NCBI GenBank assembly: GCA_047967505.1
Contig: CM106538.1
DNA from: Dipteris shenzhenensis
Taxonomy: Eukaryota
Strand: one strand, 5' to 3'
DNA length: 64,000 bases
Shown: piece after piece, positions 1 through 64,000 of the stretch
Layout of the letters: every line of letters starts with the position of its first letter
How positions within the stretch are numbered: position 1 is the first letter of the stretch
Translations under genes and position numbers: made by a program
Notes under the pieces: generated by a model
What the model was told of the DNA's origin: nothing
The model's database searches: none
Seen by the model: the letters and a program-made list of their open reading frames with translations, nothing else

Positions 1-1527
1 GATGGTGGTATTCCTGAAGAGGCATGGAGTGGCAAGAAGCCCTCTTACTCTCATTTGCGTATATTTGGGTGTGAGGCATATGCACGTGTGCCAAAAGAGC
101 TTCGAAAGAAGCTAGATCCTAAGTCTAGGAAATGCATCTTTCTAGGTTATGGTGAAAGTGGAGAGATGGGCTATCGTCTCTGGGATCCAGAAGCAAAGAA
201 GATCATACGCAGCCATGATGTGGTCTTCAATGAGAAGAAGATGCATAAGGCACCCATGAGGGATGTGGAAATGAGGAGAATCACTTTCCAGGATGTGAAT
301 CCACCTGCATATGTTGATAGACAGCAAGCTGTCCATGCACCAAATGTGCAAGAAATGGTACCACCAAGTACTCCCACAGGTATACAATCAAGGGTAGATG
401 ATGGATCATCTATTGGTGGAAATGATGAGCCAAATATGGCTAATATGCAAGTGGGACAGCAAGCTGAAATGCCATTGAGAAGATCATCTAGAGTGTCTAG
501 ACCGCCTGATAGGTATGTTCCAGGGGTAAGACTATGTGATGCTTACTGATTGCGAGGAGCCTTCTTGCTACAAAGAGGCTATGATGCGTGAGGATCAACG
601 CAAGTGGGAGTATGCTATGCAATCAAAGATGAGTTCACTTATGAAGAATAAGACTTGGGACTTGGTTTCTTTGCCACATGGAAAGAAACCATTGCCATGT
701 AAATGGGTCTACAAAATGAAGGTCACAGGTGATGATGTGCCTAGGTACAAGGCCCGTTTGGTTTCAATATGGAGGGGGGGAAGGCAGTGAGTACTCCATT
801 GCCTCCATATGTGAAACTGAGTCATACAGATAGTCCCAAATCAGATGAGGAGAGGGCCATGATGGCCAAGGTTCCTTATGCATCAGCAGTTGGGAGTCTT
901 ATGTATGCTATGATAGCTACTAGACCAGACATTGCATTTGCAGTGGGAGTTGTTAGCCGGTATATGGCTAATCCAGGAAAGAGGCATTGGGAGGCAGTTA
1001 AGTGCATCATGAGGTACATGAAGGGTACCAAGGAGATGTGCATTTGCTTTGGTAAAGGAGACATGCGTGTACTTGGGTACACAGATTCAGACTATGCAGG
1101 GCATGTGGATAGTAGGAGATCCACTTCCGGTTATGTGTTCACCTTTGCAGGTGGTGCAGTGTTGTGGATGTCTCGTGCACAGAAGTGCATTGCTTTGTCT
1201 ACCACAGAGGCTGAGTATGTTGCAGCCACAGAGGGTTGCAAGGAGGCTATATGGCTTGATCGGCTAGTGGGAGATTTGGGGATTCATACAGGTGTACCGA
1301 CATTGCATAGTGATTCCATGAGTGCTATTCAGCTAGCACGGAATCCGATCTTTCATGCAAAGACCAAACACATTGAGGTCAGGTACCATTTCATCAGGGA
1401 GGTACTTGAGGACAAGCGCATAGAGCTTGTCAAGGTTCATACAGATGATAACCCTGCAGATATGCTGACGAAGAGTCTACCTAGTCAGCGGTTTGAGTAT
1501 TGTCGTGTATTGATGGGCATTGGATAG
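1..1527 (+). mobile_element. Ty1/copia pol remnant: integrase C-terminus, start of RT, RT C-terminus/RNase H; frameshifted, with an internal deletion
   Basis: Motifs RIFGCEAY, KLDPKSRKCIFLGY, WDLV..P...KPLPCKWVYK, RYKARLV, YASAVGSLMY, GYTDSDYAG, SRRSTSGY, ALSTTEAEY, HAKTKHIEVRYHF and NPADMLTK. At about 760 the sequence jumps from KARLV to (F)NMEGGKAVSTP, so the RT catalytic core is missing. Confidence 0.95.
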
Positions 1528-1569
1528 TATGCTCACTGGTTGTTCTCCCTTAAAGGCACATTGTCCTTT

Positions 1570-1758
1570 AAGTGGGAGGTTGTGGGGGTTAAAGGTCACT
1601 GTGCCTTAACCCCAGTTATGTACAATACTCAAACACATATATAAATGAATGAAAAAGAAGATTAGGGTGGTTCTGCACCCACCAAAACTTGTGTGGCTCT
1701 CTGTCTCTCTCTCTCGCTCTCTCTCCCTCTTCCGTTCTTGCTTCCGTTGAGAGCACTC
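1570..1758 (+). repeat. Polypurine tract and truncated 3' LTR of the first copia element
   Basis: AAGTGGGAGG PPT, then a TG start at 1581, a TATA-like ATATAAAT and a CT-rich tract. It ends abruptly against the minus-strand gene. Confidence 0.6.
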
Positions 1759-4422
1759 TCACTCCTTGATGATGCCATGCTTCACAACCGCCTCTTTTCC
1801 ATACTCATCACCCTCATCAGAATAAAGAATATTGTCCTCAATTATTGTGTATGGCCTTGTGATTTCTAACATGTGCTCAAATCCATCAAACCCATCATGT
1901 GAGCTGACAAATGACAAAAAACAGAAGGTCTCAGACAAACCCTTTTGTGCTTTATCCGATTCATGGATAACACCCACAAACCTTCTATGCCAAAATCGAG
2001 CCTCTATCATTGCTTCCTTGAGATTTACCATCTCTGTCATTGTCATAAATGATAGCAATACATACTGTGACGGAGTGGCAACGGTCTCCATCAAGCCACA
2101 GAGCAACTTCTTAAAGGCAGCCTTATCCCAACACATGCCTTTGGCAGATCCCTCTGAGGTGTCAAGCACACACAAGCTGATTGGAAGTTGTCCCTTGGAG
2201 TGACGTGTTAGAAAGCTCTCCCCCTCCATCTCCATGTTCACTTGAATAATTGTCCAAGGAAAACAAGACTGCGATGTAGACTTGTTACCCTCTATTGAAC
2301 TAATCACCCAATCAACATAGATTGATGCGGCTTTTGGGAAATCAGGTGTGGACTTGCCAACTTGCAGCTTCTCTTTGACCCATGACTCACATGAACCCTT
2401 GAAGCTCTGATAAACAATTGAATCAATTTTGAAGTAAGTTGCAAGGGCATCCCATGTTTGATGTTGGGGCGAAGGGTGACGTGAGTTGAACTCCTTGATG
2501 AGCGCTTCTTTCAGGGCTCTATCATGCTTAATCTCCATTGCCCGTTGAGACATTTCAATGGAGTCCTTGTCTTTGCTTGACTTGACCAAGACTATTTCTT
2601 TAGACTCAATCTCTACTTGAAGTGCACGTACATCTTCGTCTTCCAATCCTAGCAAACACCTCATATATGTTATTGTGGGATTTCGACCCTCAAGATCACC
2701 CTGCTTCACCAATGTCAAAATCCTAATCCATTGTTCGTAGATGTCATCATCATATGTGACCATGTGTGTGTCCTTGGTAGCAAAGTTTGCGCCCATCGAT
2801 ACGCTTGCAACTCCTACAAAATTCTATATAAAAAAATCAAAATCATCTTAGACATTCTTCTAATCCAAATCATGTAATAGAGATAATAATGACACTAGTG
2901 CGATTCTCCCATTACCATGTCAAAAGGATGACTTGGTAACTAGAAGAATGGCACTAGTGCCATTCTCACATCAGGGAATTGACACTACTATCATTTCTTT
3001 TACAAAGCCATGAACATTCTTGAAATAAAAAATGCATACAAAACAAAGTTTATTACTTACATCCCAACTTTGTCGATCTTTATGCCCTTTGACAAGGCCT
3101 TGGGCTGGTTTCTTTGGTCGTCCGAATGCAATCCACTGTGCCCTTAGGTGTTGTAAGATATCGATATATGGTTGATTTTTCAAAATGGTCTGTGCCTCCA
3201 TGTTGGCCATTGATGATATCTTACAACTTGCTTCAACTGGTGCATTGACAACAATTCTCGCCTTCCTCCGTGTATAGAAACCTTTTCGTTGATTGAAGGC
3301 TTCTCCATGTGCTTTAGTTATAAATATCCTTGCAGCATAAATCGAATGCTGCCCTGCGAGAATCCAATAATTATACTCCTTTAACTTTTCCACCTTTATC
3401 TCTTCCTTGCACATCGGAGTATTTGTGCCTATGTGGTAAGGCATAAGATATGCACATGTTGCAGGAGGTCGTGCATTCATTGCAAAACTCTTGACCAAGT
3501 CACTGACACAGCTGAGGGTCAACGTCCTGTACACATATTGGCTTGGTGCTCTAAAGCAATTCATCACTGGGATCAACACCTCAAACTCCAAACCAAATGG
3601 GAAGTACTCTACGTACTCCATCAAGCCTGTCATACTTGTGTCCTTCCTTTCCAATTTCTTTTGTAGTGCCTTAAAGTCAACATCTGGCTGGATTTTCTTA
3701 TACAAGATGATAGTTGCTTCAGATGATTTCTCACCATGTCCTGTTATATGTGTCTCACCACTCCCCGTTGCATCACCTCCACTTCCAATTCCATCAGTGA
3801 CTATTCCCGTACCTCCCTGTTTTCCTCCTAAAGTTGTCTCTTTGTCTTTAGCATCCAGTTTATCCCCAATGCTTGTTTTTCCATCTGACCTTATTTCCTT
3901 CTCACCTATTGTTTCCTCCTCACCGGTCTCTCTAGCCTTCTCTTTCAATGTGTTCTGAGACACTTGAGAGCTTGATCCAACAACATCACTTTTCTTGGTT
4001 CTTTTCGAAACTTTTCTACTCTTTTTTATATCTTGCTTTATCCCTTTTGTTACCAAATCAAAGCTTTCTAATATTTGTTGGTTGGTATAATTTTCTGGCT
4101 CATTAATCCAACCCCTAGATATCATCGTGTCCTCCCCAGTAGCATTCATCCTCGCATGATCAAAACAAGTAGGATCCAATTGATACACATTGCCTCCCAA
4201 TGTATGAATTTCGAGACAAGGAACATTGTCTTTCTCGGTATCCTCCATCTCTTGAACTTGTCCAACATCTTCAAAAGTTTTTCCTTGGATGTTCACAAAA
4301 CAATGCACTTTATGAAGTTTTTGGAGTTCGTTATTGTATATATCCAAAAACCATCCTCTTCCAGAACTAACTCCATCATAAACTGACACCTCTCGAACCT
4401 TTCTCTTTCCCTTGCTAGCCAT
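1759..4422 (-). CDS. Two-exon uncharacterised protein (~808 aa) with a ParB/Srx-like N-terminal/central domain and a degenerate amino-methyltransferase-like C-terminal domain; probably 3'-truncated
   Basis: Exon 1 is 4422-3061 and ends QSWD|gtaagt. Intron 3060-2824 ends tatag. Exon 2 is 2823-1759 and continues in phase 0 as NFVGVASVSMGANF. There are no internal stops. Motif YWILAGQHSIYAA is preceded by YVYRTL and followed by RKARIV. The stop codon coincides with the copia LTR junction. Confidence 0.7.
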
Positions 4423-4599
4423 TCTTGCAATGTTCTGTTAACAAAAGAACCAAGGACACAATGAAATGTATAATAGAAAATCATAACTGTAGTAGGGAAT
4501 ATTACAACCACAATGCAACTTCTATTAACAAAATAACCAAGGAGAAGCAACTTATATATGCATTATGAAAAACTACACCAACAAAGCAAGCAAATATAC

Positions 4600-7500
4600 A
4601 CAATATCAATCTCCACATAGATTGACACAATTCCATATGATCTCTACACAGCGGAGACAGTGAACACTACATAGAAGAATGCACATGTGAGTTTAGCATT
4701 CCTTGTGCATGTTTTCAGGTCATGGTATGAGATTGGCACCACTGCCATTCTCCACTGGTGGCATTCTCCACAGAGATTGACACAGGCTTCTCAATGCCAT
4801 TTCTTAGGGCCTAATAAGAGATTGGCACCACTACCATTCTCCACTTGTACAGATGTTTACCCTACTATTCTAGGAGGGGTATTCCAATGATCATAGGAGA
4901 GTGGTGTCTGATTCCAATCCACATGTGAGCGGAGACAGTGATCACTACATAGAAGAATGCACATGTGAGTTTAGGCTTCTCAATGCCATTTCTTAGGGCC
5001 AGCATGAGTTTGGCATCACTGCCATTCTGCGCTAGTGAATATCTAGCCAAACTAAACCTATAGATTGACATTCCACTAATTTTATTGGTCGGAGTAGGAT
5101 AATGGCAAAAGTGGCAATGCACATGTGAGTTTAGGATTCCTTGTGCATGTTTTCAGGTCATGGTATGAGATTGGCACCGCTGCCATTCTCCACTGGTGGC
5201 ATTCTCCACAGAGATTGACACAATTCTATATGATCTCTACACAGTGGAGACAGTGATCACTACACAGTGGAGACAGTGATCACTACATAGAAGAATGCAC
5301 ATTACCACTAGCGAAGAATGGCAGTGGGATAATGGCAAAAGTGCCAATGCACATGTGAGCTTAGGATTCCTTGTGCCAATGCACATGTGAGTTTAGGCTT
5401 CCCAATGCCATTTCTTAGGGCCTAATAAGAGATTGGCACCACTGCCATTCTCCACTTGTACAAATGTTTACCCTACTATTCTAAGTTTAGGCTTCACAAT
5501 GCCATTGTCTAGGGCCCAATAAGAGATTGGCACCACTGCCAATCTCCGCTTGTACAAATGTTTACCCTAATATTCTGAGAGGGGTATTCCAAGGATCATA
5601 GGATAATGGTGCCCGATTCCAATCCACATGTGAGTTTGAGGATCTCAGTGTCATTATGTAGTTATTTGCATGAGATTGGCATCACTTCCATTTTCCACTG
5701 GTGGCAGTCTAGATAAACTAAACTTGTATATTGACATTCCACAAATTTTATTGGTTGTAGTAGTATAATTGCAAAAGTGCCAATGCACATGTGAGTTTAG
5801 GATTCCTTGTGCCATTTTTAAGGTCTTGGTATGCTACCATTCTCCACTGGTGGCATTCTCCACAGAGATTGACATTCCAAGGCCTAATTTGACACAATTC
5901 CATATGATCTCTACACAACGGAGACAGTGATCACTACATAGAAGAATGCACATGTGAGTTTAGGCTTCTCAATGCCATTTATTAGGGCCTAATAAGAGAT
6001 TGGCACCACTGCCATTCTCCACTTGTACAAATGTCTACCCTACTATTCTAGGAGGGGTATTCCAGTGATCATAGGAGAGTGGTGTCCTATTCCATTCCAC
6101 ATGTGAGTGATGATGATCTCAGAGATTGACACAATTCCATATGATCTCTACACAGTGGAGACAGTCATCACTCCATAGAAGAATGCACATGTGAGTTTAG
6201 GATTCCTTGTGCATGTTTTCAGGTCATGGTATGAGATTGGCACCACTGCCATTCTCCACTGGTTGCATTCTCCACAGACATTGACATAATTCCATATGAT
6301 CTCTACACAGTGGAGACAAGGATCACTACATAGAAGAATGCAAAGGTGAGTTTAGGCTTCTCAATGCCATTTCTTAGGGCCTAACAAGAGATTGGCACCA
6401 CTGCCATTCTCCACTTGTACAAATGTTTACCCTACTATTCTAAGAGGGGTATTCCAGTGATCATAGGAGAGTGGTGTCCTATTCCATTCCACATGTGAGT
6501 TTGATGATCTCAGTGTCATAGTGTAGTTGCAAGCATGAGATTGGCATCACTGCCATTCTCCGCTAGTGGTAATCTAGACAAACTGAACCTATAGATTGAC
6601 ATTCCACTACATTGAAGGATGCACATTACCACTAGCGGAGAATGGCAGTAGGATAATGGCAAAAGTGCCAATGGACATGTGAGTTTAGGATTCCTTGTGC
6701 ATGTTTTCAGGTCATGGTATGAGATTGGCACCACTGCCATTCTCCACTGGTGGCATTCTCCACAGAGATTGGCACAAATCCATATGATCTCTACACAGCG
6801 GAGAGAGTGATCACTACATAGAAGAATGCACATTACCACTAGCGGAGAATGGCAGTAGGATAATGGCAAAAGTGCCAATGCACATGTGAGTTTAGGATTC
6901 CTTGTGCATGTTTTCAGGTCATGGTATGAGATTGGCACCACTGCCATTCTCCACTGGTGGCATTCTCCACAGAGATTGGCACAATTCCATATGATCTCTA
7001 CACATGTGAGTTTAGCCTTCTCAATGACATTTCTTAGGGCCTAATAAGAGATTGGCACCACTGCCATTCTTCACTTGTACAAATGTTTACCCTACTATAC
7101 TAGGAGGGGTATTCCAGTGATCATAGGAGAGTGGTGTCCGATTCCAATCCACATGTGAGTTTGATGAACTCAGAGATTGACACAATTCCATATGATCTCT
7201 ACACAGCGGAGACAGTGATCTCTACATAGAAGAATGCACATGTGAGTTTAGGATTCCTTGTGCATGTTTGCAGGTCATGGTATGAGATTGGCACCAGTAC
7301 CATTCTCCACTGTTGGCATTCTCCACAGAGATTAACATAATTCCATATGATCTCTACACAGCGGAGACAGTGACCACTACATAGAAGAATGCACATGTGA
7401 GTTTAGGCTTCTCAATGCCATTTCTTAGGGCCTAATAAGAGATTGGCACCACTACCATTCTCTTGTACAAATGTTTACCCTACTATTCTAGGAGGGGTAT

Positions 7501-10500
7501 TCCAATGATCATAGAAGACTGGTGTCCAATTCCAATCCACATGTGAGTTTGATGATCTCAGTATCATTATGTAGGTGCCACCATGAGTTTGGCATCATTG
7601 CCATTCTCCACTAGTGGTTGTCTAGACAAACTAAACCTATAGATTGACATTCCAAGGCCTAATAAGAGATTGACACAATTCCATATGATCTCTACACAGC
7701 GGAGACAGTGATCACTACATAGAAGAATGCACATGTGAGTTTAGGCTTCTCAATGCCATTTATTAGGGCCTAATAAGAGATTGGCACCAATGCCATTCTC
7801 CACTTGTACAAATGTCTACCCTACTATTCTAGGAGGGGTATTCTAGTGATCATAGGAGAGTGGTGTCCTATTCCATTCCACATGTGAGTGATGATGATCT
7901 CAGAGATTGACACAATTCCTCCACAATTCCATATGATATCTACACAGTGGAGACAGTCATCACTCCATAGAAGAATGCACATGTGAGTTTAGGATTCCTT
8001 GTGCATGTTTTCAGGTCATGGTATGAGATTGGCACCACTGCCATTCTCCACTGGTGGCATTCTCCACAGACATTGACACAATTCCATATGATCTCTACAC
8101 AGCGGAGACAAGGATCACTACATAGAAGAATGCACATGTGAGTTTAGGCTTCTGAATGCCATTTCTTAGGGCCTAACAAGAGATTGGCACCATTGCCATT
8201 CTCCACTTGTACAAATGTTTACCCTACTATTCTAGGAGGGGTATTCCAGTGATCATAGGAGAGTGGTGTCCTATTCCATTGCACATGTGAGTGATGATGA
8301 TCTCAGAGATTGACACAATTCCATTTGATCTCTACATAGCGGAGACAGTCATCACTCCATAGAAGAATGCACATGTGAGTTTAGGATTCCTTGTGCATGT
8401 TTTCAGGTCATGGTATGAGATTGGCACCACTGCCATTCTCCACTGGTGGCATTCTCCACAGAGATTGACACAATTCCATATGATCTCTACACAGCGGAGA
8501 CAGTGATCACTACATAGAAGAATGCACATGTGAGTTTAGGCTTCTCAATGCCATTTCTTAGGGCCTAATAAGAGATTGGCACCACTGCCATTCTCCACTT
8601 ATACAAATGTTTACCCTACTATTCTAGGAGGGGTATTCCAGTGATCATAGGAGAGTGGTGTCCTATTCCATTCCACATGTGAGTGATGATGATCTCAGAG
8701 ATTGACACAATTCCATATGATCTCTACATAGTGGAGACAGTCATCACTCCATAGAAGAATGCACATGTGAGTTTAGGATTCCTTGTGCATGTTTTCAGGT
8801 CATGGTATGAGATTGGCACCACTGCCATTCTCCACTGGTGACATTCTCCACATAGATTGACACAATTCCATATGATCTCTGTACATGTGAGTTTAGGCTT
8901 CTCAATGCCATTTCTTAGGGCCTAATAAGAGATTGGCACCACGGCCATTCTCCAATTGTACAAATGTTTAGCCTACTATTCTAGGAGGGGTATTCTAATG
9001 ATCATAGCAGAGTGGTGTCCTATTCCATTCTACATGTGAGTTTGATGATCTCAGTGTCATCATGTAGTTGCAAGCATGAGATTGGCACCACTGCCATTCT
9101 CTGCTAGTAGTAGTCTAGACAGACTGAACCTATAGATTGACATTCCACTAATTTTATTGGCTGCAGTAGGATAATGGCAAAAGTGCCAATGCACATGTGA
9201 TTTTAGGATTCCTTGTGCATGTTATCAGGTCATGGTATGAGATTGGCACCACTGCCATTCTCAACTGGTGGCATTCTCCAAAGAGATTGACACAATTCCA
9301 TATGATCTCTACACAGCGGAGACAGTGATGACTACATAGAAGGATGCACATGTGATTTTAGGCTTCTCAATGCCATTTCTTAGGCCCTAATAAGAGATTG
9401 GCACCACTGCCATTCTCCACTTGCACAAATGTTTACCCTACTATTCTAGGAGGGGTATTCCAATCATCATAGGAGAGTGGTGTCCGATTCCAACCCACAT
9501 GTGAGTCTGATGATCTCAGTGTCATTATGTAGGTGCCACCATGAGTTTGGCATCACTGCCATTTTCCACTACTGGTTGTCTAGACAAACTAAACCTATAG
9601 ATTGACATTCCACTACATAGAAGAATGCACATTACCACTAGCGGAGAATGGCAGTAGGATAATGGCAAAGTGCCAATGCACATGTGAGATTAGCACCACT
9701 GCCATTCTCCACTGGTGGCATTCTCCACATAGATTGACACAATTCCATGTGATCTCTGCACATGTGAATTTAGGCTTCTCAATGCCATTTCTTAGGGCCT
9801 AATAAGAGACTGGCACCACTGCCATTCTCCACTTGTACAAATGTTTACCCTACTATTCCAGGAGGGGTATTCCAGTGATCATAGGAGAGTGGTGTCCTAT
9901 TCCATTCCACATGTGAGTTTGATGATCTTAGTGTCATAATGTAGTTGCAAGCATGAGATTGGCATCACTGCCATTCTCCGCTAGTGGTAATCTAGACAAA
10001 CTGAACCTATAGATTGACATTCCACTACATTGAAGGATGCACATTACCACTAGCGGAGAATGGCAGTAGAATAATGGCAAAAGTGCCAATGCACATGTGA
10101 GTTTAGGATTCCTTGTGCATGTTTTCAGGTCATGGTATGAGATTGGCACCACTGCCATTCTCCACTGGTGGCATTCTCCACAGAGATTGGCACAAATCCA
10201 TATGATCTCTACATAGCAGAGAGAGTGATCACTACATAGAAGAATGCACATTACCACTAGTGGAGAATGGCAGTAGGATAATGGCAAAAGTGCCAATGCA
10301 CATGTGAGTTTAGGATTCCTTGTGCATGTTTTCAGGTCATGGTATGAGATTGGCACCACTGCCATTCTCCACTGGTGGCATTCTCCACAGAGATTGGCAC
10401 AATTCCATATGATCTCTGCACAGCGGAGAGAGTGATCATTACATAGAAGAATGCACATTACCACTAGCGGAGAATGGCAATAGGATAATGGCAAAAGTGC

Positions 10501-10960
10501 CAATGCACATGTGAGTTTAGGATTCCTTGTGCATGTTTTCAGGTCATGGTATGAGATTGGCACCACTACCATTCTCCACTGATGGCATTCTCCACAGAGA
10601 TTGGCACAATTCCATATGATCTCTGCACATGTGAGTTTGATGGTCTTAGTGTCATTATGCATTTGCTAGCATGAGATTGGCATCACTGCCATTCTCCACT
10701 AGTGGTAATCTAGACAAACTAAACCTGTAGGTTGACATTGGACACTATATTTATTGGCTCTAGTAGGATTATTTATTGGCTGTAGTGTGAGTTTGATGAT
10801 CTCATTGTCATTATGTAGTTGCCAGCGTGAGATTGGCATCACTGCCATTCTCCATTAGTGGTAGTGCCAATGCACATGTGAGTTTAGGATTCCTTGTGCA
10901 TGTGAGTTTAGGCTTCTCAATGACATTTCTTAGGGCCTAATAAGAGATTGGCACCACTAT
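4600..10960. repeat. Modular tandem repeat (satellite) of about 5 shuffled 60-160-bp modules, with local periods of ~207 bp and ~380 bp
   Basis: Dozens of copies of GAGATTGGCACCACTGCCATTCTCCAC, GCACATGTGAGTTTAG, GAGATTGACACAATTCCATATGATCTCTACAC and TACTATTCTAGGAGGGGTATTCC. The 69-aa periodicity of ORF 9934-10662 reflects the 207-bp unit. Confidence 0.97.
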
Positions 10961-11310
10961 TCTAGGAGGGGTATTCCATTGTGAATCCAAAATTTTGAAT
11001 TAGGACATTCCATTGGGAGAATGGCACTAGTGCCATTCTCCATTTCCCAATGGGAGAATGGCACTAGTACCAATTTTGAATTAGGACATTCCATTGTGAA
11101 TCCAAAATTTTGAATTAGGACATTCCATTGGGAGAATGGCACTAGTGCCATTCTCCATTTTCCAATGGGAGAATGGTACTTGTACAAATTTTGAATTAGG
11201 ACATTCCATTGTGAATCCAAAATTTGGAATTAGGACATTCCATTGGGATAATGGCACTAGTGCCATTCTCCATTTTCCAATGGGAGAATGGCACTAGTGC
11301 CAGTCTCCAT
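10961..11310. repeat. Palindrome-rich terminal sub-array of the satellite
   Basis: Repeats of TTTGAATTAGGACATTCCATTG alternate with the perfect 26-bp palindrome GGAGAATGGCACTAGTGCCATTCTCC (11016-11041, and again near 11131). Confidence 0.9.
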
Positions 11311-23791: not shown

Positions 23792-26700
23792 TGTTGAGAT
23801 ATCAAGCTCTACCCCCGATATATCTCCTGGATGACTATCATTTATGTCACCGCCTATGTTAGTTGTAATCGTGGTGTAGTTAGACTACCACGTATGTTTT
23901 TGGTTTGGGTTCACATATGAACCACGTATTCTAGGGTTTGACATATAGGGTATTTCCCTCTTCTATTGTATTGCTGTTGTGTGCAAAAGTGAAGAAAGGC
24001 TTCACCCTCCAACCTTGTGTCCTCTCTCTTTTGTGTGTTGTGAAGAAAGCTGAACTTGAGTCTCCTATCTCTCTCCCTTATTCTTTACATGGTATCAGAG
24101 CCTTGTTCGTGGTAAGAAGCTCAAGAAAGCAAGCCAAGTTTGTGGTGTCCTGGTAAGAGGACCAGTGTAGCTTTCCTATTTCGAGTTTGGGAGCAAATCT
24201 CTGCAGGTAGCATAGCCAGAAGTGCAGGAGTGCACTGTTTCAGATTGAGAGGCCCTTCGCGGTGTGGCGAGAGCGCAGTATATGCTACGGGCGAGGGCAA
24301 AGCCCTTGGTGACTTTATTTTTTTGATTTGAGGCCGTTTCGGAGCCCGTTTTGAAGGCGGAAGTTCTTCGCAGGCACTCAGAAAAAGGCCCTGTTTTTGC
24401 TGTGCGACCACCGCGCGGCTAGTCGGTGGAAAGGTGCCACAGAAATTGCATCGTATGCATGTGTGCAGAGATATTGGGACTTGCAGATTCATGCCTATTT
24501 CCTGTTGATGCAAAATCATCACTAGGAAGTGACTGTGTGGTGAAATACCACTTTCGTCAGTGTTGCAGATCTGCCCCTGTGAGGCTTTTTGTAGAAGTTT
24601 TGCTATTTGCCCTTGTGAGGCATTTGCTGTGTTTACAGGTTGGTGTTGCAATTCGTGATTTGTAAAATGTCTGAGAATCTGTCTACCATTGTCAGTGAGA
24701 AGCTTGACAAGAACAACTTCCAAGCATGGAAGTTCAGGATGACAAACTTCCTTATGGGAAAGGGAGTTTGGGATTACATCAGTGGTGAAACTGCAGAACC
24801 AGTTTTGGGTGCTGCTCCCACTCCTGCTGAATTGAAGGCCTTTAAAGAATGGCATGAAAAAGCCAGAAAATGCTTGTATTGGCTGTCTGTTAGCATTTCA
24901 GATTCTATCATTGTGCATATACAGGATGTAGAGACGCCTAAGGAGGCATGGGATACATTGGTGAAGCTGTATAGCACAAATACCAAAGCACGAAAGATGC
25001 AGCTAAAGCAGGAATTGCACAATGTGCAAAGGAAAAATCTGAATATAAATGAGTATTCCTTGAAGGTGAAAGGCCTTGCAGATTCTCTTGCCTCCATTGG
25101 AGCACCTGTTGATGATGAGGACTTAGTGTCCGTGACCTTGAACGGTCTTGGGAAAGATTATGCACAGTTTCGGACATCCATTGGAGTCCGTGAAACATTT
25201 CCTGATTTTCAGGAACTTATTGCTCTCTTGCTGAGTGAAGAGCAAAGGAATGGTGGTTCAGCCACCTCAACTTCTCAAGAGACTGCTTTCTACTCGAATA
25301 CAGGTAGAGGCAGAGGTAGAGGAAGAGGCCGTTTTGGTGGCCGTGCAGGAAATCAGAACCAACAGCAACAACAGGAAAACCAGTCCTATGGAGGAGGACG
25401 TGGTAGTTCTAGAGGCAAGGGGAGCCAAAGAGGCCGTGGTTCATGGCAAAGGAACCAGCAAGTAAATAGCAGCACAGAATGCTATTATTGTGGAAAGCCT
25501 GGACACAAGGAGAATACATGCTATAAAAAGCAGAATGACATCAAAAGTGGGAAGTTGCAGCAAAGCAACTATGCATCATCAAGTGGGCATGGTGACGATA
25601 GAAATGAGCACCTTTTTGTGATGCAGCATATGGTTAACTCCATGTCAGGAGATGATGCAGCTTGCAATGATGTTTGGTATGTTGATTCAGGTGCCTCTAA
25701 CCACATGACCAGTCATGGTGAGTGGTTTCATGATGTTAGAAATTTGGATAAGCCAGGTTATGTTGAAACAGGTGATGATACTGCGCACCCAATTACGCAG
25801 GTTGGTAAAGTGCCATTGGCTATGCAGGATGGCAAAACGAAGTACTTGGCAGATGTACTTCATGTTCCAAAAATCACTAAGAACCTGGTTTCAGTAGGCC
25901 AGATGGTTGAGCAAGGTCTGCAGGTTAGATTTAATCCTGATGGATGCTTTGTTGAGGACTTGAAAAATAAGTGCCGCTTGGTTGCGAAAGGCAACAAAAA
26001 TGGCAGAATGTTCACCTTGGATGTTGATATGCCTGAAGTGAAAGCTACTATGTTTGCGCATGGGAGAGGTGTCATTGCAGATATTGAGATATGGCACAAG
26101 CGCATTGGGCACGTGAATATACAAAGGCTGAAATCTATGCAAACGAAAAACATTGTTGCAGGTTTGCCTAAATTCAGAGTTGAGGGAATGCAAAAGGTAT
26201 GTGAAGCATGCCAAATGGGTAAGCAGGCCAGACATGCATTTCCCAAAAATGCTAAGGTGAGCAGAAGACCTTTGGAAGTGATCCATTCAGATGTTTGGAC
26301 AACCAAAGCTGCTTCTATTGGTGGATGCCATTATTATGTGACGTTTATTGATGACTACACTAGGAAGGTGTGGATTTATTTTATGAAGCACAAAAGTGAA
26401 GTGTTCAGCCATTTCAAGGCTTTTAAGGCCATGGTTGAAAAAGAGAAAGGTGTGCATATTAAAGTGCTAAGATCTGATGGAGGGGGAGAGTACTTTTCAG
26501 AAGAATTTTGTGAATATCTGAAAGAACAGGGAATTCAAAGGAAGTACTCATGCAGGTCTACCCCTCAGCAGAATGGGGTTGCAGAAAGGAAGAACAGGCA
26601 TATTGCAGAAGTAGGACGGGCGATCCTAAATGAGAAAAACATGCCTGATTACTTTTGGGCTGAAGCAGTAGCAACTGCTGTTTATATTATGAACAGAACC

Positions 26701-29276
26701 CCCACTGCAGCTGTCCATGGCATGACGCCTGAAGAAATGTATACAGGCCAAAAACCAGATATTTCTCACTTGAAGGTATTTGGTTGCATAGCTTATGTTC
26801 ATGTTCCTGATGAGAAGAGAACAAAGCTGGATCCAAAGGCAGAAAAATGCATCTTTATTGGATATGCTCTGCACCAGAAAGGGTATCGCTGTTATAACCC
26901 TTCCACCCGCAAAATGCAAGTGAGCAGAGATGTTGTTTTTGATGAAATGAGCAGCTGGTATGCACCAACTGTTATGGTAGGAGATGCAGATGCAGGAAAT
27001 GGGAATGCTGCAATAAATCCAGAGCAGCAATCTCAAGCCTTGAGTGGACCCAGAGAGTCCTCTACTAGTGGATCTAATGCATGGACAGGGAGATTGAATC
27101 TAGTGAATCGTCACATGGCAGTCCTGATAGTGTTGTGCAGGTATCACATAAGGGAAAAGAAAAAGTGTACCATGATCCAGTGTTTGATGTGTCTGCTGGT
27201 AGCTCTCATGTTGATGGAGAGTCAAGTGGCTCTGAAATGAGCCTTGATGAGGAACTTGGGATTCCTTCTGTTGTTACACCTGGTGCAAGGAAAAGCAGGC
27301 ATGATTTAAAGACTCCTGCAACTGATCCAGTTGTACGGAGGTCCACTCGTATTAAGTATCCAGTTGACAGGCTGAGATATGATGGGTATACAGCACATCA
27401 CTATGCTTATATGGTCAAGGTTCTAGAGGAGCCAGAGCCCACATGTTTTGAGGATGCAGCAGGGCATAAAAATTGGGAAGCAGCTATGGATGAAGAGATG
27501 GCTGCCTTGGATGCAAACCACACTTGGGATTTGATGCCTTTGCCTCATGATAAGAAGGCTATTGGCTGCAAGTGGGTTTACAAAGTAAAGCACAATGCTG
27601 ATGGGTCTGTTAGCAGGTATAAGGCAAGATTGGTTGCCAAAGGTTTTGCACAGACATATGGAATTGACTATGAGGAAACTTTCAGCCCAGTTGCAAGGAT
27701 GGCAACCGTGAGAGCAGTAATTGCTATGGCTGCTGCAAAGGGATGGTCTTTGCATCAGATGGATGTGAAAAATGCCTTCTTGCATGGTGATTTGCAGGAA
27801 GAGGTTTATATGATGCAGCCAGAAGGTTATGAGGATAATTCACACCCCGATTTTGTATGCAGGTTGCGCAAAGCCTTGTATGGCTTAAAACAGGCGCCGA
27901 GGGCATGGTCAGACAAGATAGGGCAATATCTTGTCACTATTGGATTTCAGATTTCCAATTCAGATTTTTCACTTTATGTGAAAAGGACAAACAGAGGGAT
28001 TGTGCTTATAGTCATCTATGTTGATGACTTGATTATTACAGGTGATAGTGATGCAGACATTAATGACGTGAAGCTGCTGTTGAAGCAGAAATTTGAGATG
28101 AAGGATTTGGGAGAGCTACGTTACTTCTTGGGCATTGAGGTTATTAGATCCCCGAGTGGGATATGGCTGTTGCAAAGGCAATACGGTTTGGACATGCTGT
28201 CCAAATATGGGATGACAGGCTGTAAGCCTATCTCTGTTCCATTGGAGCAGAATGTGAAGCTCAATGCAGAGACAGGTGAGCTTCTTGAAGATATTACTAT
28301 GTACAGGTGCATAGTAGGTAGCTTGATTTACATGACTATAACCAGACCAGATTTGAGCTATGCTGTGGGGCTGGTGAGTCAGTTTATGCAGGCACCAAGG
28401 AAGCCACATTTGGATGCGGCTAGATGCATACTGCGGTATGTGAAGTCCACATTGCATTATGGACTGTTTTATGAAGCTGGGTGTGCATTACAGGTACATG
28501 GATACACAGATGCTGACTGGGCTGGTAGTGTCTCAGACAGGAGATCTACTAGTGGTTTTATGTTTTCTCTTGGGAGTGGTGCCATCAGTTGGAGCAGCAA
28601 GAAGCAGCCAACAGTTGCCTTGTCGAGCACAGAGGCTGAGTACAGGGGTGCAGCAATGGCTGCATGTGAGGTAGCTTGGTTACGGAAGCTACTTGCAGAT
28701 ATGGGACAGTCAGTTCATGCAGCAGTTGTCATTCATTGTGACAACATTAGCAGCATCATGCTTGCTAATAACCCAGTTTATCATGCTAGAACGAAGCACA
28801 TTGAGGTGCATTATCACTTTGTGAGAGAGAAGGTTCTAGCTGGTGAGATTGATCTTGTCTATGTCAGCACTGAGGAGCAGGTGGCTGATATTTTTATGAA
28901 GGCATTGGGTACCGAGAAGCTTCGCAGATTTAGGAGCTTGCTTGGTGTACGTGAGATGGATTTGAGCTTGAGGGGGAGTGTTGAGATATCAAGCTCTACC
29001 CCCGATATATCTCCTGGATGACTATCATTTATGTCACCGCCTATGTTAGTTGTAATCGTGGTGTAGTTAGACTACCACGTATGTTTTTGGTTTGGGTTCA
29101 CATATGAACCACGTATTCTAGGGTTTGACATATAGGGTATTTCCCTCTTCTATTGTATTGCTGTTGTGTGCAAAAGTGAAGAAAGGCTTCACCCTCCAAC
29201 CTTGTGTCCTCTCTCTTTTGTGTGTTGTGAAGAAAGCTGAACTTGAGTCTCCTATCTCTCTCCCTTATTCTTTACA
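23792..29276 (+). mobile_element. Young full-length Ty1/copia LTR retrotransposon
   Basis: 298-bp TG...CA LTRs at 23792-24089 and 28979-29276 that look identical by eye. TSD CATGT at 23787-23791 and 29277-29281. PBS TGGTATCAGAGC at 24090. PPT GAGGGGGAG just before 28979. Confidence 0.98.
24667..29021 (+). CDS. Copia gag-pol polyprotein with one frameshift near 27090-27100
   Basis: Likely start MSENLSTIVSEKLDKNNF. Knuckle CYYCGKPGHKENTC, protease WYVDSGASNHMT, integrase RSDGGGEY/PQQNGVAER, RT IYVDD and RNase H YTDADWAG. ORFs 24640-27240 and 27081-29021 overlap in different frames. Confidence 0.93.
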
Positions 29277-30939
29277 CATGTGGCATACATCTAACCACAC
29301 CCAGCCTTATGCCATGTGTAGATAAGTTTTGGTCAACCAAACCTAGGGTCACCATTGGTCATCAGTGACACATCACCTGCCACATCACCAATGACACATC
29401 ACTTGCCATGTCATCAAGGACACATCATCAGTGCCACATCATCTACGACATCATCTATTGACATCATCATCTGTGCCACCTCAGCTGTCTAGTCAGCACT
29501 GACCTCTACAGGCACACGTAGTGCTCCACAATCACTGCATGTGGCCACTTCTACCACCTCAGCATAGGGCTCCACTAGCACACCTCTTGCTAGGCACAGT
29601 GCCACATCATCACTGCATGTGACTCATAGTGACACATCATCATTGAGCACCATTTGCACTCCTTTTGCCCCTCCACCTAGATCCAGCCGTATCTCTTGAT
29701 CCAAGAAGAATTTGAGGGCACTCCAAGAAGGAAAGTTGCTCATTTTTTTGTGCTCTACACGCTCGTCACATCACATGCACATTTCGGTGCAAGTTACACT
29801 CACATTTGAGCCTTGCCGACCAAACCACTTCCTTCATGCACATTTGCCTCTACATCGATGCATCTGACCTAGCACTTAAAAAGAACAAAAGAAAAGGAAT
29901 TATTTGCTGTTCTTTCATCGTTTGATGGTTGGTATAGATCTAGATCAGAGTAGACTAGATTGCCATAGAGGGGATGCTTTGAATTGCCCCAAGTTGCCAA
30001 TCTAAGCCATGCCCGAAATTCTCGACTAGTACCTACTCGGAGTCACGCTCACATATGGTTTCACATCATTACATTACCTGAAACCTTACATTCATTAGTT
30101 CAGTGAGCAGACTTCAGAGTTCAGAGGCATTGCAGATTGTTTCAGTGGGCAGATAGCATTTGATTTCACACACACATGCCACCATTGTAAAGCCTATTCG
30201 GCTATCTCACGGCATCGTGCACATCATTTCAGCCTTGTAAAGCCTCTTGGCTATTCCCGGCATCATTGCCACAAGCCTTGTAATACAGATCAGATTTTAT
30301 ATATTGCAGTTCTATCTTCATCGATGGTACAGAGATTTCACTTGGCATAATCAGTGTATTTGCAGTTGATTCATACAGAGATTTTCATGACACTTTTGAG
30401 TACATTTCTTGCACCATGTCGACTAGCAACCTCAATCTAGAGGCATCTGTTATGTTAGACAACTCCAATTACGGTACATGGAAATACTGAATGGAGACCA
30501 TTCTTGTACTTAAATGGGAGTATGTGGATGGGTCTACACCTAGACCATTGGCCGATCCACATAAAAGACTACAACAATCAACTTGCAGCAGCAGAAGAGA
30601 CTGTGAACCCCACAAAAATGGTTCAAGTCATTCTGAATGGACTAGGATAGGGATACGAGAATCTAGTCCAGAGTATTGCCATTCAACGGCAAATTCCAAC
30701 ACTCGAAGAACTTCAGTCAGTCCTACTTGGTGAAGAACTCAGGACTCAAGCCATTCAAGCATGTAAAGGTCATTCTAATAATCAAGCATTCACAGCTTCA
30801 GATAGAAGCAGAAGTAGACGCAAAGGCAAAGGTAGATCATATCAGAATAATGGTCATCATCAGCAACAAAATCAAAGTCAACATCAACATCAGCATCAGC
30901 ATCATCCTCAGCAACATCAGAATCAACAAAGAGGAAATC

Positions 30940-31184
30940 CTCAGGGGGGTCACTATGTATAAACCCTCTATATCACGTGCGTTCAAGGCATATTTCTAAA
31001 ATCTCTTATCTGTAAAATTTTCATTAATAAAATGTACCCTTTTTCTATACAAATCTGTATTTTTTTTTTTAATTGTTTTAAATACTCCCTTATGTAAATT
31101 AACTTTTGTTAAATTTAGATATTAAAAACATCCTTCTGTTGAACTCACGTGATAGGGTTACATATAATGAGTGACCCCCTCGAG
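30940..31184. mobile_element. MITE, copy 1 (245 bp), inserted in copia gag
   Basis: TIRs CTCAGGGGGGTCACT ... AGTGACCCCCTCGAG. 8-bp TSD AGGAAATC at 30932-30939 and 31185-31192. AT-rich interior. Confidence 0.92.
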
Positions 31185-32799
31185 AGGAAATCATTCCAAT
31201 CGAGGAAGATTCCAAGGACGAGGGAATGCATCCACCAATGTGTCAAACATCCAGTGCAACTACTATCACAAGTTTGGACACTATGAAAGAGATTGCTGCA
31301 AGAAGCAGTACGACCAAGGCAGTCAATCTAGTAGTAATCGAGGGAATTCCTGAGGTAGAAAAAATCATTGTGGTGGACATTCTAGTCACAGTCATTTTGC
31401 AAATGAACATGGAAATATGTTTCTTGCAAGCAAGGAATTGCATCAGACTGATACACTGTACCTAGACACTGATTTCAATCCCAAAGAGGATTTCAGCTAT
31501 CAAGTCGACCAAGTGGAACAAGATCCTTGGTACATCGACAACGGTGCATCATCTCACATGACAAATCATTAGGAATGGTTCACAGAGATGAAACCATTAG
31601 AAGGTCAGAAAAATGTCATCTACACAGTAGACAATACATCGAATCCGGTCCAAGGGACAGGTGTTATCCCTATGAACAATTTCACTAGTACAAAAGGATT
31701 AGTGAAAGATGTGCTCTATGTTCCAAAGCTCAACAAAAACCTTTTGTCAGTAGGTCAAATGATGGAACACAATTACAAAGTCATCTTCGACGATGATGAA
31801 TGCACTATCAGAGATAAATCCAAAAGATGTCAGCTAGTAGCAAAAGGTGTCAAGGAAGGATGCTTATACAGATTTCTAGCTACAGTACCAGATAAGCATG
31901 CCATGTCAGCTCAACCGCAATAGATGCCACTATCTGCAAGATGGCACAAGAGATATGGTCATGTCAACTTCAAGTACTTGTTAGATCTCAAGAATCAGAA
32001 TATGGCAATTGGGATTCCGAAGCTACAGTTTCTTGGAAAAGTTTGTGAAGCATGCTGCTTCGGCAAACAAAAGCAAACCAACTTTGTCAGAAGTACCTCT
32101 CGTGCACGAGGTATTCTTGATTTGATACATACAAATGTATGGGGTTATGCCCAGACCCACAGCATCAATGGTTCACTTTACTACTTGACTTTCATCGATG
32201 ACTACAGCAGATATTGTTGGGTCTACTTTCTGAATGAGAAATCTAAAGTGTTTTCCAGATTTCAAGAATTCAAAGCCATGGTAGAAAACCAGACAGGCAA
32301 GAAGATCAAGGTCATGAGATCAGATAGAGGAGGTGAATACATGTCTTCAGCATTCATGAACTTTTGCAGAAATCATGGCATTCGAAGACAATTCACATGT
32401 GCAAATACTCCTCAACAGAATGCAAGAGCTGAAAGGAAGAATGGGACTTTAGCAGACAATGCTAGAGCAATGCTTAGTGAAAAGCATCTTCTGAATCAGT
32501 ATTAGGCACAAGCAATAGCCACTACAAACTATTTGCTTAATCGGCTTCCTACAGAACCGATACAGGGTATGACTCCTTATGAAGCATTCATTGGACACAA
32601 GCCACACATTGGGCATCTCTGCATATTTGGTTGCATAGCATATGCTCACATACATGATGATCATCGCAGGAAATTGGATGCAAAGTCACGCAAATGCATC
32701 ATGGTTGGCTACAGTGAAGAAAGCAAAGCATACAAATTGTATGATCCCATCAACCGCAAGGTCATTATCTCCAGAGATGTAATCTTTGATGAGGAATCA

Positions 32800-33957
32800 A
32801 TTAGCCTCACTTTCCATGCTCTCTATATGCTCTATCCAAATAGAATTTATGTTCAGTCCACTCTCTTTATATAGCGGTGTGTTTATGAGTTCATGCATAG
32901 CTTGCATGGTCTTCATAAGCCGCACAACACCACTCATGTCATTATGTGCATATTCCATCTTGCGCTTAATTGCGATCAGGACTATGGCGTTGTGTGCTAG
33001 GAACCTTGGTAGTACTTGCGGTGCCCTATCAGTGTCTGTGAACACATTGACAACACTCCCATGCAATCCATATTGGCCCTCATATGATAGCTCACAAATC
33101 TGTGCAAATGGTAGCCTTATAGCCATGAGTCTTTCCTCAACCCTATTGAGAGTAGATACATGTTGTGTTTGAGGCTGGATTGGCATGTTTTTGAAATAAA
33201 AAGTTGGTGTTTTGTTCTTTCGTAATTCCTACAAGCATAGCATGCATATGCATGGTTCTGTGGATGTTAGTTCGACAGGTGCATCACCTAGCAAATTCGA
33301 GGTGCCCTCGAATTGAATGGGGAGCTTCTTCAAATTTATAGCAAATTTGAGGGTCCTGCAGCTTGCATAGGGATATCTAGGTGTGTCTTGTACATTGTTG
33401 TTATATGTTTGTTGGGTGCTCCTGCTAGCTCTTTTTCGTTTTCTCTTCGGTCATACAGGTACAAGATCTGGGGTATGTTGGTCTGCTGCCTGTAACTCTA
33501 GTTGCAGGGAGCAGCCTACATGGGAGCTACATGATCTCGGAACCATTGCAAGGATGCAATTGTCAGCAGCTACAGACTTGATCTTATATATCTTGCTGCA
33601 AACGCTGGGGATGGTGTACTAAGAGTTGCTCTGATGCTCATTAAATAGGAAAGCAACTTTTCTTGCAAGCAATCGAGGTAGGCTAGTTACAAGTGCTTGC
33701 AAGCGCAGCTCATCTTTTGGATGCCAATGCGTGTAGGCCCTTTTGCCCCGATCCACATACAGCGAGGTGAGGAAAGCAGGGCAAGCCCAGTCATTCATTA
33801 AAATGCTATGATTTGGATTTGGACATCCATTGCCGATTGCAACTCGATGAATGACTGATTTACCATCATGCAAGACAAGGGTGAAAGAGGCATTGATCGC
33901 CTCAGACAAGCGCGACAAGCAGTCGTGGACGAGGGATCTGGACATGGATGACTGCAT
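32800..33957 (-). mobile_element. Helitron Rep pseudogene, 5' fragment (DUF6570-like region)
   Basis: LNRVEERLMAIRLPFAQI...GQYGLHGSVVNVFTD...VLPR...IKRKMEY...NTPLY. Same strand as the 20540-22170 Rep fragment and located upstream of it. Confidence 0.8.
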
Positions 33958-35514
33958 TACATTTATATAATCTCTTTTTGTTCAATTTGAGGCGCTCATT
34001 ATGCACTACTATTAACTTTTATCTTTGAATGGTTATGGTTGCTATCTTTAATCTTTTGGCCTTTAAGGATCTCAGCAATTGCCAAGTTTTATAAATATAA
34101 GATACTCTGTTCAATTTTTTCTCAGTATAAGTTGTTAATTTTTATATAACCTGTTATTGGATGTAGATGTACATTGTAATATCTTTTGCTCAATTTTCAC
34201 TCAATGAATTGTAGTTGATTATCTGGATGGCACCACCAGGCCTTCAATCACTGCGATGGCTTGGAATACTTTTGCCCTCATTTATATTTACTACAACAAG
34301 GACTAAAATACCAGTAAAGTAGGACTACAATTTCCTTGGTTTATGACCAAAATAGTGCTAAAATAGCTCCAATGACCCACCGTTGTGGTTGCATGGAGAT
34401 ACAACTAGAAAAATACAATTAAACTTTCAGAAAATGCAATTGACGATATGGCCCTTGAGGGGTCCCCTCTCAGGGTAAGGTCCATATCGACATGCATTAT
34501 AAAATATCCAAGATGCCACTGGACAGATATGGCATGTCGATATCACCCTTGCCCCTAAAGGGGACCCCTCAAGGGCCATATCATTACTTGCATTTTGCTT
34601 GGTTGCACAAGGAAATACATTTTCCTTGGTACACAAATATATAACTCCAAGAACCAGTGCGGTGGCTATCATAGATCTCCTTTTGTTTGCCAGCACGTTG
34701 GTCATCATAGACATCCTCCTGTAATACGTAAAAATAGGTAATAGTGCTATATCTCCAAGAACCACTACAATGGTCGCTCCAAGATAACCTTGAATTATGG
34801 GCAATGATAGGTCATAAAGCTAGAGACTGCGCTGAGGCAATGCTCAAAATGATAGATTGTGTCTCATTCTCACACCAAAAACCTGTGTGGTGGTCTCTCC
34901 AAGCCAACCTATGATTTGCATGGGCAAAGCTGCGGAAAAGGCTACACGATGACAGGTGGTCAGGCTAGAGACTTCATTGCGATGGTGTTCAGAATGATAG
35001 ATTGCATCTCATTATTATGCCAAGAACCAGCGTGGTGGTCTCTCCAAGCCAACCTTGAATTTTAATGATCTGCATGGGTGCAGTGCTGCCCAGTGATAGG
35101 TTGCAAAGCTGCGACGGCAAAAGGCTACACGATGATAAGTGGTTAGGCCAGAGGCTACGTTGCATGATGCAGTTTAGAAATGCATGATGTAGTGCAGAGC
35201 TACCATGTGTCGAGCTCTGCAGTGTTCAAAATAAATAGATTGCGTCTCATTATTATGCCAGTGTGGCATCAAAATGTGACGTCAGGAAAATTTTCGGCAA
35301 GAGCGTGGGTCCACGCAAAATTCAAAATTTCACCCAGGAGCACGTCGCATCGCGGCCCCAAAATGGCCCCAAAAATAGTTCTGCGATTGGCTACACCCAA
35401 GCAAATGTTGACCCATGGAGTAAACCAATCCCCCCTCCACCGCAATACTGCAAAGAGCAAGTCCAACTATCCCCAACACCTCTCGTGTGATAGTGACTTA
35501 TCAGTCAACAATGA

Positions 35515-35870
35515 CTGGCAGTGAGAACCATCACTTGTCAACCCCCCTTACTCTAAAGTGGGTAGGAGTCTTGCATAGCCATAAGAGTAAACACCCATTA
35601 CAATCACTGTTTGGGGGACTACCCAAGGCAAAGTACCCTTATTGACTCGAAAGCCACACTTCTCAATTAGCTGCAATTGGCAGTAGTGAGGACCATCACT
35701 CACCCACCCTTACTCTGAATTGGGTAGGAGTCTTGCATATCCATAAGAGTAAACATCCAATACAATCACTTTTTGGGGGATTACCTAGGGTAGAGTATCC
35801 TTATTGACTCTAAATCCACAAAATCATACATCATTTTAGAGGGACTACTCAAGGCCGAGAACCCTTATTG
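35515..35870. repeat. Imperfect direct repeats of ~165 bp
   Basis: ACCATCACT...CCCTTACTCT...TGGGTAGGAGTCTTGCATA.CCATAAGAGTAAACA occurs twice, plus a partial third copy. Confidence 0.75.
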
Positions 35871-36189
35871 GCGTACACAAGACAAATTAGAATACATATG
35901 GGTTGTCATCCTCAATGAGGGTGACATGGGCAGTGAGTGTGTGGTAGAGGTCTAGAATCTCCTATGGGATCTCCTATGTTGCAACCATGTTGGCATGATG
36001 ATGGTTTTGTTCTTTTTCTTTCTTTCTGTAGCAATTTGTTTCCATATGGCCCTTGCACTTACAATATTTGCACGTGATCAATGTTTTTATGGGTTTTCCA
36101 TTTGCTACTGGAGGCAAGAGCCTGCTCAGTGCTTGATGTAAAGAGTGGAGATTCTTTGTTTTGGCAATCTTTTTCGAGAAGAAGAGTCA

Positions 36190-36720
36190 CCATATCATCA
36201 AAGGTTGTCAAGGCAATCCTAAGTACTTCAAGAGTGTTCTCAAAATGAGAGACTCCTTCTCTTCATGATGACAGCCATTTTTTCCTCATCATCAGGTTGA
36301 CACCAAGCTGGGAAGTTGTTGAACAAGAGATTGCATTTTTGCCACATGTGCACTTAAAGCATCATTATTATCCATTTTTAACTTATAAAATTATAGCTTC
36401 AAGAGAACCTTGGAGTTTGTGATTTTGTTACGAAACAGATTCTCGAGATGCTCCCAAATTTCCTTGGCCTTTGATTTGAAGTTGATATGATGAATCAAAG
36501 TGTCAGCGAGGCAAAGTCCAATAAGAGAAATGTTTCTTCAATTGTGTTGCTTCCATATCTTGAGCTGTTGAGGGTCCATTGTTGTAGCATAGCCCTCATC
36601 CTCAATGACATCGTATACAATTTCTTTCATAAGGAGCAGCTACACTTTAGTTTGCCAAGTGGGAAATCCTTTGTCTACAAACTTCTCGATAATGAGGAAC
36701 GTATTGGAAAGAGAAGGCAT
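36190..36720 (-). mobile_element. Decayed copia gag (UBN2-like) fragment
   Basis: Manual translation gives MPSLSNTFLIIEKFVDKGFPTWQTKV*LLLMKE...IGLCLADTLIHHI...KAKEIWEHLENLF, with stops. Confidence 0.65.
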
Positions 36721-38699
36721 GTTGGAAGCTCCAAAGAGAAGGAAATGCCAAACGTAGGTAGCGGGCAGCACGAGCTATAGAAGAGGCAACAAGTAGTAGG
36801 TAGAAGAGAGGCAATGGGTGGTGGGCAAGAGGAGAGGCTGATGGCAGCGACCAATAAGCAGAAGTGGAGCAGAAGGGGAGGTAGAGTGAGCAGCAGCAAT
36901 AGGAGGCGAAATGAGCAGCAGCAGCAGCAGGGGGAATGAGCAGCAGAGCAGGAGGCAAAATAAGCAATAGTAGGAGGTGGAATAAGAAACATTAGGAGGC
37001 AGGATTTCTGAGGTTGCAACTCCACAAACAGCAGCTCCATGAATCACCACCAGTAGCAGCTCCACGAATCAACAGCACATGAAGAGGCAAAGGGAAGAGA
37101 GGGAAGGGCTACACTTTGGGAGAAGATAGCTTCCATTTCTGGGCTACCTCACTCCTAAGGTTTGTCCAAAGAATAGAAACTTGCTAGAAAGGTTTGCTAC
37201 CACATGAAGCAACTGGAAGAAGCAAGAAAAAAGAAAAGGGAGCTAGATGGAAGGAAGCATAACTTGAACTAGAAATGAAATGAAATGGAAGGAAAGGCAA
37301 GAACCAAAATGAAATCATGTACATGACCAAAAGCTCCAATGAGTTGATTGATGTGACAAGTGAAGGTACAACACTCATATAGAGTCGACACACACACTCA
37401 AGTACCATATGTATATGGGATAACTCTCCCAATATGCCACATGGCACTCTCTCACACATTTAAGACTCAGAAAACTAGTTTCTAATACACACTTGACTAC
37501 GATTTCTCCAACATATATGGTATACCATGGAATGAAATGATATATTAAGAAGTATATTCTTGGTCAAGTAATTATCATACAATTTGGCTATATAAAAGTA
37601 GGTATTTCTTATTATTTACATCATGTAAATTGTTTTAAAATGAATTCTTTAGTTTGAATTTTTCTTTTTTTAGATCGTAGCCTATGAGTCCACAAAGTGA
37701 TATTCTTTAGGGAACTAGGTGAGATTAGCCATTTAGTGTGTGAAAATGGATGTTCTTCCCCTTAAAATACTTTGATCAAGGAAACAAAGTGGGCACCCTC
37801 AGCCAACAACCAATAAATGCTACTTCTTAATTACTCTTGATCATGGCTTCAAAGGGACTTTTAGCCTTTGCCCTTAACTCATACTTTCCTCATGACAATT
37901 CTTTGTTTTTTTTATCATAAATATATTAGGGTATTTTAACCCTTAACTAGGTGTAGAAGTGCTCATTATTTTTATCCTTTAAATGTTATCTGATGCCTAC
38001 ACCAAAAGATATGTAACCATATGACATGGATTCACAACATAAGGGGTTCTTTAATCTTATAAACTCACAAAATTATATGTACAAAAAGGGAAACACATAC
38101 CTTGTGGTAGGGCTTCAAATATTACCCCTCTTCATGCATGTTCTACTATAGGTTCATGGGTGATCCTTTCAAGGCTTTGTGACCTACCATAGGAAGGCCT
38201 TAGTGAAGATGTGTGATAAGAAAGGAAAAATAGGTATTTTTTAAAACATTTCCTTTTATTATAAGGTGATTGGTCGAAGTATGCTCCTGTAGGGGGCTTT
38301 CAATGCATGCATTTAGTGACTTCGTCTTCTTTGGACTGGCCTCTCTCTCTCTCTCTCGCAGCATCACAACAGTTTGGAGAGCTTGCTTTCCCATCCTCAC
38401 CTCGCAGCCTTGGGCAATTACATTACCAAGGTCCTTGCATACCGTGACCAATGTATTACATAGGTAGCAAAATGCTAGCTGTCCACTCCACCCTTCTTCA
38501 AAGAAGGAGACTTTTTGTAACATTCCATTGGGTCCCATGGGTCGATTTCAGGCCCCCAGAGGACGATAATAATAGTTTCTTTCTTTCTTTCTCTCTCTCT
38601 CTCTCTCTCCCCTTTGTCTTCTCCTTCTTGTCTTCTCCTTGTATCCCCTTTGTCTTCTCCTTCTTGTCTCCTCCTTGTCTCTCCTTTGTCTTCTCCTTC

Positions 38700-38831
38700 C
38701 TCTCTCTCTCTTTCTCTCTCTCACAGGCCATATGAATGAAATTCATCTTGTTATATTTTCTTTTTACCAATTCAAGGTCCCTTCTCTCAAAGGTTGGGGA
38801 TGGTAAGTCTAGAAGACCTTAGTACAAAAAC

Positions 38832-38874
<43 letters not shown>

Positions 38875-38980
38875 TATGAATGAAATTTATCTTGTTATAT
38901 TTTCTTTTGACCAATTCAAGGTCCCTTCTCTCAAACGTTGGGGATGGTAAGTGTAGAAGACCTTAGTACAAAAACAACCA
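38700..38980. repeat. Tandem duplication of ~145 bp anchored on (CT)n
   Basis: TATGAATGAAATT.ATCTTG...CCTTAGTACAAAAACAAC at ~38731 and ~38875, each preceded by (CT)n. Confidence 0.85.
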
Positions 38981-39273
38981 AGCCTTAAAAGGTTATGACA
39001 GGTAGATTTAAGTATGGTTTAATGCAAATCAAACTTTTTGTACTAAAAGATACATATAATAGGGACTTAAGCAATCGTAAGAAAGAATTGAGATTTTTGC
39101 AAAAGACCATTGAGATCCAAGCCATGGAGTATCAAGCTAATGCTCATTGTGAGGACGTGAACACGACCCTCGAGTACAGATCCATGACTGCGGGCAGGGC
39201 TCACTCCGCGAGGGCAGATCTAGCGTAGAATCGGTTGTCTGCCTTCACCGAATGCGCAATCGAACTTTCGTCT

Positions 39274-40222
39274 CTAATGAACTATTCTCTCATGCCTAGG
39301 CTGAGCTGGAGCTGGAGAAGAAGCTACGAAACTTGAAGAAGCAGATATTTCCCATGCATTAAGTGTGTTCGCGGACTTTGAGGCAAATATGTTGTATTCA
39401 CTTATCATCTTCTGCGACCCTCTTCTCTCGGCCTTGCACGCCTGCGATAAGGAGACGCCTGGACCATTGCGAGCTCGTCATATCAATATAGCTCACGTAC
39501 TTTTGTACTCATTCTGCAATTAAATTACAAGCTGAAAATTTGAAGGATATATTTGCGATCTGAATACCTTCTCCGGCAGCTAGCTTCGTGTAAAGGTCAA
39601 CAACATTCGGACAGTTGTCCTGACAATAAGGAGAGCAGAGAGATTTGACAAATCCGTTTTCAACGAGGGCATCCGACGACATGCCAATAGACATCCTCTC
39701 CAGGCCGCAAGCTTTTACGCAATCGTCCATCTCAATCCACTCAACAATGTGATCTGCCTTGACGACAGATGCCTGCAAGGCAAACCACGCATAAGTTAGC
39801 TTCCTGAACAGCAGCAAATTGGGTACTACCCCAAAATATCTTGAGCGGGCAGACTTTAAATGTAAGAGATATGGAATGGGTCATCAATGGAGGGGAGAAA
39901 GAATTTGAAACCCTGAAGGTGCATGCAAAGACTTCATGAACTACCTGGCATTCATATTGGATGTCCCCAGTTTCCATAATACCCTTCTCAAGTACGCACC
40001 GGGCTCCTGTAGAAGAAACCGCAAAAGCACAGAATTCGACCGGAAGGTCTTCACATTCAAGTTTTCCTGCGGATGGGGAGCGTCAGAATACCTACTAAGT
40101 GGCTTGGAGCCTCAGAATGATGGAAACCTCAACAAAATGAACGTGCTGATCTAACCTGAAACTAAAATGAGAGTTGCAGAGACCATAGCAACAAACAAGG
40201 AGAGACTGGTGTGGCGATCCAT
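39274..40222 (-). CDS. PAR1: PAR1-family (photoassimilate-responsive) secreted Cys-rich protein, 192 aa, 4 exons
   Basis: Exons 40222-40156, 40066-39945, 39772-39568 and 39458-39274, all GT-AG and in phase. Signal-peptide-like N-terminus. Motifs LECEDLPVEFCAFAVSSTGARCVLE, WIEMDDCVKACGLERMSIGMSSD and LCSPYCQDNCPNVVDLYTKLAAGEG. Confidence 0.93.
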
Positions 40223-40372
40223 TTCGGCAGAAGCAGTGCAAACAGGAGAGGCATGTAAAGCGAGAGAGGGTGGAATAGACGCGAGAGGAGTTCTCGTAAC
40301 GACGAGGTAATTTGCAGCGTTACTCTCTGAACGTAGCTTTTGTAGCCATTGACGATTCAATTGGAAGCTTTG

Positions 40373-40380
40373 CACGTGGC
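40373..40380 (-). promoter_or_regulatory. G-box/ABRE-like element (GCCACGTG) about 150 bp upstream of the PAR1 ATG
   Basis: Motif match and position only. Confidence 0.35.
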
Positions 40381-40826
40381 CCTCTCGTCTTCCTCCCTTT
40401 CTATTAGCCTTAACTCTTAGTTGAAGGGTAAACTAGATTTGGTAGGCAAGCCTATACGGTCCCTAATGTTCTAAAAAATAAATTAGATTAATTAGTAGTT
40501 GCAAGGGGGAGGGAAAAAGGAGGGAAATAATGATGGCTATTTTGGATGCTTTTCCCTTTGAAGAGCCTAATTTGGATGTTTTTCCTATGATGCATGACAT
40601 AATGATCCAAGGGAAAATGAGAAAAGAAAATGTCACATCAACGGTTCTCAAGAGTGTGGGAAATAGCACCTTGAGGTCTAGAGCATGGAGTGCTATTTTC
40701 CATGGTCCCACCCTATTTCCCGTGATGCATTTGCACAGCATAACAAAAATAGCTATTTCTTATGTATTTCCCTTCCATGACATAAGGCCCTAAGATAAGG
40801 TGAGGGCAAAAAATGAATGTCTCCAG

Positions 40827-41073
40827 CTCGGGGGGGTCACTCATCATATGTAACCCGATCACGTGAGTTCAACATAAGGATATTTTTTATTTCTAAAATT
40901 TACAGAAATAAATATACATAAGGGACTATTTAAAGTAGTTTTGGAAAAATTTTACAGATTTGTATAGAAAAGGGGTACATTTTATTAATGAAAAATTTTA
41001 CAAATAAGGAATTTTAAATATAGGCCTTGAACACACGTGATATAGAGGATTTATACATAGTAACCCCCCTGAG
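40827..41073. mobile_element. MITE, copy 2 (247 bp), in opposite orientation to copy 1
   Basis: Reverse-complement homolog of 30940-31184. 8-bp TSD GTCTCCAG at 40819-40826 and 41074-41081. Confidence 0.92.
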
Positions 41074-44000
41074 GTCTCCAGAAGACCTCCGAGCTCCAAA
41101 AGGTTCCTACCAACCTAAGATCCATCGACCTTGGGGTCCTATAAAAACCAGTCCCCCCAAGAGTAGGGGGAGAGGGGAGGCAAAGGCTCGAGATAAGGCT
41201 TGTGAGGGGGATCCCTACCTACTATGATACCGCCTGTGTCTACATAGATTAAGGCCTTTAATTCTCAAATAGCATTTGGTAATCGGTGGTGAGACATAGA
41301 CAAATTAATTGAATTTCCAAAGGTGGGTGAATAGAGGCTTTTAGGCAAAAGGATAAAACACAAGGGGAAAAAATAGACAATAACATAGTCGCAACAACAT
41401 ATTATAGTGTTGCGAGATTATGGCTCTTTAAATGGATTTTTGAGTAGGATAATGCCTTGAGAAATGGTCAAATGGTCATAAATTAAATACGCTTAGATCG
41501 CACTTCCCTTGTTCATCCTTGGCATTCATTCATTCATTGATCACTCCCTTTATTTCACAGTACTTCACATTCATTTATTCATTGCTTCATTGATCGTTCC
41601 CTATACTTCACAGTCCCATTTTTGTGATGGAACACATAGCTACTATCATTATTTCAAATTTGTAAAAGCAAAAAAAAGCACGAATAAAAATATGGATATG
41701 AGACACAACAAAGGACCTCCCTACAAATGTCGGGTGGTGTGCTTTTTTACTCCTTTTTTATGGACTTAGTGATTTCTAAAGATTTGTGCCTTCTAAAATT
41801 TGAAGCCCAACAAATACATGAATGAAACTATGCTCATAAGATCTCAGAATTTTTGTAGTCTATATAATATTATGATATGGACTACAACTATACAAACATA
41901 GGTGTTGTCATCCTTTGATCTTGCATCCAACTTGGTTGTCTTTGCTCCCTCACATGGAAAACATGCATTAAAATAGAGAAATGTCGTAAGAATTTAGATT
42001 GAAACTTTAAGCAATTAAGCAATTAAAAATATTTGTATGATAATATATAATATAATTAGTATAACCGTGCATGGTGTGGTTATACTAATAAAAATATTTG
42101 TATGATTAAAAATTTAAGCAATTTTGTATGAACAAGCAATTAAAAATTTTGTATGATAATATAATTAGTCTAACCACACATAGTATTGGTGGCACTTCCC
42201 TCCATAAAGAATTATAATTCAAGGGAATGGGCCCTATCCTCACCATCACGTTTGACAACATCACGAATATTAAAGTTCGGCATCACTAATAAGTCTTATG
42301 AATGGATAAGATACTCACATATTAACTGAATATCAACAGTCGTATTCATATTCCAATTCAAGAAATCAATGTCTTATACAAACCAATCATATAGTTTCCT
42401 TTCACATTTTGAAAACATGGAAAAATAAATTCAAAATAGAAGGCACATTGAAACATGCTATTTGTTATTCTTGAACAAAGCACATTTTAAATTGGACAAA
42501 GGACTTGTAAAATTGAGCTTTTACCATAATTAGTATTCTTTGCGCATAGTTGTTGTATCTTTTCTTTAAGCCTTCGTTCAGTTACAAATGTGTTTTCTGC
42601 ACTTAAGGAGCCCTTTGCTTTTTCTTTGAGTTTAATTAGAGCAAGCTGAAAGACTACATAACTCAAAGATGCCTAGGATCGGAGGTTTACCAAACAACTA
42701 GAACCTAGTAGAAGACTCTTATGAAGAATTTCACAATGGTAGGCTTGATCAAAGACTTCAAAGCTTAATTGACAAACTCTCAGTCTATAATTGATGTTTG
42801 ATCTCCATTTCTTTTCTTCTGTTCTTAGTTATTTTTGTTCGTCTTTACCTCTTGAACAAGTTCTAATGGGAACTTCAGGTTAATATTATCTTGCCTTTTG
42901 AGAGATAATACAAAACACTGTTTTTTGCCGCTTAAAATGTGTTTTCTTTCATAGCCTAGATTTTTGCCTCATTACTACAAAATTATAGTGTCTTGAAATT
43001 ATATTTTCATTCGCTAGAAGGATTTTTGGATTCCCTCCCAAGAGGAAGAAAAAGTCCAAACTTAGGAAATGCTTGTTAAATGCAACTTTGCTCTTTTTGT
43101 GCATCATGTAGCCTCTCTAGAATCAAAGTCCTCAAATAGACAACTATTGGTGCAAGAGATGTGCATTGTCTATATGATATCAAGATACCCTAGGTTAATG
43201 AAGCTCAGGATCTTGATACTGGCCAAAGAGTATGAACATAACCCATGGCATAGCCTCTTGGGAACTTGCTCAAAGCTTGCTCATAACACTCGATTGGAAA
43301 TTATTTTTGCAAATGTGAAAAATACATTCGAACATTCTACAAACATGAAAAAATACATTCAAAAAAAGAGTCTTGTTAAAACAACATATACGTTATTCTT
43401 GTACGACGATGCTTAAATTCAAATTTGAGAAATAGTACTTGCAAAACCTAGCTTGCTATGTACTAGTTCATTAATAGGTGGAGCGAGTTTTTGGATAAAA
43501 GAAAATATGTGTCTAATTGGCACAAGAAGCCATCAAAATACAAAGGTTCAAGAGCCAAAGATTGAATGTCGACAATCAAATCCAAGCACATAGGAAAATC
43601 AGCATTGATTCGAAGGTTAAACATCCTAATTAGAAAGCAGCTGCTGCTTTACACAAGTCAAGTCGATAAAAGGATTTGTGTATTGAGTTCAGAGCAAGAG
43701 GAAAAAATTGATAGATGACTACCATCGACACACAAAAGTTCAAGGAGCATACAAACTTTTGCTGATTGGTTTGAAGCAGCCCTCAATGGCATATTGAAGC
43801 AATTGAGTGTCTCTAGTGCTTTTGGATCGAGTACTTAGCTGCTGCAAAGAGTTTTGATACAAAGGTTGATTCTAAAGGCTAAGGATCAATAGCACACGAC
43901 CCTGGAAACAAAGTTTTAAAGACATATGTGATGACAATAGAACATAGAGGTTTGAAGGATCATTGTTGAAGTCTTTCTTGAGATATTTGTAGAATGAAGA

Positions 44001-45936
44001 AGATACAGGGGGGTTCGATCGACTCCCAAAAAAAGAGGCATCGATTTCAAAAAAACAATTACTTTGATGACTCTTCCGAGTCTCTCTCCTTGCTTCTTGG
44101 AAATTAGTATATCATTGAATTGCTTTGTGCCATCCAATGTGAGCATCACAAAGAGATTATCATTGGTGGCCTTAAATAGGCGGGTCATTGATCCTCGGTT
44201 CCTAGCGGCACAAGGTCATTAGCCAAGAAAATGGTTCAATTATCGGTCCATGGCCTTCACCGTGGTGGTGAAAGTTACTGTGTTGGCTAACAAGGGCCTA
44301 CAAGCAACCTTTCTATGATGATTTCTTGATTGTGTCCGTTCGCAAGAAAAACCATTGTTGGCTTTCTTTGCCAACCGGGGATGTGCTTGAACTTGTTACT
44401 TGTCCCCTATGGCATAATAATAATCCGGGGCATCTGGATTGGAGTAACCTGGATTGAGAAGGTGTCACAATGCCATATCCCATCAACGAAGAGCTAGAGA
44501 AGATTCGTGTCCGTCAACATGAGAAGAAATAGCAGCCAAGGGTGCAATTCAAAATTTTGGCAACGTTGCATGGTAGAGTGTCAGTGCCTATTGGTAGAGC
44601 AATTAACATGCAGACATCCACATGGTGGGAGGTCCCTCCGAGCTGGCCGACTGACGGGGACGACGACTGAATGATGTGGACATGGTTGCCATGTAGCAGG
44701 CCACCTTTGCCACCACGTACACTCACCGGATTTGGCTCCTAGCGTCGGAGGTTATGGGCTTCAGCATTCGTTGAGTGGGAGGGTTCCATTCCTTACATGT
44801 GTACATACAAAAAGAGATCATGATCTCCATATATCCTCACCCCATGCTTCACTCCATCTCCCCATAGTAGTTTCAAGTAAACCATCATATCACGGTATCC
44901 AACTGCAATCTACCTTCTCAAACTATTCATTGGTAATTATGTTGCCCAAGCTGACCTACCTCTTGATTAACCTTACTGGTGATCATTTCGGACCAGCACT
45001 CCATACCATCACTCCAAGTGTGGGAGATGGTATGGAATTCACAACTTGTTGGTTTTACAAAACAAATCCCAACTACTCAATTCGCAAGGGTAGCTTCCAC
45101 ATCGATGACTCTTATAGAATAAACCATTTGCTGTGATTTCGGCCTGTCATACTCTGCCAGTCTTGTTTAGAATTAACTACGATCGAGAAACAGCCAGATG
45201 AAATCCCTTGCTTTTAATGAAGTCTCAAAATATGACACAATATGTGTTAAAGTATTCCTCTTTTCCTTTAGTAGGCAAAGAAATATTGAGGTTCAGAAAG
45301 AAATGATCAACGTAACTCTTCACAGAGGTTCAAGGACTCTAAAATCATAATTTGCAGAGATGTTCAAACAATAAAGAATCATGAAAACAAACCCACAGAA
45401 TTCCGATAGCCTTGCACCGGGCACTCTTGTAAAAGTCTTATCACAGCATCATCGCACCCAAGAGCACTTGCGATGATAGGTGGGGCACAAGTCGTTTTCA
45501 AGCAAAGGAAGAGCGTGCGGTGTGTAGCTAGGTGAGAGAGATTCACACCACACAGTGAGAGGAGGGAGAGGAAGAAGTGTGTGTGTGATAAGAGAGAGTT
45601 GTAGGAAACAAGAGAGAGAGAGGGTACAACGTCCCGTCTAGTCAATCCACCTGTGCAGCTACAGAGAGAAGGACAAGTGTAAGCTGTGGGTGAGATTCCT
45701 CAGGAAACCTGGCTTTTAGTGTAAAAATACCAGTTAAACTTGAGAAATCCCAATTGGAAAAATCGTATGCCTTTTTTAATAAAGGGTTCAAATGATATGT
45801 CTTTTTTAATAAAGGGTTCAAATGAAAGTCTAAACTTTATTTTAAAGGCACACATGAAAATAGACTTTAATTCAAAGGTTCTAGTATGGATAGTCTTTAA
45901 ATTAAAGGGTAAGTGTGGAACATGCCTTGATTAAAT

Positions 45937-45942
<6 letters not shown>

Positions 45943-45993
<51 letters not shown>

Positions 45994-45998
45994 GTATA

Positions 45999-46034
<36 letters not shown>

Positions 46035-46050
46035 TGTATGTATGTATGTA
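45943..46050. repeat. (TA)n/(TATG)n microsatellite
   Basis: Directly visible. Confidence 0.97.
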
Positions 46051-47040
46051 CAGATATACCCCCCTCCAAAAAACCTATTTGGGGGAACCATTATTCGGCA
46101 ACCTCAATTTGGGGGAACCAGTATTTGGGGCATGGAGAGACATTCCCGTCTGGCCCAAAGTTGCGCCTACTCACACCTGAGGCCATCTGGCCTCTTTTTT
46201 CAAAATTTCTGGGGGGGGATGTCTCTCCATGCCCCAAATATTGGTTCCCAACAAATAAAACAAAACAAATATGGAAAAATATTAGGCAATCTTGAACCCC
46301 CCCCTCCAAAAAACCTATTTGGGGGAACCACTATTAGGAAACCTTGATTTGGAAAAAGATTAGGCAATATTGAAACCCCATCTCCAAAAAACCTATTTGG
46401 GGGAACCACTATTAGGCAACCTTGATTTGAGGAAACCAGTATTTGGGACATGGAGAGACAGTCCCCCCACCCCAAAAAGTTTGAAAAAAATGACCAGATG
46501 GCCCCAAGTGTGAGCAGGCGCAACTTGGGGCCAGACGGAGAAAAAATTTTGAAAAAAAATGGCCAAATGGCCCCAAATGTGAGCAGGCATGACTTTGGGC
46601 CAGACGGGGTCCCCGTGACTTTGGGCCAGACGGGGTCCCTGTCTCGCCCAAAGTCGCGCCTACTCACACCTAGGGCCATCTGGCCATTTTTTTTCAAAAT
46701 TTTTTTGGGGGAATGTCTCTCCATGCACCAGTATTTTCATGAACCACTATTAGGCAACCTTGATTTGGGAGAACCATTATTTGGGGCATGGAGAGACATT
46801 CTCCCAAAAAATTTTGAAAAAAAAAGGCTAGATGGCCCTAAGTGTGAGCAGGCACGACTTTGGGCCAGACGAGGACGTTGTCTGGCCCAAAGTCATGCCT
46901 GCTCACACCTAGGGCCATCTGGCCTTCTTTTTTGCAATTTTTTTGGGGGAATGTCTCTCCATGCCCCAAATAGCGGTTCCCAACAAATAAAATAACAAAA
47001 AGGTGAATTGGGGAAAAATTAAGCAATCTTGACCCCCTAG
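46051..47040. repeat. Array of direct and inverted ~60-90-bp repeats (foldback-like; possible DNA-transposon subterminal region)
   Basis: Unit GGCCCAAAGT.GCGCCTACTCACACCTAGGGCCATCTGGCC occurs in both orientations, with repeated CCAAAAAACCTATTTGGGGGAACCA. Confidence 0.85.
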
Positions 47041-49288
47041 TTCCAGCCAAGTCCGCAACCAAATATTATGCCTACATGCAGGTGCAGTTGATTTGATCTA
47101 GTAAGTTCTCTTTTCTTCTTCTTTTTTTAACACCGGGAAAAAATAGCCCTGTTTGGAGGCCCATATCTTCTAAATGGTGCAAGATATGAAACTCTCCATC
47201 TAAATCGGGCATGCAAATCCAAGCCAAGAAAACACTTTAGAGTGCCTTTTTTACATCTTCGGGCCAACAACTCTCTCTTACAGACTTTTCCCAAAATCAA
47301 TCATCTTCTCAAACATATTTGCCTTTCCAAAGTGCTCACTCTCAATATGTTGATGAAATTGTGAAAACAGATCATGGAAGCAAAAATATAGTGCAATGAC
47401 CTATGGCCTCACAATGGGTATATATATGTCCCATGCACATCCCTTTCACTTTTGCATGCATATGCATATTATACTCCAAGATTGATTTATTACATAAATT
47501 CAATCATATTTATTTCTTATGTATTATGTCTTCTCTAGTTATTGTTAAACACTAAAACCTATAAGAACAAATGTCACTCTTAAACTTTTAGAGACAATTT
47601 TTCATTATAGATAATTGTTATCTTATACAAGAATCATTGATATTATACATATGTATGCCCCTAATAATCTCATTGTACCTCAATTCAATAGCATGGATAT
47701 GCATGGACATGTTCTATGCTTATGGTACAATTGATCTACCGGTGTTGCTTCTTTTAGATGCTCATATACTTTGGACATGTTCTATGCTTATGGTACAATT
47801 GATCTACGAGTGTTGCTCCTTTTAGATGCTCAAATACTTTTACTTTTGGATGCCAAACATTAGGATATGATATGGATATCATTCATCGGGTCTTGATGGA
47901 TATGTTAACTTTGAACCTTCAAAAGCTTTCCACTTCTTTTAATAAAGAAAATTGAACATTTTTTTCCCACCCTTGTCATGTCCTATCTTCTTACTGAATC
48001 TTTGCATGCTTGATTTCCACATAATTTAAATTTAAAAATGATGCATTGTGTTTATTACATCCAAATTTTTGGTACATTTGAAGAAGATCTTTAAAAAATG
48101 TTATATAATTGACAAAATTTACAAAAGCAAAGTTTTTAAATACATATTTAATTATAATGTCCCCTATAACTTATATTATTCATGAGTCAAAGTTATTAAT
48201 TGAATTAAAAAATCAATCTAGCTTTAAATATAAGCAATACCTAAGAGTAGAATCTTCCCAAAATGTTACTTGGAGTATTCCATCAAAGCATGTATTACTT
48301 GGGGGTTCAAGTTGCCAACTCCCATTCTATGTAAATAATAAATACAAGTGATCACATGCAATTATGTCTGATTGTTTTCAAATGTGATATAATGTCCAAG
48401 AAGTAAATATAACTTCCAAATAGCTACATACATATTTCATATACACAACATAGTACATATTAATTTGTCTCATCCATGCATGAGGTGGTGTAATCTGGCA
48501 CCATTGGGATTTATTAAGTAAATAAAGACTCATATTTAATTGAACCTACATAATCTTTAAAGTAGTACATTTTCAAAGACCATATACCCGTTGATTTAAA
48601 ATCCCAAACACAACACGTATATCTATACCTCATCCACAAGATCCCAAAGACAACCTACTACCTAATATGCCCCATCAGTTGTTTTCAAGACTTACATCTA
48701 CACCTCATCGACAAGATCCCACAAACAACCTAGCTACTCTCATCCATGCACAACCTATTGTTCTTCATCCCTGATTCATGTAGTAATTCAAAGTTGTCCT
48801 GGCTAACTAAATACAACAATTAACCTAAAGTAATACATTCTGAAAGAATTAATATGATAATTTACAGAACAAAATATAGATATCCAATGTGGTATAAAAA
48901 ATTTATTGGTATATTCAATCAAATCATTTTTAGCCAATGTACATGAATGCTTCCATTCAATGAAAGATAGTATTACATCCATGTGCTGATCTTTAACTTT
49001 TTTATCTATAAAAGAAAATAATAATCATTGTAAGGCATGCCGCCCCATTGTGATCGTGAATTCACTTCTCATAGATATTGTAGTAGCAGTGCTTGGCATG
49101 TCCCTAAATGATCAATTTTGATGCATCATGACAATTGCAATAATTAAATCATTAGTATTTCTTTAAAATCATTAACTTAGTAATAGAAATCAGAATATCT
49201 ACAAAATAACTTCAAATCAAACAAAGCGTAGGAATGAAATCAAATATTTATTGTGTCCACTACATCATGATCCATAGGAATCCATTTG

Positions 49289-49289
<1 letters not shown>

Positions 49290-49334
<45 letters not shown>

Positions 49335-49715
49335 CACAACATAGTCCTCTTACCCTCGCTCCCATATAAGCCCCTTTTGAGCAATCCCAAAATGAAGTAC
49401 TCCTTCAAAATGTGTCTTACATCTCGTCTAGGGAAAGAGGAGCGCTTCATAAATATGGAAAGAATGGGAGAAAGAAAAGAGGAAGAGATTGAGAGGACGA
49501 GGCTAAGAGCAAGAAGAGGTTGTGAGGATGTTGAGAGGAGGCTAAGAATATTGAGAGGGGGAGGATGAGTGGCGGTTGAGAGGAGGAAGCTGAGAGGAGG
49601 CTAAGAGGAGGAAGAGGTTGAGAGGAGGAGGTTGAGGGGAGGTTTAGAGGAGGAGGAGGAGGCTGAGAGGAGGTTGAGAGGAGGAGGAGGCTGAGAGGAG
49701 AAAGAAGCTAGGAGG
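49290..49715. repeat. (CT)n and GAG-rich low-complexity tracts
   Basis: Directly visible. Confidence 0.85.
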
Positions 49716-49989
49716 AAGGTCAGAAGTCAATGGGGATAGTTTACGTGGCCTCTTAGGAGGTGTTTGGGGGTTAGGGACACTTTTGGAAATTTTTGAACTT
49801 TTGAAGGGGAAAAAACTTGCGATTTTGTGGGCCCAGGGAGTGAGGGAGAAGGGTAGGGGGACCATGAAAAAGTCAAGGGGGGAGTAAATGCCCCAGGAGG
49901 TGGTGGGGGAAAGAGGAGGTAAGTGGGAGCCTAGTGGGGACCAAGGGACGTCTCTCCACCAATGAGAGGCCGATATGGAATCCTCCATT

Positions 49990-51600
49990 CTTTTAATGCC
50001 CGTACTTTCACATGATGTTCATAGAGAAGGCTATTGAATGGTTCGACCAATATCCAGATCATTATTTCAACACATGAAATGTGTTGAGGGAAGCTTATAA
50101 AGATATTTTAGCATGATTTCAACAAAGAAAAAATGATTTTGAAGCTCAACCAAATCAAGCAAAAGTCAAGAGAGATGGTGTATGACTCTGCTACACAAAT
50201 GAGTTCTCAATAATCAATTGACCACTACGTCCTCAAACAAAATAATGCTTTATTCATAGTTGTTGAGTAGCCTTTCCCAAGGATGCATATTTGAGGAATA
50301 TAAAATTCACAAATCTAATAGGAAAGTCTAACAAATTGTTGCACAAGGCAATTGTAATCCGATAAGGGGTTCATTAGTGAACCCAAAAGAAAGAAAAAGG
50401 TAGCCTTTATGGAAATTTGCAATAAGCCTCATCCCCAAATCAGATCATGCAAGAGCATCACCTTTATTATCGAATGTGGCTTTGAAAAAAAAAGCATGAT
50501 TAGAAAGAACCAAAGTATTGGACATTGATAGACACCCAAGACTTGCATTCTCATCCTAGACCACTGGAGACTAGGACAAGAGGTGATTTGAACGCTTGCC
50601 TCTCTTTTAGAGATTTAGATTCAAGCCTGAATGTCACCTAACATGTCTTTTAAATAGACTTCCATGCCACCATGTCCATATGGAAGCATTCATCAAAAAT
50701 TGAAAAGAACTAATCAATAAATGACTTAACAGATTATGCAAGGTCTCATGGCAAACATGGAAGCTTCAATGTGTTGGTTGGATTCCTTGTACATATTGTA
50801 AAAAGATAAGGTAAGATAATGGTTCACAAGGATGAGTCTATAATGGATAGATTAATCCACATCCTACTACAACTCCACTATGTAGCTATCAAGGCAAAAG
50901 ATTCATCAAATCCAATCTCTTGCTACTACATCTTCTAAACTTGGAACAAGCATGCCATGCTTCTTGCAATACGTAATCGGCGCTTATCACTTTCTCATAA
51001 CATAGAGGAGGCCTTCATTGAGAAACCTAGATACTTTTATTGAAAAAGTCCTTGGCTAACTCATGGTTTCATCATAAACTAGGGGTTAAGGCATGACTAA
51101 GGCAACATACAAAAGGCATGACTAATGGAGATAGGATATTTGGATGCCCTTCCTACCACCAAATTAAAGAGGGTTCCATCACCTCCTTCAAGATGGATTT
51201 AGCACCTTCTTGATTTATCAAAATACCAAATGACACCCTCCATTTAGAGATGACAAACACACCCATCTGCATAACACAACCTAATGTCTCACAAAGCCCT
51301 AGGACAATGATGAGGACAGCACAATGCAATGCCATCAACCAAATTATGTATGGACCAAAAGCCCAAATATAGTCCAAGAGCCTAGATGGACCAATACACA
51401 TGCCACTTCTACCTACAAAACAAGACATGGAGATCTCTATTTACAAGTTCACATTCTACCAAAGAGATGCGCATCAAAGCATCCACAAGACTAGCAATAT
51501 CGAGATGCACACCAACTCATCATAAGCAAGGGACTACTTTACTTCTTCAAGTATGGCTCATCATAGGAAGGGATTTGTTAAATTACCAATTACCAACCAA
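49990..51600 (+). mobile_element. Highly decayed gypsy-like RNase H/integrase remnant
   Basis: Only weak residual peptide traces (LMPVLSHD, DHYVLK, PRWT); many stops. Confidence 0.3.
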
Positions 51601-51626
51601 AACCAAAAAATACAATTAAAAGACAA

Positions 51627-52202
51627 TTGCCACACCTTCCCCAATCAAAAGTATAACTCTACATTTGGTAAATAAAGAGGTGCATTCACATAGAAATGAA
51701 GCACCTATCTGCTATATCAACTTATGTGGTCCACCCCAACCAGCATAATTACATTGTCCTTCAAAAGTATAGCTCTACATTTGGTAAATAAAGAGGTGCA
51801 TTCAAAGAGAAATGAAGCAACTATATATACCTTTGTAAGACTAGAATATGTCCAACCATACAAATTTAGAATTTTTGTTGTTCTAAAGTCCAAAAAGCTA
51901 CACAAAAATTAAAAGAAAAAATGAAAGAGAAGAAAAAAAAGGTAATAAAACTTTTTTGAATACAAAAGGATGACATACACAACAAGCAAAGCAACACTTA
52001 TGTCATCGTCAACGCCGCCCAAGCATAAGCAGCTATACTCGTTTTCTAAAGACCCGCGGAGTCTCTTGGGCAGACCCAATGCTTACTAAAATACGTCAAA
52101 TAAGAAAAAGAGAAAGAAAACAAGAAAGGAAGAAGAAAGAAAGAAGGTGACTATCAAAAAATAAACAAGCAAATCAAGAAACAAAATCTTCCAAAAAACA
52201 AG

Positions 52203-52253
<51 letters not shown>

Positions 52254-52825
52254 TTTGAGATTGAATCCTTTTGAGAAATTAAGGCAAAGGGCATAAGTTT
52301 TGGCAAAAGAGTTTACTTCTCATAAGACATTCTTAGTAAATTTTTTTGCAAATAAAAACAAACTCATTGGAACATTTGTCCACTTAAGAAATGACAAATT
52401 TCCTATGAAATTTTTAAAAAAGAGTTTCATCTTCTTTAGAAAGATGATTACTTTAATTTGAGCAATTAACGAAAGGGACGACTTCTAGTTTCAAAGCAAC
52501 TTTCTTCAAAATCTTCCCTTTCCATTCTAATAAGACATTTTGAACCCCTAAACTTTCTTCTATTTGCAAAGAAAACTTTGAGATTCCCTTATCAATAACT
52601 TTTAAAAGGAAAGACTCTTTAAAAGAGCACAATCAAAATTTCATGCCTTTCATGAAAAGGTCTCTTGTATAAACTCCACCTCAAAAGTTGCCACACCTTC
52701 CCAACTCAAAAGTATAGCTCGACATTTGGTAAATAAAGAGGCGCATTCAAAGAGAAATGACGCACATATCTCCATGTATCAACTTATATGATCCACCTCA
52801 ACCAGCATAATTACATCGTCCTTCA
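51627..52825. repeat. Dispersed direct repeat of ~135 bp (51627-51762 and 52688-52825, partial third copy at 51762-51820)
   Basis: TTGCCACACCTTCCC...AAAAGTATA.CTC.ACATTTGGTAAATAAAGAGG.GCATTCA is shared between copies. Confidence 0.8.
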
Positions 52826-53646
52826 CCTCAACAAAGTTCTACTTGGTCCTCTATCGTTGTGCTTTAATAATAGCAAGAGGGATTTAGGCTTTCCCTTTAT
52901 CTCATGGATCTTTTTTATATTTTGAAAGCCTCAATAGACTTTTCTTACTTTTTCTCACCTAAAGTAGTTTTTTGAGTAATATGCTCAACGCAAATTTTGG
53001 TATCACTGTCATTATTTTTCTTGTAATATTATCCTGCTTATTCCAATTTAAGATTGTGACCTTTATATACATGTCAATACGTTGAAAATATGATTTTTTT
53101 AGAATTACCTTTCAATTTGTCACATAGAAAGAGTCAAATCATGGATATGCTCACTTTGGAACTCTTTGCACCTCTCTACACCATGATCTAAACTTCCAAA
53201 CCAAATTGTTTTGCCTTTGATTTGTCCCTTTCTTTGGGAAAGTATAGCAAGGTAGAAGAGTATGAGGAGGCTCCCAATACACCCCAATTGAAAAAACCAT
53301 TGCACTCAGATAATGATTTCATAAACTATGCTAAATTGAAATGAAAATTAATTCATTGAAAAAGTATGGGTATATTGGTTTTATGATAAACTAGAGTGAC
53401 TAATTGAAACATGAAATTGAATTAAAATTGTCAATACTTTTCCTGCAATAATCTCAGACCGGGGTTGCAAACTTGTTTAATAAAACTTAAAGGGTTTTGA
53501 GCCTGCATAAGCTTGGATACTGTCAAAAGCCACTTTTGCTCTCATAAGATGAACTGGTAAAAGGTCCCAGATTGCTAGCAATCTAATGTGATAACCACTA
53601 GTGCACACTTCATGTTTATACCCAAATCTGTTATCAAATGGACTGG

Positions 53647-54527
53647 TTATTTCATGGCAGACTTTAGTCCCAGCTGATGCTTGTCTGCAGGAGATAGACC
53701 TACATCAACTAAGCAATACAGATCTCCCCGTCTCTGTTTTCCAAGTGGAATATTGAGTCTGCTCCATGCCCCCCACCCATTATAAGAACAAAGTTAGTAG
53801 CTGAAGAAGGAAAACTAAGATTACAGGACATGCATTTAGAGGCAGCTGTGAAATCATTGGCCTTACCTTCTTTCGTCTACTTGTGAATAGTCAATGTCTG
53901 CAAATATAGTCGCTTCTTTATGATCCGTCGTGGACAATATTTCCCCAAACTAGTCCATGACATTAATCGCCCATGTGAGAAGTTTTGGCACTACTCCTTA
54001 ATGCAATACATCAAGTCGCAAACATCTTTCTAATGACATTGCTAGAATGATATATCTATTCAATTGATCAATCAACAAATAGGAAATGAGGAAGGAAATA
54101 AAGACAAAATGCATACCGGCCCTACAACTGTAGAGTGACCCCATGCAACATACCCAGCAGTTGGATCTCTTGCTGGTGAGCAAGTAATCACATACAACTG
54201 CACAATTCTTAAAGTGTTAGTATGTAGAGTGCTTTCAAAATGGAGTATCCTATACCTAAGCTTTGAAGTTGCAAAAATGACTGCAGAACACGAACTACTG
54301 GCAGTCTCACCTGGTTATCAACCGCCCTGGAAATGTAAGAACCATCAGAACCAAAGGCAACCAAAGAAGCTAAAACTAGTGAGTTTTCCAAAACCAAATC
54401 AAGAATGATGTAGATTTCATCAGATATTCTAATAACATGCATTTTTACCTTGCCCTGGCTAACAGCTCCCAGTGAAGAGGCCCAGTAGTCATGTTGAAAG
54501 CTCCAGGATAACAGATCATGTGAGCAC
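53647..54527 (-). CDS. NLP3: Omega-amidase (nitrilase superfamily, NIT2/NLP3-type), last five coding exons; 5' exons not found in the window
   Basis: Exons 54527-54449, 54326-54311, 54197-54117, 53949-53867 and 53758-53647 (GT-AG, phase-consistent) splice to [101 protein letters not shown]. Confidence 0.95.
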
Positions 54528-55173
54528 CTGCCCAAAAATCCAAAGAATGCCTCAATATACCTATAGAGAAACATCCCAAGATCCAAAATTCCACTTCACC
54601 CACAGCCCTTCATATTCCTGTCCTCTGGTACAAAGTTCGACTGGCCCCTAATCAGATTGGATCACTCGGTGAAGAGATACAAAAGAGCTTTCCTACAATT
54701 ACTGGTTCCGTTAAGTGTATCCTTCCATACAACATTGAGTTCGATGGAATGTCTAGGAGAAGCCACGAACATGACTTAGAACAGATACTATGCAAAACAC
54801 ACAAAGACATCACCAGTTAACACACTTAGATGTACGGCAGGAATACAACATTGCTGCTGATGTCTTCTTACTTTGTAAAAACATTTGGACAATGTAACTG
54901 CATGAAAGACAGATTAGATCCAGCAAAAGAATGAGGTGTGATACACAAGGAGTCTAAAATCATTACTACAGACAGCACAGATAAAGTTGCAGTTCATGTT
55001 TGATCTCAACACAAAAAATACATGCCATGATATTGTCAGATGGCAGGTCGTGAAAGTCGACAGTTTCTAACAGACCAGCATTGTATGTCTTCAAATACAG
55101 TTCGAGTAAAAGGGAGCAAGAAAAGAACATGGATCTTGATATGTATACATGTGTATATGTATATGTAGAGATG

Positions 55174-55197
55174 TACACACACACACACACACACATA

Positions 55198-55255
<58 letters not shown>

Positions 55256-55266
55256 TGTGTGTGTGC
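55174..55266. repeat. (CA)n followed by (TG)n microsatellite
   Basis: Directly visible. Confidence 0.95.
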
Positions 55267-56487
55267 AACATACATATCCTTGCTCATAAGATAAAAATGA
55301 TGTTGCAATTCATGAAAGGTGATCATATATTACATGAGCTCTTAGGCTCTCTTTCTTGGCAACAAGCCACTTGTCAATTTCTACATTACTTTCCTAATTA
55401 CATGCCACTAAGGGCAACTCTGGAGTCTTCGAAGCACTTGGTCACGCGAACCGCCTCCTAGACTCTTGTTAGGCTTTATTGCGCTTAGGAAAATAACTCT
55501 TCCTAGTACCTGCAACAATTAATTAAAGCGCACCACCATGGTACCCATTAATTGTTAGCGCTTTGCATGCAAATAACACACTGTGGACTAATTCTAGTCA
55601 CGGTGGGCATCCCCACTGAACACATGTGCACACATAACAGATATAAAAATGTATATTTATTCTCTGGTTGACCGAAGTCAACGCTCTTGATCCTAATTAA
55701 GGAGCTTTGACCAACGGTCGAGGCACCTTAATTATAGTCAAGTCTCTCCAACCGAAGTTGGCACAACTCTCCAACTGAAGTTGGCACATCTTGGTTAACC
55801 ACAGTTAACCTTCTTAGGTTTACTGCCCTTTTTACCCTCCCTTTGAGTCGAGTTTTCCTGCTGTTTGCTGCTCTCTCGTTGTTGCTTGTCTCATACTTCC
55901 GTTCATAGTTGTTGCTCTGTACCTGTGAATTACTCTGAAACATACAACGGGTCAGGATGACCCTGTTCATGCCTCGCACGTGGCACAGTTGGTCTTTGAG
56001 TGATGCATGAGGGATTTGAAGATACAAGGATTGGAAGGATCCTGTCCCTACAGTAGGCATCATGGTAAAGGTTGATGAGATTGTGGATCCATTAGGATAT
56101 ATGCCAAAAATGCAATTATCACAGGATGCCAGTTGCAACCAACGTCAGGAATTGGCTGACGCGAAAAATGGGAGGATGCTTTGTTCAAAAGATACACTAT
56201 GCAGCTAGGGGGTTTTGGAAGTAATTATGACACATGAACAGCATAAGCAAATGCTTTTGGAGCACTCTCTTCTCTTTTATGGGCAGAAGATGGTACATGT
56301 TTTAGACGATCTTTTTACGAGCACAAGCATTGCTTTTCTTCAATCAACTAATCATAAATTGTTGCCAAGGCAACCCAATTGTCGCTTCACACTTGTCATC
56401 ACAACAAGTACCTTCTTCCAAAGGTTATAAAGCACCCCCCCATGAGAGGATTTTCCCAACACTCCTCTAGGGAGGATTACCACGATT

Positions 56488-57781
56488 CCAATGACTGCGT
56501 TAGAGCGAGGCGGTGGTTCGAGCGAGGACTTTTGTAAATTTTGACATTCTACTATGATTGTTTATGTTCAAAAGTAGCATGCACTGCTTACTTTTACGGT
56601 TGTTGTCCTACCCATGGTATTGAGTGATTGGTTATCTTACATAAAAACAACAATTTTAAAAAGTAATGTTTGGCGATGCTTTTTCAAGAGTCAAGGAAGG
56701 ACGGGTGGAAGAAAGTACAAGACAATTTTTTCATCTGCCATTGCCATTTTCAAGGCAAAAAATTTTAGGAGGAGAAGCCTTTCAAGAGACCGCGATATCG
56801 CGGCCTTCTGGAAGGCTACTCTTGCCAATCTTATTGTGGCCATAACTTGGGCGACAGGACTTCGAATATGGTCATGTTTGATATCGTGGCCTCCAGGAAG
56901 GCTCCTCCTGCCAATTTTATTTTGGCCATAACTTAGGCAACAAGACTTCGAATATGGTCATGTTTGTAGTCAAAACGATTTGAATGGAGCCATTTCTCAT
57001 GTTAGTGTGTCAAAATTCTACAACTTTTAGAAAGTTTTGTACTTATCTTTGTTTCATCAGAGCTAGACCTTATCAAACTCTATATTTTCTTCTTATGACC
57101 ATGGATTTTTCTCATATAGAGTTTGTGGGTCCTTGGTTTCCTCCCTCCATCCTAGAGGTGTATGGTCATATGAAGGTGATCCATATTTAGTTAGCATCAT
57201 GGTCACAAGGTAATCAATAATTTATAAGCTCCATAGTTTAAACATTTTACTCATGTGATCATTTTGTGTACAAAATGGATTCAATCATATGGGTAGCATA
57301 AAAATCGATGAGCTACAAATAGTTGTTTGTGGCGGATTTTACTAGGAGGAGCTTTGTTTGTATGTAGCTCCACATATAGAAAAAACCCTTCAACTCATGT
57401 GCTACCTTACATAATTTTGACCGACCTTCCCCAAGTGTAGACATTGTAGCATTTTCCCTTTTGTATCCATTGAAAGATTGCTAGCTTGCATGCATTTAAG
57501 ATATATCCAATAAGAAATTTTCTCTTTGTATGTTGCCAAGAATTTTTCCTTTAATATTCATTGAATGATTGCTCACTTGCATGGATTTATGATTTATCCA
57601 ATAATAGTTTTTATCTTTGTAAGTTGCCAAGAATCATACAAAAAATAAGTTAAAACAATCTCTAAATAGTGTCATGCAGATTCAACAATTTTTAGTAAAA
57701 ATTGATTGCTACTATAGTTTTAGACAAAGTTCCTTATGAGCATGGCTCGAACTGTAGGCTCGCTTGAATGCAGTCGCTCGA
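56488..57781. mobile_element. Possible non-autonomous TIR element (~1.3 kb)
   Basis: GACTGCGTTAGAGCGAGGCGGTGGTTCGAGC near 56493 is an imperfect inverted match to GCTCGAACTGTAGGCTCGCTTGAATGCAGTC near 57745. No clear TSD. Confidence 0.4.
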
Positions 57782-58525
57782 TGTTTCGACTTACTCTCCT
57801 CTGGGGGAATGCGAGAGAAATTGGAGAGTACATGCCTTAGTGCCTCAAAGAGGAGAAACAAGCTCTCTAATGCTCAGATAGAGAGACTTATTTTGTAGAA
57901 ATAACTTGTGTGCATCATGCACAAGTTTCAAAACCTTGCAGGTCCCATGCATGTAATATACTCTATAATATGTTTGAAATTTGAATCATAACACTTGGCA
58001 AGCCACTAGGACCCTGGTCTACCATCCTATAGGTATTGATTTTATCTATGTTTGCAAACCAATCCTGATATGATTGATGTCTTCAAAACTCCCAACTATT
58101 GATCGCACGATGCAAGAGTTGTAGACTAGGGCAAGCAATGGAAGCTCAGGAAATGAAGTGCTGGAGTCAAATACGGACTGCTGTAATGAATTGCTGCAAT
58201 GCTGAAATGAGTACAAAGTACACCCTATATGATGACACCTTAGGACAGGGAGTCCTAGTAGTACTAACTGTACTAAATTGTACATGACCTAACTGTACCA
58301 AGTGTTCTAACTACCTACAAGGCACATACCAAGGAATGGATGGCACCTATAGATAGCCCATAGAATGGTCTACAAACCCGCCTCCATGGCATGGGCTGAA
58401 GTATCCTGGACATGTCTCTGAATACCTAAAGAACTAATGTCATGGTTGCACATGTTCATCCTGCAGGCATATAGCAACCTATGACTGTACAAAGCATAAC
58501 ACATCAAGTTACAAAAGGACTAAGT

Positions 58526-60150
58526 TCAAAGCTTTCTTAGAAGAGCCATCGTAAAAAGACCTGGCAAGTTGTCTTCTGTGAGAACATAAGACAACTCAAT
58601 GTCACCTGCTAATAATTTCTCTATGACATAGTGATAGTGAACTTCAATATGCTTTGAGCCGACATGGAAAACTGGATTCCGTGCAATTGCCAAAGCACTC
58701 TGATTATCAGTGAAGATGACAGTAGGAGCAGTCTGACATACATGAAGATCTACAAGCAACTCCCGGAGCCAAACACACTCCACAGTAGCTGTAAAAGCTG
58801 CTCTATACTCAGCCTCACAACTAGAAGTAGCGACTGTAATTTGCATCTTGTGGAGCCAAGAGATGCATGAAGTATCAAGCATGAAACAGTTGCCACTATG
58901 TGACACGGATGTCGGAACAGTCATTCCAATCACTATCAACGAATCCATGCATGACAATTGAAGAATTGGCCTCATAGATAAGGCCCAAATGATGAGTGCC
59001 TTTGACATACTTGAAGACACGCTTCACGACCTACCAATGGTGTGTAGAGGAGCTATGCATATATCTTCTCAACTGTGAGACAGCATACTGAAGATCCGAT
59101 CTGCTATGGCAATAAGTAAATCAAACAACCAACTGCCTGCTGGTAGAGATTGACATCACATGCACCACCGCCATCCTCAAATGAGAAATGAAAACCAGGC
59201 TCTAATGGTGTGGATACTGGCTTGATATCCTCAAACTGAAAACGTTGCAAAAGCTGTCCAATGTACTTGGATTGTGACATCAAAATACCCACCTCACTGC
59301 TAGCAAATTGAATGCCCTGATAATAATGCAAAGACCAAGATCAGACATAGCAAATGCCTTCTGCAAGTCAAGCTTAAAAGCTGCAATTGTCCCAGTCACA
59401 AGCATGTCATCCACATAGAGTAGTAAAATCAGTAAATCTGTCCAACTCTTACGGATGTAAAGGATAGCCTCTGTAGGGCTATTCTAAAATATAAGACTTA
59501 ACAAATGAGCATGTATCCTAGAATACCAAGCCCAGGTTTATGTAACTTTCACCAAAGCTTCAAAGTTGAGGTGTCCAAACCTCTCATGCCATGAATGAGT
59601 ATCTGCCATGGTAGAAGCATCAACAACATAAGCATCTGCATCTGCAAGCCCATCATCAAATTTGTAGAGTCCTCTAGTCAATGTGCGAGTTAACCCCATA
59701 GTAAAGGCATGTGTAGCATCATAGACTGCACACCTACCTAACACCATCAAAGAGAACCTGATATCCACAAGTGTCGATGGCTGAAATGGATATGAGCTTT
59801 CTGCAAATGCCTGGTACATAAGGTACATTGTCTAGAGTGACTAGACCACCAAATACAAAAGTAATGGCAACTTGCCCAATGCCTTTTACTAAATAAGATG
59901 CATTATTGGCACATGTAACGGTCCCCCCCCTTTGGTGCATTTGCAAGTGAGCTGGATTAACTTCCTGCAAGAAGTGATGGCTTGCTAGCACCACTATCAA
60001 AGAACCAGGCATCAGAAACATCAAAAACTGTCATGCAGGCATCATGAATGTCAGCAGTGTACTGCCAACTAACAAGAAAATCCCAATGCTGATCATGTGC
60101 AAAATTAGCTGACTAAGTCGATCATCTCGACTAGGAGTACCAGAAACTGC
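58526..60150 (-). mobile_element. Decayed Ty1/copia remnant with the integrase core and RT start deleted
   Basis: WHERFGHLNF is joined at ~59538 directly to the RT interior (LLYVDDML), then YQQAVGCLIYL, ATSSCEAEY and HVGSKHIEVHYHY. Confidence 0.88.
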
Positions 60151-60162
60151 AAGACCAGACTA

Positions 60163-61140
60163 CTACTCCTCCATTTCAGATAAGAGCGACTCTCCGTCTG
60201 AGGGCCTGACTCTGGAGCTCTTGATTGATGAGTTGGATCCTCTCAGCCACCAAACCCGCCCAACCCTTGGGTCTACTCTCGGGCTGCCCCAGAGATTGGC
60301 TATCAACTGTTGAACGTCCGCCTCTTGGAAAAGAACATCTGAAATATGAACCCCTTTTTGGGGGAGTCTACGGTGGGGCTGCTCTAAGTGCAGGATGGCT
60401 GGATAATGGTCGGACATAGTGGTGCTTGCTAAAATACCAGTGGAGCCACCGCATAGTAAAGCCCAATCCCGATGTAGAATCTATCCAGACGCTCTAGTAG
60501 TCCATCCTATCTCCGCTGGCCAAAGGAGAACCGCAGGCTACCTGGGGTCCTAGAAAACTCAGACTCTCGCCACGGGTCCCTGCCATGGATCGCAAAGATG
60601 AACTGCTACCATGTACTCCTCTCCCCTACGGGCGTCTCTACAAAAGAGGCTCCTCCATGCTTATCCGCCAAGAACTCAAGATTATTGAAGTCCCCTCCAA
60701 CAATTCATGAGTCCACCTCTGGGAGGCAATCTGTGAGTTGTCACCAGAAAGCCGGGCGGTGTTGTCTGCATGCGGGTGTGTACACGCTCAAGACACCAAT
60801 CTGAGTCTCCTCTACCTGAAGGCCCATCTACACTGCGTGGCTTGGAATGAGTCCGCCCTGTGCAAAAATGTATGGGGCTACCGCCTAGGATGCTCAGATG
60901 CAGACCCCTCCGCTCTTGGCCATTGTTGGGGACCAAACCTTTGAGCCCCTCCCAGGGAGAAGATGGTGACGGCATGTGATGTCTGCTGCGGAGAGAATGT
61001 GCTCCTGGATCAAGAGAAAGTCCACTGGTCCACTTACTAGAGCCTGTTGCAAATCCTAACGGAGAATCAAGTGCTGCGGCTGATTGTGCACACGGTCATG
61101 AAGGCGATGCACATTCCAACTCACTACGGTCAAACTCATG
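60163..61140 (-). mobile_element. LINE (L1-like) ORF2 apurinic endonuclease fragment
   Basis: MSLTVVSWNVHRL, FLLIQEH, VGGDFNN, ERLDRFYI and SDHYP occur in the canonical order; frameshifted. Confidence 0.85.
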
Positions 61141-61172
61141 GTGAAGGGGCGGCATTGAACAAGGCTCGCCTA

Positions 61173-64000
61173 TGATAAAGAGTAATCTTTATTAGAATTG
61201 ACTTCGGTCAAAGAATGGTGAAGTTGGTTAACCAGGAATAAGTTTTATTGTTTCACTTTTGCCCTGCATTGGTAAAAAGAGAACTCTGGGGATGCCCACA
61301 AGGGACTAGAAATAGTCCAAGAACTAGGAATGCATGCATTTTGCTAACCTCTAATGGGTTAAAGTATTGGAACTTGTTTGCGCAATGTGTAGGACCCAAG
61401 AGAGTGCAAAAAGGACTCAAGATTGGGGAGAAAAGCACAAAAAGCAGGTCCCACAAGGCTCTTAAGCAAGGACAAGGGGGCACCTCTTTAAAAGAGGGCC
61501 CACAAGACTAAAAAGGCACCTAAAGCCTCCAATTAAGGAAGAAAAGTCTAAAAGCTGAGCATTTATGAAAAAGTAGCTTTTAGAAAGCATGCCCTAGCTT
61601 TTTGCTAGGCTCAATCTATAAAAGAAAGGCTTTTGGCCTCCTAGATGTATTCAAGATTGTACTCAGTTTTATGCTCTTTCAAGAGCCAGTTGTACAAATA
61701 TTATTCTATTGTAATAAAGACCTTCGAGGGGTTCTAGCCCTTATTTATGGGCCCTAGTGCTGTGTTTTGCTCCTTACCCTTCTCTCCCAGCACTCTATCT
61801 AATTGGCAATTCAACTTCCACAGCTCTAGCACGTGTCGCGAGAAGGGTACGGATTTTCTAGCGCCAGGTTACACATACTACGGTCACACAGTCACTGCTA
61901 TCTTCGAGAAGTAGGATGACCTACTTGCTAGAACAAAAATAGGAAGTGGTAAACTGCGGTCACTGCCACATGATTCTGATGGTACTTGATGCTAAACTGG
62001 TTGATTCACTTTCGATGATATTCTTGTGAATATGTATGGTTTGGATTGTGAACTTGTGTGATATATTCCTAATATACCACGGATTATGGATGGTTTCTTT
62101 CCTGCCAAGACTCTTTTAGAGCTACCAGGATAGATCTGGATAGTCTGCCGTAAGACAAAGTGGGTAAATAATTGAAAGGAACAGGTGTGAAAAGTATGCA
62201 TGGGATGTTTGTCTGCATGCATGAAGTGTTTTTGTGTGTACTCATGATGTACCAATAGTTGTGGGTCTTGAGGGATGGCCATATGAAATTGGGTAGTACA
62301 TCGAGAGAAACATATATGGGTCCTGCGAGATGGCCATATGAAAAAAAAAGGTGCACACTAACTGTATGTCTACATGTATTGAGTGCTTGTGTATGCTCAT
62401 AATGTACCTCGTGCTTTGGGTCCTACAGGATGTCCATGAGAGGATAAATCATCTATGTGGGTCCTATGGGATGGCCATACAAAGCTTCCTGTCTGTCTGA
62501 GCATGTATGTCTACCGTTTGTGGAATGATGGCTGGTCGTGTTTTTGACTAACTGAGGCTATAAGCTTCCACTTGGTTTGAAACTTTTGCTGCAGGTTCTG
62601 ATGGAACAAAGCGTAAAGTTCGGTGCAAACGGGGACCTTTGCAATTTTTCAAGAGGGGCTGTCACCGGGGACATGAATTTCTAAGCTTTAGGAATTTACG
62701 GCGACTACCCTAGCCTCCAACTGATTAAAACGGTTCAAAGGACACTTCAGTGCAGTTAATTCCATGGGCCAAGGCAAGGGACTGAAGGTTAGAGAGGGGT
62801 AAAAATCCCTTTCGCTAAAAATAGCTCCAGGAGCCACGTTTGGCTAGCAGGCTTGGAAAGCAAGCAGTAAAGTAGAAATTTGCTTTCAGGGCTGTTTTCG
62901 GGACCACAGAAGAACAGGGAGAGGCAAGTCCTAGGCTGGGAAAGTGCTCTAGAGCTATTCTATTACATCACTTTGCTGATTTTTGACTACCTGGACAATC
63001 CGTGGGCTGCCAGAAGTTTGTGCTAGGAGCCTCCAGATCAGTTCGTTTTCGCTGCATGCCTACTGTTCATGCCTTCCCAGAGGCCCAAATCTAATTCACA
63101 CTTCTTCTAGGAGCTTTCTAGGCCAGATGCCTATCAAAATTGCACTTTTCCAGGCAGTTTGGAGCTTCCAAGCAATTCGATCTGCTTCCAGACTTGGCGA
63201 TTCTGTTCCAACAAGTCTTCCAGGGTTGCTGTTGCTAATTTTCATATGCTAGGGTGATAGAGATCTTGCCAGGGAATTTCGTTTTTTCTTGCTGGCTGTT
63301 TTTCCCAAGGTTTTAAGAGCTTTCCTGTCGGTTGATTGCTTTCGGGGGGCTTTCCTGCTGCCTTAGAACCTTTAGATCCTTTTGCTTTGCGCAGCTGGCC
63401 TTTTTGTTTGCCAGGAAGAGTGAGGTGTGGTTGTTTTGCTGGCTTCTGTCTTGCTAGGGCTCCCTTGACGGGTATTCAAAGCGACCCAAGGCAGATAGGG
63501 CTGATGCTCCTGCCAAGACTCCCCTAGTGGGTATCAGAGCTGCCAGGTTAGAACCCTCAGCCAGATTCGGATGAAGGGCCGCTATGGAATGTTGCACTGG
63601 ACTAGGATGCCTTTTCAGTGATTGCAGAGCATGACAGAAGTGCGTGTGATCAGATTATTCAGTTGGCTATGTGTGGACTGATGCACTGCAGTGCGATTCT
63701 TGTACTTGCATGACTTTCTGAATAAAAGATAAAGAAATACCGAAAGGGGCGCTAAGTTTAGGGCCAATCTGATGTGCGGTGCAACACGGGGGTGATCTAG
63801 ATGTCGGGTGTTGTGTTCTAAGTTGATTATGCTTGCTGTGGAAAGTTCTAAGTGGCTGTAAATTGAGTATTTGCTGGCTGTTATCTGTTCACTGCCCTTT
63901 GGGAATTGTGAAGGTGCATCTACTTTTGGGGAGGAGAAGAAGAAAAAGAGATGTAACTATTGCAGGAAACTTGGGCATGATATCACTGAGTGCAGGAAGA
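61173..64000 (+). mobile_element. 5' portion of an LTR retrotransposon (long LTR, PBS, gag zinc knuckle), running off the window
   Basis: TG start at 61173, CTATAAAAG near 61616, tRNA-iMet PBS-like GGTATCAGAGC at 63530, and CNYCRKLGHDITEC at ~63952-63993. Confidence 0.65.

Follow-up and report, generated by a model that had tools for sequence, protein, structure and literature searches.

The minus strand of positions 1759-4422 in the window, the whole 64,000-nucleotide stretch of Dipteris shenzhenensis DNA analysed here (contig CM106538.1 of assembly GCA_047967505.1), most likely carries a copia-truncated copy of an unnamed, multicopy gene family that descends from a ParB-methyltransferase fusion and now encodes a non-catalytic DNA-binding protein. 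We put the probability of this reading at roughly three in four. What is new here is that palindrome arrays stand beside the gene in all three loci for which DNA is available. The window copy appears to be a pseudogene, and its value lies in the family rather than in the locus.

Two stop-free frames on the minus strand, 2971-4437 and 1759-2823, hold the coding sequence. Exon 1 runs from a Met codon at 4422 to 3061 (454 codons) and exon 2 from 2823 to 1762 (354 codons), giving 808 codons with zero internal stops and thus bearing out the frame of ~808 codons with one GT-AG intron that a sequence-only reading had proposed. The predicted intron (3060-2824, minus strand; 237 nt, GT-AG, phase 0) has the junctions TGGGAT/GTAAGT and TTTTTTTATATAG/AATTTT, and an intron of identical position and phase is found in all three loci with DNA (the window, L001 and L002), measuring 97 nt in L001 and 79 nt in L002. 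Many ORF-called fragments of the family stop just past a conserved Trp, where they read into the intron. The X3 contigs, from a run that we guessed to be RNA, are short; none spans the intron, and two show non-canonical skips. In exon 1, a conserved N-terminal domain (about 4090-4422) is joined by a low-complexity linker (about 3720-4090) to a ParB/Srx-fold domain (about 3172-3618); in exon 2, a helical region (about 2262-2823) precedes a beta-class N6/N4 methyltransferase-like fold, of which only the initial two-thirds (about 1762-2262) remain. The peptides quoted earlier are all in place: YVYRTL (3520-3537), YWILAGQHSIYAA (3331-3369), RKARIV (3250-3267) and MAN (3202-3210) in exon 1, and ISLCVLDTSEG (2149-2181), WDKAAFKKLL (2101-2130), YVLLSF (2047-2064), SETFCFLSF (1909-1935) and, at the 3' end, VKHGIIKE (1762-1785) in exon 2. 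Upstream, 4423..4610 on the same strand is unique sequence, and a TATA-like TATATAAG at 4551-4558 is a candidate promoter element. Within the window, tblastn found no second gene copy.

Judged by sequence comparison, the frame is more than a product of chance, as it has database relatives, aligned N-termini and a recurring intron. Searches with exon 2 returned 57 relatives at a cutoff of E <= 1e-3, including nine with E <= 1e-30 (best E 4.6e-63), to which an exon 1 profile added 16. All eight named members are fern hypothetical proteins, seven from Adiantum nelumboides and one from Ceratopteris richardii. The N-terminus of exon 1 aligns with annotated N-termini of fern proteins, three annotated proteins (P0048, P0012 and P0060) each contain both halves, and locus L001 encodes all three exons. 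The paralog clades are deep (20-45% identity, in what was a quick tree only) and their introns are conserved; a 53-sequence alignment with fragments included (A1) proved too gappy and was replaced by one of 12 sequences (A2). Of the 27 coding differences listed between the window copy and other copies, 11 leave the amino acid unchanged and 16 do not, with 21% of sites synonymous. Some gene models of the family are broken or fused: a fragment of RT RNase H is attached to P0005, and deletions affect P0012 and P0062. A metagenome scan with exon 2 found nothing, and the literature searched, outside subscription-only papers and bioRxiv supplements, held nothing on a fern ParB-methyltransferase family. 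We conclude that this multicopy gene family, whose named members come only from ferns, is so far unnamed and undescribed. Neither exon is recognised by Pfam or PDB sequence profiles, and since the family is invisible to Pfam, domain-based surveys would miss it.

The window copy ends at a retrotransposon. Its terminal TGA (1761-1759) straddles the junction of gene and copia LTR, and this stop codon is created by the end of the Ty1/copia LTR at 1761. On the plus strand, 1..1527 is a remnant copia pol that retains the SH3-like domain of the integrase C-terminus, the beginning of RT and a region resembling RNase H; it is followed at 1528..1761 by the polypurine region and the 3' LTR, which ends in CTCA at 1761. 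The pol ORFs (1-549, 530-790 and 745-1527) lie in three different frames and the RT core is missing. Pfam SH3_retrovirus matches 1-549 at E 1.7e-33, whereas 745-1527, which has no tool match, we take to be RNase H by recognition of its sequence. One X2 contig matches through 1761 and then runs into ACTGGTATCAGAGCC (TGGTATCAGAGC), presumably a tRNA-iMet primer-binding site, as behind a 5' LTR. The copia assignment thus draws on a copia-type pol domain and an LTR end, together with a presumed primer-binding site in another copy; the element's 5' LTR falls outside the window. In X2 and X3, contigs of other gene copies diverge before 1760 and stay in frame beyond it; their translated continuation, C-I-R-C-Y-C-S-R-E-H, fits the family pattern C-I-x-x-Y-C-x-E-[DH] just before motif I. 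The intact relatives run on, within a few residues of the break, into a motif-I-like V-[LI]-D-x-F-x-x-G and then a NIF-type phosphatase domain. Some 15 residues further along, all 11 relatives show a partial form of motif I (D-x-F-x-G-x-G), namely [DE]-x-[FY]-x-x-G. These results agree with the earlier suggestions that the frame stops where motif I would start and that paralogs run on into a VLDxFxG-like motif. The window copy is probably a dead gene copy, truncated by copia; as it lacks motifs I-III and the NIF domain, the latter owing to the truncation, it cannot form the complete fold.

The domain that the window copy has lost is the one that Pfam recognises. NIF (PF03031) is found at E 5.8e-17 to 1.4e-8 in P0009, P0060, P0007 and P0048 (62.3, 61.9, 55 and 35 bits, respectively; cutoff 21.8) and in exon 3 of L001 at E 6.2e-17 (62.2 bits), although a phmmer search of the L001 exon against the PDB gave zero matches at E <= 1e-3. 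In NIF/FCP1-like enzymes, the domain opens with the catalytic signature D-x-D-x-(T/V). Here the domain departs from that signature, reading L-D-L-N-G in L001, P0009 and P0060, and L-S-L-C-G at the aligned profile start in P0007 and P0008. From N- to C-terminus, the intact protein consists of the conserved N-terminal domain, the ParB/Srx fold, the helical region, the beta-class N6/N4 methyltransferase fold, an acidic linker and the NIF/FCP1-type HAD domain.

In its predicted structure, exon 1 carries the three-dimensional ParB/Srx fold, in agreement with the ParB/Srx-like domain named in the sequence-only reading. The AF2 model was built from the window's own residues (3061-3720) with a pLDDT of 75.1; only two of the five ParB-domain models (75.1, 73.4, 56.1, 40.5 and 40.5) are confident. 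In a structure search independent of Foldseek, only 18 of 48,161 chains reached a Z of at least 2, with PadC first (Z 8.8, rmsd 3.5, 100 aligned) and KorB (Z 8.3), SerK (7.9), Arabidopsis Srx (6.6), pNOB8 ParB-N (6.6) and SbnI (6.3) among the others. Foldseek placed only ParB, Noc, PadC, KorB, Srx, SspE and SbnI proteins in its first 24 rows, with zero matches at E <= 1e-3. At the sequence level, no ParB-type Pfam family (including ParB_N, PF02195) was found at E <= 10 in 20 exon 1 family members, nor any NCBIfam match in the same number; a PDB profile search with the family alignment gave nothing better than chance (E of at least 0.38), and single-sequence word-index searches found nothing. 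A match to p38-gamma (E 0.38) was judged chance, and a weak Pfam match to DUF7025 (E 0.052) fell under the cutoff. The peptide YWILAGQHSIYAA corresponds to the G-x-x-R (DGQHR-like) loop of ParB/Srx proteins and reads A-G-Q-H-S in the window, with Ser where Arg is expected. Throughout the family the phosphate-binding Arg of this loop is missing (0/18 proteins; 17 Ser, 1 Phe).

A modelled relative of exon 2 has a beta-class N6/N4 methyltransferase fold, with the motif order of that class, motif IV first and motifs X-I-II last; the window copy reaches only to motif X. The model is that of P0003, which is 35% identical to the window. Its residues 178-412 superpose on TTHA0409 (Z 15.0, rmsd 3.4, 190 aligned), and CcrM follows at Z 14.4. 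Foldseek returned 39 matches at E <= 1e-3 (CcrM 2e-6), and in a wide search that did not lean on Foldseek the top 11 were all beta-class N6/N4 enzymes (Z 12.1-14.5), ahead of a second tier of MT-A70 proteins (Z 7.9-10.1) and of the next unrelated fold (Z up to 6.4). The earlier call of a degenerate beta-class domain gains support from this ranking. Among the 19 viral structural matches at E <= 1e-3 were a 'ParB/Sulfiredoxin' protein from a phage and N4/N6 methylases from phages and Pandoravirus. In Pfam, however, N6_N4_Mtase (PF01555) was found in none of 12 exon 2 family members at E <= 10, and PDB profile searches with the family alignments reached only E of at least 0.25. Proteasome alpha-7 matches to the exon 2 alignment (E 0.25-0.29) lie in its acidic tail and are best taken as chance, and dynamin clusters from an Atlas embedding search (0.90, low recognition) were uninformative. 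Neither domain is recognised by sequence profiles, so both folds rest on predicted structures.

This leaves room for the view that structure prediction produced spurious fold matches and that the gene encodes an ordinary lineage-specific plant or transposable-element protein. Consistent with it are the missing profile-level matches to ParB or methyltransferase families, the low confidence of three of the five ParB-domain models and the dynamin result for exon 2. Nevertheless, both lists of structural matches are family-specific and well above background, and two independent enzymes share the same register at motifs X-I-II: E. coli YhdJ by hhalign (E 0.0019, probability 14%, 50 columns) and M.RsrI in a PDB profile search (E 0.84). 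The domain order is moreover that of a known prokaryotic architecture, as described in PMC12704722. We give the artefact explanation hardly any credence.

Whether the intact paralogs might still methylate DNA turns on the motifs. Amino-methyltransferases use the Pro-Pro-Tyr/Phe motif to hold the target amino group in position. Where the counterpart of strand 4 ends (E204-210 in the P0003 model) and motif IV would read (D/S)PPY, the family has D-[TS]-[TS]-x-G instead; the strand-4 Asp is kept in 11 of 12 sequences and PPY occurs in none of the 12, which matches the earlier proposal that ISLCVLDTSEG stands in place of DPPY. Motif X (H-P-x-x-K-P) is likewise absent from the aligned segment. In favour of activity, the fold is complete in the relatives, the motif-I-like segment is universal among them, and one clade keeps a motif-II-like Glu (L-V-E-N aligned to I-E-I-N), so that SAM binding may, on sequence grounds, persist in some members. 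With both Pro-Pro-Tyr/Phe and H-P-x-x-K-P missing, we consider it very improbable that the intact paralogs are active N6-adenine or N4-cytosine DNA methyltransferases with an unusual catalytic loop. The family looks instead like an apparent triple pseudoenzyme remodelled from its ancestral domains.

Upstream of the window copy lies a satellite-like array (4734..11302) with units of about 115, 155, 207 and 392 bp, which contains 41 exact palindromes of the TGGCA-N4-TGCCA type. The entire window has 42 exact palindromes against 0.41 expected, all inside 2949-11302 and none in the other ~53 kb; a single copy lies in the window intron at 2944-2967. L001 has five further matches and L002 four, located either 5' of the gene or within an intron, and intronic copies are found at two loci. 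Arrays of TGGC[AC]-N4-[GT]GCCA thus stand just upstream of the gene, at 200-500 bp, in all three loci with DNA, even though blastn among the window, L001 and L002 detected no shared DNA. An unbiased count of palindromes of the form 5-N(2-6)-5 likewise ranked TGGCA or TGGCC with a spacer of 4 as the top recurrent arm at each locus. These arrays may be candidate cognate binding sites of the encoded protein.

A rival with only slightly less than even odds is that the arrays belong to a satellite or MITE family with no relation to the genes, which it adjoins by chance, the protein having other targets or none. The array could be an independent satellite because it is more abundant than the gene in the X1 contigs (contig depth, which is not copy number, of 100-155 versus 13-20); at 6.6 kb, the window array is also far longer than a regulatory region needs, and the palindrome pattern was written post hoc, after the loci, only three of them with DNA, had been seen. 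Against chance adjacency, the arrays are equally placed relative to the start codon in all three loci, the TGGCN arm and the spacer of 4 stay constant though the remaining DNA is unalignable, none of the window's matches falls in the remainder of the window, and copies recur within introns.

It is less likely, and in our estimate improbable, that gene and array together belong to a DNA transposon or other mobile unit in which the arrays are subterminal repeats and the protein has an accessory or anti-silencing role. In favour of this, the family has multiple copies and many of its gene models are broken or fused, the surroundings are rich in transposable elements in both the window and L001, and the palindromes vary between paralogs, as transposase sites do. 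The array also abuts a Ty3/gypsy element (11257..16482, minus strand; gag, protease, RT, RNase H and integrase zinc finger) that is broken within its integrase at the start of the array. However, no transposase, recombinase or helicase lies beside the gene in 1762-11302 of the window or in 7.6 kb of L001, neither terminal repeats nor a target-site duplication could be found, and long-range inverted pairs in L001 measure only 21-26 nt at 73-90%. The deep clades with conserved introns are more like an old gene family. The sequence-only reading had taken the gene to be probably transposon-borne, for which multicopy status and a setting rich in transposable elements are the sole support.

Under the preferred reading of a non-catalytic DNA-binding protein, the family would descend from a prokaryotic or viral ParB-methyltransferase fusion that became a spliced eukaryotic gene. 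The protein would act by sequence-specific DNA binding rather than as a methylase; its likeliest targets would be the TGGC[AC]-N4-[GT]GCCA arrays upstream of the gene together with the intronic copies, and the NIF domain would serve as the effector part. A bolder extension, which we regard as speculative and rather doubtful, is that ferns hold a eukaryotic ParB/parS-like module, in which a triple-inactive protein derived from a phage-type ParB-methyltransferase recognises arrays beside and inside its own gene and thus forms a self-recognising unit with a NIF output. If true, protein and sites would diversify together between paralogs, the unit could be selfish or chromatin-nucleating, and the C-terminal domain of RNA polymerase II could be one target of the output. 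The family would in any case represent a ParB-methyltransferase fusion established as a spliced, multicopy fern gene. If the arrays are binding sites, the family would give an experimentally accessible example of how a plant genome has reused a bacterial module for DNA recognition, and could explain some repeat arrays in very large fern genomes.

As for origin, the prokaryotic derivation suggested earlier stands with respect to architecture and fold ranking, but not with respect to a sequence-level donor: exon 1 profile scans of viral and prokaryotic genome collections found no relative, tblastn of P0036 against phages found none, and PHROGs gave nothing significant (none under E 0.019). The closest known systems in architecture are fusion proteins of ParB_N and N6_N4_Mtase, described in PMC12704722 as a phage, prophage and plasmid class; the same paper names almost only sulfiredoxin as a ParB fold in eukaryotes. 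Those fusions share the order of the fern protein, a ParB/Srx fold and then a beta-class amino-methyltransferase fold, and one of them, BFVD A0A6J5MMM5 ('ParB/Sulfiredoxin [uncultured Caudovirales phage]'), ranks with the best structural matches from viruses (E 2e-6). Unlike them, the fern family is spliced and eukaryotic, is missed by both Pfam models, lacks the ParB Arg and (D/S)PPY, and adds an N-terminal domain, a long helical insert and, in intact members, the C-terminal NIF domain.

Among other ParB-like branches, the DGQHR/DndB branch has the signature D-G-Q-H-R, from which the D-G-Q-H-S of 9/18 fern proteins is one residue off. The exon 1 structural list includes BrxU, SspE and a DndBCDE-DndI entry, yet the DGQHR/DndB and DUF262 (GmrSD, BrxU) branches score only Z 2.4-3.7, the Arg is missing in 18/18 fern proteins, and NCBIfam gives no match. 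Fungal DUF3723, a conserved Starship cargo, supplied the nearest named clusters to exon 1 by embedding (0.95, 10 hits), which we treat as a lead only; Pfam found no DUF3723 (PF12520) at E <= 10 in the members scanned. According to PMC9156397, DUF3723 is of unknown function and homologous to bacterial chromosome segregation genes.

The methyltransferase-like domain is alike in fold to TTHA0409, CcrM, M.RsrI, M1.HpyAVI, M.MboIIA and M.PvuII (Z 12.3-15.0 over about 190-214 residues) and has their circular order of motifs, although identity to these enzymes is only 9-12%, PPY and H-P-x-x-K-P are lacking, and the window is broken before motif I. Few eukaryotes are known to carry beta-class DNA methyltransferases of the prokaryotic type. 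One such enzyme is bdelloid rotifer N4CMT (PDB 8s9m/n/o; Z 12.3-12.7), an active chromodomain fusion according to PMC8885841 and PMC10406627. The fern family differs from N4CMT in lacking the catalytic motif and in having ParB-like and NIF domains as its fusion partners. No active partner subunit was found for the fern domain. METTL14 and MTA9 are catalytically dead methyltransferase partners. They may offer a working analogy, in which the fold would be kept for nucleic-acid binding or scaffolding after catalysis was lost, although the fern domain is structurally nearer to the prokaryotic beta-class enzymes than to the MT-A70 proteins.

On the minus strand of the window, two stop-free frames (2971-4437 and 1759-2823) combine into a spliced gene. 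Exon 1 runs from a Met at 4422 to 3061 (454 codons) and exon 2 from 2823 to 1762 (354 codons), and they are joined across TGGGAT/GTAAGT, a polypyrimidine stretch and TATAG/AATTTT, a predicted phase-0 GT-AG intron of 237 nt. The joined frame of 808 codons has no stop, bearing out the spliced gene of about 808 codons proposed in the sequence-only reading, every quoted peptide of which we found at its window coordinates. In all three loci for which DNA was available, the first intron is a phase-0 intron with GT-AG ends that starts one codon past a shared, conserved Trp: the window (237 nt), L001, a metagenome contig with a complete three-exon paralog (97 nt), and L002, which holds two exons of another paralog (79 nt). 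L002 shares the window's donor site, TGGGAT/GTAAGT; it also carries a frame shift at ~1820-1880, shortly ahead of the exon 1 end, and may be another pseudogene or reflect an assembly error. We conclude that the window holds a genuine gene, one of a family.

The window locus itself is a pseudogene. Its terminal TGA (1761-1759) spans the end of a Ty1/copia element. One contig from sequencing run X2 matches the window to 1761 and then diverges into a putative primer-binding-site stretch, which we take to be that for tRNA-iMet; 1761 is therefore the LTR end. One further contig each from X2 and X3 (the latter guessed to be an RNA run) follow the gene as far as 1760, where both switch to a different, shared sequence that stays in frame when translated, indicating that the terminal stop was created by the copia insertion. 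Because this continuation fits the family segment C-I-x-x-Y-C-x-E-[DH] just ahead of motif I, the SAM-binding motif of beta-class N6/N4 DNA methyltransferases, the frame does break off at the expected start of motif I, as proposed earlier. The truncation also removed the exon for a third domain, NIF. The inserted element (1-1761) is itself defective: its plus-strand pol remnants (1-1527) are spread over three frames and lack the RT core, between about 790 and 745. An 11-nt insertion behind 2684 in one X2 contig would shift the exon 2 frame of that copy.

Neither exon matched Pfam or PDB sequences, and two word-index searches with exon 1 were also without a match. An exhaustive phmmer search with exon 2 recovered 57 proteins at E<=1e-3, of which 38 reach <=1e-10 and 9 reach <=1e-30; P0003 is the closest (E 4.6e-63, 36% identical). 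The exon 1 domain profile added 16 more. Eight of the 20 proteins looked up are named, all eight being fern hypothetical proteins (Adiantum nelumboides, 7; Ceratopteris richardii, 1). Three annotated relatives (P0048, P0012 and P0060) carry both exon-type halves in one protein, with N-termini that align with the window Met. The fern proteins also have the conserved N-terminal domain of exon 1 (residues 1-110; minus strand, 4090-4422), with the pattern W-[YF]-x-D-x-[YH] ... F-E-D-V-G ... P-C ... Y-x-L-x-P. In a quick tree, built from the quick search only, there are four deep clades, Adiantum is present in three, and the window copy forms a long branch sister to the clade of P0003 and P0005. 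P0005, an Adiantum gene model, passes from the methyltransferase-like domain to part of a retrotransposon RNase H at residues 625-663 (24.6 bits in Pfam, under the cutoff), and the annotation is probably a chimera that spans a TE insertion. Comparison of the window with contigs of three runs listed 27 coding differences, 11 synonymous and 16 not, with synonymous sites making up 21% of sites and a further 14 differences falling outside the 27; these counts are weak evidence for purifying selection among the copies.

To assign the exon 2 domain, we used an AlphaFold model of P0003, made from an alignment of 12 sequences (pLDDT 78.7, pTM 0.72). Foldseek returned 39 PDB matches at E<=1e-3, led by CcrM, M1.HpyAVI, TTHA0409, M.PvuII, rotifer N4CMT and M.RsrI, and re-alignment gave Z 15.0 for TTHA0409 (rmsd 3.4, 190 aligned, model residues 178-412) and Z 14.4 for CcrM. 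A Foldseek-independent search placed 11 beta-class enzymes on top (Z 12.1-14.5), followed by MT-A70 proteins (Z 7.9-10.1) and then a fall to 6.4. Among 19 matches at E<=1e-3 in a viral structure library were N4/N6 methylases of phages and of Pandoravirus, and a phage protein that bears the name ParB/Sulfiredoxin. Strand 4 of the family ends in L-C-V-L-D-[TS]-[TS]-x-G, where 11 of 12 sequences retain the Asp and none of the 12 has the PPY of catalytic motif IV; past the window's break, all 11 relatives have [DE]-x-[FY]-x-x-G. This segment aligns to motifs X-I-II in the same register with M.RsrI (family profile, E 0.84, not significant alone) and with Escherichia coli YhdJ (hhalign, E 0.0019, probability 14%). 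The structural ranking and the missing PPY support the degenerate beta-class methyltransferase fold suggested earlier.

The ParB/Srx domain proposed for exon 1 held at the level of modelled fold and not at that of sequence profiles or of Foldseek at E<=1e-3, where the model had no match. The AlphaFold model of window 3061-3720, from 20 aligned sequences, reached pLDDT 75.1, with two of five models confident, and the best 24 Foldseek matches listed were all ParB, Noc, PadC, KorB, sulfiredoxin, SspE or SbnI. When it was aligned structurally to each of 48,161 representative chains, only 18 reached Z>=2, headed by PadC (Z 8.8, rmsd 3.5, 100 aligned) and then KorB (8.3), SerK (7.9), Arabidopsis sulfiredoxin (6.6), pNOB8 ParB-N (6.6) and SbnI (6.3). 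A conserved loop, Y-x-Y-W-I-[IL]-[DSA]-G-[QL]-H-S, occupies the place of the ParB/Srx G-x-x-R, the Arg of which is found in 0 of 18 family proteins.

Intact members end in the third domain, which matches Pfam NIF, the FCP1/SCP-type phosphatase family, in P0007, P0009, P0048, P0060 and L001 exon 3 (35-62 bits, cutoff 21.8; 5060-6115 in L001). In these five the domain starts with L-D-L-N-G or L-S-L-C-G. Judged by its residues, this third enzyme-like domain also looks degenerate, because its first motif is D-L-N or S-L-C in place of the family signature D-x-D.

Upstream of the window ATG comes unique sequence (~190 bp, including a TATA-like element), followed by a 6.6-kb satellite-like array (4734-11302), which ends exactly where a minus-strand Ty3/gypsy element (11257-16482; gag, protease, RT, RNase H, integrase zinc finger) breaks off within integrase. 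At 24619-29021 the plus strand carries another, far better preserved Ty1/copia element, its gag, protease and integrase forming one 873-codon frame with RT in the next. The array carries near-palindromes of the TGGCA-N4-TGCCA type; TGGCM-N4-KGCCA has 42 exact matches in the window versus 0.41 expected, all between 2949 and 11302, with 41 in the array and one in the gene's intron (2944-2967). L001 has four at 88-386, upstream of its ATG (~582), and one in intron 2 (palindrome regions 84-392 and 3629-3898), and L002 has four at 173-405, upstream of the gene (region 141-433). In three of three loci, arrays of the 14-bp TGGC[AC]-N4-[GT]GCCA occur upstream of the gene, at 200-500 bp from the start codon, and two of the loci (window and L001) also have intronic copies. 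Because this pattern was written after the loci had been seen, we also counted all palindromes with 5-nt arms and spacers of 2-6, and the top recurrent non-simple arm at spacer 4 was TGGCA or TGGCC in each locus. No shared DNA was detectable by blastn among the three. This co-occurrence suggests that the palindromes are either cognate sites recognised by the protein or the subterminal repeats of some mobile unit. We infer that the family may bind DNA, may have lost its activity and may be mobile.

No sequence profile in Pfam, NCBIfam, a PDB profile search or PHROGs ties the ParB-like or the methyltransferase-like domain to its superfamily, and viral, prokaryotic and phage collections yielded no prokaryotic or viral donor. 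Our literature search found no description of such a family: it does not appear in the passages retrieved from a 2025 survey of the ParB-CTPase fold (PMC12704722), from Iyer et al. 2016 on eukaryotic adenine methyltransferases (PMC4738411), from the Starship paper that is the source for DUF3723 (PMC9156397), or from a preprint of 2026 that deals with methyltransferase-bearing retrotransposons and reports their absence from Streptophyta (10.64898/2026.05.21.726589). Taken together, the finding is real, the interpretation first given to it is supported, and in this family the ParB-methyltransferase architecture takes a new eukaryotic form.
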